From positions 416,001 to 480,000 of the forward strand of contig JAVVEA010000001.1 of NCBI GenBank assembly GCA_032250835.1: a stretch of 64,000 nt of DNA, in the 5' to 3' direction. Source of the DNA: a bacterium. Its GTDB lineage: Bacteria; SAR324; XYD2-FULL-50-16. Position numbers and translations under genes: made by a program. Positions 1 through 64,000 of this stretch are shown piece by piece. The notes under the pieces were generated by a model that was not told where the DNA came from, did no database searches, and saw nothing but the letters and a program-made list of their open reading frames with translations. Position 1 is the stretch's first letter, and each line of letters begins with the position of its first letter.

Positions 1-1287
1 CAATCCTTTAAGCCGTAACCGGCCCGAATGATCCATCTTCGAGAGCACCCCGGGCATCTCGGGCCGCTCCCCCTGGGCTTTCCACTGTGCCTCTAGGTCC
101 AAGGCCCCCTGGGCCGATGCACCCTCCCCCTTAAAATTCAAAAAGTCTAGAATCAAAGGCTCAGGCCCTCCCAGCGCCTTAAGCCCCTTCAAATCAAAGG
201 CCCAATCAAATTCAACGCCTTCTAATAATTTAAGTAAGGCCCCGAGGTTGCGCTGGTTATTCGGCAGGTCATGGTAGGCTGAAAATTGGGGGCTTTGGTA
301 ATGACTGCGGCTCGAAGCACTTAAGCGCGCCAGTTCCCAATGCCGCCCCAGCAAATCGGCGACAAATCCTTGAATCTCAAGACTAAAATCTACTAGATAC
401 CGCTTTGCGCTAAAAAAGCTACTTTCCTTGCCCTGTTTCAGGTCTAACTTGGCTTGTTTAAGCTCCAACAACTCACCGGAGCGCGGGTCTTGGTAGTGCA
501 AGCTATTGATCTGGTTGTGGCTATTGAGGCTACTGAGGAGTTCATCAGACAACCTAGCTTGGGCCTCTGCTCTGGCGTCTGAGTCGGCGGCCTGCAAGAG
601 ATCAAGGTAGGCTTGGTGGCTGAAGCTCAAGCGGTTTTCGCTGGTCCAGCCGGTCAGTTCCAGTTCGGGGCTCTGGATGGCCAGATGGAAATCCAGTTTG
701 CCCTGGCTCATTTGGTCTTGGGGTTTCAGCCCGAAGACTAGGCGGCTCAATTCAAACTGCACCGGCACACTGAGACCCCAGTCAACAAAGAACAGCAACC
801 GCTTTATTTTTAAGTCGCCCGCTAAAGGACCCGAGGGGCTTTGGCTGTATCCTTCTCCGGCTTCTGCGCGCCAATCACGCGAACCGAGACTCTTAAAGGA
901 AAAGCGGTATCCGCTCACCCCGTCGGCGCTCAAATCTTCGGGTCTGAAAGATAGTTCCAGGTCTTTGCCTTGAAACCCGTCGGGGTCCTTAGCGCTAAAG
1001 GCTTTAAAGATATGTAGAGTAACCCGTTCGGGCCGGTAGTCTAGCTTCGCGCCATCAATTTCCAACCGCTGGCCCAGTAATTCCAGTTGTCCTTGTAATA
1101 GGTGGATTCTTTGGGCTTGGGCGTCCACCTGGGTCGAGGTGGTGACGAGGCGGATAGGGCCAATATTGAGCGGCTTGGCTAGCAGCAATTGGAGCTGTTC
1201 AAAACTCAAGCTTGCGGCGAAGAGCGGGGCCGCACAGAAGCCAGCCACCAGGGCGAGACTGAGATTCCGTAAGATCCTAAACGTCAT
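1..1287 (-). CDS. Exported hypothetical protein, 3' end beyond the window edge
   Basis: Not in the ORF track. Hand translation from ATG at 1287 gives MTFRILRNLSLALVAGFCAAPLFA-ASLSFEQL... (signal-peptide-like), open for 429 codons to position 1. Confidence 0.75.
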   Translation of the reverse strand, partial: MTFRILRNLSLALVAGFCAAPLFAASLSFEQLQLLLAKPLNIGPIRLVTTSTQVDAQAQRIHLLQGQLELLGQRLEIDGAKLDYRPERVTLHIFKAFSAKDPDGFQGKDLELSFRPEDLSADGVSGYRFSFKSLGSRDWRAEAGEGYSQSPSGPLAGDLKIKRLLFFVDWGLSVPVQFELSRLVFGLKPQDQMSQGKLDFHLAIQSPELELTGWTSENRLSFSHQAYLDLLQAADSDARAEAQARLSDELLSSLNSHNQINSLHYQDPRSGELLELKQAKLDLKQGKESSFFSAKRYLVDFSLEIQGFVADLLGRHWELARLSASSRSHYQSPQFSAYHDLPNNQRNLGALLKLLEGVEFDWAFDLKGLKALGGPEPLILDFLNFKGEGASAQGALDLEAQWKAQGERPEMPGVLSKMDHSGRLRLKGL

Positions 1288-1358
1288 ACTTGGGGCTTGG
1301 AGCGGGTTGGCGATGAGCCAGGGTAACAACTTCGCTGGGCACCGCCAAGGGAAAGTAA

Positions 1359-2510
1359 CTACGTTGCCCTTTGGCCGGGCAAACGAAACTGATTGATTTC
1401 TCCGTTTAGCTCCTGGGCCAAGTCACGGATCTCTTCGGCCCAATCGGCCACCTCGGCGGTGATCCCACCAAGCCCCTCAATGGCCATGCTGTTTTCTTGA
1501 CTCATTTGCCCTAAACGGGCGGTGTCGTTGCGGACCTTTTGGATCTCCGTTGATTGGCGGGACATGGCTACAGAGATGCCGTGCACCTGCCCTGAAATGG
1601 CCGAAATAGCCTCTCGGGTGCGGCTGTAGCTAGTCCCGGTTTGGGTGATCATGTTCTCGCCCTCTTGTACCCGCTCGCCACTGGTCTCGATCAATTGCTG
1701 GGTCCGGCTGACGGCCTGAGAACTTTGGTCGGCTAATTTGCGCACCTCGTCGGCGACCACAGCAAAGCCACGCCCGGCTTCACCCGCCTTGGCCGCTTCA
1801 ATGGCCGCGTTGAGCGAAAGTAAGTTGGTGCGGCTGGCGATTTCGGTGATCGTTGAGACGACTTGGATCACCTCCCTCGAGCTGTTAGCAATTGCGGTCA
1901 TGCTGTCGTTGAGTTTTTCTAAAGACCGGGCCGCTTGGGCAGCTTCGGCTTCCACTTGATCAGCCTTACTTTGGGCTCCGTCGGTTACCTGGGCGACCTC
2001 ATCGGCTGCTTCGAGCATTCGAGCGATCGACTGGGCCGCCGTCTCCACCACCAAAGCCATCTCACGCGAGCGGGTTTCTAAAAGCCTCATCTCCTCTTTA
2101 AACTGCTCGCCCATTTTCTCTAAAGACCTGGAAGCCCAATCGAGCCCCGTGACGCTGCCTGCCAATTTCTCGACCATACTGGACCAGCGCTTACGCATGT
2201 CTTCTAAGGCCTGAATGAACCGCCCGACCCGGCAGTTGGAGACCGGCCCTTTTAGTTCAAAGGTCAAGTCACCGCTGGAAAGCACCTCGGCCATCTTGAT
2301 CCCTTCGCCCATGGTCTTGAGCAAAGTTTTTTGGACGATATATATATTGATCACCCCAATGAGTGAACCGGCCAGGATGCAGCCGATGTCAAAATACAGC
2401 TTAAGGCCCGGCTTCCAGTCCACAAAAAACTGGGCATAAAAAGGAAAAATAACCCCCATCAGGACTCCAAAGCCCAACATGGATAGGTATAAGCGGGTCA
2501 TGATACTCAT
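1359..2510 (-). CDS. Methyl-accepting chemotaxis protein (2 TM, almost no periplasmic domain, HAMP)
   Basis: [33 protein letters not shown] signalling tip. Start moved to ATG 2510 (GGAGA RBS) from the track's 2546. Confidence 0.93.
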
Positions 2511-2697
2511 GGTCTCTCCAACCGCCAAGGAAAGCGCCTTGGGCAAGGTGTACAGCGGTCCAAATCAAAATATCTCTATATTCAGAATCTTAAAGGCACT
2601 CGTTTTTAGCTGACTGCTCAACGGTTGTCAATGACTTCAAAAAACCAGACCTTTGGTTCAGCGGGCCAAACAAACTGTATCGATCGAGGATGAGGCC

Positions 2698-2726
2698 TTG
2701 AACTGCCCGTTCGACCCATATAAGAT
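2698..2726 (+). promoter_or_regulatory. sigma70-like promoter of the dsrEFH-like operon
   Basis: TTGAAC-17 nt-TAAGAT, 32 nt upstream of ATG 2759. Confidence 0.5.
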
Positions 2727-2758
2727 AGTAGGCAAAACTCCTTAAGGGAAATAAAAAG

Positions 2759-3028
2759 ATGGCAAAAAAAATCGCCTTGATCACACGCCACCGACAGGCC
2801 GAGGCCATGAGGATGGCCTTGGGACTCACCCTGCTCGAAGACGAAGCGGAAGTGTTTATTTTGCAGGATCTTCTAGATGACGACGCCACGGCCAACCAAC
2901 TGCGCCAATGCCAGTCGGTGGACCTTCCGGTCTACTGCACCGCCCAGGGCCCCGCAGGCCTTCCTTACCTCGACCTAGCCGAGGCGGCCCAGCGCTGGAC
3001 CCAGTTTGACCGTTTGGTGACCCTTTAA
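2759..3028 (+). CDS. DsrF/TusC-like small sulfur-relay subunit
   Basis: KKIALI...EAMRMALGL...VFIL pattern of the DsrE/F fold; first of three small linked genes. Confidence 0.6.
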   Translation: MAKKIALITRHRQAEAMRMALGLTLLEDEAEVFILQDLLDDDATANQLRQCQSVDLPVYCTAQGPAGLPYLDLAEAAQRWTQFDRLVTL

Positions 3029-3043
3029 CCTCCTCAGATAGCT

Positions 3044-3229
3044 ATGAAAATTCTATTGATTCAAAAGACTGACGCCCTGGAACCGGCTTTACAGACGCTG
3101 CTCGAAGCCCATCAGGCGGCGGGTCACCAACTCACCCAAATACCCCTGCCCCCTGCGGACGGGGACTTCGGCCCCCTTTTAGAGGCCATCGAGGAAGCCG
3201 ACCAATTACTGACCTGGGAGCTAACATGA
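3044..3229 (+). CDS. DsrH/TusB-like small protein
   Basis: 61 aa. MKILLI N-terminus and LLEAIEEADQLLTW C-terminus resemble DsrH/TusB. ATGA overlap with the next gene. Confidence 0.5.
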   Translation: MKILLIQKTDALEPALQTLLEAHQAAGHQLTQIPLPPADGDFGPLLEAIEEADQLLTWELT

Positions 3230-3525
3230 AGCTAGGTATCTTAGCGGTGAACAACGGATACGCCGACCAACTGGTGGCACTCGCAAGTGCTGCCATGGAG
3301 CGAGGCTGGGGCGTTAAAATCTTCTTAAACGACCAAGGCATTCATTTGGCGGTAGACCCGCGCTTAGAAGAGTTGGCCCTAAAGGGGGCGGGTATCTCCT
3401 ACTGCGAAACCAGCGCTAGGGCCTTCGGTTACGATCCCTTGAAAATCCCGCGCAAGCTCAAACGAGGCACCCAACTGCAACATGCCATGTTGCAGCAAAT
3501 GAGCGATAAAGTGGTGGTCTTATGA
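3226..3525 (+). CDS. DsrE/TusD-family protein
   Basis: LASAAMERGWGVKIFLNDQGI...ISYCETSA with a Cys at the DsrE active-site position; ends DKVVVL. Confidence 0.8.
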   Translation: MKLGILAVNNGYADQLVALASAAMERGWGVKIFLNDQGIHLAVDPRLEELALKGAGISYCETSARAFGYDPLKIPRKLKRGTQLQHAMLQQMSDKVVVL

Positions 3526-3581
3526 TCTGTTTAGTCTAGCTTATCAAGCCGCAAAAAAAAATTTACCAGTATAGTTTGGGA

Positions 3582-3597
3582 ACTTTACTTGTAAAGT
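3582..3597. promoter_or_regulatory. Perfect 7-2-7 inverted repeat, candidate operator upstream of the Cache MCP
   Basis: ACTTTAC-TT-GTAAAGT in the intergenic region. Confidence 0.35.
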
Positions 3598-3703
3598 CTA
3601 GGTAGGAATTGATACAATTGATTAACGACTCAATATAAATTTTCCCTGCTTGGCCTCGAACCAGTCAAGTAGAACGGCAGCAAACACCAAAAGCGAGGTG
3701 GGT

Positions 3704-5794
3704 ATGGAAGGGCAAATGACCTTCAATAAAAAGGTTAACCTGGGGGTGGTGCTGATCGCTTTGATCAGTTTAATCCCTATTGTTATCTTGGCCTTTCTTT
3801 CGATCAACGCTGCTGAAAAAGCGCTGGAACATCAGGTCCAAAACCAACTGGTTTCGGTCCAAAAGATCAAGTCCGAGATCCTTCGGGACTACTTTATAGG
3901 CGTAAAAACCCAGACCAAAATCCTGGCTGCATCCTTGCACCCTTACGAGGGAAAATATGAAGAGGCACACAAGTACCTTGAAGGCTACGAAAAGGATAAT
4001 GGTTATTATGACCTCTTCTTGATCCGACCCGACGGATATATCTTTTACTCTGTCGCCAAAGAAGCAGACTACCAAACCAACTTACAGACCGGTAAATACC
4101 GCGACAGTAACCTAGGAAAGCTGTTCCGCAAGGTATTGCAGACCAAAGAGTTTGCTTTCGTTGACTTCGAGCCCTACGCCCCTAGCAATGGCGACCCTGC
4201 TGCCTTTGTGGCCTATCCGATCCTCGATAAGGACCAAATCGTTACGGTCGTCGCCCTTCAGCTCCCGCTCGACGAAATCAACCAGACCATGCACCTCAAA
4301 GAGGGCATGGGCGACACCGGTAAGACCTATCTGGTGGGGCCCGATAAGCTCATGCGCTCCGACTTAAGAGAAGACCCTGAGAAACATTCGGTTTTAGCCT
4401 CCTTTAAAAACCCCGAAACGGGGAAGATGGACACCCCAGCGACCCAGGCAGCCCTAGCGGGCAAAAGTGGTGTATTGCCCTTATCGATGGATTTTAACGG
4501 CGACCCTGTGGTTGCGGTCTACGGCTCCGTTGACGTTTTCGGTATGACTTGGGCTTTAGTTGCTGAAATGGACATGGAAGAGGTGGACCGGCCGGTGGTA
4601 GCCCTCACCAAACAGGTGGCGGTCATTGCCGGGGTCGTCTTGGTGGTGGTCATTTTGGTGGTGCTGCTGATTGTTTACGCCGCCCGTGGGGAGGTTCGTT
4701 TCTTAGGCCAGATTGTGGGCAACCTCCGGGGGGCCTCGGACCAAGTGGCCGCGGCTTCGGACCAGATTTCTTCTGGAGCCCAGCAACTCTCCCAAGGCGC
4801 CACCGAACAGGCAGCGAGCTTAGAAGAACTCTCGGCCAGTACCGAAGAGATCTCCAGCCAAGCCCAAGGCAACGCAGCTGGCGCAGAACGGGCCTCCAAT
4901 GCGGTGGGTGAAACCGGCGGGATTGTCTCACAAACAGCCGACAACGCGACCGCTGCCGCAGGCCTGGCCAAAGCCGCCCGAGATGCCGCCGAAAAGGGTG
5001 CCCAGGCGATGGAGAAGATTTCGGTGAGCATGAAAGAGATCACCGATACCAGCACCAAAGTCGCCGATATCATTGAGGTGATCAACGAAATCACCCACCA
5101 GACCAAGATGCTGGCTACCAACGCCGCCATTGAGGCCGCCCGTGCGGGCGAACAGGGCAAGGGCTTTGCGGTGGTCGCCGATGAGGTCAGTAAGCTGGCC
5201 GAATCCAGCAAGTCTTCAGCTAAGGAGATTGGGGCGCTGATCAAAGAATCCAATACCAAGGCCAAGCAAGGCTCCCAGTATGTAGTGGATGGTGAAGCGG
5301 TCTTAAAAGAAATCTTAGAAAAGGCCCGAGAGGTGGCCAGCTTGGTAGACGAAATCTCTGGCTTTGCCGTTAGTTCGAAGCGCAAGGTAGAGGAAGTGAC
5401 CCTTTTGGTGGATGACATCAAAACCGCCTCAAACGAGCAAGCCAGAGGTATCGAACAGGTTTCCGACTCGATCACCCAGATGGACGAAGTCACCCAAAAC
5501 ACCGCCGCCAATGCCGAAGAGTCGGCCAGCGCCGCCGAGCAGCTAAACAGTCAGGCCGAATCGCTCAAGGCCCTGGTCGCTGAGATGGCCCAGCATTTTG
5601 GCGTCAAATCTGAGCGCTCGGTCCAAAGCCGGGTGAACCCGCCGGCTGTGCACCGTCTTACTAAATCAGAACCGGAGCCTAAGTCTTCGCGCACCAACCA
5701 CCCGGTCCAAAAGGCTTTGCCTAGTTCGGGTGCCTCAAAGGTTATCAAACCTTCTCAATCGATCCCTATGCGAGATGACTTCGACGAATTTTAG
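3704..5794 (+). CDS. Methyl-accepting chemotaxis protein with periplasmic dCache domain and C-terminal pentapeptide
   Basis: [13 protein letters not shown]...[12 protein letters not shown] (Cache)-TM-MCP tip ([23 protein letters not shown]); ends DFDEF. Start is probably ATG 3704 (GAGGT RBS) or 3716 rather than 3650. Confidence 0.93.
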
Positions 5795-5897
5795 CCCCAA
5801 AGGCGGATAGGCTCAAAAAGTAAAAGGGATGGATTTTTGTGGGGGCCCTGTTTATGCTTTAGGTACACCAACCTATCGAACCTGACGCTAGGCCCCC

Positions 5898-8435
5898 ATG
5901 AAGTCTACCGGAACCGACCTTCCCGCGCAGTTTATCGCTTTACTCGAGGGCCTTTCTAAGGGCGGCGAACTACCCCCTAGCAAAGGCCATCCGCTGGCCG
6001 AGGTGATCCAAGCCCTTTCGCGCTGGGCCCCGAGCGAACAAAAATACAAACACATCTTCGAAAATATCCAGGATATTTACCTTGAGGTGGATTTCGCTGG
6101 CCAAATCTTAGAAATCAGCCCTTCGGTCAACACCTACCTCGGGTTTACCCCCGCCGCACTGATCGGAACCCCGGTGGAGTCCCTCTTTGCCGATGATCAA
6201 GAGCGTGACCGGCTCACCGAATGGATCAAGCGCAACGAGCGGATTTCTGATTACGAGATTGAGTTGCGCGACCGCACCGGGCGCGCCTGCCTCTATTCCA
6301 TGAGCGCTAGCTTGCTGCGGGACTCCAAAGGCGAACCGATCGGTATCGGCGGCCTGCTCCGCTGCGCCGAAGCGCGCCGGGAGTATGAGGAACTGCAACG
6401 CCAAAAAGTAATCGCCGAGGCTTCGAGTGCCGCAAAAACGGAGTTCTTGGCCAACATGAGCCACGAAATCCGCACGCCCCTAAACGCCATCATCGGGATG
6501 ACCGAGTTGGGACTCGAAACGCGTCTGACCGAAGAACAGGTGGAGGTCTTTGAGACCATCAGCCAAGAGGCGACCAACCTGATGGACATTGTAGACGGTA
6601 TTTTGGACCTCTCGAAGGTAGAGGCTGGAAAATACGAATTAGACCCCATCCCCTTCGAAATGCGCTTGGTGATTGAGGAACTGGGCAAAGCCTATGGACG
6701 CCGGGCCCAAAAGAAGGGCTTAGAGTTCATTTCATACCTTTCGCCCGACCTCCCGTCGCGCCTGATCGGCGACCCTGTCAAACTACGCCAAATCTTAAAC
6801 AACCTGATCGGAAACGCCTTTAAATTCACCCACGAAGGGGAGATTCTGGTCCATGGGAAATTGGTCGAAGACCGAGGCGACTGGGTCAAGGTCCGCTTCG
6901 AAGTGCGCGACACCGGGATCGGCATCGCCCCGGACAAGCTAGAACAAATCTGGCTAAGCTTTACCCAAGCCGACAGCAGCATGACCCGCAAGTACGGCGG
7001 GACCGGTCTGGGCACTACCATTGCGCGCGAATTTGTGCAGATGATGGATGGAGAAATCGGGGCAGACAGCGAATTAGGCAAAGGCAGCCGTTTTTGGTTT
7101 GAGGTCATCTTAAAGAAGCAGCCCAAAGAAGAACGGCTCGAAGAAAAGCCCCAAGTGGAGTTAAAGGGGCTGCGGGCCCTAGTCGTTGACGACCGAGACG
7201 CTAACCGGCATGTGGTGATGGGGTATCTGCGCTTTTGGGGCGTTGAGGTGGTAGGCGCGGCGAGCGGCGAAGAAGCTTTGGGATACCTAGGTAAGCTCGA
7301 TAACGCCCAAGCAAACCCCGACTTGATGGTGGTCGACATCCAGATGCCGGGCATGGATGGCTTTGCGCTCGCGCGCCGGATCAGGGCTATGCCGACCTAT
7401 AGCCAAACGCCCCTGTTGGTCACCACCACAGCGGGCATGAAAGGCGACGCCCGCAAATGCCTAGAAATCGGCATTGATGGCTACCTCTCCAAACCGATCC
7501 GCAAAGACGACTTATACGAAGCGCTTTGTTCGATTCTTGGGTTCCAGCCCAGAGCGGCCAAAAACTCCGCCCACTTGGTCACCCGGCACACCCTAGCCGA
7601 GGCCCGCCGAAAGGAGGTCCAAGTTTTGTTGGTCGAAGACTATCTGACCAACCAGAAGATCGCCCTAAAATTCCTCGACAGCGCCCAATACCAAGTCACC
7701 TTGGCCGAGAACGGGGCGGCCGCCGTAGAGGCTTTTAAGCAGCGCCCCTTTAGCGTGATCTTGATGGATGTCCAAATGCCCATTATGGACGGCTTTACCG
7801 CGACCCAAAAGATCCGCGAAATAGAAGCCAAGCTTTCTGAAGAAACCACCGAAACACCCAGGGTGCCTATCGTCGCCATGACCGCACATGCCATGAAAGG
7901 CTACCGGGAAGAATGCCTGGCAGCCGGTATGGATGACTATATCAGCAAGCCGCTGCAACGCCGCGACTTCTTGGCAATTGTAGAGAAATGGGCCAGCGGC
8001 GGTGGGGCCACCAGCAGCCCTGAAGAGCCCGGACCTGAAAGGGAACCGGCCGCTGATTCCACCGAGCAACCGATGGACATTGAAAAGGCCCTGTCGGAAT
8101 TTGAAGGCGACCTTCCGCTCCTCAAAGAGGTCATTGAAGGCTTTTTAGAGATCGCCGCCCACCAGATTGTCCTGTTAGACAAGGCCTTTGGCCAATCGGA
8201 CTTAACAACGCTGGCTTCGGAGGTTCATTCCATTAAAGGCGGTGCGTTGAACCTCACAGCCATAAATTTAGGGCAAGCAGCGGCGGCGCTTGAAAATCTG
8301 GCCCGTTCGGGTACACTTAAAGGTATAGAGGAGGCGCTAGGGTTGGTACGTCGCGAGTATGCCAACCTAAGTTCATTCGCCACGGCCCGTTTGGGCGAAA
8401 TTGGGGGGACCCAACATAGGGGTAAAGATACATGA
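5898..8435 (+). CDS. Cytoplasmic hybrid histidine kinase PAS-HisKA-HATPase-REC-REC-Hpt
   Basis: [28 protein letters not shown], two receivers (VDIQMP, MDVQMP), Hpt motif VHSIKGGA. Confidence 0.95.
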
Positions 8436-8905
8436 TCCGGATCCTGGTGGTTGATGACGAATTGGTCAGCCGCAAAAAGATGGCTAAAATATTAAATGCC
8501 CTGGGTAAGGTCAAAGAAGCCGAAACGGGCAATGGCGCGATCAAAGCCTTTTCTGACGCCATCGACGCCGGGGAACCCTTTGATCTAGTCAGTCTCGACG
8601 TTGGCTTACCGGACCTTAACGGTACGGACCTGTTGGTTGAGCTACGTGACCTTGAAGCTAAGGTGGTTACGCCGGGCTACAAGCCCGTCAAGATCTTGAT
8701 GGTGACCGCCCACTCGGACCGCGACACCGTGCTCACCAGCATCCAAGCCGGTTGTGATGAATATGTAGTTAAGCCCTTCACCTCCGATCTGGTGATGCGC
8801 AAGTTGCGTCAGATCGGCTTTTTAAGTAAAGAGGGGGACCGGTCCAAGGGCTCTAAACCCAACGTAAATCCTCTATTAGATCCCAAAAACAACCCCTGGT
8901 CTTAG
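8432..8905 (+). CDS. Single-domain response regulator
   Basis: ILVVDD...SLDVGLP...VTA...VKPF; ATGA-coupled to the kinase. Confidence 0.92.
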
Positions 8906-8907
8906 CC

Positions 8908-9948
8908 TTAAAGTTCCAGCTCCAATCGACCAGCGCGCAGATTCAGCCCCCGCGCCAGTCCAGCGTCCACCTTACCATCCGCCATTTGGATCAAATAGGG
9001 CAAAACCGCCTCGCTCAGCGCGGTAGACGCAGTGCGCGGCACCGCAGCCGGAAGGTTGGTGATCGCCGAGTGCAACACCCCCAACTCTCGGTAAAAGGGT
9101 TCTTTGTGGGTACAGGGGCGAGAGGTGGCAAAACAGCCTCCTTGATCGATAGCAATATCCACCGCCACCGAACCTTCGGGCATCAGCGCCATTTGCTGTT
9201 CGGTCACCACAATCGGGGCGCGCTTACCGGGCAGATAGACCGCCCCGACCAACAGGTCCGCCTTTGGCAACAAGCGCTCTAACAATCCTGGTTGACTGAC
9301 TTCGCAGTGCAGACCCGCTGCCGCCTGATGAGCACGGGCCATCGCTTCGGCAGCCAAATCAATCAGCCAAACTTCGGCGCCCATCTGCCGCGCTAAAACC
9401 GCCGCTTCGGTGCCGGCCACTCCCGCGCCCAAGACCACCACCTTCCCGCTAGAATGGTCCAAGGTACCGCCGAGCAGCGTCCCCCGGCCCCCTTGGGAGC
9501 TATGCAAGAACCTTGCGCCCAACTGCACCGACAACCTCCCGGCCAAAGCCGACATCGGGGCCAAAAGGGGCGTTTTGCGGTCCACCCCCACAGTCTCAAA
9601 GGCATAGCCAGTCAACCCGATCTGGAGCAGCGACTCGGTCAATTTGGGGTTCCCGCCCAAATGCAGGTAACAGAACAAAATATGGTCCCGTCGCAGGAGC
9701 GGTAACTCTTCAGGTTGGGGTTCCTTAACCTTCACCACCAACTCCGCTTTCCCATACAACTCAGCGGCATCGAGAAGGATTTTCACCCCTAAGGAGGCAT
9801 AGTCCTGGTCCTCAAAACCGGCCCCTTGGCCAGCGCCTTGCTCCATCACCACTTGGTGCCCCGCAGCCAGCACCTGCGCGCAGGCAGTCGGGGTCAGGGC
9901 GATGCGGCGTTCGGCGGGTTTTACTTCTTTGGGGATGCCGATGATCAT
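8908..9948 (-). CDS. ald: Alanine dehydrogenase
   Basis: MIIGIPKEVK, VKVKEP, YLHL, PLLAPMS, GAGVAG, DIAIDQGG, NLPAAVPRTAS motifs. Confidence 0.93.
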   Translation of the reverse strand: MIIGIPKEVKPAERRIALTPTACAQVLAAGHQVVMEQGAGQGAGFEDQDYASLGVKILLDAAELYGKAELVVKVKEPQPEELPLLRRDHILFCYLHLGGNPKLTESLLQIGLTGYAFETVGVDRKTPLLAPMSALAGRLSVQLGARFLHSSQGGRGTLLGGTLDHSSGKVVVLGAGVAGTEAAVLARQMGAEVWLIDLAAEAMARAHQAAAGLHCEVSQPGLLERLLPKADLLVGAVYLPGKRAPIVVTEQQMALMPEGSVAVDIAIDQGGCFATSRPCTHKEPFYRELGVLHSAITNLPAAVPRTASTALSEAVLPYLIQMADGKVDAGLARGLNLRAGRLELEL

Positions 9949-10143
9949 GAAGGTCTCCTAAAAAACAAGGGTTATGTCTAAGAGGGTAGCCGCTAACCTC
10001 CTGACTGCCAAGCAGAATTAACTCAATTCAAAAAACGTAATGTAGCTACCAAAAAGTTCAATTCAGTCCGGTGAGGCTCGCCTTACGCTCAATATGATGT
10101 TAGGCTAAAAAATCCTACTTTTCTAAACAAGATAAGGAAACTT

Positions 10144-11710
10144 ATGCTCAAATCACTAAAAATACGTGCCCGGCTGATCGGTGTCTTCGGGCTGTTGATT
10201 CTATTCATATTGTTAATTGGGGGTATCAATTTATATAACATGAATCATTTGGCGGATTTGACCAACAAAATGTACAAACACCCCTTTGCGGTGAGTAATG
10301 CGGTTTTGAGTATTGAAGTGAATATCCTCTCCATGCACCGGGGAATGAAGGACGTAACCTTAGCCAAGAATCCAGAGGTAGCTAAACAGGCCGCAGCAAC
10401 GGTGGCGGAGGATGAAAAAAAGGTATTGGCGCAATTTGAGATCGTTTACGACCGGTTTTTGGGTGACAAAAAGATGGTCGATGACGCCCACCAAGCCTTT
10501 CTCAACTGGCGTCCGCTCCGTCAGGAGATAATCAAATTGATGGCCCAAGGCAAACGCGAAGAAGCCGTGGCTTTAGAGCATGAAAAAGAAACGGTAATGG
10601 TCGGAGAACTCTACGAAAAGGTAGAAACGCTCAATCAATTTGCCCAAACGAAAGGCGTGGGCTTTTTTAAAATGGCGGTGGAGACGCGGGATCTGGTTTT
10701 TGCGGAGACCCTGGGCCTATTGGTGGTGGTCGTGGGGTTAGCCTTAGTCTTGGCCTTTGTGGTGAGTCGCTCGATCACCGTGCCTTTGGTCCACCTCAAT
10801 GCCGTGATCACGCGCATCGAAGAGCAAGGCGATTTCACGCTACGCGCAGATATAGCAGGCAAGGACGAAGTAGCCCAAAGCGGCCAAGCGCTAGATAAAT
10901 TGCTCGCTACGCTGCAACCGGCGATGCGCAATATCTTAAGCGAAGCTGAAACCCTTTCGGCCGCCGCCGCCCAACTTTCGGCCTCGACCACCGAACTGAG
11001 CCGCACGGCTGATGAAGTCAACGGGGGTATTGAAGGCCAAGCCGCCGCCATCACGCAAGCGAACCAAAACATCATCGAGCTAACCCAGTCGATCCAAGAC
11101 GTCAGTGCCGGAGCGCGCCAAGTGCACCAAGCGGCTGGAGAGGCTGATAAAGCTGCCAGCAACGGCGTATCGGCGATGCAAAACACCAAGGCGGCAATCA
11201 CCAAGATTTCCGAGTCTTCGGGCAAAATTGTGGGGATCATCAATGTGATCACCGAAATCGCCAACCAAACCAACCTACTTAGCCTCAACGCCGCCATCGA
11301 AGCGGCCAAGGCCGGAGAGTCGGGCAAGGGTTTTGCGGTCGTCGCCGACGAGGTACGGGTCTTGGCGGACCGCTCGAATACCCAGGTGGAACAGATCCGA
11401 AACCTGATCGAAATCAGTAGCCAGAACGTGACCGAAGGGACCCAAGTGGTCGAGACCACCGCCGAATATTTAACCCAAATCACCACCCAAGTTCAACAAA
11501 TCGGCCAACAGATCGCTAGTATAGCCGACGAACTAACGGCGCAGGAACAACGGGCCGACGAAGTTTCCAAGGCCACAGAAGAGATCAACGAGATCAGCGA
11601 AACCAACGCCAGCGCCATGAATCAAGTCAGCGTAGCGGTGACAGAAATCGAAAAAACCAGCGAAGAACTCAGCGGCATGGCCGAGAAGCTCAAAGACCTA
11701 GTCCAAGTCT

Positions 11711-11721
<11 letters not shown>
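10144..11721 (+). CDS. Methyl-accepting chemotaxis protein with four-helix-bundle sensor
   Basis: TM-helical periplasmic [42 protein letters not shown]. Confidence 0.94.
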
Positions 11722-15394
<3,673 letters not shown>

Positions 15395-15464
15395 AGGGAG
15401 CCTAGTTGGGGTTTCCCCTTTGTAACAAATCGACCTCAAGGCGGAAAGTACCAGCTTAAAAAAC

Positions 15465-15508
15465 AAAAAACCCGTCTCTTCCGTGCAGGCAGAAGAAACG
15501 GGTTTTTT
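15465..15508. terminator. Intrinsic terminator (potentially bidirectional) downstream of the FmdB gene
   Basis: AAAAAACCCGTCTCTTC-loop-GAAGAAACGGGTTTTTT. Confidence 0.8.
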
Positions 15509-15516
15509 GGGTTCCG

Positions 15517-15535
15517 AAAGACCAACCTGGTCCTT
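15517..15535 (-). promoter_or_regulatory. Bacterial SECIS-like hairpin
   Basis: Minus-strand RNA AAGGACCA-GGU-UGGUCUUU; the G-led apical loop starts 22 nt after the UGA at 15552-15550. Confidence 0.7.
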
Positions 15536-15753
15536 TAGCAGCCGCCAGCTCAGCTGAAGCCAGAGGAACCGCCAAAAGAAGGCGCTGAGCCGCCCGACCC
15601 ACCACCGCCACCAAAGGCGAAGGCACTCACCTCGCGGTGGGTTTCAGCGCTGCCGCATTGGGGGCAATTGAGGGGCGCGTCTTTCTCGTCGCCTTTGCGC
15701 AACTCGGTAAAATCGTCGCCGCAGGCCTTACAATGGTAATCAAACAGAGGCAT
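15535..15753 (-). CDS. FmdB-family zinc-ribbon protein, probable selenoprotein ending GFS-U-AGGC
   Basis: MPLFDYHCKAC...CPQC and a Gly/Ser-rich tail. TGA is followed in frame by GCT GGC GGC TGC TAA and a SECIS-like hairpin. Without recoding the CDS ends at 15550. Confidence 0.8.
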
Positions 15754-15781
15754 GGGAGTGATTCATAAAGGTTATGTGAAA

Positions 15782-15823
15782 TAACTATATTCGAATATTA
15801 ATATATGTTAAAGGGCTTGGCAA
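15782..15823 (-). promoter_or_regulatory. sigma70-like promoter of the FmdB gene overlapped by an AT-rich palindromic operator
   Basis: TTGCCA(15823-18)-17 nt-TAATAT(15800-795). TATATT-N8-AATATA flanked by TAAC/GTTA overlaps the -10 and start site. Confidence 0.5.
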
Positions 15824-15901
15824 GACTTTTTTTGCCAGTCTATTCTAACCCAACCCCGACCTAGGGCTTAGGTAGGTGGTGGTGACGCTAAAGGGGGCAG
15901 G

Positions 15902-16381
15902 ATGATCCAGATAAATTCAGGCGGACAGACCGGGGTGGACCGTGGGGCCTTGGATGCGGCTTTAGAGTTGGGCTGGGCGGTCGGCGGATGGTGCCCCCAA
16001 GGCCGCCTGGCCGAAGACGGCCCCATAGAGGCCCGCTACGGGCTCAAGGAGCTACCCGGCGCAGGCTATGCCCAGCGCACGGTTAAAAATGTGGCCGACT
16101 CGCCGGCCACGGTGATCTTACACTTCGGCCCCCTACGCGGCGGGACGGCCTATACCGCCAAAGTGGCACGCCGCTTATCCAAGCCACTTTTATTGCTAGA
16201 CGCCCACAAACTGGATTTAGCTGAGCTGGTCGAAGGGTTTTATGCCTTCCATCTAGAGGTAACCGCCGCCGCTTACAACCTCGCCGGGCCCCGAGCCAGC
16301 AACCAGCCGAGGGCCCATGAGTTGGCGCGGCAGTTGGTCTTGGGCTTTGCGGCCCGCCTCAATACTGAAGACGGCGGCTAG
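15902..16381 (+). CDS. Putative molybdenum carrier (SLOG/YpsA-like) family protein
   Basis: NSGGQTGVDRGALD, GGWCPQGR, RTVKNVADS, GGTAYT, NLAGPRAS. Confidence 0.85.
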   Translation: MIQINSGGQTGVDRGALDAALELGWAVGGWCPQGRLAEDGPIEARYGLKELPGAGYAQRTVKNVADSPATVILHFGPLRGGTAYTAKVARRLSKPLLLLDAHKLDLAELVEGFYAFHLEVTAAAYNLAGPRASNQPRAHELARQLVLGFAARLNTEDGG

Positions 16382-16452
16382 CCAAGTTTGAATCATTGGC
16401 TTAAACTGGATTGAGGAGGAACAGGACCCCTCTTTTTAACCCCGGAGTCGTT

Positions 16453-16881
16453 ATGTCCCAAATCATTCCTTGCCCCGCTTGCCAAGCAAAAAACCGCGTC
16501 CCCGACGACAAGCCCGCCCAAGCGGGAAAATGCGGCCAATGTAAGTCACCCCTTTTTACGGGCCATCCAGTCAACTTGGACCTCAAAAGCTTTGACGCCG
16601 CTATCGCAGGCGACCTGCCGGTGTTGGTCGACTTTTGGGCCGAATGGTGTGGCCCCTGTAAAATGATGGCACCCGTCTTGGCTGAAGCCGCCCAGACCTT
16701 AGAACCTCGTTTACGCATCGCCAAAGTAGATACCGAAAAGGATCAAATCCTAGCGGCACGCTTTGGCATCCGCAGCATCCCGACCTTGGCCCTCTTTCGC
16801 CGCGGTCAGGAACTCGACCGGATCAGCGGAGCCATGCCGCTAGCCCAATTAAAGGCTTGGCTGGACCAAAAACTAGGCTAA
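16453..16881 (+). CDS. trxC: Thioredoxin 2 with N-terminal zinc finger
   Basis: CPAC...CGQC plus WAEWCGPC; start at ATG 16453 (GGAG RBS). Confidence 0.93.
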   Translation: MSQIIPCPACQAKNRVPDDKPAQAGKCGQCKSPLFTGHPVNLDLKSFDAAIAGDLPVLVDFWAEWCGPCKMMAPVLAEAAQTLEPRLRIAKVDTEKDQILAARFGIRSIPTLALFRRGQELDRISGAMPLAQLKAWLDQKLG

Positions 16882-16916
16882 GCTGCAAACCGCTCTTTGG
16901 GAACTAAACCAAATAC

Positions 16917-16945
16917 TTGTCAATTAATACGGCAAAGGGTATGTT
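16917..16945 (+). promoter_or_regulatory. sigma70-like promoter
   Basis: TTGTCA-17 nt-TATGTT upstream of the rhodanese-ferritin gene. Confidence 0.5.
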
Positions 16946-16988
16946 CGTTACCTAATATCTGGCCTTATATCGTTCTTTTCGGTCTTTT

Positions 16989-17828
16989 ATGAAGTGGAAT
17001 GACATCATCACACCGATCGAGCATTTTTCTGCTAAGGAGATGGCGGATTTTATGCGCCAATCACCGCTAGGTAGCTATGAGCTGCTTGATGTGCGCCAGC
17101 CGGCTGAATACGCTGAAGGCCATCTCCCGGGCGCTAGATTGATCCCCTTGGACCAGTTGTTACAGGGCCAGTTCGACTTCGACCCCAGACACACCTTACT
17201 GATCTACTGCCGAGCCGGTAACCGCAGCCTAGCGGCGGCTCAGTACCTAAACCAAATGAACAGCGGTCGGGTGGTCAATTTGGTGGGCGGGATTATGGCC
17301 TGGGAAGACAAGATGGCTACCGGACCCTACGAGCACAACCTCCAGCTCTTTGATCCAGAAACGGAATTTGAAGACGCCCTGTCGTTGGCTTATGCCATGG
17401 AAGAAGGGTTGCGGCGCTTTTATATTTCCTTAGGTGAACGGATAACGGACCCGAAGAGTCAGAAGTTATTAGAGCAACTGGCGGAATTTGAGGAAAACCA
17501 CAAAGCCTCTTTAGATGCCAGCTCCAATTTACCCCAAGGCCCAAAAACCCACCCGTTGCACGGCAAAATTCTAGAAACCGGAAGTCTGGTGGACGAGCTC
17601 TTGGGGCGGGTGGAGTGTTTCATCAACGGCCCGCTGGACGTTTTTGACTTCGCCATGGGGATTGAGGCCCAGGCCTTTGATTTTTATATGCGTCTTAGCT
17701 ACCGCGCCGAAGAAGAAGAATCCTCGCACCTCTTCCGCGACCTAGCCGAAGAAGAGTTAACCCACCTAGACCTGTTGGTCCAAGAAAGTAAGGCATTCCA
17801 CCGCTCAATGAACTCCGGCCTGAACTAA
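16989..17828 (+). CDS. Rhodanese domain fused to rubrerythrin/ferritin-like di-iron domain
   Basis: LLDVRQPAEY, GHLPGA, YCRAGNRS (active Cys); then E..FY/EENH and E..FY/ELTH pairs. Confidence 0.88.
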   Translation: MKWNDIITPIEHFSAKEMADFMRQSPLGSYELLDVRQPAEYAEGHLPGARLIPLDQLLQGQFDFDPRHTLLIYCRAGNRSLAAAQYLNQMNSGRVVNLVGGIMAWEDKMATGPYEHNLQLFDPETEFEDALSLAYAMEEGLRRFYISLGERITDPKSQKLLEQLAEFEENHKASLDASSNLPQGPKTHPLHGKILETGSLVDELLGRVECFINGPLDVFDFAMGIEAQAFDFYMRLSYRAEEEESSHLFRDLAEEELTHLDLLVQESKAFHRSMNSGLN

Positions 17829-18562
17829 CGGCGCAGTTGCCCCTTGTGGAATCGCGATTCGGGGATCTCCTGATCAAACAGCAACTCCTCGACCGTAAAC
17901 TCCGTCCCCTGCCCGGATTTAAGTACATCCTTAAAGCGCATCCGCTGGGGGTACCATCCCTTGGTGGTCTGCATGACTTCTAGGGTTTCTAGCACCTTGA
18001 GCAACTTGCCGCTGGCGGCGAAAAGCTCTTGGCGTAGCGGGACGTATCGTTCCTTATCAACCCACAATCGGATTTTCTGGTAGGCTACGTCGGGCACCTG
18101 AGCACTCAGTAGGATGCGGTAGACCGGGCGTCCTTGAATCTCTTCCTCGCCCTCTAAAAGGGCCTCGTACAGCTCCTCTCGGGGGCGTCGCTCCATCATG
18201 TCTTCGTAGCTCATATCGCTGCCCATCACCTCGCGCCGCAGCATATGGCCCGAAATGTTAACCACCCGGTCGGCGCTGGGGTAATAGATCCAAAGCTGAT
18301 CCCCCAGTTTAAGCATCTTGGTGCCCCGCTCGCGGGCCGGGGCTAGATATTCGGTAAAGGATTGGTCTTTGCCTAAGATCCAGCTTTTTGATTCGATGCT
18401 GCGGGTCGCCCGTTTGCCGTGGATCACCATGGTGGAGGTGATCACCTGATTTTTTGAATTCAACGATTGGTCCATCTTGCGGACAATGGACATCGCCTCT
18501 GGTGCGGCCTTTAAGGAGGTAAAGGTAAGGAGCCAAAGACTTAGTAAGATCATTATTTTCAT
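17825..18562 (-). CDS. LolA-like outer-membrane lipoprotein-sorting protein
   Basis: Signal peptide; PARERGTKMLK, WIYYPS, MGSDMSYED, LWVDKE motifs. Confidence 0.85.
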   Translation of the reverse strand: MKIMILLSLWLLTFTSLKAAPEAMSIVRKMDQSLNSKNQVITSTMVIHGKRATRSIESKSWILGKDQSFTEYLAPARERGTKMLKLGDQLWIYYPSADRVVNISGHMLRREVMGSDMSYEDMMERRPREELYEALLEGEEEIQGRPVYRILLSAQVPDVAYQKIRLWVDKERYVPLRQELFAASGKLLKVLETLEVMQTTKGWYPQRMRFKDVLKSGQGTEFTVEELLFDQEIPESRFHKGQLRR

Positions 18563-18570
18563 GCCAACTC

Positions 18571-19845
18571 CTATACCTCTAGTTCCACAAACAGGCGGGA
18601 GGTGTCCCGCCGGAAAATCCCCAACCCCGAAACCAACGCCCCCAACAAAGGCGCAGCAATGCCCGGCAGTAACCCGGAAACAAAAGTGGCGGGCACCACC
18701 TGGGCCCGGATGCGGTCCTCAAATAACATGGCCATCTCGCCGGTCATCATCGCAGTGATGTCGATCCCCACCTCTTGCATCCAGTATGCGGGAATCAAGC
18801 CCAGAGCGGTTCCGATCAGGGTACCGCCCAACCCGATCAAAAGGCTTTCTAACAGCAAGGTTCCATAGACCTGCCGCTTTGTTTCACCCATCGCCAAGCG
18901 CACGCCCATCTCCGAATAGCGCCGGATACCGCTCATCAAGCCGGTGTTCCACAAGACAATGCCCATGATCAAAATAAAGATCACATAAACGTAAGTCATC
19001 ACCTGCGCATAGATCGCAAACAGAGATTCCAGGTCGTCTTGTTCTTCGAGCATCAACATCACCGGGCCGTAGGGGTCCGAGTCGCCCGGGTGCTGGGCGT
19101 TGAAGTTGCGCACAAGAGCTTCTGGGCGGTGGTAAAAATAGTTTCCATCACGGTAAAACCCGAAGATTGCGGTCGCACCGTTGCCTAAAGCCAAGAATTC
19201 CTGAGCTCCGCGCAATTCCATCACCAGCGCGCTGCGGTCGAGCGCGATCACGCCAAACCGAAGGGTACCGACCAGTTTAAAATTCCCCACCGCCATACCC
19301 CCGTTGACATCCCCGCCAATTAGGGTGATTGGGTCACCCAACTGAAGGCCCATTTTATCCATAAAAACTTGGGCAATCAGCAGTTCACTGGGACTTTCAG
19401 GCAACCGCCCTGAGGCCAAGGATTTTTTTAAGTTCAACGTCTGGACCTCGCTTCGCGGGCTCAGCAGGTCCACGGCGGTCACCGAAGCGGTCGCCTGGAA
19501 CTTGGTTTCTCCTGCCGCATCGGGCGCATCGAGCAGCGCCCCAAAATAGATGCGTTCGTGCCAACTCATCTGCGGTATCTGTTCCTCAAGCTGGTTTAAC
19601 AAGGGGCCATTGCCCAACAGGGCAAGATCGGGGCTCTGTTGGTTGGCTTTGACTGCCGCTTGGGTCAAGACCTTGACATGTCCGGTGTTAAAGCGGGCCG
19701 TAGAACGGTATAGCCCCCCGACCGCGCCGGTGATGTAGGCCTGCATAAAAACCACCATGGCCACGCCCAAGGAGATCACCAGGAGGGGAAAGAAGCTGCG
19801 GGACCGGTCCCTTAAGAGACCTTTAAATAAAAAACTAAGCATCAT
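18571..19845 (-). CDS. ABC transporter permease, FtsX/LolC-E type
   Basis: N-terminal TM, large periplasmic domain, RRYSEMGVRLAMG, three C-terminal TMs. Confidence 0.9.
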   Translation of the reverse strand: MMLSFLFKGLLRDRSRSFFPLLVISLGVAMVVFMQAYITGAVGGLYRSTARFNTGHVKVLTQAAVKANQQSPDLALLGNGPLLNQLEEQIPQMSWHERIYFGALLDAPDAAGETKFQATASVTAVDLLSPRSEVQTLNLKKSLASGRLPESPSELLIAQVFMDKMGLQLGDPITLIGGDVNGGMAVGNFKLVGTLRFGVIALDRSALVMELRGAQEFLALGNGATAIFGFYRDGNYFYHRPEALVRNFNAQHPGDSDPYGPVMLMLEEQDDLESLFAIYAQVMTYVYVIFILIMGIVLWNTGLMSGIRRYSEMGVRLAMGETKRQVYGTLLLESLLIGLGGTLIGTALGLIPAYWMQEVGIDITAMMTGEMAMLFEDRIRAQVVPATFVSGLLPGIAAPLLGALVSGLGIFRRDTSRLFVELEV

Positions 19846-21011
19846 AGCCTCCCACTCAGCGCGTTAGCGGGGCTCATTTTCGCGATCACGCGCACTGGCC
19901 AGAAGCTAACGAAGACCACCATGGCGTTGACCAACAACACCGCGGTTAGAACCTTCCCCCAGCCAAAGAGGGGATAAAAAACCTGCCCAAAGGCCATCCC
20001 GAAGTCCTCACCGCTGATGCCCATATCCAAACCCGTTTGGGTGCTCCAATAAAACAGCGGCCCTGCCCAAACTAGGGTCACCAAGCTGGCCAAGATACCC
20101 TGCAGGGACCCCTCGACCACGAAGAGGTAGGTTACCTTGGCGTTGCTCATGCCTAAGGCCATGAAGGTGCCGATCTCCTTCTTGCGGCGGAAGACCGCCA
20201 AGGCCTGGGTATCGAAAACGGCAATCAGGCCCAAAAGCAGCAACAAAGCAAAGAAGAAACTTTGCCCCGCACTTTTGGTCTGGACCATTTCCAGGGTGTC
20301 GCGCATCAGGTAATCGACGTCGCGAAAAACCCATCCACTCGGAGCCGAAGGGGTAACACCCGGCTTGACCCACAACAGGCTGGTGAAGCTTTGGGTCTGG
20401 TTCATCTGGTTGAGCTTTGAATAACTCAAATATATTTGCCCCTGATCCATAGCGGGCACCTGAGTCTCCAGCAAAGCCACCACCTCCGCGTCCAACGCGT
20501 TGATAGCCCCGGCTTGGGTCCGCCACCGTAGCGTGACGAGGTCGCCGGTGCTGACCCCTAAGTTCTTGGCAAAATGCCTCCCAATCATCACCTTCAAATT
20601 CCCGTCGCTCAGTTCACCCGCAAGGGGTGAAAAATCCAATTCCAGGCAGTTCTGTTCGGGGTCCACCCCCTTCAGCAAAACATTCTTAAACCGTTCCTTA
20701 GCATAGATCCCGCCGGAGAGTAGCAACACCGGGCAGGCCGAGCCTTGGGCGACCAGTGGGCTCAAAGCGGCCGGTTGCAATGAGCGTGAATCCTCTAGGG
20801 TCATGGGATCGAAAGGGTCGTAGCTCTCTTGCCAGAGTTGGCCGCCGCCTATCTCTTCGGCAACGCGCAGGCTGCTCATTTCATCCAGCATACCGGCCAT
20901 GAGCCCCTGCAAGAAGATGATGCTCGCCAGCGTCAAGGAAAGCACAAAAACATTGAGCCAAGTCCGCAGCCCTGCGGCAAAAAGGTTTTTTAGCGCGATC
21001 TTGAATATCAT
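19842..21011 (-). CDS. ABC transporter permease, FtsX/LolC-E type
   Basis: KIALKNL, RRKKEIGTFMALG, SPANAL. Confidence 0.9.
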   Translation of the reverse strand: MIFKIALKNLFAAGLRTWLNVFVLSLTLASIIFLQGLMAGMLDEMSSLRVAEEIGGGQLWQESYDPFDPMTLEDSRSLQPAALSPLVAQGSACPVLLLSGGIYAKERFKNVLLKGVDPEQNCLELDFSPLAGELSDGNLKVMIGRHFAKNLGVSTGDLVTLRWRTQAGAINALDAEVVALLETQVPAMDQGQIYLSYSKLNQMNQTQSFTSLLWVKPGVTPSAPSGWVFRDVDYLMRDTLEMVQTKSAGQSFFFALLLLLGLIAVFDTQALAVFRRKKEIGTFMALGMSNAKVTYLFVVEGSLQGILASLVTLVWAGPLFYWSTQTGLDMGISGEDFGMAFGQVFYPLFGWGKVLTAVLLVNAMVVFVSFWPVRVIAKMSPANALSGRL

Positions 21012-21718
21012 CAGACCTCCGCTGGCTGCGGAACCTGGGTCCGGTCTTCGGCGACGCTGCCGTCTTTTAAGGTGATCACCCGCCGCAGGTAGTTGATCAC
21101 CTTCTGGTCGTGGGTCGAGAAGAGGAAGGTGGTGCCGGTCTCTTGGTTGATCTGCAACATCGCATCTAAAATATTGTAGCTATTTTCGCTATCCAAGTTA
21201 GCGGTGGGCTCATCGGCCAAGACCAACTTCGGCTTCTTGACCATCGCCCGGGCGATAGCCACCCGCTGGCATTGCCCACCCGAAAGCTGACCTGGGCGGC
21301 TGTTGACCTTGTCACTCAAGCCTACCCACTCCAAGGCCTCCATCACCGCGGCGCGTTTTTGCGTAGCGCCCCAACCGGCTAAGATCAACGGCAGTTCTAC
21401 GTTTTCGTAAACGCTGTAAACATTCAGCAAGTTAAAGGTCTGGAAGATAAACCCAAAGTGGTCGAGCCGCAATTTGGCCGCCTCACTGGCCCCCAAACCG
21501 GAGATTCGCCGCGAGCCCAGCATCACCTCCCCGCTAGTGGGTTGGTCCAAGGCCCCGATGATGTTAAGCAAGGTGGTCTTTCCCGACCCCGAAGGCCCTA
21601 CCAACCCAGCGAATTCCCCGGCCCCCAAATCCAAATCCACGCCCTTGAGGGCATAAAAGGCCTCTCCGCCCATTGGGTAAATTTTGTTTAATCCACGAAT
21701 GCCCATCAATTCGTTCAT
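21011..21718 (-). CDS. ABC transporter ATP-binding protein, LolD/MacB type
   Basis: [26 protein letters not shown]. Confidence 0.95.
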
Positions 21719-21726
21719 CTGATCCC

Positions 21727-22800
21727 TTAATGGTTGTACTGGACCACCAACCCCGCCCCCCAGCGGGCGTCATCCTGGTTAGTATTGAGCTTAAATACCG
21801 AAAGATTCCAAAGCAGATTATCGTAGCTACGCTGCCAGTCGAACCGAGCCTGCTGGGCTTGGGGTTCTTCGGTGGTGAACCAACTGATCCGGTAATTATC
21901 CAATAGGCCAAACCCCAGACTGGCCATCAAGGCGTTCGATTGCGCACTCCGGTTCCAGGCGGCCCCGCCGCTCCGGGTGTCTTTGCGGTAGTGTTCGGCG
22001 GTTAGCAACAGCCCTTCGAGCCAGTTGATCGAAGTATCCATGCCCAGCGTGCCCCAACGCTCGTCCTGCGCCGACGGACCCTCCCGCGCGCGGGTCAAGC
22101 CGACCCCTTCTACCCAAGCCCCCAGGTAGGTAAAGTCCGCCTTGGCGTCGAGGGCTAGCCGGCTTTCTGGAACTGACTCTTGGCCGGGTAGGGACAGGGT
22201 TCTTCGGTGCAGCGTCAATCCCGCCTCGAGGGCTTCAAAAGAAAGCTGGGCACGTCCGCCCCATTCTACCCGATGTTTCTCAGAGGCGTAAGGAGTCAAG
22301 GCATATAGATCCTGATTACCACCCAGCGACCAGAGCCAAAAGGTCGAGTTTTCTTTCGTGGAGACCCGCAACAAAGCTCCTTTGACCCCTTTGGTGAAGC
22401 CCGTAGGGTCCAGGGGGTCTTTCTGGTCAAACCATTGTAAACTACGCAGCAACACCGCCGGTCCGAAGCTCAACTCTTGCAAGCCCAACCGGAGTTCGGT
22501 GTTCGGGTCAAAAACACGGCCCCAGGCCCGCAACAGCTCCGCTTCGGTTTCTAAAGCCTGAGCGTTGGTTTGCTGGTGGTATAGGTAACCGGCCAACTGG
22601 GCATCCCAAGCCCAAGCCCTTTCTCCGGCTCCCTCTAGCTCCCATTGCGGGAGGTAGCGCAGCTGCCAATCCGATGTTTTTTGATCGACCATGCCTTGGC
22701 TCACAAAAGCGGCTTCGCCCCGGTAAGCCCAATTTTGGGCCTCAACCAAGCCCGGCATCCCCACCAAACAGAGCCAAAGCCCAAGCCATTTATAGCCCAC
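21727..22800 (-). CDS. Putative outer-membrane beta-barrel protein
   Basis: Signal peptide, amphipathic strands rich in W/Y, LRLGLQELSFG...D..DP motif, ends GLVVQYNH. Confidence 0.7.
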   Translation of the reverse strand: MGYKWLGLWLCLVGMPGLVEAQNWAYRGEAAFVSQGMVDQKTSDWQLRYLPQWELEGAGERAWAWDAQLAGYLYHQQTNAQALETEAELLRAWGRVFDPNTELRLGLQELSFGPAVLLRSLQWFDQKDPLDPTGFTKGVKGALLRVSTKENSTFWLWSLGGNQDLYALTPYASEKHRVEWGGRAQLSFEALEAGLTLHRRTLSLPGQESVPESRLALDAKADFTYLGAWVEGVGLTRAREGPSAQDERWGTLGMDTSINWLEGLLLTAEHYRKDTRSGGAAWNRSAQSNALMASLGFGLLDNYRISWFTTEEPQAQQARFDWQRSYDNLLWNLSVFKLNTNQDDARWGAGLVVQYNH

Positions 22801-23275
22801 CTTGTCTCCTCCGGCGTTGCCGCTCGATCACCCGTTCGACCAGCGCTGGCCATTCTTCTTCTAAAGCGGCGTAGAGCTCTTGCATTTCCTCTAACATCCG
22901 GCGGCTGCGACCGGCATCTTCAGGTAACATCTGCAAGCCCCGCTGGGCTAGATCCCGCATGATCGAAAATTTCATGTTAGAGCCCTGCAATGAGGCGGCC
23001 CAGGGGTGCGCCGCAGCGCGGTAATAGTCGGCCCTTTTGCCGGGATAAGCACGGCGCTCCACAAAGGACAACAGCTCTAACATCTTTAAGGCCGTACTCA
23101 CCGAGCTTTTGGCGGCCTTTAGGTTTTTCACCATATCGCCCATGGTCTGTTCGGCGGGCTCACAAACCAACAGGTAGCCCATCACCCGGCCGGGCATCCG
23201 GGGAACGCCGAATTGCTCGAACACCAAACCAAATTCTTGAATAAACTGTTCAGGCCCGCTGAGCTTTCGATCCAT
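22790..23275 (-). CDS. GbsR/MarR-family transcriptional regulator
   Basis: FEQFGVPRMPGRVMGYLL, KSSVSTALKML, GKRADYY. Confidence 0.88.
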   Translation of the reverse strand: MDRKLSGPEQFIQEFGLVFEQFGVPRMPGRVMGYLLVCEPAEQTMGDMVKNLKAAKSSVSTALKMLELLSFVERRAYPGKRADYYRAAAHPWAASLQGSNMKFSIMRDLAQRGLQMLPEDAGRSRRMLEEMQELYAALEEEWPALVERVIERQRRRRQGGL

Positions 23276-23302
23276 GAATTCCTTCTGATCCTAGTTTATT
23301 TC

Positions 23303-23342
23303 ATAGTATAAAGTTCTCAGTGTTCGGTCAATACCGAACACT
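23303..23342 (-). promoter_or_regulatory. Promoter with a perfect 10-4-10 palindromic operator over the -35
   Basis: AGTGTTCGGT-CAAT-ACCGAACACT (23319-42); minus-strand TTGACC-17 nt-TACTAT. Confidence 0.7.
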
Positions 23343-23475
23343 AAAAACCAATATCCTAAAAGTAGCAGGAGGGGGATTTTATATATCATTCTCTTTCCAT
23401 TTCTAGTTTGGACGTATATAGTGAATAGTCTGTTCGTCCTTAAGGGACGTCACCTTAACTAGAATAGAGGAGTCA

Positions 23476-25377
23476 ATGAGCGTTAAAACACGCCTGATCG
23501 TTTTGGGTGCTTTAGGTTTTGTAGCCATCTTGGTCAGTTTTGCTGCCGGATTACTGGTTGGCGGGCCCGTTGCCTTTGTCGCGATTGCCGTCTGCTTGAT
23601 CGGTTATGCGGGATTCTTAACTTTTGTCTTCACCTCCGTCAGTGGTGCCTTCAAGCAATTCATCAGCTGTATGGACGAGGTTTTAGAACGAGGCGACCTA
23701 TCGGCGGCTCAAGATTTCTGCGGTAAAAACGAGTTTGGGCATATTGGAGACCGGCTCAAAAGCTTTGCCGATCAAGTCCATTGCAAGATCGAAATAGCTG
23801 AGCGAGTCGCTCACGGCAACCTTTCTGCAGATTGTCCGGTGGTCTCTGATCACGACCGCTTGGGACTCGCCATGTCTCGGATGATCCGCAGCCTCCAGCA
23901 AAAAGCCAAAACCTTAGACCTCCTCTCCAAAGGTAACACCACCGTGGTCTTCAAACGCGACTCTGCCGAAGACGATCTGGGCACGGCGATGGAGCACCTA
24001 TACAAGAATCTACTGGCCAAGACTGAGGTCACCTCTAAGATCGCCACCGGCGACCTCTCGCTAGATATTTCTTTGGCTTCACCAGAGGACTTTTTGGGTA
24101 AATCGGTGCAGAAGATGACCACCGATCTGAACAACATGATCCGCGACGTCACCATTGCCGCGCACCAGCTAAGCAACAACACCGACGACATCAACCGCCG
24201 GGCCTTAAACGTGGCCGAAGCGGCGGACAACATGAACGACACCATTGCCGGGGTGGCCAAAAGCACCGAGGAAATCAACTCGGCCATCAACAGCATTTCT
24301 GCCGCCGCCAACCAGATCACCAGCACCATGGAAGGCGTCGAAACCTCCGTAGTGGGCATGACCGACTCGATCAAGGACGTTGCCTCAAAATCCAAAAATA
24401 CCACTTCGGTGCTTGCTTCGGCGCGCAAGATGGCCGCCGACGCCGACAAAGGAATGCAGGCCTTAAACGATTCAGCCATGGAGATTAGCTCGGTTTCGGG
24501 CATGATCCAAAAAGTGGCCGCTCAAACCAACATGTTAGCGCTTAACGCCAACATCGAAGCGGTCAGCGCCGGTAAGTTAGGCAAGGGATTTGAAGTGGTT
24601 GCCCATGAAGTCAAAAGCCTAGCCGTTCAAACGGCCACCAGCGCAGAGAACATCTCAAATAAGATTAGCTCTGTACAAGAGCAGGTTCGTTCGGTCACCA
24701 CGGTGATCAACGAGATCGTTGAGATCGTCACGACGATCGCTAGCTCCTCCGAAGCAATCAGCGACGCGGCGGAATCCCAGAGCATCACCTCAATGGAGAT
24801 CACCAGCAGCGTCAAAGAAACCAGCAAGGCTATCGCCGAAATTGCCCACCTGCTGGCCAACTTGACCGGTGGCGCAGAGAAGCTATCGGGCAGTTCGTCT
24901 CAGATGGCTCAAGGCAGCGCAGAGGTGCTCGACAGCATGCAAAACATCACCGAAAGTGTGCGCCAAGCCGAAGAGGTTAGCAAGAACCTGAGCGAACTGA
25001 TCAGCCGCTTCAAACTCGCCGATTCAACGATCTTCGAAAAGGCCATCGGCGACCATATGGTTTGGAAGGAGCGCTTAGAACGCTTGATTTCAGGCAACGA
25101 TCCTTTAGAAGACGCCCAATTTGTTTCACACCGCCACTGCCGCTTCGGCAAATGGCTTTATGATGGGGCTTTAGAAGAATTCGCCCAATACCCGCAGATG
25201 GCTGAGATTGAACCGACCCACGAGGAGATCCACAACACCATCCGCAACGTGATCGAGAGTCTACAAGCCGGTGACGAAGCCAAGGCGCGCAAAGAACTGA
25301 ACAGGTTTTATCCGCTCTCTGAAGAGTTGGTGAAGTTGCTGCGCGAAATCCAATCAGCCAGCCAAAAAGCGGCCTAA
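23476..25377 (+). CDS. Chemoreceptor with tandem HAMPs and C-terminal CZB zinc-binding domain
   Basis: 2 TM, repeated GDLS/GNLS..D.LG HAMP units, MCP tip, DHMVWK...HRHCRFGKW...HEEIH. Confidence 0.9.
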
Positions 25378-25382
25378 AGGCT

Positions 25383-25409
25383 AGACAGACCGGAGCACCC
25401 GGTCTGTCT
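25383..25409 (+). terminator. Hairpin, probable terminator
   Basis: AGACAGACCGG-AGCAC-CCGGTCTGTCT immediately after the stop; short T tract. Confidence 0.6.
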
Positions 25410-25518
25410 TAGCTAAACTAGGTCCAAAGACAATCGCAGCCAAAGGGACTCACGAATTGATAGGCACTCAGCCCAAACTGCGCTATTCTGAGGCGTAACC
25501 TTAAGCAAGAAAATCCTT

Positions 25519-27732
25519 ATGGTCCATCGTCTGATTGCCAACCGTCCCCGTCGTATCTTATTACTAGACCCCCTTTGGCCCGCCGCGCATAAGCTGCTCG
25601 ACCATGTGGCCGATTACCACCGCCTCGAACCGGCTAACCTGGACCACCCGGAACTCTGGGAGCCCCTTCCCGACGTAGTGGTCCTCGCGGTAGACCATCC
25701 CGACTTTGATGCCTGGAGTTGGTTAGAGCAGTTCAGCCAACAAACCCAGTCCTTTGATATTCCGTTGGTGCTTACCGACGGGAGCTATAGCGCCGAACAT
25801 GCCTTAAAAAGCTGCCATGTCGGCGCCGAGGACTATTGGGTCCGCAATGAGGACCCTGAATTTACCAACTGCCACTTCAAGCTATTCTTCCAGCGCCATG
25901 GACGTAAGCTAACGGATTTGCAGGGTTTTTTAGGGGGGCTCTTCCGCAACCTGCCCAATACCGGGGTGCTCTGGTTCGATGAGAATCTTGACGTCTTGCT
26001 GGCAGGTGGTGAATTGCTCTACAAGTTGGGCCTAAGCGGCACGGAGATGTTGGGCAAGCCCATGAACCGGGTAGAAATGGAAGGCCTGCAAGAGGGCTTT
26101 ATCAAGTATTGCCGCTTAGCGCTCGACGGCCAAGGAAGCGCCATGGAGAGCCGGGCCGAAGACCTGGAGCTGTTTCTGCACTTCCTGCCCCAGAGCCTTT
26201 CAACCGGCGCGCTTAGCGGTCTGGTGGTACTGCAAGACGTAACCCCCCAACGGGCCGAGGGGGAACACCGCATTTTAGAAGGCATCGGCGACAGTTTGGA
26301 TCTCCTGATCGCCTATGTAGACCACCGCGGAAAATACCTCTACGCCAACCGCGCCTATTGTGACTGGATCCAGCGTCCCATGTCGGACATCCTCCATAAA
26401 GAGGTGGCCGTGGTACTTGAGCCGGGATATTACGAGCGCCTCAAGCCCCACATCAACGCCGCACTCAACGGCGAGCGCGAGCAATTTGAACTTAAGTACC
26501 ACTTCAGCGGCATCGGCGAGCGCGATATGCTCTTGTCTTATACCCCCCACGTAACCCACGGACGCGTGCAGGGCTTTTTGGTGATTGCCCAGGACGTGAC
26601 GGCTTTACGCGAGTCGCACCGTAAGTTGAAGTTTTTTTATGAGTTGTTAGGCCAAAGCAACGATATCTTCGCGGTGCTGACCTTTGAAGACGGGCGTTTC
26701 ATCGACTTCAACCAAGAGGCCTGCAAACGATTTGGATATAGCAGTGATGAGTTGTTGAAGCTCAGCATATTGGATGTTGATGCTAAGCTACATGACCTAG
26801 CCCAATGGCAAGGCATTGCCCGCATGACGAGGGACAAAGGCGACCGCCTGATTGATTCGGTAGGGATCACCAAAACCGGCGACCGATTTCCCGTAGAAGT
26901 TTCGAGCCGCTACGTCGCCCATGACGGCAAAGAATTTTTTGTGGTCAATATCCGCGACACCACCGAACGCCTCAAGCGTGAGACCGCCGAGTTGGAACGG
27001 CAGATGGAATTAAGCAGCATTTTCAAAGCCTTTGGGGATTTATATCTGTGGATGAACCGAGAAGGCGAAATCAAGGGTTACCAAGTATCCAGCTTCGCGG
27101 ACCTAAGACTGCCGCCCCACCGTTTGATTGGCTCAAAAATCGAAGATCTTCTGCCCACCGAAGTAGCCGAACGGATTTATCAAAGCATCGCCGCCTTAGG
27201 AGAGGGCCACGAAATCCACGAGATCGAATACTCCCAGGAATTTGAACTGGGCATGCGGTATTATGAAAGCCGCTTGTTACCGGTTTTAGGTAATCAGATC
27301 TTATTGATCGCCCGCAACGTAACCGAACGCAAAACGGCCCAGCAAGCGCTGGGACACTATAAAGAAGAGTTGAGTTCCGCGCAAGGGCTGCCGCGGCTGG
27401 GAATTTGGGAGTTTCATTTACCTGAGGCCCAGTTGCACTTCTCACCAGAGCTTTGCCAATTCCTTGGGTACCAAGGCGAAGAAGCAATGGATCTTTTGGG
27501 CTTTTTAAGCCATGTGCCCGAAAAGGAGCAGGAGGAAGTGAAAGACTACCTACAGAGCATCTCGGAAAAAACCGAGGGCTTCAAATTCCGCCACCATTTA
27601 AAGGATCGGCAAGGGCGAGAGCATGAGATTTTGCACTACAGCCTACCCATCCAGCTTGAAGAAGGTGAACCTACCAAGTGGCTGGGCTTGATCCAAGACT
27701 TAGATACCTTGCCTGGGCCGCAGACCAAATAA
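25519..27732 (+). CDS. Pseudo-receiver plus multiple PAS domains, no output domain
   Basis: Degenerate REC N-terminus; about five PAS-like units ending QDVT, QDVT, RDTT, RNVT, QDLD; no HisKA, GGDEF or EAL motif. Confidence 0.8.
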   Translation: MVHRLIANRPRRILLLDPLWPAAHKLLDHVADYHRLEPANLDHPELWEPLPDVVVLAVDHPDFDAWSWLEQFSQQTQSFDIPLVLTDGSYSAEHALKSCHVGAEDYWVRNEDPEFTNCHFKLFFQRHGRKLTDLQGFLGGLFRNLPNTGVLWFDENLDVLLAGGELLYKLGLSGTEMLGKPMNRVEMEGLQEGFIKYCRLALDGQGSAMESRAEDLELFLHFLPQSLSTGALSGLVVLQDVTPQRAEGEHRILEGIGDSLDLLIAYVDHRGKYLYANRAYCDWIQRPMSDILHKEVAVVLEPGYYERLKPHINAALNGEREQFELKYHFSGIGERDMLLSYTPHVTHGRVQGFLVIAQDVTALRESHRKLKFFYELLGQSNDIFAVLTFEDGRFIDFNQEACKRFGYSSDELLKLSILDVDAKLHDLAQWQGIARMTRDKGDRLIDSVGITKTGDRFPVEVSSRYVAHDGKEFFVVNIRDTTERLKRETAELERQMELSSIFKAFGDLYLWMNREGEIKGYQVSSFADLRLPPHRLIGSKIEDLLPTEVAERIYQSIAALGEGHEIHEIEYSQEFELGMRYYESRLLPVLGNQILLIARNVTERKTAQQALGHYKEELSSAQGLPRLGIWEFHLPEAQLHFSPELCQFLGYQGEEAMDLLGFLSHVPEKEQEEVKDYLQSISEKTEGFKFRHHLKDRQGREHEILHYSLPIQLEEGEPTKWLGLIQDLDTLPGPQTK

Positions 27733-27825
27733 GCCTGCTTCGCGGCAATTTTAGGCCGTCTACTAAGCTGCGGATAGGCTGTGGCTCTTGCCTCTTGGCG
27801 GTTTATCCGGTAGCTTCAGCTTAAA

Positions 27826-27880
27826 GGCCTGGGACGCGAAAGCTGTTGGAGGAGGTTTAACTTCTCTCACGCCCCAGGCC
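27826..27880. ncRNA. Candidate structured RNA (17-bp stem, loop carrying GGAGGAGG/CCUCCUCC)
   Basis: The minus strand pairs 17/17 with 3 G-U wobbles. A plus-strand TTGCCT-17-TAGCTT promoter (27788-816) would start transcription just before it. Confidence 0.4.
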
Positions 27881-27982
27881 CAATCTAAAACTTGGGTCTT
27901 TCATTAAGCGGTAATCTAACAAACTCAAGTGAAGACTTCCAAGTTGTTTTGCGGGTCAATTAGGGTCAAAAGGGCTGCATCG

Positions 27983-30900
27983 GTGAATAGCCACGTTATT
28001 TCAGTTGCTAGCCATAAGATATGGCTTCTGGTGATGGGGGTTTTGTGCTCCTTTGGGGCTAGCTTTGCCCAGGCTTCCCCCTCAAATGACCTATTAGAAT
28101 TATCCGTCGAGGCCCAAATATATAGCGCCCCGAACGAAGCCATGGGCGTCGACGAAGCGCTTATTTTGTTTCGTCAGAACAAAGTATTACCCAACGAAGG
28201 ACTGCATTTCGGGGTCTTTTCGGGAGTGCAGTGGATTTATCTGCGCATCCACAACCGCTCCCCGGCGGCCCAAGAATTTTACCTGCAAGGCAGCTATGCC
28301 TCGGTAGAGTATTTGGACTTATACCGCATTGGCCAAAGTCCGCTGACGCCCGAAGCGCACGGAATATCCATCCCGGCGGCGCAAAGAAAAACCCAGCACC
28401 CCTTCCCGCTGCTTCGATTCGACCTCCCGGCGGATACGGAGCGGGAGTATTTAATCCGCGCTCAAAACCTGGGGCAGATTCCCTTAGGATTTGATCTACT
28501 GAGCCCTAGCGAGCTGGAGATCAAACGCGTCCATTCGCACCTGTACCACGGGATCTTTTATGGGTTGCTGGTGGTGGCCATTCTGGTCAGTTTGATCACC
28601 TGGATTAGCTTCAAAGAAAACTATTTGCTGGTCTTTTTTCTGCTGTTGATCACCGAGTTGTGGTTTATTTCCATCGGTGATGGATACTTTCGTTTGATTG
28701 TTGCACCCCATGCAGGGGCAGCTGAAATCAGGGCTTTTTTGATGAGTTCGCTGGGTGGGATGTTGGTCTTTTCTTTGGCCCTCACCAACAGTTTTTTGGA
28801 TATCCCAAAAACCCAACCGAAACTCGCCCAGTTCACCTACTTCTTGTCGGCGGCCATTGTCTTGACCACCCTTTGGGTGGTGCTGGGGGCAAAAGCCAAC
28901 GGGAGCATGCTGGCCTTAGCTTTGGTCTGTGTCGCTACCATGCTGGTCGCTACAGTGATCGGCATCAAAAACCGGGTGCCGGCGGCCCCATATTTTGCCT
29001 TCGCCTTCTTGAGTATCGAATTGGCCGCTGCGGCGCAGGCGATGAAGTTTTTGCGGATCACCGAGCCCTTGGAGCGGCTTGAAGATGTTGATATTTGGTT
29101 GCACTTTGGTTTTGGGGCCGAGGCCTTATTGTTGGTCTTTGCGCTGAGCGGGCGTTTGCGGAATCTAGTGATCCAGAAACAAAAAGCCCAAGAGGCCCTG
29201 ATCGCCCAGGAACGTGAGCAGGTCACCACCTTGGCCCGGCTAGACCGGCTAAAAGACGAATTTTTAGCCAACACCACCCATGAATTAAACACACCGCTCT
29301 TTGGGATGTTGGGGTTACTCGAAAACCTGCAAACCACCGCCGCCGAACGCCTAACGCCCACCGAACGACGCCAGATCGACCTAGCTACCGCCACAGGGCA
29401 AAGATTAACCCACCTAATCAAAGACATCCTTGATTTTTCGGCATTAAAAAACAACAAACTAACCCTAAGACCCAAGACCTTTAACTTAAGCCTGCTCAGC
29501 GACTTTGTCCTTTCTTTATTGAGGCCTTTGGTCGGGGTTAAGCCTTTGGAACTTGAGTTGATCAAGCCATCCCAGCCTCTATGGGTCGTTGCCGACGAAA
29601 ACCGATTGCAGCAGATCTTATTTAATCTGGTGGGCAATTCTCTAAAATTCACCCATCAAGGAAAAATCACCCTGGAATTGAGCCAGGATGAAGAGTTCGC
29701 CTGGGTAAGGGTCCGCGATACAGGGGTCGGAATCCCCAACAGCAACTGGAACCGGCTATTTGAACCCTATAACCAAGAACACCCCGAGGTCGTCAGCCAG
29801 CTAGGCGGTAGCGGTCTAGGCCTTTCGATCACCCTCAAGTTGATTGAGCTACAAGGCGGGCGTTTGGAGATGCAATCTAAACCGGGTGAGGGCACCTGCT
29901 TTGCCTTTTGCCTCCCCCTAGGCAGCCCCGCGCTGGTCGAGAAGCCTCAACTTGAGGTGCCCTTAGCTGAGCCTTCTCTAGAGCCCGTCCAAAAAACCAA
30001 CAACCAGGGCCCCCAAATATTAGTGGTCGACGACGAGCCGGGCAATCTATCGCTGCTCAACGATCTATTAAATGCCCAGGGATACCGTCCGGTCCTTATG
30101 CCCGGCGGGCCAGAGGCATTGGAATGGATCGAAGAGAACCGGCCCGATTTGGTTTTGTTAGACCTGATGATGCCCTTTGCCAACGGATTTGAAGTCTGCC
30201 GAGAAATCCGGCGGCACTACAACGCCGAGGAATTGCCCGTCCTCTTATTGAGCGGACGCAACGCGCCAGAGTCCCTACAAGACGCCTTTGCCGCCGGGGT
30301 TAACGACTACATCGGCAAACCGATCATGGGCCAAGAGCTGATGGCTCGCATTAGCTTACACCTGCGGATACGCGAGAACCACAGCCTGCAAAGTCGGGTC
30401 AAGTTACTCGGGGCGGTCCAAGAAGACCTCGCCCAAAGCCACAGTGGACTCCGCGAAGCGTTGGAACACACCAGCGAGCCGGTCTTGTTGCTCAATGAAC
30501 ACCTGACTCCTTACTTCATCAACCAACAGGCCCGCCGCCTTTTGGGGCTAAAAGACGAAGAGCGCCCCCTTTTGAGTTCACTCTTTGAAGGGGCCAACGA
30601 GGTCCGACAAGTGGCCGAACAGACCCCCACCGAAGGTCAGGTGGTCGCCCTGCAAAAAACTCGACTCAAAGGCAGTCAAGCACACCTTTCGCTGGCTCGC
30701 CTCGCCAAAGGGCAGTGGATGTTAAATATCCACCAGAACAGTGAAGAACGCCAGGACCGCAAGCTAGAATTCCGCGAATTGCTGGTGAAGGTGATGCAAC
30801 AGTCCCTAGACCTTTGGGAACGCGCTAGCGGGCAGAATAAATTTGACCTCGCCGAACGCAGCGGTATCTGGCGCATCTACCAGGATGAAGGCCGCTTGCG

Positions 30901-31066
30901 CACGCGCATATTAGACAAGTATTGTAGCCTAAAAACGCTGCCTAAATATCCTAGATACATGGACGTGCTGCGCACGGCGCTTTTTGTGCTCTCTGAGTGC
31001 CCTGAGTCCAATGCGCAAACCAACGAATTGCGAGAAAACCTAGAGGCATTGCAGCTTTTGGTTTAA
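27983..31066 (+). CDS. 7TM-DISM hybrid histidine kinase (HisKA-HATPase-REC-PAS) with ChiS-like C-terminal domain
   Basis: Signal peptide, DISMED2-like WIYLRIHN..YLDLY, 7 TMs, FLANTTHELNTP, GGSGLGL, LLDLMMP, C-terminal SGIWRIY..RTRILDKY..LPKYPR. Start uncertain (27929/27983/28034). Confidence 0.88.
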   Translation: MNSHVISVASHKIWLLVMGVLCSFGASFAQASPSNDLLELSVEAQIYSAPNEAMGVDEALILFRQNKVLPNEGLHFGVFSGVQWIYLRIHNRSPAAQEFYLQGSYASVEYLDLYRIGQSPLTPEAHGISIPAAQRKTQHPFPLLRFDLPADTEREYLIRAQNLGQIPLGFDLLSPSELEIKRVHSHLYHGIFYGLLVVAILVSLITWISFKENYLLVFFLLLITELWFISIGDGYFRLIVAPHAGAAEIRAFLMSSLGGMLVFSLALTNSFLDIPKTQPKLAQFTYFLSAAIVLTTLWVVLGAKANGSMLALALVCVATMLVATVIGIKNRVPAAPYFAFAFLSIELAAAAQAMKFLRITEPLERLEDVDIWLHFGFGAEALLLVFALSGRLRNLVIQKQKAQEALIAQEREQVTTLARLDRLKDEFLANTTHELNTPLFGMLGLLENLQTTAAERLTPTERRQIDLATATGQRLTHLIKDILDFSALKNNKLTLRPKTFNLSLLSDFVLSLLRPLVGVKPLELELIKPSQPLWVVADENRLQQILFNLVGNSLKFTHQGKITLELSQDEEFAWVRVRDTGVGIPNSNWNRLFEPYNQEHPEVVSQLGGSGLGLSITLKLIELQGGRLEMQSKPGEGTCFAFCLPLGSPALVEKPQLEVPLAEPSLEPVQKTNNQGPQILVVDDEPGNLSLLNDLLNAQGYRPVLMPGGPEALEWIEENRPDLVLLDLMMPFANGFEVCREIRRHYNAEELPVLLLSGRNAPESLQDAFAAGVNDYIGKPIMGQELMARISLHLRIRENHSLQSRVKLLGAVQEDLAQSHSGLREALEHTSEPVLLLNEHLTPYFINQQARRLLGLKDEERPLLSSLFEGANEVRQVAEQTPTEGQVVALQKTRLKGSQAHLSLARLAKGQWMLNIHQNSEERQDRKLEFRELLVKVMQQSLDLWERASGQNKFDLAERSGIWRIYQDEGRLRTRILDKYCSLKTLPKYPRYMDVLRTALFVLSECPESNAQTNELRENLEALQLLV

Positions 31067-31077
31067 TCAACTCTGGG

Positions 31078-31103
31078 GGGCTGAAGCCTTTAGCAGCCCT
31101 TTT
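31078..31103 (+). terminator. Probable intrinsic terminator
   Basis: GGGCTG-loop-CAGCCC-TTTT after the kinase stop. Confidence 0.45.
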
Positions 31104-31223
31104 GTCGGCCCCGGTGAACGGGGCCGTTGGGCCCGCAGATTCCTTAGGCCCAGCCCTTAAACTGGGCCCGGAACCGAAGGCGGCCAATCAAACCTAAAAC
31201 ATCACCTCTAAAGATAAAGTTGC

Positions 31224-31571
31224 ATGGTCTTTGTCTTCGTTTATGGAACCCTAAAGCAGGGCTTTGCCAACCACCACTACCTTGCGGGCTTGGAGATGAG
31301 GCCCGGCTGGGTCGAAGGTTACCAACTGCACCAAGGCCCCGGATATCCCTACGCCGCACCTGGGCAGTCCCGAATTTATGGGGAGGTTTACCCCGTCGAT
31401 GACGCCCTGTTAGCACAGCTAGACGCCTTAGAAGAAACGCCCCACTACTACCGCCGCATAGGGTGCCAAGTCCATTTTGGAGGCGGTGAAACCTGCCCAG
31501 CCTACCTATACGTCCGCCCCGAAGCGGCGGGTCTGCCGGTCATCCCTCAAGGCAAGTACAACCTCACCTAA
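31224..31571 (+). CDS. Gamma-glutamylcyclotransferase (AIG2-like) family protein
   Basis: VFVYGTLKQG.NH, IYGEVY, LDALEE, YRR. Confidence 0.9.
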   Translation: MVFVFVYGTLKQGFANHHYLAGLEMRPGWVEGYQLHQGPGYPYAAPGQSRIYGEVYPVDDALLAQLDALEETPHYYRRIGCQVHFGGGETCPAYLYVRPEAAGLPVIPQGKYNLT

Positions 31572-31666
31572 AGAGGGTTTACATGAAATAGATTTGTCTT
31601 CTAGGGCTTATTCAGGTAAATTGCCATCGTTAACCGAACCTATCGCCGCCCCACTTAGGAGAGATT

Positions 31667-32419
31667 TTGCGAGTCAAAAGCTTGGATTACGAAAACCCCA
31701 TAGCCATCCTACGCGATGTATATTGGGTCGGCTTTTATGACGCCGAAGCGGACCTGCATTGCAACCCCTTCTTGCTGATCGATGAAGAAGAGGTGGTCCT
31801 CTTTGATCCCGGCTCGATCCCGCATTTTCCGGTGGTGATGCGTAAAGTGATCGACGTGGTCAACCCTGAAGAGATCAGCCATCTGGTCTTAAGCCATCAG
31901 GACCCCGACGTTTGCGGCAACGTGGCGGTTGTCGAAGACCTGATCGACCGCAAAGACCTCTTGTTGATCAACCACAGCAGCCAAACCCGCCTGATCCATC
32001 ACTATGGCGTGCGCTCGGATTTTTATGAGGTCGACAAACAGGACTTCAAACTCACCTTAAAGAGCGGTCGGGTTTTAGAGTTCCTACACACCCCCTACCT
32101 ACACAGCCCTTTCGGGATTGTGACCTACGACCACAAAACCAAAACACTCTTTAGCTCCGACATTTTTGGCGGGCTTTCTGAGCATTGGTCCCTCTTCGCC
32201 ACGAGCGACGCGATCTTTGAGTCCATGAGCCGCTGGCACCGGCTGGTGATGCCTTCGAGGCGCATCCTGGCCGATTTTATCCGCCGCTTAGAACGCTTTG
32301 ACATCGAGCGCATCCTGCCGCAGCACGGCTCGATCTTAGAAGGTGAATTTGTCCCCCGGGCTATGGAGCATTTGCGCAACCTCGACTGCGGCATTGACCT
32401 CAGCGAAGGCCGGTTATGA
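31667..32419 (+). CDS. MBL-fold oxygen-binding di-iron (ODP-like) protein
   Basis: HCNPFL, DPGS, SHQDPD, LHSP, FSSD, PQHG; no flavodoxin domain. Confidence 0.8.
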   Translation: MRVKSLDYENPIAILRDVYWVGFYDAEADLHCNPFLLIDEEEVVLFDPGSIPHFPVVMRKVIDVVNPEEISHLVLSHQDPDVCGNVAVVEDLIDRKDLLLINHSSQTRLIHHYGVRSDFYEVDKQDFKLTLKSGRVLEFLHTPYLHSPFGIVTYDHKTKTLFSSDIFGGLSEHWSLFATSDAIFESMSRWHRLVMPSRRILADFIRRLERFDIERILPQHGSILEGEFVPRAMEHLRNLDCGIDLSEGRL

Positions 32420-33321
32420 AGGAGTCGATCTTATCTTTGGGCAACCGGCATGTGACCGATATGCGTGACATCAACCGTTCTTTGTCCGAGAAGGCGCTGA
32501 ACATGCGGTGTCAGGCTTACATGAGCCAAGTTAAGGCGGAGTTGTTAACGGCGACGATCTACGGAATCAACCACAGCAAACAAACGTTGCGCCGTGAACT
32601 AAAGGAAAAGTCCCAACTAGAGCGCGAGTTACGCACCGCCAACCGCACTAAGGACCGTCTGCTTTCTATCATCGCCCATGACCTCCGCACCCCCTTTGCC
32701 AATCTGGTGGGCCTTTCGCAGACTTTGAGCGAAAATTTTGAAGGCCTTAGTGAGGCGGACCGCCGCGAGTTTCTTGACCTGTTGCACCGCTCGGCCATGG
32801 GGGCGATGGAGTTGGTCGATAACCTTTTGGAATGGACCAAGAGCCAGTCAAAAAACCTAACGCCCCAAAAGAGCCCGCTGCGACTCTTTAATTTGGTCCG
32901 TGAGGTCAATTATTTCTTCTCTGAACTAGCTCTACGCAAAGGATTGGAGCTAAAAAACGAGATCGACGAAGCCGAGGAAATCCTGGCCGATCCCAACATG
33001 CTGCAAGCGACGATGCGCAACTTAATCAGCAACGCCATCAAGTTCACCCCTTCGGGTAGCGTCACCATCTCGGCGAACCGGCAGGGTTCAGATCTATTGA
33101 TTGAAGTACGCGATACCGGAAGGGGGATGTCGCCGGAGCTGTTAGAACAGATTTTTGATTCTGAATCGCTCAACAGCCGTCCGGGCACAGACCAAGAGAT
33201 GGGGGCCGGTTTGGGACTCTTTTTGATCAAAGGCTTTTGCGAAGCCCAGGGCGGACATATCTGGGCCCAGAGTAGCGAAGGCAAAGGCAGCACTTTTACC
33301 GTCTCGCTACCGCAGACTTAA
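32416..33321 (+). CDS. Soluble histidine kinase with short helical N-terminus
   Basis: IIAHDLRTP, NLISNAIKFT, DTGRG, GAGLGL; ATGA overlap with the ODP gene. Confidence 0.93.
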   Translation: MKESILSLGNRHVTDMRDINRSLSEKALNMRCQAYMSQVKAELLTATIYGINHSKQTLRRELKEKSQLERELRTANRTKDRLLSIIAHDLRTPFANLVGLSQTLSENFEGLSEADRREFLDLLHRSAMGAMELVDNLLEWTKSQSKNLTPQKSPLRLFNLVREVNYFFSELALRKGLELKNEIDEAEEILADPNMLQATMRNLISNAIKFTPSGSVTISANRQGSDLLIEVRDTGRGMSPELLEQIFDSESLNSRPGTDQEMGAGLGLFLIKGFCEAQGGHIWAQSSEGKGSTFTVSLPQT

Positions 33322-33328
33322 GCGTCCC

Positions 33329-33763
33329 TTAGCTTTGGGTCTTCTCTTTTAAGAAGTTACCTAAAAGCCGGTCAGAACCTTTGATATGCTCCACAAACCA
33401 AAGCTCTAAATCTAAACTCAAATCCAACCAGGGATTTAAACCCGAATGATCCCCTTCGGTCAAAGCGCGTCGGTAAAGCAAAAACTCTTTCTTGGCCCGT
33501 TTGAGCATTTGCACAAAGGTCTTGTGCTCGGCTAGGTGCTCCTTCTCCTGAGGATAGCCCCTTTTGCTCATGTAGGCCTCTTCGGTACTGAAGTGGTCTT
33601 CAACGTAGTGTTCTAATTGCATCAAGGCCTGGGCGAAGAGTTTCATGTCTTCGGCTTCTGAAGAGCGAGTCAAAAGGTCGCGGATCTTAAAGAAGCGGCG
33701 GTGTTGGTGGTCTTGCCAGAGAATCCCGATCTCCAGATCAGAACTCCATTGTAGTGGTGTCAT
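33329..33763 (-). CDS. Hemerythrin-family protein
   Basis: QDHQH, HFSTEE, HLAEH, HIKGSD iron ligands. Confidence 0.9.
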   Translation of the reverse strand: MTPLQWSSDLEIGILWQDHQHRRFFKIRDLLTRSSEAEDMKLFAQALMQLEHYVEDHFSTEEAYMSKRGYPQEKEHLAEHKTFVQMLKRAKKEFLLYRRALTEGDHSGLNPWLDLSLDLELWFVEHIKGSDRLLGNFLKEKTQS

Positions 33764-33833
33764 AGCGCCCCAAAGTAGTTTTTCATTTCAAGCTATCCCA
33801 ACGTGCTAGACTGGTCAATCTAGCAGAAACCAC

Positions 33834-34952
33834 TCAGGCGCTCACCCTACCCTGGGCGGCTTCTAACTCAGCCTGGACCAACACAAAGGCCCGCTCTAAA
33901 AGCATAAACTTTAGGTTGTCGCCGCCGTGGTCCGGGTGGCAGGCGAAAACTAAGGCGCGGAAGGCGGACTTCAAATCCGACGCCTCATAAGGAGGGGTAA
34001 GGCCTAAAAAACGCCGCGCTTGGGCTATGTTTAGTTGCTGGATCAGCTCCCAACTGGGCTTAAGGGGTACCTGAGGGGTTGGGTCGGGGCTTTTTGGGGC
34101 CAGCGGTTGGGCCGGGTCTCGGTGGTCGCTAAAATAGCCCCCAAAGGCGCGGCAATAGACGCTACCCTTAGCCTCCAAGGTAATCCGATCCACCGCATAA
34201 ACTTCGCCTGAGAGGGCGGCGGGGTCGCGTGGACCTTCAAATAAAAAAGGAAAGGGCTTTCGGTAGACGAAGAGGTTCTTCGCGCTGCGCCCGACGATCT
34301 GGTACGCGCTCCATTCTTGCTGGGCCAAAGCAAAGTAAGGTGAGGCATTGCCGTAGACAAAATCCTTCGGGTCCAACGCCACCCCGCCAGCCCGGTCTAA
34401 ACTACGTTGGTAATGTTGGGCGGCGAACTCAAAGGGCAGACCTTGACCCGGATTTCCTCCGGCAGCATCCAGCCCAAGCTGGGCGGCCTCCCGCTCGATA
34501 GGGGCGCGGCCCTGTTGGACCGGCTCATGATCCGCTAAGAAATCAAAGATCGACTCCCAAAGATACCAGACCCACTCACGGGGCGCCAATTCCAACAAAG
34601 AATATACCGGAGCCATTGGGTTTTGCACAAAGGCGAACCTTGTGGGCTCAACGGGATTGGCGTAGGCGGGCCAGAGAGGGTTTTCGATGTAGCTGCGGGC
34701 GTAGCGGTTGACCGCCTCGTGGTGGGCAATAAAGCGGTGGATGCCCTTCAAGCGGCCTTCTCGTAGCAGGGTCGGGTAGGCCACCAGATTGCGGGTCTGG
34801 GCCTGGGCGGCCGCTTTGGTGGGCACAAAGCCACTGATCAAGGGCGGGTGGGTGTCTCGCTCCCAAAGGGCATCCCAAAGGCCCCAAAACCAGCCCCATT
34901 GTTTTCCCGCAAAGGCATATCCATAGAAAAAATTAAAGTCCTCATGGCCCAA
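33834..34952 (-). CDS. Hypothetical protein with C-terminal J-domain
   Basis: ARRFLGL...LKSAFR...CHPDHGG at the C-terminus. Confidence 0.75.
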   Translation of the reverse strand: MGHEDFNFFYGYAFAGKQWGWFWGLWDALWERDTHPPLISGFVPTKAAAQAQTRNLVAYPTLLREGRLKGIHRFIAHHEAVNRYARSYIENPLWPAYANPVEPTRFAFVQNPMAPVYSLLELAPREWVWYLWESIFDFLADHEPVQQGRAPIEREAAQLGLDAAGGNPGQGLPFEFAAQHYQRSLDRAGGVALDPKDFVYGNASPYFALAQQEWSAYQIVGRSAKNLFVYRKPFPFLFEGPRDPAALSGEVYAVDRITLEAKGSVYCRAFGGYFSDHRDPAQPLAPKSPDPTPQVPLKPSWELIQQLNIAQARRFLGLTPPYEASDLKSAFRALVFACHPDHGGDNLKFMLLERAFVLVQAELEAAQGRVSA

Positions 34953-35077
34953 GGCTCGGCTCCGAAAAAGGTGAGTTTACCTTAACTTGCCTAGCGATTC
35001 AAAGCAATTGCCCCGTTGGCTTGACAGGTCCACGAGGCTTTCCCATAATCCCACCCAAGCGAGGAGGCTACCTATTT

Positions 35078-37144
35078 ATGCCGAAGAAATCCGGCAACCA
35101 TTCCCAACCTATCCAACTGTTTGCGAAGCTTATCAGCTGGCCTATACTGCCCCTTGCGCTGAGTTTATGGCTAGGGACCAGTTGCGCCAAATTGCAGCAC
35201 CACGACGACTTCCAAAAGATCGCCCAGACCGGTGAACTACGCGTGGGTTTTTGGGTCACCCCCGCCGAAGGGGGCACCGGCTTGGTCGATCCCTTAGTGG
35301 CCGAAGGGCGCAAACTCACCGAATTTGCGCTAGACCTTGGTTTAACGGCAAAATTTATCTCCTTTGAGGGGCCTGAAGAAATGGCCCGCGCACTGGATCG
35401 GGAACAAATCGACCTAGCCAGCTTCGGTATGGAGCCCGGCCCTGCGGCAAAAAACTTGGCCGCTTCAGTGGCCTATTTACGCCGCGATTTGATCTTGGTG
35501 GGGCCTTCGGGCACCCTTGCAGGCACCTTATGTATCCGCAGACAAAGCCCCCAAGCCGCTTTGATCCGTCGCATCGGCCCGCCTAAGGGCTTTAAACTCA
35601 AAGAGCTTTCGCCCTTTTTGAGCCACCATGACCTGCTTGAGCGCCGCTTAGAAAACCAATGTGATGCGCTGTTATTAGACTCCTACTACTGGGCCCAGCG
35701 GGCCGCAGAGTATAAAGACCTAAAAAAGCTGGCCGTCTTTGCCCCCGATCAGCCGTTGGCCTTCTACTTCCGCGACCATTCCACCGGCCTGCGCCAAAGG
35801 GCCAACGAGTTCTTGATTTATCAAGCCCTGGCCGGGCAGGGGGACCCCTACCAACAGCATTCGGGCTCCAGGCGAAAGCTGCGGGTACTGACCCGCAACC
35901 ACTTGATGAGTTTCTTTTTATCTGAAGGGAATCATTACGGCCTTGAGTATGAGCTACTACAGGACTTCGCTATTAAACAGGGGTACAAGTTGGAAATCCT
36001 GGTACCCAGCTTCCACTCGGACCTGATCCCCTGGCTGATAGAAAACAAAGGGGACCTAATCGCCGCGAGTATGAGCATTACCAAGGAACGGGCCCGACAA
36101 ATCGCCTTTTCCCGCCCCTACCACCAAACCCGTGAGCTGGTCGTTTTGCGCCAAGGAGACCGAAGAATCGGCGGCCTCAAAGACCTAAAGGGCCAAAAAA
36201 TCTGGGTCCGCCGTTCCAGCTCCTATTACGACTCCTTGATCCAGGTGCAAAAACTGGTCGGGCCCATTGACATCCAACTGGTTGGCGAAGATGTGGAGAC
36301 CGAACAGCTTTTTGAACAACTCGAAACCCGACAGATTGACGCTTTGGTGGCCGATGCGCACCAGTTAGAAGCCGAACGCACCTTTGGGCGTAAGGTATAC
36401 GGGGCGGTGGGTTTGCCCTTGCGCAGGTCCCTAGCCTTTGGCATGACACCCAACGACGTTGCGCTGAAGCAGGAGTTGGACCAATATTTGGCCCAAGTGG
36501 ACCGCAACGGATTCCTAAAGATCATTAAAGAAAAATACACCGAGAACCGCACCTTGATCACCAAAGCCCGCTCCCTGGCGCGAGCCGATACCCACGGGGA
36601 GATTTCGCCTTTTGATCAGACCATCCAAGCGGTGGCGTTGGATTTTAACCTGGACTGGCGGCTGGTTGCTTCGCAAATGTATCAAGAATCGCGTTTCGAT
36701 CCCTTACGCCGCAGCCAAGCGGGGGCCTTGGGTCTGATGCAGGTGATGCCGGCTACGGGCCGTGAAATGGGGCTCAAAGTGCCTGAAATTGACCTAAAGG
36801 AACCTCAAAAAGCCATCCAAACAGGGGTCAAGTATTTACGTAAAACCTTTGACCGTCTCGAAGAAGTGCCCCGCCTTGAAGACCGCATTTTCTTTTCTTT
36901 GGCCGCCTACAATGCCGGTTATGGCCATTTAACGGATGCCCGCACTTTAGCTAAACGGTTGGGCTTAGACCCTGACCGCTGGGCTGGGCAGGTCGAACGG
37001 GCCATTCTTCTGTTAGAGCAGCCAAAGTACTACCGGACCGTTCGTTACGGCTACTGTCGAGGTTCCGAACCGATCAACTATGTCCGCGAAATCCAAAAAC
37101 GATACGTCATGTATACGCAATTCGTACCGACTCCAGGGTGGTGA
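35078..37144 (+). CDS. mltF: MltF-like lytic transglycosylase with two SBP-like domains
   Basis: LRVLTRN, GLEYELL, QMYQESRF, GALGLMQVMP, LAAYNAGYGH, YGYCRG.E. Start at ATG 35078 (GAGGAGG). Confidence 0.85.
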   Translation: MPKKSGNHSQPIQLFAKLISWPILPLALSLWLGTSCAKLQHHDDFQKIAQTGELRVGFWVTPAEGGTGLVDPLVAEGRKLTEFALDLGLTAKFISFEGPEEMARALDREQIDLASFGMEPGPAAKNLAASVAYLRRDLILVGPSGTLAGTLCIRRQSPQAALIRRIGPPKGFKLKELSPFLSHHDLLERRLENQCDALLLDSYYWAQRAAEYKDLKKLAVFAPDQPLAFYFRDHSTGLRQRANEFLIYQALAGQGDPYQQHSGSRRKLRVLTRNHLMSFFLSEGNHYGLEYELLQDFAIKQGYKLEILVPSFHSDLIPWLIENKGDLIAASMSITKERARQIAFSRPYHQTRELVVLRQGDRRIGGLKDLKGQKIWVRRSSSYYDSLIQVQKLVGPIDIQLVGEDVETEQLFEQLETRQIDALVADAHQLEAERTFGRKVYGAVGLPLRRSLAFGMTPNDVALKQELDQYLAQVDRNGFLKIIKEKYTENRTLITKARSLARADTHGEISPFDQTIQAVALDFNLDWRLVASQMYQESRFDPLRRSQAGALGLMQVMPATGREMGLKVPEIDLKEPQKAIQTGVKYLRKTFDRLEEVPRLEDRIFFSLAAYNAGYGHLTDARTLAKRLGLDPDRWAGQVERAILLLEQPKYYRTVRYGYCRGSEPINYVREIQKRYVMYTQFVPTPGW

Positions 37145-38964
37145 TGAAACTTTGGGTGACCTGTCTTTTCTTATTTTATGCAACCCTCGCTTGGGCGGCG
37201 GTGCCCGATGGGGACTACCGCGAAAAGGGGTTGAGTTACCCTTCGGGGGATCAGTTTTTTGGCCAGATCAAACAGGGGATGCGCCAGGGGGCCGGTAAAC
37301 TGGTCTTTAAAGACGGCCGGGTTTTTCAGGGCACCTTTGTAGATGATCAGTTCCACGGCGATGGAGAGATCCGTTACCCGAGCGGCGAACATTACCAAGG
37401 CACCTTCAACGGCGGTAAAAAAGCGGGCCTAGGGGAATGGACTTCCCGCTTTGGTGAACGCTACATTGGTGAGTTTAAAGACGGCTACCGCCACGGAAAA
37501 GGTCTGTTCATCCAAACCAACGGCGACCGCTTTGAAGGGCTCTTCATCAAAGGCCGTAAGCAGAACCAAGGCCTTTATCGGTTCAAATCAGGCGACCGCT
37601 TTGAAGGCACCTTGATCAAAGGAAAAAAGCAAGGCCGGGGAGATTGGCAGTCAGACGATGGCACGCATTACCAAGGGGGCTTTAAAGACGACTTATTCCA
37701 TGGCCAAGGCCTACTAGAACAACCCAACGGAACCCGCTATCAGGGCGGTTTTTTTGCCGGGCGCTACCACGGCCAAGGCGATCTGACCAACCCCGCCGGA
37801 GACCATTACCAGGGGCAATTCCAAGGGGGCCAGATGCAGGGCCCAGGAAAAATGGTCTGGGCCGATGGGGACCGCTATCAAGGGGATTTCGTCGCTGGAC
37901 TGCCCCAGGGCAAAGGGCAACTGATCCGCGCTAACGGAGACCGCTACCAAGGCGACTTAGTGGCCGGTGCATTTGAAGGGCAGGGCAAATGGGAACGAGC
38001 CCATGGTGAAAGCTATCAAGGCCAATTTTTAAAGGGGAAACGGCATGGCCAAGGTAAGGCCCGCTTCCCTAATGGGGATCGTTACCAAGGGCGCTTTGTC
38101 GCCGGCGTCATTCAAGGCTCAGGGGTCTACCGCTACGCCAACCAAGACCGCTATATAGGGCACTTTGAGGGCGGCCGTAAGTCCGGAAAGGGGAAGTTTA
38201 TTTTCGCCAACGGGGACCGCTATCAAGGCCCCTTCCGGCAAGACCAATTTGAAGGCCAGGGCCTGTTTACCTTCGCCGCCGGACACCGCTATGTAGGGAG
38301 CTTTAAAAACAACCAATTCGCAGGCCCCGGCAAATTAACCTTTGCCAATGGGGACCGCTATGAAGGCCCGTTCCAAGGAGGTTTCCCCGAAGGTAAGGGG
38401 GTTTTTACCTTCAGCCGAGGCGACCAATACCGAGGCGGCTTCCACCGGGGATTTTTTGAAGGACAAGGGGTCTACCATTACCCCAGCGGGGCGCGGTATC
38501 AAGGCGAATTCCAAGGCCAAATGAAACAGGGCCAAGGCAAACTGACCCTAGCGAACGGCGAAGTCTATGAAGGAGGCTTTGTAGCCGACCGGTTCGAAGG
38601 AAGCGGGGTCTACACTTTTAAGGACGGCAGCCGCTACCAAGGGCAGTTCCACCAAGGTCAATTTTCAGGGCAAGGCCAGTTCACCGACCCCCGCAAGGGC
38701 CAATATCAAGGGGAATTCTCCAGAGGGCAGCGCCAGGGAAAAGGCAAGGCCCAATATAAAAACGGGGACCAATACCAAGGAGAGTTTGCCTCGGACCAAC
38801 GGCATGGACAAGGGGTCTACCTTTACGCCCGGCCCCAAGGGGTTTATAGCGTTTTCGAAGGTCATTTTTCCGAAGGTTACCGACAGGGAGAAGGGCGGTT
38901 CACCTCGATCAACCAACTAATTTTAGAAGGAACTTGGTACCATGAACAGTATTTACACCCCTAA
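37144..38964 (+). CDS. Exported MORN-repeat protein
   Basis: Signal peptide, then roughly 24 tandem 23-aa G(D)RYxGxF..G..xGxG repeats. Confidence 0.92.
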   Translation: MKLWVTCLFLFYATLAWAAVPDGDYREKGLSYPSGDQFFGQIKQGMRQGAGKLVFKDGRVFQGTFVDDQFHGDGEIRYPSGEHYQGTFNGGKKAGLGEWTSRFGERYIGEFKDGYRHGKGLFIQTNGDRFEGLFIKGRKQNQGLYRFKSGDRFEGTLIKGKKQGRGDWQSDDGTHYQGGFKDDLFHGQGLLEQPNGTRYQGGFFAGRYHGQGDLTNPAGDHYQGQFQGGQMQGPGKMVWADGDRYQGDFVAGLPQGKGQLIRANGDRYQGDLVAGAFEGQGKWERAHGESYQGQFLKGKRHGQGKARFPNGDRYQGRFVAGVIQGSGVYRYANQDRYIGHFEGGRKSGKGKFIFANGDRYQGPFRQDQFEGQGLFTFAAGHRYVGSFKNNQFAGPGKLTFANGDRYEGPFQGGFPEGKGVFTFSRGDQYRGGFHRGFFEGQGVYHYPSGARYQGEFQGQMKQGQGKLTLANGEVYEGGFVADRFEGSGVYTFKDGSRYQGQFHQGQFSGQGQFTDPRKGQYQGEFSRGQRQGKGKAQYKNGDQYQGEFASDQRHGQGVYLYARPQGVYSVFEGHFSEGYRQGEGRFTSINQLILEGTWYHEQYLHP

Positions 38965-39154
38965 ACCCTGGCTTATGGGCTTTTTGTTGGCCTGCCTTTT
39001 GGGGGCCTGTTCCTCACCGGGCCCGGCCCGTTTACAAGGCCCCGCGCCCATAGAAGGCCCCATCCGGCTATACCTGCGAGCCCCGGCCCCCGAGGTGGCC
39101 CCACTAGCCAAGCCCCAGCTGCGCCCGCTGCCCCAGCCCTCAGAAGAGCCTTAG
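38942..39154 (+). CDS. Small Pro-rich lipoprotein
   Basis: Hydrophobic stretch with LGAC lipobox; overlaps the end of the MORN gene. Confidence 0.5.
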   Translation: MNSIYTPKPWLMGFLLACLLGACSSPGPARLQGPAPIEGPIRLYLRAPAPEVAPLAKPQLRPLPQPSEEP

Positions 39155-39315
39155 CCGGACTGAAGTACCAAGCCACCAACCCGAAGCCGGTGCCAATCAA
39201 GCACCAAAAAAGTGACCGGGAGACGGTACCACAAAACCTAGGTTCCCTTGCTTGCTTGAACCCGCTGGTCGGAGCGGGATCAAACTGGAATCAACAGGCC
39301 CAATCCGCGGGCAGC

Positions 39316-40824
39316 TCAAAAAGCATATCCAACCGTCAAATGAGTGTCTGAGCCGCTGTGGCTTTCGATCGAATCAAGCAAAGCTTGATTTTCCGAAGAC
39401 AATTGCCCCGATCCCCCATAGACCATCAAGCCAAACAACCAGCGCTGCCAAGCCGTATAAGTCACGCCAAATTGTAGACCCGTTCCGCTCAAGGCTAGGC
39501 TTTGTTCTGTTTGGTTGTCCAATTGCCAAGTATAGTCACCACTGTAACTGCCCAGGCCCATATAAAACCGGAAGTTCCCCCAAAAGCTGTCGGTCAGTCG
39601 CTTAAAATGATAATTGTAACCAACATTCAGATGGCTTGAATTAGCGGTACCCACCAGACTGAGCGGGGCCAGTTGGACCACCCCATCGGCATCGACTCGA
39701 TTGACTGATTGTAAGGTACCCGAACTGCCACCCAAATCCACAAACCATCCATCCTGCTGTAACACCATAAAGGCGAAACCCGAGCCGTTGCCGTAGCTAA
39801 AATCGCTGGTGCTACCGTCGATATAGGTCAAGTGCAAGCCTGGACCCCCCACTTGAAAGGTCGGCACCCAGACCAAATCTTCAAAAAAGCTGCTTTTGCC
39901 CTCAACCGAAGGCTTCGATTCTTGCCTCTTAAAGGACTGCCTAGGGGCGGGGGCAGCATCCACTGGGGCGACTTGACGGCCCGCGGTCATTTGTCCGGCT
40001 AGTTTATCGGCCAATTCTCGTAAGGCCTGTGGGAGGTCTCGGGCCCTGCCGTTGGTCTCTTGGGTTTCTGAGGCCAAGATGCTGCCGTCTTCGATACTGA
40101 TCACTTTTGCTGAAAGATAAGCGAGGTCTTCGCTCATCCGGGCGTAACCCAAGGAAATCACCAGATCCACGCCCAATTGCTCTCCAATCACGGTGGCGCA
40201 TTCGTCTCGGGTACAGCCCGTCGCTTTTTGGATCGAATCGGGGTCCATCTTATCCACTTCGGCGCTGCTGGCGATTTTAAAGTGGGCGCGGCGCAGTTGG
40301 GTGCGGAAGATGTCGGTAAAAATTTGGCGTTGCTGGCGGTTATAGTCCTTGGTATCCAGATCCAAGACGGCAACCAGTGAATCCGAAAGGTCCTTTTGCC
40401 CTTGGACCACCACCTGGGTCTGACCTAAAACCTGTCCATCACCCAGGCTTTGGATAGCTGAAAATCGCAGGATCATCCGTTTACCCTGGGGCTGGTAACT
40501 CCCCTTGATCAATACCGCCCGCTGGCCACTCAGGCCGGTCAAAGATTCGTTTAACTGATGGATCGTAAAGCGAGACTGGGTACGGCTCAAGGCCAGCATA
40601 AAGAGGGTTTCAATCTTTTGTGCCATACGGTCTCGGCGTTGGGAGCTTTCGTTTTGTACCTCCAAATAGACGGCCTTTTCTTGGTTTAATCCTTCCACTT
40701 CCTCAGAGAAGTATCGGGCTGCGGTTTCCAGGCCTTCTTCCAAGCTTTCGGCCCGCAAGGGTGCCGTGTTCAGCAAACATAGGCCCAACCCAAGACACAG
40801 GGTCCTTAAAAAGTGTTTTTTCAT
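39316..40824 (-). CDS. Exported protein: FlgO/CsgG/TolB_N-like domains plus C-terminal beta-barrel
   Basis: Signal peptide; VAVLDL...GCTRDECATVIGEQLGVDLVI...; amphipathic strands ending VGYAF. Confidence 0.65.
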   Translation of the reverse strand: MKKHFLRTLCLGLGLCLLNTAPLRAESLEEGLETAARYFSEEVEGLNQEKAVYLEVQNESSQRRDRMAQKIETLFMLALSRTQSRFTIHQLNESLTGLSGQRAVLIKGSYQPQGKRMILRFSAIQSLGDGQVLGQTQVVVQGQKDLSDSLVAVLDLDTKDYNRQQRQIFTDIFRTQLRRAHFKIASSAEVDKMDPDSIQKATGCTRDECATVIGEQLGVDLVISLGYARMSEDLAYLSAKVISIEDGSILASETQETNGRARDLPQALRELADKLAGQMTAGRQVAPVDAAPAPRQSFKRQESKPSVEGKSSFFEDLVWVPTFQVGGPGLHLTYIDGSTSDFSYGNGSGFAFMVLQQDGWFVDLGGSSGTLQSVNRVDADGVVQLAPLSLVGTANSSHLNVGYNYHFKRLTDSFWGNFRFYMGLGSYSGDYTWQLDNQTEQSLALSGTGLQFGVTYTAWQRWLFGLMVYGGSGQLSSENQALLDSIESHSGSDTHLTVGYAF

Positions 40825-40919
40825 TTCTTTTTAATGCTGTTTTTGGCTCGGCTTCACTTGACCAGCCATAGGATTAGGGCGAAGATGAATCCCTCTTTAA
40901 CACCCAAACCAAAATTAAC

Positions 40920-41189
40920 ATGGACTGGAAAGTTTTTGCTACTACCTTCGTCACTTTGTTTATTGCCGAGATGGGTGACAAGACCCAGTTCGCCGCTCTG
41001 GCGGCCTCCGCCGAGACCCGCAGCACCTTCAGCGTGCTTTTGGCGGTGGTGTTGGCCTTGAGCCTTGCCGGATTGCTGGGGGTGGTGGCCGGAAGGGCCT
41101 TGGGGAATTTTGTGGAACCGACGATGCTAAAATATATTTCGGGGCCGCTCTTCATCGCCGTGGGCATCTGGGTCTTGGTGGGGCGTTGA
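40920..41189 (+). CDS. TMEM165/GDT1 (UPF0016) family half-size cation transporter
   Basis: FIAEMGDKTQ signature, 3 TMs. Confidence 0.92.
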   Translation: MDWKVFATTFVTLFIAEMGDKTQFAALAASAETRSTFSVLLAVVLALSLAGLLGVVAGRALGNFVEPTMLKYISGPLFIAVGIWVLVGR

Positions 41190-41293
41190 ACTCAGTGACT
41201 TTGCGTATACTACTTTGACCTAAAGGGAATATAGGCCTAATGTAATATTTATAAGTTTTTTCTATAAAAAAGGCCGCTCCCTCAGGACCCCCC

Positions 41294-41824
41294 ATGAAAC
41301 TGCTCGTCTCCCTGCTTTGTCTTTTTTCCCTTGGAGTTGCCCAGGCCTCGGCAGCATCGCTCCTCTTGGCTGCCGCCGAAGTGCCTTTGTCGATGACCTT
41401 TAATTCAGGCAGCAACGGACAGCTAAAAAGCGACGGAATGCCTCAGGGCCTAATTTTAACGGCCGAGGTCCCCTTGTTAATGGCGCTAGGGGTCGAGTCC
41501 TACGAAATCAAATTAAAAGACACCAACGGCAGCAGCCTGCAAACCCAAATGTATGATGCCCTTTGGATTTTACCGCTGCCCTTGGTCAGCTTAGGGATCG
41601 GAGCCGGGTTTGGGTTCCAGAACCCCACCGGGCCCCTAGCCTCCGCATACGATTCGGCCAACATCAGCCAAGTCATGTTACGCCTAGGCTTACCCGTCTT
41701 CGGCCCCTTGCAGGCCCGCATGAGTTACCAACGGATCTACTCTAGCCTAAGCAGCAAAACCGGTGGCAGCGATCTGCAAACCGGTGGGTCGCTCATCGCT
41801 GCGGGTGTGGGATTTGATTTTTAA
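41294..41824 (+). CDS. Small outer-membrane beta-barrel protein
   Basis: Signal peptide (AQA/ASA), alternating strands, terminal GVGFDF. Confidence 0.7.
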   Translation: MKLLVSLLCLFSLGVAQASAASLLLAAAEVPLSMTFNSGSNGQLKSDGMPQGLILTAEVPLLMALGVESYEIKLKDTNGSSLQTQMYDALWILPLPLVSLGIGAGFGFQNPTGPLASAYDSANISQVMLRLGLPVFGPLQARMSYQRIYSSLSSKTGGSDLQTGGSLIAAGVGFDF

Positions 41825-41844
41825 GCAAAGGTAAGCGGCTAGAG

Positions 41845-42141
41845 CTAGCGCTTAAAGTTCAACAGCGGGCCCTGGTCGCCCGGTGCCCGTCCGGCGTTCA
41901 TCCCAAAGAAGATACAGGCCTGAAAGTTGGTGGGGCCGTCTTGGTCGCTACAGGTGCCCTCGGTTTCGGCGCACCTCTTTTGGCAAAGTTTTACGGGCTT
42001 AAAGACCACCTTAGAGTCCAGTTGAGTTAAGGCCGGGTTGCTTTCGCACATTTTCTTACAAGAAGCGACCGCCGGGCTGTCTTCGCCCAACTGGCAACCG
42101 ACCAGCAATACACTCAGTAAAATCCAACCAGCCAGTTTCAT
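41845..42141 (-). CDS. Cys-rich lipoprotein
   Basis: LVGC lipobox; CKKMC, CQKRC and two more Cys; coupled to the hemerythrin gene. Confidence 0.7.
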   Translation of the reverse strand: MKLAGWILLSVLLVGCQLGEDSPAVASCKKMCESNPALTQLDSKVVFKPVKLCQKRCAETEGTCSDQDGPTNFQACIFFGMNAGRAPGDQGPLLNFKR

Positions 42142-42563
42142 CAGTTTTGACCCTTTTCCCTTAAGTAACTAGCCATCCGGGCATCGGTGCCCAGAATGTG
42201 TTTGGTCAGCCATTCTTTTAAAAAATTCAGCAATGAATTCGAGAGGTCCATTCCACCTTCCTTTACGCTGCTATTCAAATAAGCCACCTTCTCAACAAAG
42301 CTAGTGTGCTCGGCTTTATGGGCGTCCATATCCGGGTAATGGAAGACCCGCATCATTTCTTCTTCGACCACAAAATGGGTGTGGGTATAGTGGGCTAGAT
42401 TCGAGAGCACGGCTCGGATCAATGAATCCTTTTCGTCCAAAGGCTGTGCCTCATCGTTACAGACATCAAAAAGCACGTTCAAGTTTTCAATCAAAAACTT
42501 ATGCTCTTCGTCGATCACGAAGATGTCCGTAGCTAGCTTGTCGTCCCAGGCAATAAAGGTCAT
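42141..42563 (-). CDS. Bacteriohemerythrin
   Basis: IDEEH, HFVVEE, HKAEH, WLTKHILGTD; start at ATG 42563 with AGGAG RBS. Confidence 0.93.
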   Translation of the reverse strand: MTFIAWDDKLATDIFVIDEEHKFLIENLNVLFDVCNDEAQPLDEKDSLIRAVLSNLAHYTHTHFVVEEEMMRVFHYPDMDAHKAEHTSFVEKVAYLNSSVKEGGMDLSNSLLNFLKEWLTKHILGTDARMASYLREKGQN

Positions 42564-42707
42564 GGGGTTTCTCCTATGGTTAACATCATGCTCTGGATTA
42601 ATTATATACGAACGCCTCACTTTGTCATCATCTTTTGTCCCTAAATGCTTATCTGCTTGTGTTCGGAAGGCAGCTGAGACAAACTATAAATAGCCATTAA
42701 CAACGGA

Positions 42708-45422
42708 GTGATGATGACCCCTTGGGTCCCGAATATCCTGTTGGTTGACGACCTACCAGCCAATCTTGAGCGCCTTGAAGGGCTACTGTCGCCTTTGGAG
42801 GTAAGGGTGTTCTGCGTCCAAAGCGGCCGCGAAGCCCTCAGCCTACTAAACCATCACTCCTTTGCCCTGGTCATCTGCGATCTGCTGATGCCCGAGATGG
42901 ACGGTCTTGAGTTGGCCCGCCGGATTTACGCTCACAAGGCTACCGGTGCCCTACCTATTCTCTTCGTTTCTAAAGCCCAGCTAGCCCCCGACACTATCGC
43001 TGAGGTGTACCGCCTAGGTGCCGTGGATTTTTTAGAAGGCCCTATAGACCAACATATTTTATTGGGTAAAGTGGCGGTGTTCTTAAAGCTAGAACGCCAA
43101 CGCTTCGAATTGGACCAAAGCTTAGGCGAGTTATCGGCGCTCAACCAACAACTCCAGGCGCAAATCGAAGCCCGCAAACTCGTCGAGCAGGCCTACGAGC
43201 AAACTCAAGAAAGCCTACAAACCATAATTAACAGTCTCTTAGACGCCATCTTAATCTTAACTCCCGATGGGCGTTTGGTTGATCTCAACCAACAGGCAAC
43301 CCAACTCTTCGGGCAATCAAAAGAGGACCTATTAAGCGGCTACGTCGATGAGTTGTTCCAGACTCCAGGCTTAAAAGAGCCTTTGATAAAATGGATTCAA
43401 AGGGCCCCCAAAGGTGAGCTGATCGAATTGCAGGTTATGGGGAAGTCGGCTAAGCCCCTAGACTTAGAGCTCTCGAGCAAGCAGATTCAGTATAACGGGG
43501 AGCCGCGCTTGCTGCTTACCCTACACGACATCAGCCACCGTAAAGCCTCCCAAGACCGCCTGCGCAAGCTGTCTCAGGCCGTCGAGCAAAGCCCGGCGAG
43601 TATCTTGATCACCGACCTAGCGGGCCACATCGAATACATCAACCCCCGTTTTACCGAACTGACCGGCTACAGCGCCCAAGACATTCTGGGGAAAAACCCC
43701 CGGATCTTGCGCAGCGGCCAAACCCCGCCCGAGGTCTATCGGGAACTTTGGCGGCACCTCAAAGCAGGACAACCCTGGACCGGCGAACTGATCAACCGCC
43801 GCAAAAATGGGGAAACCTATGTGGAATTGACCCACCTGTCACCGATCTTTAATGAAGCCAACCAAGTTACCCACTATCTGGGGATAAAACAAGACATTAC
43901 CGACCGAAAACAGGCCGAAGAGGCCCTGATCGAAGCCACCATAGAGGCCAACCAAGCCAATCAAGCCAAGAGCGAATTTCTAGCCAATATGAGCCATGAA
44001 ATCCGCACCCCCATGAACGCAATTCTGGGCTTTTCGGAAATTTTGCAGGAACTGGTTGAAGACCCCCAGCAAAGTGAATTTCTCGGAAATATCCGCAGTT
44101 CCGGTGAAGCCTTGCTAACCTTGATCAATGATATTTTAGACCTGTCTAAGGTCGAGGCGGGAAAACTTAAGCTGGAATACCGCCCGACGGACCTCAAGGG
44201 GCTGTTAGAGGAAATGGGTCCGATCTTCGCCAAGAAGTTGGGTGAAAAGGACCTATTGTTTCATCTGGAAATAGACCCCCAACTACCCCCGGCTCTGGCC
44301 CTAGATGAATCACGTATCCGGCAGATATTGTTAAACCTCATCGGCAACGCCGTCAAGTTCACCCACCAAGGTCGTATTCACTTAAAAGCGATCCAAGAAG
44401 CCCGCCGGGGACAGTCCTTGGACCTTTTGCTGGTAGTCGAAGACACCGGCATTGGCATCGCCCCTGAGTCTCAACAAATAGTCTTTGGGGCCTTTGAGCA
44501 GGTACCGGGCCAGGGGTCGCAAGTGGGCGGCACCGGGCTGGGGTTAGCGATCACCAAACGCTTGGTCGAAATGATGGGCGGCCAAATCGACCTGAGCAGC
44601 CAACTCGGCCAGGGGAGCTGTTTTAACGTCCACCTTCGGGGCGTTGAGATCACCGAAGCGCCCCCCAGCGTCGTTGAAGAGACGGCCGAAGCGAGCTTTA
44701 CCCTCGAAGGCTTTGCACCGGCGCGTCTGCTGGTAGTGGACGATATCGAGATAAACCGCAAGCTGCTGATCAAATACCTCAAAGCCGCTCCCTTTGAGGT
44801 TTATGAAGCCTGCAACGGAGCCGAAGCGGTTGATCAAGCCACCACCATGCTGCCCGACTTGATCTTAATGGACATGAAAATGCCGGTCTTAGATGGCTTC
44901 GAAGCAACGGCCCGGCTCAAGTCCCAGCCAGCTACCGCCAAGATTCCGGTGATTGCGGTGACCGCTGCGGTGATGAAAGACGAACGGGTGCGGATTCTCG
45001 CACTTTGCGACGACATGCTGTCCAAGCCCCTAAGCAAAGGGGCTTTGGTTAAGAAATTAGGACTTTACTTAAAAAGCGTTATCCCAAAGAATGGTGCGCT
45101 ACCTGCCGCAAAAACCTTGCAGGGCAATTGGCCCCAGCCCCAGGCCGATGATTTGGCCTGGTTGCTAGAGCAAACGAGCACCAAGTGGCAAGCCCAATGG
45201 GCTGAGCTTAACGACAGCCTGACCTTAAACCTGATCGAAGATTGGGCCGCAAAGCTACGCAGCGAAGCCAGTCGAGTGGGTTATACGCCGCTGTACCAAT
45301 GGGCCGAAGAGGTCTATAATCTTGCACGAGCCTTTGAAGCCGACCAACTGGCCCAGAAAATGACCGGTTATCCTGATTTGATCGAACCTTTAGCCAAAGC
45401 CTGCGCGAACGCCACCTCATGA
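42708..45422 (+). CDS. Hybrid histidine kinase REC-PAS-PAS-HisKA-HATPase-REC
   Basis: [54 protein letters not shown]. Confidence 0.95.
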   Translation: MMMTPWVPNILLVDDLPANLERLEGLLSPLEVRVFCVQSGREALSLLNHHSFALVICDLLMPEMDGLELARRIYAHKATGALPILFVSKAQLAPDTIAEVYRLGAVDFLEGPIDQHILLGKVAVFLKLERQRFELDQSLGELSALNQQLQAQIEARKLVEQAYEQTQESLQTIINSLLDAILILTPDGRLVDLNQQATQLFGQSKEDLLSGYVDELFQTPGLKEPLIKWIQRAPKGELIELQVMGKSAKPLDLELSSKQIQYNGEPRLLLTLHDISHRKASQDRLRKLSQAVEQSPASILITDLAGHIEYINPRFTELTGYSAQDILGKNPRILRSGQTPPEVYRELWRHLKAGQPWTGELINRRKNGETYVELTHLSPIFNEANQVTHYLGIKQDITDRKQAEEALIEATIEANQANQAKSEFLANMSHEIRTPMNAILGFSEILQELVEDPQQSEFLGNIRSSGEALLTLINDILDLSKVEAGKLKLEYRPTDLKGLLEEMGPIFAKKLGEKDLLFHLEIDPQLPPALALDESRIRQILLNLIGNAVKFTHQGRIHLKAIQEARRGQSLDLLLVVEDTGIGIAPESQQIVFGAFEQVPGQGSQVGGTGLGLAITKRLVEMMGGQIDLSSQLGQGSCFNVHLRGVEITEAPPSVVEETAEASFTLEGFAPARLLVVDDIEINRKLLIKYLKAAPFEVYEACNGAEAVDQATTMLPDLILMDMKMPVLDGFEATARLKSQPATAKIPVIAVTAAVMKDERVRILALCDDMLSKPLSKGALVKKLGLYLKSVIPKNGALPAAKTLQGNWPQPQADDLAWLLEQTSTKWQAQWAELNDSLTLNLIEDWAAKLRSEASRVGYTPLYQWAEEVYNLARAFEADQLAQKMTGYPDLIEPLAKACANATS

Positions 45423-46336
45423 ACGCCACAGCGCCTGCCCGCATTCTGATCGTCGATGACACCCAAAAGAACATCCAGCTTTTGGGAACCCTGCTGCGTA
45501 AAGAAAACTTCTTGCTGAACGTTGCTTACGATGGGGAACAGGCCATTGAAATCGCGCGCAAGTTAAAACCCGAATTGATTCTTTTAGACATCATGATGCC
45601 GGGCATCGACGGATATGAAACCTGCGCACGCCTCAAAGCGCTAGAGGAAACCCAAGAGATTCCGGTGATTTTTTTGACCGCCAAGACCGAAGTACGCGAC
45701 ATCATCCGAGGCTTTGAAGTCGGTGCGGTAGATTATGTCACCAAGCCCTTTAATGCGGTGGTGCTACTCTCAAGGGTCCGCACCCACCTAAAACTACGCC
45801 GGGCTCAAATGGAACTGGCGGAAAAAAACGCAGCTTTAGAAGAGATGGTGATGATCGACGGCTTGACCGGGCTGTACAACCATAAATTCATCTTCGAGGT
45901 TTTAAGCAAACAGATTGCCGATTCAGAGCGTTACGGTCGCCCCATGTCGGTGATCATGTTTGACTTAGACCACTTCAAACGAGTCAACGACAATTACGGC
46001 CACCAAGTAGGGGATGAGGTCTTGGTCAAAGTGGCCGCCTGCATCAAGAGCTCTGTGCGGCAGGCGGATTTAGCCGGACGCTACGGCGGCGAAGAATTTT
46101 TGGTGGTCTTACCCAACACCTCTTTGGAAGACGCCGCAAGGGTGGCCGAAAAGATCCGTTCGGCCATCGCTTCAATACCCTGGGACCACGAAGGTTTAGT
46201 GATCACCATCAGCGGGGGACTAGCCCAGTTTAGAGGGGAAACCGAATTGGAGTTGATCGACCGCGCTGATAAGTTGCTCTACGAGGCCAAAAACAACGGC
46301 CGCAACCGCATCGTCCAAGAGACCAAACCCGACTGA
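45419..46336 (+). CDS. REC-GGDEF diguanylate cyclase
   Basis: DGLTGLYN, DLDHFK.VND, RQAD I-site, RYGGEEF. Confidence 0.95.
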   Translation: MNATAPARILIVDDTQKNIQLLGTLLRKENFLLNVAYDGEQAIEIARKLKPELILLDIMMPGIDGYETCARLKALEETQEIPVIFLTAKTEVRDIIRGFEVGAVDYVTKPFNAVVLLSRVRTHLKLRRAQMELAEKNAALEEMVMIDGLTGLYNHKFIFEVLSKQIADSERYGRPMSVIMFDLDHFKRVNDNYGHQVGDEVLVKVAACIKSSVRQADLAGRYGGEEFLVVLPNTSLEDAARVAEKIRSAIASIPWDHEGLVITISGGLAQFRGETELELIDRADKLLYEAKNNGRNRIVQETKPD

Positions 46337-46344
46337 CTTAAAGT

Positions 46345-47463
46345 ATGCCAAAAATCTCCGGAAAAATTCTGCTAATCGAGGACAGTAAGCCCAATCTGGC
46401 CCTGCTGTCACGAATCCTTGAACAACAAGGGCACCAAACCGTTTCTTGCCAATCTGGTGTCGAAGGGCTCGAGTTAGCGGCGTCGGAGTCCTTTGATTTG
46501 GTCCTGTTAGACATTGTGATGCCCGGCATGGACGGTTTTGAGGTCTGCCGCCGGTTGAAAGGCTCCCCGGTTACTCGCGATATCCCGCTGATCTTCTTGA
46601 CGGCTAAAAGTTCCATGGACGATCTGGTTCAAGGCTTTGAGCTAGGTGCCGCCGACTATGTAACCAAGCCTTACAAAGGCCCAGAACTCCTGACCCGAGT
46701 AGAAAACCAGCTGCGGTTGCGCCGCAGCCACCAAGCTATGTTCCGCCAAAACCGCGAGTTAAACCTCGCGGTCTCCACTAGAGATAAATTTTTCTCGTTG
46801 ATTGCCCACGACCTCCGCACCCCGATCAAAATTTTGCATGGTATGGTTCAGCACCTACGGGACCCGGAGGTCTTAAAGGACCGGGCCGAGTTGGACCATA
46901 CACTTTTGCTGTTGGAACAATCTAGCCAACAGACCTCGCAACTGCTCGACGACCTGCTTGAGTGGGCCAAAACTCAAGTTCAGGGTCTTCATGCGACCCC
47001 AGTTGAGCTAGATATCCACCGGATGGTTGAGGATATTTGCCAACTCTTAGAGCAATTGGCGTTACCCAAAGGCATCCAGTTGGACAATCAGGTAGAAGCC
47101 GGATTGAGGGCCTGGGCAGACGAACAAACGGTGGCTACGATCCTGCGGAACTTGATCACCAATGCCATCAAGTTCACGCCCGGTCAGGGCTCGGCTAAGA
47201 TTCTGGCCCGCCTCGAAGGCCAAAGCCTTTGGATTGCCGTTGAAGATCAGGGCATCGGCATATCCCCGGAAAATCAGGCACGGCTGTTCCAGTTAGGTGA
47301 CCAATTCAGCACGCAAGGGACCGCCGGCGAAGGGGGCACCGGTCTGGGGCTGCTGCTGTGCCGCGAATTTGCCGAACTCAATGGCGGCAAATTGGGTTTT
47401 TCCAGTACCGAAGGCCAAGGCAGCCTCTTTTGGTTTACCTTGCCCATCGGCCCCACGCCCTAG
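46345..47463 (+). CDS. REC-histidine kinase
   Basis: LLDIVMP; IAHDLRTP, NLITNAIKFT, GGTGLGL. Confidence 0.94.
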   Translation: MPKISGKILLIEDSKPNLALLSRILEQQGHQTVSCQSGVEGLELAASESFDLVLLDIVMPGMDGFEVCRRLKGSPVTRDIPLIFLTAKSSMDDLVQGFELGAADYVTKPYKGPELLTRVENQLRLRRSHQAMFRQNRELNLAVSTRDKFFSLIAHDLRTPIKILHGMVQHLRDPEVLKDRAELDHTLLLLEQSSQQTSQLLDDLLEWAKTQVQGLHATPVELDIHRMVEDICQLLEQLALPKGIQLDNQVEAGLRAWADEQTVATILRNLITNAIKFTPGQGSAKILARLEGQSLWIAVEDQGIGISPENQARLFQLGDQFSTQGTAGEGGTGLGLLLCREFAELNGGKLGFSSTEGQGSLFWFTLPIGPTP

Positions 47464-47592
47464 CTCTCTGGCTACAGCCAAAAAACACAGAAAAAAAAGC
47501 ATGATTTTCCGGTCAGTTTTCTGTATTGGAAAAGTTACGCAATCTGAAGCGTAATCTAAACCCACCACCTAACGTACTCACGAAAACGTAAC

Positions 47593-48375
47593 ATGAAAAA
47601 ACAACTACAGTTGCTGGCCTTGTCGCTAGTCTTCGCTGCCTGTGCACACCAGGTTGGCGATATGGAGCACGGCGAAAAGAGCCACGCTAAAGGACACGGC
47701 GCTCACTGGACTTATGGGGGCGAAACGGGCCCGATGCATTGGGGCGATATGTCCGAGCAGTTTGCGGCCTGTAAAAACGGGATGGCCCAATCGCCGATCA
47801 ACATCACACAAACCACTCCGGCCAACCTACCGGCCCTTGAGACCGGGTACCAAGCCGTGGGCCTGGACCTCATCAACAACGGCCACACCCTGCAACTCAA
47901 CACCGCCGGTGCCGGCAGCGTAAAGATTGGAGAGGACCGCTATGAACTCCTCCAATTCCACTTCCACCTGCCCAGCGAAGAGCAAATCAACGGGGAAAAT
48001 TACGACCTCGTCGCCCACTTGGTCCACAAAAACCAAAAGGGGGAATTGGGCGTAGTGGCCGTATTGTTTAAAGAAGGTGAGGAGAACCCCTTTTTAGCCA
48101 ACTTCTGGGACAAACTGCCCACCGAAGCTGGCGGCAAGTTCGCCGACGCGGCGGTGTTGATCAATCCCATGGAGCTCTTGCCTAGCGACTTGGGTTACTT
48201 CGGTTACATGGGCTCCTTGACTACGCCGCCTTGTTCTGAAGGGGTGCATTGGCATGTCCTCAAAACCCCGGTGTCGATCTCGGCAGCTCAAAAAGCCGCT
48301 TTTGCCAAGCTTTACCACGGCAACAACCGCCCGGTTCAACCACTGAACGGTCGCGAAGTAAAAGCCAGTATGTAA
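47593..48375 (+). CDS. cah: Alpha-class carbonic anhydrase, lipoprotein
   Basis: FAAC lipobox, QSPINI, NNGHT, QFHFH..SE, HLVH, GSLTTPPCSEGV, NNRPVQ. Confidence 0.95.
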   Translation: MKKQLQLLALSLVFAACAHQVGDMEHGEKSHAKGHGAHWTYGGETGPMHWGDMSEQFAACKNGMAQSPINITQTTPANLPALETGYQAVGLDLINNGHTLQLNTAGAGSVKIGEDRYELLQFHFHLPSEEQINGENYDLVAHLVHKNQKGELGVVAVLFKEGEENPFLANFWDKLPTEAGGKFADAAVLINPMELLPSDLGYFGYMGSLTTPPCSEGVHWHVLKTPVSISAAQKAAFAKLYHGNNRPVQPLNGREVKASM

Positions 48376-48381
48376 GACTTA

Positions 48382-48416
48382 AGTTCCGTGGGGGCCCGGC
48401 TGGCCCCTACGGAATT
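48382..48416 (+). terminator. Hairpin, probable terminator
   Basis: TTCCGTGGGGGCC-CGGCT-GGCCCCTACGGAA after the cah stop. Confidence 0.6.
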
Positions 48417-48561
48417 ATACCTAGCCCCAGAATAGCCCTAAAAGGCTGCAAAATATTTCCTCCTCCAAAGCTCATGGGTACTTCTCGCGTTGTAATTTTC
48501 CCAGGTATCGGTAAACTATCTTAAGTTTCCTACCTGGACCCCATAACGCCGAAAGTGCCTG

Positions 48562-49908
48562 ATGGCCAAAGTAATCCAAAAGATATTACCACTCGAAAAG
48601 CTGGTGCAGGGCATGACCATCCTGTCCATTGTCGGCTTTGATGAGGAGTACCGTCCTTTGGCGGAGGATCGGGCCGCTTGGGTCCGCCTCAACTTCGAGC
48701 AAGCCCGCCTTAAAGTCCGACGCGATACCGAAGAAATCCAACTAGCCGGAAATGAAGTATTGGTGGGGGACTTTGTCCAACAGATTGACCAGTTGGACCA
48801 AATGGACCGGTCCTTTAAGATAGAGGACCTACGGCTTGTTACCGAATTGGGTCGGCGTGGCTTTACGCTCTTTATTGTAGAAACTCCGGCGAAGTCCGAA
48901 AATCTGCGTGATCTAGTCAAGCAAGAGCGGGTCGCGCTGGTGGACCGCATCATTGAAAAGCTGGACCACGGCCGCAGCCTGAGCCGCGAAGCAAGCCAGC
49001 AGCTTGGTGAAACCTTCGAGGCGCTCCGCCAAGAAAAAACAGACCCCCAAAGCATCCATAACCAAGTAGACAGCATCTTAGCCAATCACGGACTGGAGGT
49101 GCTCAATATCCTCAGCCTGTTAGAGCAAAACACCAGTATATACCAGCACAGCCTGGAAGTGGCGGCCCTGTACCACAGCATCTATTTCGACTTCATCGCC
49201 CGACGGGGCATCAAAAGCAGCTTCAATCGGCGGCGTGAAGTCTTTTTAGGAGCCTTTGTCCATGATTTTGGCATGGCGCGGGTGCCCAAATATATTTACG
49301 AGAGCAAAGACAAGTTTGAACGGGGTAGCAAAGAATGGAAGCTACTGCGCCAGCACCCCGAACTGGGGGCCCAAATGCTTGGGCGGATGGGCATGCCTGA
49401 GGTGATCGTCAACATGGCCTATTACCACCATGTCAAACTAGACGGTAGCTTGGTCAGTAGCTATCCCGAGCAAGCCCGCTTCAATGACGCTCTGCCCGAA
49501 ACCCGCCTGCTGGGCATGATGGATATTTACCAAGCCTTAACGGGACACCGCACCTACTCAAAGACCTGGACCCCACCTTCGGCAATGCGGTTTTTAGACG
49601 CCTTAGAAGGAAGTGAGTTTGACTCCACCACTTGGTCGATCTTTTTAGACCTAATGGGGCGCTACCCGATAGGCTCTTTAGTGGAACTCAACACCGGTGA
49701 CTTGGCCTTTGTGGTAGGGCAATCGCCAAACCAAAACAACCGCCCCATGCTGGTACCGGTCAAAACCGCCGGTGGCGAAGAACTAACCCACCACCAGCTA
49801 ATTCTGCTGGAAACCGAAGAAGACCTGATGATCACCGACGATCTAAGACCCCAAAACGTCTTTGGCGAACGGGCCTTAGAGGTCTTCTCCAAAATTCGCC
49901 TCAGTTAA
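48562..49908 (+). CDS. HD-GYP-like phosphohydrolase (variant motif)
   Basis: YQHS, VHDFG, QHP, HHVKLDGSLVSSYP, DIYQALTGHRTY, YPIGSLVELNTG. Confidence 0.85.
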   Translation: MAKVIQKILPLEKLVQGMTILSIVGFDEEYRPLAEDRAAWVRLNFEQARLKVRRDTEEIQLAGNEVLVGDFVQQIDQLDQMDRSFKIEDLRLVTELGRRGFTLFIVETPAKSENLRDLVKQERVALVDRIIEKLDHGRSLSREASQQLGETFEALRQEKTDPQSIHNQVDSILANHGLEVLNILSLLEQNTSIYQHSLEVAALYHSIYFDFIARRGIKSSFNRRREVFLGAFVHDFGMARVPKYIYESKDKFERGSKEWKLLRQHPELGAQMLGRMGMPEVIVNMAYYHHVKLDGSLVSSYPEQARFNDALPETRLLGMMDIYQALTGHRTYSKTWTPPSAMRFLDALEGSEFDSTTWSIFLDLMGRYPIGSLVELNTGDLAFVVGQSPNQNNRPMLVPVKTAGGEELTHHQLILLETEEDLMITDDLRPQNVFGERALEVFSKIRLS

Positions 49909-49995
49909 AAGCCTTTTCAGTAGTTCCCCTAAGGGCCGTCAATAGGGTACCATCTCCCTAAGTTTAAAAAAATTGTATCTAGGACCGGAGAGCTT

Positions 49996-50331
49996 ATGAT
50001 CGACCGCGAACTATTAGACACCCGAAAGATCTTAGGGAAAGAGTTTTTTGAAGGGTTACTGGTAAAGTTTGAGCGGGATTCGGTGCCCATGCTTGAGCAG
50101 CTAAAGGAGCTTAATAAAGCCCACAAATTATCCGAACTAAGCGATGCAGCCCACCGGATCAAAGGCATAGCGGCCAATGTGGGGGCAAAGAGCTTAGCTG
50201 AACTTTGTTATAAAATCCAGCTAGGGGCCGAAGCGGGAGAAAGCTCTAACCTGACCGCTTGGATCGACCAATTACCTTCACAACTGACCGAAGCTATGAC
50301 AGAGTTGAAGGAATATATGAAAACCTTTTGA
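49996..50331 (+). CDS. Hpt phosphotransfer protein
   Basis: AAHRIKGIAANVGA. Confidence 0.9.
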   Translation: MIDRELLDTRKILGKEFFEGLLVKFERDSVPMLEQLKELNKAHKLSELSDAAHRIKGIAANVGAKSLAELCYKIQLGAEAGESSNLTAWIDQLPSQLTEAMTELKEYMKTF

Positions 50332-50336
50332 TCCCC

Positions 50337-51761
50337 ATGAAAACCAAAAAGCTTGATTTAGCCATCATCGGTGCGGGCAGTGCCGGGATGGCCGCCTATT
50401 CTGTCGCCCGCCACCATACCGAATCTTTGGCGTTGATTGAGGGGTATCAATACGGCACCACCTGTGCCCGAGTCGGCTGTATGCCGAGCAAGCTGCTGAT
50501 CGCTCCGGCCGAGTTGGCCCACCGCACCTCGGGCGCAGAGGCCTTTGGCTTAAAGTTATCCGGCCCTTTACAGATAGACGGCCCCGCGTTGCTCAAACGG
50601 CTGCGCGCCGAACGGGATCGGTTTGTGGGTTTTGTTTTAGACAGCATCGACGAAATCCCCGCGGAGCATAAGCTTTGGGGCCAAGCCCGTTTCATTGGCC
50701 CTGACCGGTTGCAGCTTTCAGAAGACCTAGAAATCCAAGCTAAGGCCTTTGTGGTGGCTACCGGCTCGATCCCGGTGATCCCGCCGCCTTACCGCGACTT
50801 GGGTGATTTACTCTTAAGTACCGACGAGATATTTGAACTAGAAGACCTACCTCGTTCGGTCGCTGTCATTGGCCCCGGTGTGATTGGCCTAGAAATAGGT
50901 CAAGCCTTATCCCGCTTAGGTGTAGAGGTAGGACTGTATGGATTGGGCGGTCTCTTTGGCCCCTTTAGTGACCCCGATATGCGCCAATTGGCGCTCAAGG
51001 CATTCTCAGAAGAACTCGAAATCCACGCCGATGCTCAGGAGCTAAAAGCCCAACGGATTGGACAGGAAGTAGAAATTAGCCACTTGGTCAACGGGCAGGT
51101 ACAACGCCGCCGCTTTGAAAGGGTCTTAGTGACTACCGGCCGCAAACCCCGACTAGAGGGGTTGGACTTGGCAGTAACGGGCCTAAAGCTAGACAAAAAA
51201 GGCAGGCCCCCGCTGGACCCTAAAACCCTACAATGCGGCGACTTGCCCATTTTCCTGGCCGGAGACGCTAGCCAACTCAGGCCCCTGCTACATGAGGCGA
51301 TTGAACAGGGAAAACAGGCAGGAAAAAACGCCGCCCTTTACCCAAAAATAACCGGAGGATGGGACCGAACCCCGCTGGCGGTGGTCTTTTCGGACCCCCA
51401 AATCGCCATAGTGGGCAAAGGCTTTGCCGACTTAGAGCCCGGATGTTTTGCCCAGGGTGAGGTGGACTTTGCCAACCAAGGCCGCAGCCGAGTTATGCTA
51501 AAAAACCTGGGGGTACTCAGGCTTTATGCTGCGATGGCCGACGGCAAGTTACTCGGGGCCGAGTGCTTCGGGCCCGATGCGGAACATTTAGCCCACCTGC
51601 TGGCCTGGGCCATTGAGGTAGACTCTACGGTGGATCAGCTCTTGCAGCGCCCCTTTTATCATCCCGTCATCGAAGAGGGATTACGGACCGCCCTGCGCGA
51701 CCTGCGTAAAAATCTGCACCAACCAGGCCGGACCGACTGCCCTTGCTGCCCTGGGGAGTGA
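50337..51761 (+). CDS. Class-I pyridine nucleotide-disulfide oxidoreductase (dihydrolipoamide dehydrogenase-like)
   Basis: GAGSAG, TTCARVGCMPSK, GPGVIGLE, YHPVIEE; start at ATG 50337. Confidence 0.9.
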   Translation: MKTKKLDLAIIGAGSAGMAAYSVARHHTESLALIEGYQYGTTCARVGCMPSKLLIAPAELAHRTSGAEAFGLKLSGPLQIDGPALLKRLRAERDRFVGFVLDSIDEIPAEHKLWGQARFIGPDRLQLSEDLEIQAKAFVVATGSIPVIPPPYRDLGDLLLSTDEIFELEDLPRSVAVIGPGVIGLEIGQALSRLGVEVGLYGLGGLFGPFSDPDMRQLALKAFSEELEIHADAQELKAQRIGQEVEISHLVNGQVQRRRFERVLVTTGRKPRLEGLDLAVTGLKLDKKGRPPLDPKTLQCGDLPIFLAGDASQLRPLLHEAIEQGKQAGKNAALYPKITGGWDRTPLAVVFSDPQIAIVGKGFADLEPGCFAQGEVDFANQGRSRVMLKNLGVLRLYAAMADGKLLGAECFGPDAEHLAHLLAWAIEVDSTVDQLLQRPFYHPVIEEGLRTALRDLRKNLHQPGRTDCPCCPGE

Positions 51762-53078
51762 CTAAAGGCCGAAGCTGGCCAAAAGGTCGTCCACTCCGGC
51801 ATTGTCGGCCTTGGGTTCAAGGGTCTTTGGCGCGCTTTCATTGCTTTGGGTGGACTTAAAGAAGGCGGCAAACTGCTCGGCTAATTCCCCTCCGGCGTGA
51901 TGGGTCCTCTGACGTGGAGCCACATGTAATTGGCCTAAGAAACTTACGGTGCTCGCAATCACCTGATTGGCGGCCCCCATCATCTCGATCAAGGCTTCGC
52001 AAAGCAACAGCGCCAGATGGGCCATAGCAAAGTGGCTGGTGAAGAGTCCCTGCTCTTCGAAGCGGCGAATCAAAGCGCTGGGACTCCAACAGCCGCGCTC
52101 GTCTTGGGCGGCCAATAATTCTTCTAGGCTCACCGGGCGAGGTAAATTGGCTTGAGATAATATTCTTTGGTGCAGTTGGCCTAAACAACGGGCCATCATC
52201 ATCACTTCAGGCAAGTCTTCTAAGGACTGTAAGCTCTGTTTATAGCCCGGCAGATACCTAGCGGATTCACGCAGCCGTTTGAGCAATTGATAAAGCCATT
52301 CCTGATCCGGCAAGCGGCCCAGCGCCTGCTGGGCTACCAAATCTTCGTACACCCGGCGGCTGTCCACTTGATTTTCAACGACACATTCGTCTCTAAGTCG
52401 GTGGCCCAAATCGCGCAGAAAACGCTGCCAAAGCCTGGGTTGGCGGAGTTCGGTTTGGAGGTGGTTTTCCACCAGTTCGTTAAAGAGCCGGGTGGTGAGC
52501 ACCGCCTTTTTGTGGATGCTGGCGGACTTAAGCATCCCCCGAGCTTTGTAGCTTAGTTTGTGTTGGTCGTATATTAGGCGCTCTAGGCGGCCAAATAACA
52601 CTTGAGCCACCACCAGATACATATCCAGGTTTTGTTCGTACTCGCCGTCTTCAAGCCGCTTTGCAGGGTCTTCAAGGCCTTCGAGAAGGTCCGGCAGGGA
52701 AGAGAGGTCCAACCCCAATAATAAAACCTCACCTGAGGCTTGGATACTCGCCCCGCGGGGCTGTCCCAAAATACAACGTTCGCCAAAGAGCGTGAAGGGC
52801 TCGCCAAGGCTATCAATTTGTTTTTCCTGGCTGTCCCCTAAGCTGATGAAGACATCTAACTGCCCCTGCAAGAGCAAGTAAATTTCTTGGTCAAACATCC
52901 CTTCCTTCACCGGGCGGTCGTGGTTGCTTAGGGGAACAAATTTGGCGTAATCGAAGATGCGGCTGCGCAGTTCTCTGGGTAGGCCTTTAAAAAGTTCCAG
53001 TTTACCTAACAGTTCAATGAACTGCTCACGGCTTCCGGGTGCCGTATTGCGCAGGTAGTTGGTGCTTGGATGATTCAT
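51762..53078 (-). CDS. Cyclic-nucleotide-binding domain protein
   Basis: LFKGL...IYLLLQGQLDV...FGE...PRGASIQA; unknown helical C-terminus ending VDDLLASFGL. Confidence 0.8.
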   Translation of the reverse strand: MNHPSTNYLRNTAPGSREQFIELLGKLELFKGLPRELRSRIFDYAKFVPLSNHDRPVKEGMFDQEIYLLLQGQLDVFISLGDSQEKQIDSLGEPFTLFGERCILGQPRGASIQASGEVLLLGLDLSSLPDLLEGLEDPAKRLEDGEYEQNLDMYLVVAQVLFGRLERLIYDQHKLSYKARGMLKSASIHKKAVLTTRLFNELVENHLQTELRQPRLWQRFLRDLGHRLRDECVVENQVDSRRVYEDLVAQQALGRLPDQEWLYQLLKRLRESARYLPGYKQSLQSLEDLPEVMMMARCLGQLHQRILSQANLPRPVSLEELLAAQDERGCWSPSALIRRFEEQGLFTSHFAMAHLALLLCEALIEMMGAANQVIASTVSFLGQLHVAPRQRTHHAGGELAEQFAAFFKSTQSNESAPKTLEPKADNAGVDDLLASFGL

Positions 53079-53139
53079 GTCCCCTCAAATCCCCTATTAA
53101 ATCAGATTAGCCCCCCAAATCTTCCGCCTTGTTTATTAC

Positions 53140-55386
<2,247 letters not shown>

Positions 55387-55404
55387 AGGGGCTCCAAAGG
55401 GGAA

Positions 55405-55429
55405 TCCGCCGCTTGAGAAAAGCGGCGGA
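55405..55429 (-). terminator. Hairpin after the cytochrome c gene
   Basis: TCCGCCGCTT-N5-AAGCGGCGGA perfect 10-bp stem. Confidence 0.55.
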
Positions 55430-55436
55430 GCCGGGA

Positions 55437-55748
55437 TTACTTCACCGAAGAAAGGTATTCGCCGATGGCCAAAGCTTCCTCAGCGGTCAAATTCTTAACG
55501 CCGGGATTCGACTTCATGGCGCCCGTCATTTTGCTTTCACGTTCACCAGTTTTGATTTTCATGGTTTCGTCTGCCAAAAATTTGGCGTCTTTACCGGCCA
55601 AGCTGGGGAACATCTTGCTGGCAGACGTTCCATTAGCACCATGGCACATGCCGCATTTCTTCTGGGAGTACAGCTCCTTACCGTCCATGGCCATTGCGGG
55701 AGTAGCCAAAATCGTCGCCAACAGGGCAGCAAATATCATTTTTTTCAT
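55437..55748 (-). CDS. Periplasmic monoheme class I cytochrome c
   Basis: Signal peptide AMA, CGMCH, PSLAG, distal Met (GAMK). Confidence 0.93.
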   Translation of the reverse strand: MKKMIFAALLATILATPAMAMDGKELYSQKKCGMCHGANGTSASKMFPSLAGKDAKFLADETMKIKTGERESKMTGAMKSNPGVKNLTAEEALAIGEYLSSVK

Positions 55749-55816
55749 CGTAGACTTCCTAAACAGGATTGCAGGATTTCCCCCCGAGGAACCCCCAGGT
55801 CGAAATATATGGCCTT

Positions 55817-55845
55817 AGATTAAAGAACTGTAGGCCCCGCGTCAA
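55817..55845 (-). promoter_or_regulatory. sigma70-like promoter of the cytochrome c gene
   Basis: TTGACG-17 nt-TAATCT on the minus strand. Confidence 0.5.
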
Positions 55846-56204
55846 GCATTCTACATGCCCTTTAAGCAAAACCGAGCCTCAGATAGGATTAAACTGTAAA
55901 GTCAAAGATTTCTAAAAAAATTCAGTGATTTCCCCTAGCTAGGCCAGGGCTTCAATTTGCTTCAAGCTAAGGTCCAAGCCCCAGTTCCAGCATTTCACCT
56001 TAGGGGGATTGTTTAGGGAAAATTCAGGATTGATAAGACAGGTGATTTTGCGTAGGTTTAGGAAGAAAATAGCCCCAAAATGGTTATGGCCTTAAGTGGC
56101 CCGTGGACTGCATATACCAGTGTCCTCCTGTCCAAGCACTCAGAGCAACCTAGCTCTGAGGTTCGCCGCCTGGGCCAAGCACCTAAAATATTTGTTCTTT
56201 ACTG

Positions 56205-57926
56205 ATGACCGAACCAGCTGCTCAAGCTACAACACAACCGCCCGGCAACAAAGCCCTGGACCAGTCACTGGCCCGCGGATTTATGCTGCTGCGTGGTCGG
56301 TTGATGAAAGCGGCGTTGAACGAACTGCAAAAGGCCCTAAAAATCGACCCGAAGGCGGCCAAAACCAGTATGAACCAGCAGTTCGGTCGGGTGTACCAGC
56401 AAAAGAGCTTCGAAGAAGCCCTCAACCTAGGCAAGTTGCTGCTCAAGATTGAGCCGCGCAATTATGTGATCCTAAACCATATGGGCAGCTGCGCGCGCCA
56501 ACTCAAGTTGCGTGACGAGGCCGAACAATATTACCGCCGCGCCCTCCAGTTCAAACCTGACTACCTCAAGGCGATTTACAACCTAGGGGCCAACCGGGCC
56601 AAGGTGGATTGGTACGACAACGCCGTTGAGGAAAACATCCGAAAACAATTGCCTCGGGTCTCCTGGTGGTTGCCTCCCTTCCAAAACACCTCAGACCTCA
56701 TGTCCGAAGTGCGCATCGAATTGGCCGAACAAGGAGAAACCGAAAGCTTCACTTCGGTCTTTAACGTCTTAACCGCACGAGTAAAAACCAACTGGAAAAA
56801 CCACCCGCCCGATAAAGTGCAGCAGGTGATCCAGGGGGACAACTTCAATCTGGCGCTTTACGTCTTTTTAGAAGGCGAGTACCCCCGGGCCGAAGAAATC
56901 TTCTGCCATTTGGCCAAACAGGCTTCTACGCTGCCTGAGGTGGCGTCTTTTTGCCTGATTTCGCGCATCATGCAAGACCCTTCGCCGGAGAATATTGAAG
57001 CGGCCGCCAAGCTGGCCGCCGAAACGCCCCACAACCGGGCTTTGCTGCAAAACCTAGGGGTGGCCTTCTTAAAGCAAAACCACCCCATTGAGGGCTACCG
57101 CTATCTTTGCCAAGCAGCCTGCCTTCTAGAGCGTTCTGAAGGGCTATATTCGGCCGTTGAAATCGCCCAGCGTGCTTCTGAATATTTGGAAAATGAGCAT
57201 TTCGATATAGCCCTCTCGTTGTACGAAGAGGTCTGCCTGATCGCCGAACGAACCGAAATCCGCGCCAAAATGGCCGAGGTCTACCGCGCCCAAGGCGACC
57301 ACGACAAAGCCATGCTCAGCTACGAAAAAATGCGCGAGGGCGGCCAAGAAGACGACCTGACCAAAACGGTGATCCAAGAGGCGCACGATGCCTACCTAAA
57401 ATTGGCCGAGCAGGCCTTAGAGGATAAAAAGTTTAAGCTCGCCCAAGACTTTAACGCCCGCGCGTTACAACTGCGCCAGGAAATCGATACGCTGCGCCAG
57501 AAGGTACGCATCTTAAGCGTCCTGAACCAACATGAGGAGGTTGAAAAGCTCGAAGAAGAGATCCAGCGGCTCAAAGTCAAGCGGGACCAAGAGGCAGCAG
57601 AGATCAAGCGGCAGAACCTGATCCGCGAGGCAAAAGTTTTTTATAAATCCAAAGATTTTTTAAAGGCCGCCCGAATCCTTGAAGATGCTTTAAACATGAA
57701 GAAGGACCGGGATGTCTTCTTGTTACTGGCAGGAATTTATAAAGGAATTAAGCACACTAGGTCCTTGAACAACCTACTCTATAAGTGGAAGACTATGCCC
57801 GAGCCCAAGGTCGAAGAAGTGACCGAAGAGGTGGTTGAAGAAGAGGTGGCAACGCCTAAAAAGGAACTGGATCAGGTTGAAGAAATCACCTCACGCCCTC
57901 AGTTTGATTTCGATCTAGACCTGTAG
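56205..57926 (+). CDS. Tetratricopeptide-repeat protein
   Basis: Repeated TPR patterns (AEQYYRRALQFKPDYLKAIYNLG); acidic C-terminal tail. Confidence 0.85.
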   Translation: MTEPAAQATTQPPGNKALDQSLARGFMLLRGRLMKAALNELQKALKIDPKAAKTSMNQQFGRVYQQKSFEEALNLGKLLLKIEPRNYVILNHMGSCARQLKLRDEAEQYYRRALQFKPDYLKAIYNLGANRAKVDWYDNAVEENIRKQLPRVSWWLPPFQNTSDLMSEVRIELAEQGETESFTSVFNVLTARVKTNWKNHPPDKVQQVIQGDNFNLALYVFLEGEYPRAEEIFCHLAKQASTLPEVASFCLISRIMQDPSPENIEAAAKLAAETPHNRALLQNLGVAFLKQNHPIEGYRYLCQAACLLERSEGLYSAVEIAQRASEYLENEHFDIALSLYEEVCLIAERTEIRAKMAEVYRAQGDHDKAMLSYEKMREGGQEDDLTKTVIQEAHDAYLKLAEQALEDKKFKLAQDFNARALQLRQEIDTLRQKVRILSVLNQHEEVEKLEEEIQRLKVKRDQEAAEIKRQNLIREAKVFYKSKDFLKAARILEDALNMKKDRDVFLLLAGIYKGIKHTRSLNNLLYKWKTMPEPKVEEVTEEVVEEEVATPKKELDQVEEITSRPQFDFDLDL

Positions 57927-57956
57927 TGGACCCTACACCCTGGCATAGCTCGGCCC

Positions 57957-59243
57957 ATGGCACAGACTAAAAACCACCAGCTTAAAGAAAGCACTCCTTC
58001 GGTCAATACCAGCTTTTCTAGAGCCCAACGCCCGACCAACACCCGGGCGGCTTTAGAGGCTCAGAACTCGGCCAAAGAGCTTTCGGATATTCTGGGTTAC
58101 TTCCCCTATGGACCGGGTTTTTTGGGCGACAAGCTGATTTACGCCAAAGAAAAGAAAGGACTCTTTTCCCGCAAACCCAACAAGGACCTTAGCGACCTAC
58201 GCCGCGAAGTCAACAACTTCACCAACAAACAAGGCCTTTCGCAGTGCCGCACTGAAATCAAGAGCCTGATCAAAAGTTACCCTACCTGGGGCGAAGTCCA
58301 CGCGCTCAACGCCATCTTGGTCTTCAACGACGCCATGCAGGCGGGCTCTCAAGACCTCAACAAGCTCAAGATAATCCGTGATTCGCTGACCGAATTAGCC
58401 AAGGCCATGCATAACGGCTCGCTCAGCCTCTTTAACGTGAACTGGCTGATGGCCATGTACACCTCCTATTTGGGCTTCTTGACCGACCGCCTCAAAAGGC
58501 TCAACTCGGCGATGATGGAAATCAGCGACCCCGAAATGAACCGGCGCAAAAAGGAGTTGGATCAGCAATTGATGATGATCCGGCACTTAGGGGTGATCCA
58601 AGAACGGCAGAAGGGGCTGCGCAAGCTCAATTCGGTCCTTAAAAAGACCGGCATGTTCGTCAAACCATTGGAGCCTTTGATGATCGGCAAGGCGGCGCAA
58701 GCTTACTTGCAAGGCGGCAAAGAAAAGACCGTCGGAGATGAGCGGGTCAAAAGCGGGTTGATCTTGCAGATGCACTTCATGTTAGCCAACCTACTGGGCC
58801 ACGCGCCGATCATGTCTAACCTCGTCAAGTCCATGTTGGATATGGTCCCCGAAATCCACCGGGACTTTGTTCTGCAAAAGCGCATGGTCATGGCCAATGA
58901 GGGCAGCATCGAGTTCTATTTGGCTTTAGGCCGCAACGATACAGAGCATGCGCGGGCCTTAGTGGACCAATTGATGCTCTTCCACGCCGAAACCATTGCC
59001 CAAAACCTAAACGAAGCCTTGCTGGACCGGCCCTTCATGATCGACCCCATTTTAAAGATGGGCTACCTGATCAAAGACGCCCAACACATTATCCGTCCCG
59101 ACCAACTAGCCGCAAAGGCCCAGAAGGTGTTACCCTACCTGCGCGTACTGCTCAGTGAGCGCTGTCAGGTAGCTGGCGGTTCTCAGGTAGCGTCGGTGCT
59201 GATTTACGACATGCAACGCATCCTGGCCCGGCTGGGCTATTAA
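57957..59243 (+). CDS. Hypothetical alpha-helical protein
   Basis: 428-aa ORF co-oriented with its neighbours; no motif recognised. Confidence 0.75.
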   Translation: MAQTKNHQLKESTPSVNTSFSRAQRPTNTRAALEAQNSAKELSDILGYFPYGPGFLGDKLIYAKEKKGLFSRKPNKDLSDLRREVNNFTNKQGLSQCRTEIKSLIKSYPTWGEVHALNAILVFNDAMQAGSQDLNKLKIIRDSLTELAKAMHNGSLSLFNVNWLMAMYTSYLGFLTDRLKRLNSAMMEISDPEMNRRKKELDQQLMMIRHLGVIQERQKGLRKLNSVLKKTGMFVKPLEPLMIGKAAQAYLQGGKEKTVGDERVKSGLILQMHFMLANLLGHAPIMSNLVKSMLDMVPEIHRDFVLQKRMVMANEGSIEFYLALGRNDTEHARALVDQLMLFHAETIAQNLNEALLDRPFMIDPILKMGYLIKDAQHIIRPDQLAAKAQKVLPYLRVLLSERCQVAGGSQVASVLIYDMQRILARLGY

Positions 59244-59266
59244 TTCTTGTTTCTTAAGGACGCTTT

Positions 59267-60112
59267 ATGAGGTGGCCTTTTTTTTCTGGCCGCAAATTGG
59301 CCTCACTCTTGTTGACCCTCAGTATTCCTTGGACTCTACGCGCCGAGTCGCCCTGGGCCGTTTATTATTCCAACCAGCTCCCCCTAGAGACCTTCAAGCC
59401 ATACGGCCTGCTGGTCTTAGATTCCCAATACCACCCTCCGCTTGAACCCCTGAAGGCCCAAGGCAAAAAATTGCTGGGTTACATCAGCCTGGGTGAAGTG
59501 GAAAAACACCGCCACTTTTATCCCGAGGTCAAGGCCGAGGGGATTTTGCTGATGGAAAACCAGTACTGGAAAGGGAGTTATTTTGTGGACGTCCGCGATG
59601 CCCGCTGGACCCGTCGGGTGATCGAAGAGTTGATCCCCGCTTTGCTGCAACGCGGTTTTGACGGCATCTTTATCGACACCATGGACAACCCCTCCCACCT
59701 AGAGCGGATCAGACCTAAAGCGTATCAAGGAATGACCGCGGCGGCAGTTAATTTACTGCGGACCATCCGGGTCCATTTCCCTAAAATCCCCATCATGCTC
59801 AACCGGGGCTATGACCTTTACGACCAAGGCGGGGCCTACGTAGATATGTTACTGGGCGAGTCCCTTTATGCGGACTACAACTTCGAGCAGAAAACCTATC
59901 AGTTGGTAGAGCCCGAGTTATACCAACAGCAGCTAGCGATCTTCCAGAAAGTTAAATCAAAATATCCTAAATTAGAGTTATTTAGTTTGGATTACTGGGA
60001 CCCAGAAGATGTCGCGGGAATCCAGAAAATTTACGCCGAAGAACGCAAAAACGGTTTCCGCCCCTTTGTTTCGACCATTAAATTAGATATCGTCGTCCCT
60101 GAACCCCAATGA
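59267..60112 (+). CDS. Endo-alpha-1,4-galactosaminidase-like hydrolase (PelA N-terminal domain, stand-alone)
   Basis: Signal peptide; GYISLGE, GFDGIFIDTMD, MLNRG, GESL, SLDY. Confidence 0.85.
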   Translation: MRWPFFSGRKLASLLLTLSIPWTLRAESPWAVYYSNQLPLETFKPYGLLVLDSQYHPPLEPLKAQGKKLLGYISLGEVEKHRHFYPEVKAEGILLMENQYWKGSYFVDVRDARWTRRVIEELIPALLQRGFDGIFIDTMDNPSHLERIRPKAYQGMTAAAVNLLRTIRVHFPKIPIMLNRGYDLYDQGGAYVDMLLGESLYADYNFEQKTYQLVEPELYQQQLAIFQKVKSKYPKLELFSLDYWDPEDVAGIQKIYAEERKNGFRPFVSTIKLDIVVPEPQ

Positions 60113-62343
60113 AGCGGCTGCTGCGTCTTTTTCTGCTAGCCTTTCTTTTGGTCCCCAACCTCCGGGCAGAGCCCTTGCCTAGGGTCGTGGTCGGGCTTTA
60201 TGATGGCTCAATGGGGGCCTTTCAGTTCAGCAACATCCACCAACTAGCGGAGATGCCGCTCAATCACTTGGGGTTGATCATTCGGCCCCACGACCTCCGC
60301 GACGGCTTACCTGACTTAAGCGATGACCCACAGGTTCGCGGAATCATTAGCTGGTACCCCGAGGGGATTCAATTAAAAAACAAGCTGGCCTATCTTAAAT
60401 GGGCCCGGCAGATGGTCCGCGCCGGTAAGCGCCTGGTGATCATGGGCGATCCGGGTTTTTGGGCCTCCAGTTCAGCGGAGCTCAATGTAGAGCGCCTTTC
60501 AGGGCAGTTGTTGTCCGAAATGGGCATCCGCAATTTAGAGGACTGGGTCGAGTTGACCTATGACCACCGGTTCAGCTACGAAGACCCCAAAATGACCGGT
60601 TTCGAGCGCCAAGAACTGCGCATCAAACACCCCTATGCCCGCCTTGAACCGATCGGAAACCAAGTCCACAGCTACCTAGTCATCCAAAAGGGCTTTGATC
60701 CAGACACCGCCGCTCACTTAGCCATGGCCGGGGCCAAAGGCGGCTACGTGGCCACTGGATACGCAATGTTCCACGAGCCCGAATCCGATAACCCGGTACG
60801 CCAGTGGTTCATCAATCCCTTTGCTTTTTTTGCCCAAGCCTTCGGCACCAGCGACCTACCCAAACCCGACACCAACACCCTGGCTGGTAGCCGCATCTTT
60901 TACAGTCATATTGACGGAGACGGCTGGAACAACCGAACCCAGATGGAGGCCTACCGCCAAAGACCGATTCTCTCATCGGAGGTGATTGAAGAGGGGATCT
61001 TAAAGGCCTACCCCGACTTTCCAGTTAGCGTCTCGGCCATTGCGGCCGAATTGGACCCCCGTTGGAGCGGGACCGAAGAGGCCGAGGCGGTGGCCCGGCG
61101 TATCTTTGCGCTACCCAACGTAGAAATCGGCACCCATACCTACAGCCACCCGTTCCAGTGGAGTTTCTTCGCCGATGGCGACCCGGACAAGGAAAAACCC
61201 TACCTCCACCGCTATAAAGGGGGCGGCTGGGGCAACCGCAAGGTGATCAACAGCCTGATCTCGCTCTTCACCAAAAGCGACGAGAGCAACGTCTATAAAG
61301 AAGGATTGGGCCTCAGAGAGGATTACGACATCCCCCGGGCCTACGCCAAGCAACCCTTTGATCTGGATTTGGAAATCTCTGGGTCGGTCCAGTATATCGA
61401 GCAATTAGCGCCTAAGGGCAAAAAGGCCGCCATTTTGATGTGGTCCGGTAACACCAGCCCCTTTGAAATGGCACTCACTAAAACCCGCCAAGCGGGCCTA
61501 GCCAACATCAACGGCGGCGACTCTAGGATGGACCGCAAATACCCCTCTTATGCCTGGGTTTCTTCCCTTGGCCGGGTGGTCGGCAAAGAAGAACAAATCT
61601 ATTCATCCAATAGCAACGAAAACACCTATACAGACCTTTGGACCGGCGGGTTCCATGGATTCCGTTACTTGGCCAACACCATTTTTAACACCGAGTCCCC
61701 GATCCGCGTCAAGCCCTTCAATATCTATTACCATATGTATTCGGGCGAACGGCAAGCGAGCTTTAACGCGCTGATTGACAACATTGAACTAGCCAAGTCA
61801 CAGCGTTTGGTGCGGATAGAGGCGAGCCTGTATTCCCGCTTGGCTTCAGGCTTTTTCTCGGCCCAAATCCTACCGCTAGGTAAAGACCGTTGGGAGATAG
61901 GCCAACGCAAAGACCTACAAACCATCCGCTTTGATCAAGCCTCGCTTAAAACCGTAGACTATCGGCGCTCTAGCGGTGTGGTGGGCCACCACTACCTACA
62001 AGGCAGTCTCTATGTCTATCTAGACCAAGCCCACAACAGGCCGGTCATCGCGCTCAAGAATTTTGACCTCAACTTTGAGCCCCAAAGGGGACAAATAGCT
62101 AGGCTCGACTGGGGTACCTGGATCGTTACCGACCTAGAACGAAAGGGCCGCCAGTTTCAATTCAAAACCCGTGGCTGGGGACCGGGCCAACTGCGTTGGG
62201 TGGTGGACCCGAAGATAAAGTATCAAGTGCGGCGCGCCGATGGCGGTGCCCTAAGCTCTACCCTGGACAAAGGGATGCTGATGATCCAAATTCCCGGCAA
62301 CCAGCCTGAACCCATTGCCCTTATTGTAACCGAGATGCCATGA
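60109..62343 (+). CDS. pelA: PelA-like deacetylase (C-terminal part of PelA)
   Basis: PKPDTNT..G.RIFYSHIDGDG, EIGTHTYSHPF, WSGN, NINGG, NENTYT, IYYHMYS. Confidence 0.82.
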   Translation: MKRLLRLFLLAFLLVPNLRAEPLPRVVVGLYDGSMGAFQFSNIHQLAEMPLNHLGLIIRPHDLRDGLPDLSDDPQVRGIISWYPEGIQLKNKLAYLKWARQMVRAGKRLVIMGDPGFWASSSAELNVERLSGQLLSEMGIRNLEDWVELTYDHRFSYEDPKMTGFERQELRIKHPYARLEPIGNQVHSYLVIQKGFDPDTAAHLAMAGAKGGYVATGYAMFHEPESDNPVRQWFINPFAFFAQAFGTSDLPKPDTNTLAGSRIFYSHIDGDGWNNRTQMEAYRQRPILSSEVIEEGILKAYPDFPVSVSAIAAELDPRWSGTEEAEAVARRIFALPNVEIGTHTYSHPFQWSFFADGDPDKEKPYLHRYKGGGWGNRKVINSLISLFTKSDESNVYKEGLGLREDYDIPRAYAKQPFDLDLEISGSVQYIEQLAPKGKKAAILMWSGNTSPFEMALTKTRQAGLANINGGDSRMDRKYPSYAWVSSLGRVVGKEEQIYSSNSNENTYTDLWTGGFHGFRYLANTIFNTESPIRVKPFNIYYHMYSGERQASFNALIDNIELAKSQRLVRIEASLYSRLASGFFSAQILPLGKDRWEIGQRKDLQTIRFDQASLKTVDYRRSSGVVGHHYLQGSLYVYLDQAHNRPVIALKNFDLNFEPQRGQIARLDWGTWIVTDLERKGRQFQFKTRGWGPGQLRWVVDPKIKYQVRRADGGALSSTLDKGMLMIQIPGNQPEPIALIVTEMP

Positions 62344-64000
62344 ATCTGGCCCGGTACAACTTTTTTTATTACGCCGTCTTGATCTTGGCTGCCGTGGGGA
62401 TTCTCGGCGCTTTGAGCATGATCCCTTCAGAAGACGAGGTGGCGTTCCTAAACTTTAAAGACAAAAACTTTAAAGACGCCTTAACCCGCTACGAAGCCCA
62501 ATACGCCGCCGGAAACCGCTCGCCTTCACTGATCGGCCCGCTCTGCGATCTTTACTTGCAGTATGGCCAAGTCAACGCAGCCATCACCGTCTTAGAAGAC
62601 AACCTCGAGCGCCTCCCCGACCAGCTGGAGGTACGGCGGCGGCTGGCCAAATATTACCAATACGCCCAGCGCCCAGCCGACTATTTGATCAACCTCGAAG
62701 CCCTCAGCCGCCTCAAACCGGACCGGGAGATTCTGCGCCAGTTAGCCCAGATCTATAACTACAACGAACAATACGACCATCAAGCCGAGACCCTGCGCCG
62801 CATTATCTCCGAATTTGAACCGACCCACGAAGACTATATAAATCTGGCCTATCTTTACGCCGCCCAAGGCAAGATCGAAGAGGCCTATCAGGTGGTGCTA
62901 GAGTTATTTGACCAACGCTTTGCCCAAGTAGAACCGGCAGAGATCGACTTCGCTTTGAGCTTAATGTTAGACCTAAACCGCCGTGATGAAGCGCTAAAAC
63001 TGGCGTTGCGGGTGATTCAAGGTAAATGGGTCGGGCAGTTAGAGCGGATCACCAACCTATTCCAGCAAAAAGGGGCCTCCAGCATTGCCTTTAAATTACT
63101 AGAACCCTTTGAAGCCCAAGAAAACCTCCCCCAGGGAATCCTCCTGGCGTTGGTTTCGATCCAGATTTCACAAAACCGCCAAGAGGTGGCACTGGAGCGC
63201 CTGCGCCAGCGCTTTGACCAAAGAAACCTGCCGGTGGCCTTGGTCGAAACCTATCTGGAATTGATCCTTGAGTTTTCAGACGCCGAGGAGTTGAGCCGTT
63301 TTATCGCCCAAGCCAATTTAACCCTGCTAGACGAGTCGCACCACTTTTTGATCGCTAAGCGTTTGGTACGCACCGGCAAATTCGGCGACGCAAGAATTTT
63401 AAAACAACGCCTAAGCAAGGAATATTTAGAAGAAAACTGGCTGGTGAGCGCTGTATTAGAAGTGGTTTCAGACGGCTATGATTCAGCGGCGACGCAGTTG
63501 GCCATCTCGCGCAACCGTAATTTGGAAGACTGGCGGCGTTTGTTCTTGGCCCGGGTTTATCACGAATTGGACCTGCCCGAATTGTCCAAGGATCTGTTGA
63601 TTCAAGTGCGCAAGTTGTCTAGCGTACGGCACCTGAGCATGAACGAGGTAACGGAGATGTATCTCTACCACGACCTCACCCCGCTAGCTTATCAATTATT
63701 GAACCAGGAAAAAAAGCGGGTCGCCGGGCAGGAACTCTCTTACCAGTTGCCGGTGCTCTACGCCTGGATGAGTATTTTAGGGGCCATGGGCCGCAGCGAA
63801 GAAATATTGGCGGAATTAAGACAAATCGAAAACCCACCGGCCGATCTCTTCCGCCAGTTATACTTTATCGGCGTGCGGTTCCAACAACACCCCCTGGCTC
63901 TTGATGCTGCCCGTAGCTTCGAGGCGCTAGAAAAGAGTCCTGAAGCCACCGGCTACCTAGCCAATGCGCTGGCCTTAAACGAACAGTATGAAGAGGCCAT
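62340..64000 (+). CDS. PelB-like TPR protein, runs off the window
   Basis: Not in the track. ATG 62340 (ATGA overlap) gives MNLARYNFFYYAVLILAAVGILGALSMIP..., an N-terminal TM then TPR-like helices; the frame is still open at the window end. Confidence 0.7.
   Translation, partial: MNLARYNFFYYAVLILAAVGILGALSMIPSEDEVAFLNFKDKNFKDALTRYEAQYAAGNRSPSLIGPLCDLYLQYGQVNAAITVLEDNLERLPDQLEVRRRLAKYYQYAQRPADYLINLEALSRLKPDREILRQLAQIYNYNEQYDHQAETLRRIISEFEPTHEDYINLAYLYAAQGKIEEAYQVVLELFDQRFAQVEPAEIDFALSLMLDLNRRDEALKLALRVIQGKWVGQLERITNLFQQKGASSIAFKLLEPFEAQENLPQGILLALVSIQISQNRQEVALERLRQRFDQRNLPVALVETYLELILEFSDAEELSRFIAQANLTLLDESHHFLIAKRLVRTGKFGDARILKQRLSKEYLEENWLVSAVLEVVSDGYDSAATQLAISRNRNLEDWRRLFLARVYHELDLPELSKDLLIQVRKLSSVRHLSMNEVTEMYLYHDLTPLAYQLLNQEKKRVAGQELSYQLPVLYAWMSILGAMGRSEEILAELRQIENPPADLFRQLYFIGVRFQQHPLALDAARSFEALEKSPEATGYLANALALNEQYEEA

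Follow-up and report, generated by a model that had tools for sequence, protein, structure and literature searches.

The feature under study lies in a window of 64,000 nucleotides, "window" meaning the whole stretch of DNA that was analyzed, and its parts are compiled in Table 1. A minus-strand open reading frame (ORF) starts with an ATG at 15753 and runs through 67 codons to a Gly-Phe-Ser (GFS) end, followed by a TGA at 15552-15550, the codons for Ala-Gly-Gly-Cys, and a TAA at 15537-15535. The first-pass annotation had described this reading frame, a hairpin with a GGU loop 22 nt behind the UGA and a terminator, and all of these elements were present as described. The hairpin is located almost wholly 3' of the TAA, with the last A of this codon as its first base. 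A clear Shine-Dalgarno sequence before the ATG was not found between 15745 and 15775; the start is nonetheless fixed by the homologues, which share the MP(L/I/M) start of the window gene and have their stop 1 to 4 codons past the TGA.

Table 1. Positions of the parts of the predicted selenoprotein gene and of its surroundings in the window
Feature	Position	Strand	Basis or remark
Full gene read through the UGA: predicted 72-aa FmdB-family zinc-ribbon selenoprotein, end GFS-U-AGGC	15535..15753	-	true stop TAA
Zinc-ribbon domain, residues 1-51, CxxC-x18-CxxC (C8, C11, C30, C33), all Cys	15601..15753	-	TIGR02605, PF09723
Flexible Gly/Ser-rich linker with conserved G-F-x at its end	15553..15600	-	pLDDT 44-51; ends of homologues
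In-frame TGA, predicted Sec68	15550..15552	-	TGA in 95/95, 58/58, and 39/41 homologous ends; orthologs with TGY (Cys)
Read-through peptide Ala-Gly-Gly-Cys	15538..15549	-	translation; post-UGA codons of homologues vary synonymously
SECIS-like hairpin, 8-bp stem, GGU loop from 15527, 22 nt after the UGA	15517..15535	-	fold; fit to bSECIS model; covariation in relatives
Intrinsic terminator-like hairpin, 20-pair stem plus U-tract	15464..15509	-	z -5.7; 0/200 shuffles as stable
Sigma-70-like promoter, 10/12, consensus match only	15784..15811	-	
Divergent neighbors: cpYpsA SLOG protein, thioredoxin TrxC, rhodanese-rubrerythrin fusion	15902..17828	+	context; functional link not implied

The product was assigned to the FmdB family by its scores of 65 bits against TIGR02605 (residues 1-51, cut-off 31.3) and 52.4 bits against PF09723 (Zn_ribbon_8, cut-off 34.4) and by its CxxC-x17/18-CxxC pattern. 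Among named sequences, its closest homologues come from Ca. Lambdaproteobacteria and SAR324, so that the host probably belongs to SAR324. An AlphaFold2 run on an alignment of 10 rows, with U modeled as C, yielded a three-strand ribbon in residues 1-41 (pLDDT 80-86) and an unstructured tail (pLDDT 44-51), and no secondary structure past residue 41 was present in this model. A fold search with the model returned weak matches to zinc ribbons and rubredoxins and nothing at E<=0.001. The ribbon is predicted to bind zinc. The genome contains a second FmdB-family gene (L050, G000:C20:7906-8127, minus strand) of the LKGGGWY class, with a Cys-rich tail, a TAA stop, and no SECIS element.

The first-pass annotation had named a search for selA, selB, selC, and selD as a check of its proposal that the UGA is read as selenocysteine (Sec). 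In the host genome (3.66 Mb, 97% complete), all four were found above their cut-offs, with 483 bits for selA, 281 bits for selB (320 with the neighboring stretch), 364 bits for selD, and 64.5 bits for the tRNA-Sec gene selC. The selD gene itself (L018, G000:C33:93520-94443, minus strand) contains an in-frame TGA in a C-G-U-A-A-K motif and a hairpin with a GGUC loop. Outside the window but on the window's contig, a gene for an ArsC-family selenoprotein with a U-x-x-C motif (L218:497-832, G000:C11:565796-566131, plus strand) matched the known family NF041106 with 116.7 bits, and its SECIS element has a 7-bp stem and a GGU loop. Both hairpins have the shape of the window hairpin, with their GGUC and GGU loops at 21-23 nt. 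A genome-wide hunt for Sec genes with a filter of our own gave 39 mostly implausible candidates, missed SelD, and contained one candidate confirmed by its family; the result is not a selenoproteome.

The same genome bears on the possibility that the TGA codes for Trp, Gly, or Cys, either by a changed genetic code or by leaky read-through. A Trp at the site in 5 of 263 database homologues would agree with this but probably results from gene calling with code 4. Against it, TGA ends 707 of the 2235 long ORFs of the host, the only tRNA with a UCA anticodon found at the default threshold is the tRNA-Sec, and orthologs have a Cys at the site. Such a reading is extremely improbable.

Conservation of the TGA was evaluated in three sets of relatives. 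Searches of 41 and 88 SAR324 genomes led to 56 distinct family ORFs that were parsed. A total of 36 of them end with F/Y-x or GG, 35 before a TGA and one (L076) before a TAG, while the stops of the other 20 are distributed over TAA (9), TGA (7), and TAG (4). Five further SAR324 loci, which the pattern had missed and which were parsed separately, contributed four TGA tails (L039, L062, L069, and L075) and one GG-TAG end (L081), so that 39 of 41 SAR324 tail ends in total have the TGA. The two GG-TAG genes represent a Cys-rich paralog and occur in genomes that also have a copy with a TGA tail. In L081 (G006:C5:95408-95623, plus strand), a TGA replaces the last Cys of the second CxxC in addition to the GG-TAG end, and this gene is either a form with Sec in the ribbon or a broken gene.

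The second set came from a codon-blind scan of GTDB genomes for a ribbon and a C-x3-G-F pattern, with the following codons unnamed, which gave at least 120 loci. Ninety-six of these end with C-x3-G-F-x, and a TGA follows in 95 of the 95 readable ones among the matches listed (one of the 96 is cut by a contig end, and L175 is the same gene as L036). A second stop occurs within four codons in all 95 tail loci listed and is a TGA in 45, a TAA in 32, and a TAG in 18 of them. The other 24 GTDB loci among the matches listed end with TGA (12), TAA (6), or TAG (6), and two of these, L145 and L161, look like tail variants excluded by the rule. The background in the same GTDB loci was 132 TGA in 262 stops. 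The GC content of the tail set ranges from 0.37 to 0.75, and the 80 titled loci belong to Acidobacteriota, Desulfobacterota, KSB1, Zixibacteria, Calditrichota, Marinimicrobia, Ignavibacteria, Fibrobacteraceae, Nitrospinota, and others. A third, likewise codon-blind scan of metagenome contigs for C-x3-G-T gave 74 loci; 58 have this end, with a TGA in 58 of 58 and a second stop within four codons in 53. The stops of the remaining 16 metagenome loci are TGA (6), TAA (5), and TAG (5), and 11 of the 16 have a Cys at the site. Viral contigs gave no match to the GFx pattern. Altogether, the form with Sec in the tail recurs in at least 190 loci.

Four genes, L262, L278, L145, and L161, have other tail wordings such as KKFT, TRST, or GFGFT, yet also a TGA, 1 to 4 codons, and a second stop, which indicates that the subfamily is wider than the two search patterns. 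In four GGT-TGA members (L221, L239, L264, and L276), the read-through is longer than four residues and runs into the hairpin.

The first-pass annotation had also suggested aligning homologues for a UGA or Cys at this position, and both occur there. Besides the TGA counts given above, Cys is found at the Sec position of orthologs as GFS-C (L153 and L168), FG-C (L038 and P0026), and GGT-C (the 11 metagenome loci), and the nearest neighbors of L153 and L168 are genes with TGA tails. In 124 of 130 cases, an Ala or Gly follows the UGA, with all four codons of each in use, and a Ser following the Ala in the read-through is encoded by TCN as well as by AGY codons. Similarity past the UGA is thus present, but over 1 to 4 residues only. 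Selection acts on the read-through. New selenoprotein families should rest on at least ten examples that all have a TGA at the site, according to the portion of the Haft and Gwadz preprint used here, and the codon-blind figures are 95 of 95 (GTDB, among the matches listed) and 58 of 58.

The distribution of the Sec machinery agrees with this pattern. The selA gene was present in 90 of the 96 GTDB tail genomes, and five of the other six contain a tRNA-Sec above the cut-off; in the sixth, G207 with the tail gene L177, whose completeness is not given, no selA and no tRNA-Sec or selB above the cut-off were found. All 25 SAR324 tail genomes searched, out of 39, contain selA. Since selA was also present in 16 of the 24 genomes of non-tail loci, this co-occurrence is supportive but not decisive.

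Evaluation of the hairpin as a SECIS element needs to consider how often such structures occur by chance. A hairpin was scored as positive when it had a stem of at least 5 bp, an energy of -4 kcal/mol or lower, a G among the first two loop bases, and a distance of 12-30 nt from the codon. The window hairpin alone is at the chance level: the 35-nt fold has a z of -0.70, 47 of 200 shuffled sequences were equally stable, and 61 of the 707 ordinary TGA stops of long host ORFs (about 9%) passed the same test. The bSECIS model as given in the relevant part of PMC13188914 contains a stem of 4-16 bp, a loop of 3-9 nt with a G in the first two bases, and a distance of 16-37 nt from the UGA, and the geometry of the window hairpin (8 bp, GGU, 22 nt) is within these limits. 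Its energy is -7.2 kcal/mol bare and -7.9 kcal/mol with two flanking bases and is thus borderline compared to a model limit of -7.5 kcal/mol.

Among the tail genes, 79 of 95 listed GTDB, 32 of 35 SAR324, and 51 of 58 metagenome loci passed the hairpin test, compared to 5 of 24, 0 of 21, and 2 of 16 of the other family members, respectively, and 278 of 2600 shuffled sequences; the 35 SAR324 genes had been prefiltered for a TGA, and the GTDB and metagenome sets had not. The strict test was failed by 16 of the 95 GTDB tail loci. When the 35 SAR324 genes were aligned with MAFFT, each of the 7 stem pairs was seen to vary on either side, and 80% of the cells of the stem are paired, versus 64% after shuffling and 21-44% after sliding. 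These figures lean favorable because the alignment contains several misaligned rows and the structure had been derived from the same sequences. The combination of a TGA, a short read-through, a second stop, and a hairpin is conserved across the relatives beyond chance, and it is this comparative conservation, as far as sequences tell, and not the hairpin alone that decides for the Sec reading. The first-pass annotation had offered homologues lacking the hairpin or a downstream xGGC as grounds for dropping its proposal. The hairpin is conserved; the xGGC end is present in only 4 of 39 SAR324 tail genes.

Alternatively, the TGA may be the true stop, with the hairpin as an unrelated conserved element of the 3' untranslated region and the second stop as a backup. 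This would agree with the chance-level score of the window hairpin, with the Sec machinery undetected in G207, and with the database proteins, since all those examined end at the TGA or continue with a W. A stop codon, on the other hand, should drift among TAA, TAG, and TGA in the way seen for the paralogs and for the second stop, yet TGA was found in 153 of 153 codon-blind cases listed. The codons behind it vary synonymously, orthologs have a Cys at the site, and both the sequence of the loop and its spacing agree with the bSECIS model. A true stop is accordingly very improbable. With the full Sec machinery in the host, a TGA that is fixed across lineages, Cys orthologs, and a covarying hairpin, the window gene is very probably a real selenoprotein gene with its TGA read as Sec, in agreement with the first-pass annotation, and decoding would almost certainly proceed by the standard bacterial SelB/SECIS recoding.

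The recoding mechanism itself is ordinary. SelB, bound to the hairpin downstream of the UGA, would deliver the Sec-tRNA(Sec), and the ribosome would add Sec and four more residues before stopping at the TAA. When selenium is absent, termination at the UGA would result in the 67-aa form as it stands in the databases. Unusual for recoding are the position of the SECIS element past the true stop and the fact that a decoding failure removes just five residues.

The first-pass annotation had further proposed a U-x3-C motif on a flexible Gly/Ser tail. This motif exists in the window protein, and low pLDDT values agree with a flexible tail, but it is not a motif of the family. Among the 39 SAR324 tail genes, 19 have a Cys only upstream of the Sec, at a distance of 5-12 residues, 10 have one only downstream, 2 in both places, and 8 in neither; any Cys after the Sec was found in 12 of the 39. 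Most tail members end with U-A-S or U-G and have the Cys 5-12 residues before the Sec. In the smaller set of 35 SAR324 loci, the numbers were 18 upstream only, 9 downstream only, 0 both, and 8 neither, and the strict either/or of upstream and downstream Cys that these numbers might suggest was broken by L069 and L075, two of the four tail loci parsed separately, which have both. The xGGC end was rejected as a family motif since the read-through endings of the relatives differ. In the GTDB set, C-x6-U is present by construction of the search pattern. U-x3-C is a local variant, most relatives having C-x6-U, and the split of the Cys positions in the 39 genes indicates that the variant is one local way for a thiol to stay close to the Sec. 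In the window protein, Sec68 probably pairs with Cys72.

The prediction that standard gene callers would truncate such proteins was borne out by the database homologues. A profile matched 1065 representatives at E<=1e-10, and the C-terminal ends were taken from the best 150 of 1065. Of 263 best database homologues, 177 end with F/Y-x and 43 with G-G/T/A, 5 continue with W, and none contains U. In total, 220 of the 263 end where readable DNA always shows the Sec codon. No model for the Sec tail in NCBIfam release 20 matched the window protein.

FmdB-family proteins had been reported as selenoproteins, as the first-pass annotation stated, but the published Sec is at another position. Two FmdB selenoproteins were predicted from GOS reads by Zhang and Gladyshev in 2008 (PMC2398784, in the sections available, as for all PMC-numbered sources here). 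They share with the window gene the TIGR02605/COG2331 zinc ribbon, a UGA-encoded Sec, and a bacterial SECIS element, but in these two single reads Cys8 and/or Cys11 of the first CxxC is exchanged for Sec, in a paralog of the LxGxGWY class (Dataset S2 of PMC2398784), and the form is listed as U/CxxU in PMC9312934 and as UxxU in PMC13188914. In the window form, by contrast, the ribbon is all-Cys, the Sec belongs to the C-terminal tail, the SECIS element follows the stop, and at least 190 loci are known. An assignment to the published CxxU/UxxU subfamily was therefore rejected, C8, C11, C30, and C33 all being Cys. Members of TIGR02605/PF09723 without Sec have the same domain and a low-complexity Gly/Ser tail, many of them a Cys-rich one, and differ from the Sec-tail form, which ends with G-F-x-U or G-G-T-U plus 1-4 residues and is cut at the UGA in databases.

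Other small selenoproteins resemble the window protein in part. The dual CXXC small selenoprotein NF041197 (OS_HP3; "hypothetical protein DW" of deep-Sep) likewise is small with four Cys and one Sec, but its Sec is located between the two CxxC motifs (Table S2 of PMC12013277, as available); identity with this family was rejected at 12.8 bits versus a cut-off of 40, and there is no TGA between the motifs of the window gene. In the accessible part of the Haft and Gwadz preprint, SaoC (NF040734) and KCU-star (NF033934) also have a Sec at or next to the C terminus, are truncated in databases, and use a GGU-loop SECIS element that is mostly outside of the ORF; they differ by a Cys-Sec dipeptide, unrelated sequences, dedicated operons, and no zinc ribbon. 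The "FmdB" selenoproteins of PMC11227280 and PMC4807772 are subunit B of formylmethanofuran dehydrogenase, a homonym, and were discarded.

The tail form is absent from Table 1 (119 families) in the available text of the 2026 review PMC13188914, which contains only the form with Sec in the first CxxC, as do the accessible sections of the 2022 review PMC9312934. It was not found in the available portions of the deep-Sep study (PMC12013277), the Olavius paper (PMC1976440), or the Haft and Gwadz preprint, and a full-text literature search for FmdB, TIGR02605, or zinc ribbon together with selenoprotein gave no FmdB protein with a C-terminal Sec; Haft and Tolstoy 2025 was covered only through the table in PMC13188914. 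The Sec-tail form is thus apparently an uncatalogued, widespread subfamily of a family already known for Sec at another position. A Sec near the terminus, a low-complexity tail, and a SECIS element outside of the ORF represent a blind spot of methods based on Sec/Cys alignments, and corrections would be required both in the counting of selenoproteomes and in the way a large family is annotated.

To understand the possible function, these data can be combined with the gene neighborhood. A fixed operon around the tail genes was not found. At least one of the neighbors listed below occurs in 28 of the 62 tail loci with long flanks versus 2 of 18 non-tail loci; the list was taken from the tail loci themselves, and related loci are not independent. 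The two non-tail loci are those of the Cys orthologs L153 and L168, arranged as ArsR-thioredoxin-FmdB. Neighbors in the 62 tail loci are DUF302 (17), ArsR/SmtB (11), DUF6132 (9), thioredoxin-like proteins (6), and a YgaP/RND region (6), followed by rhodanese, TauE, OsmC, and DsbD (2 each) and a CoA-disulfide reductase-like protein and a heavy-metal ATPase (1 each). The layouts include rhodanese-DUF6132-thioredoxin-DUF302-FmdB in Calditrichota, AcrB-YgaP-PII-like-ArsR-FmdB-DUF302 in Thermoanaerobaculia, and FmdB-DUF6132-DUF302-TauE in L160. Listed neighbors are absent from 34 of the 62 GTDB tail loci and from 30 of 35 SAR324 loci. The five SAR324 loci that have them include the window with its divergent operon for cpYpsA, TrxC, and the rhodanese-rubrerythrin fusion, a layout that is partly kept in L021 and L024.

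ArsR-type sulfane-sulfur sensors regulate genes for rhodaneses and disulfide reductases and are reset by TrxC (PMC9995734 and PMC10044876, as available), and DUF302 is present in sox clusters (PMC5037610, in part). The SqrR/BigR operator is ATTC-N8-GAAT (PMC9774250, available section). Membership in this sulfane-sulfur regulon through an operator of the gene's own was not supported, since the operator was not enriched in the 120 nt upstream of the gene, with 5 of 95 sequences versus 2.8 after shuffling and 4 of 36 versus 2.5, and other spacings did as well.

The Sec coding, the SECIS element, the fold, the disorder of the tail, and the bias of the neighborhood are supported by computation. The function is inferred: the tail may be a tethered redox or sulfane-sulfur handle in thiol/sulfane-sulfur homeostasis, an assignment held with slightly less than even confidence. 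The product would consist of a Cys4 zinc ribbon as a structural or docking module and a disordered Gly/Ser arm that carries the selenol at the tip and in most cases one Cys close by. This arm would cycle between selenol/thiol and a selenenylsulfide or seleno-persulfide, serve partner proteins of sulfur/thiol-stress operons, and be re-reduced by thioredoxin; zinc binding, redox chemistry, and partners are all proposed on this basis. A selenol on a flexible tail tip with a nearby Cys is also found in the Sec arm of mammalian thioredoxin reductase and in the disordered Sec tails of SELENOS and SELENOK. These proteins are eukaryotic, with unrelated folds and another SECIS type, and serve as a works-like analogy that claims no homology. 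More specifically, a widespread subfamily may have been missed in which a 70-aa zinc-ribbon carrier uses the terminal selenol of its disordered arm, preceded or followed by a Cys, as a catalytic sulfane-sulfur shuttle in ArsR/DUF302/rhodanese/thioredoxin operons, missed because the Sec is 1-4 residues from the C terminus and the SECIS element is in the 3' untranslated region. This version is tentative and on balance doubtful.

A decoded Sec could instead make the tail a ligand for soft metals or metalloids (Cu, Hg, As, or Cd), with the protein acting as a chaperone or sensor and not in thiol/sulfur redox reactions. The ArsR/SmtB genes in 11 of 62 loci, the single heavy-metal P-type ATPase, and the RND efflux genes of the Thermoanaerobaculia loci are consistent with this, as are the all-Cys relatives with Cys-rich tails and the link between CU motifs and heavy-metal handling made in the available part of the Haft and Gwadz preprint. 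The commoner neighbors, which are thioredoxins, rhodanese, TauE, YgaP, OsmC, the CoA-disulfide reductase-like protein, and DUF302, point to sulfur/thiol chemistry, however, and in many members the Sec is accompanied by at most a single thiol, which makes metal binding rather unlikely.

The position of the Sec 1-4 residues from the end, which leaves the folded domain intact when decoding fails, could also indicate a regulatory or storage role. The long and the short form would then follow the selenium supply, with the ribbon as a switch, carrier, or sink, or SelB on the hairpin in the 3' untranslated region would tune the next gene. The SECIS element outside of the coding region, the family label "putative regulatory protein," and a next gene 30-130 nt downstream in several operons fit this possibility. 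In the window, however, a terminator follows the gene; selenium-pathway genes were not found among the recurrent neighbors; and the Cys orthologs L153 and L168, which have no second stop, keep the same ArsR/thioredoxin context, which argues that chalcogen chemistry matters and not selenium sensing. Such a role is thus quite unlikely.

Since Sec marks a chemically active residue, a family without an assigned function becomes testable, using a small soluble protein and a cultured carrier, Desulfocarbo indianensis (L140). If the reading as a sulfane-sulfur shuttle is true, the functionless "FmdB regulatory protein" family would become accessible to biochemical work for the first time. Upstream of the window gene, an AT-rich divergent promoter region at 15790-15840 contains five sigma-70-like matches versus 0.2 expected, a 12-bp perfect palindrome at about 15791-15802, and an inverted repeat with 9-bp arms at 15817-15838, and the palindrome and the inverted repeat are possible operator sites.
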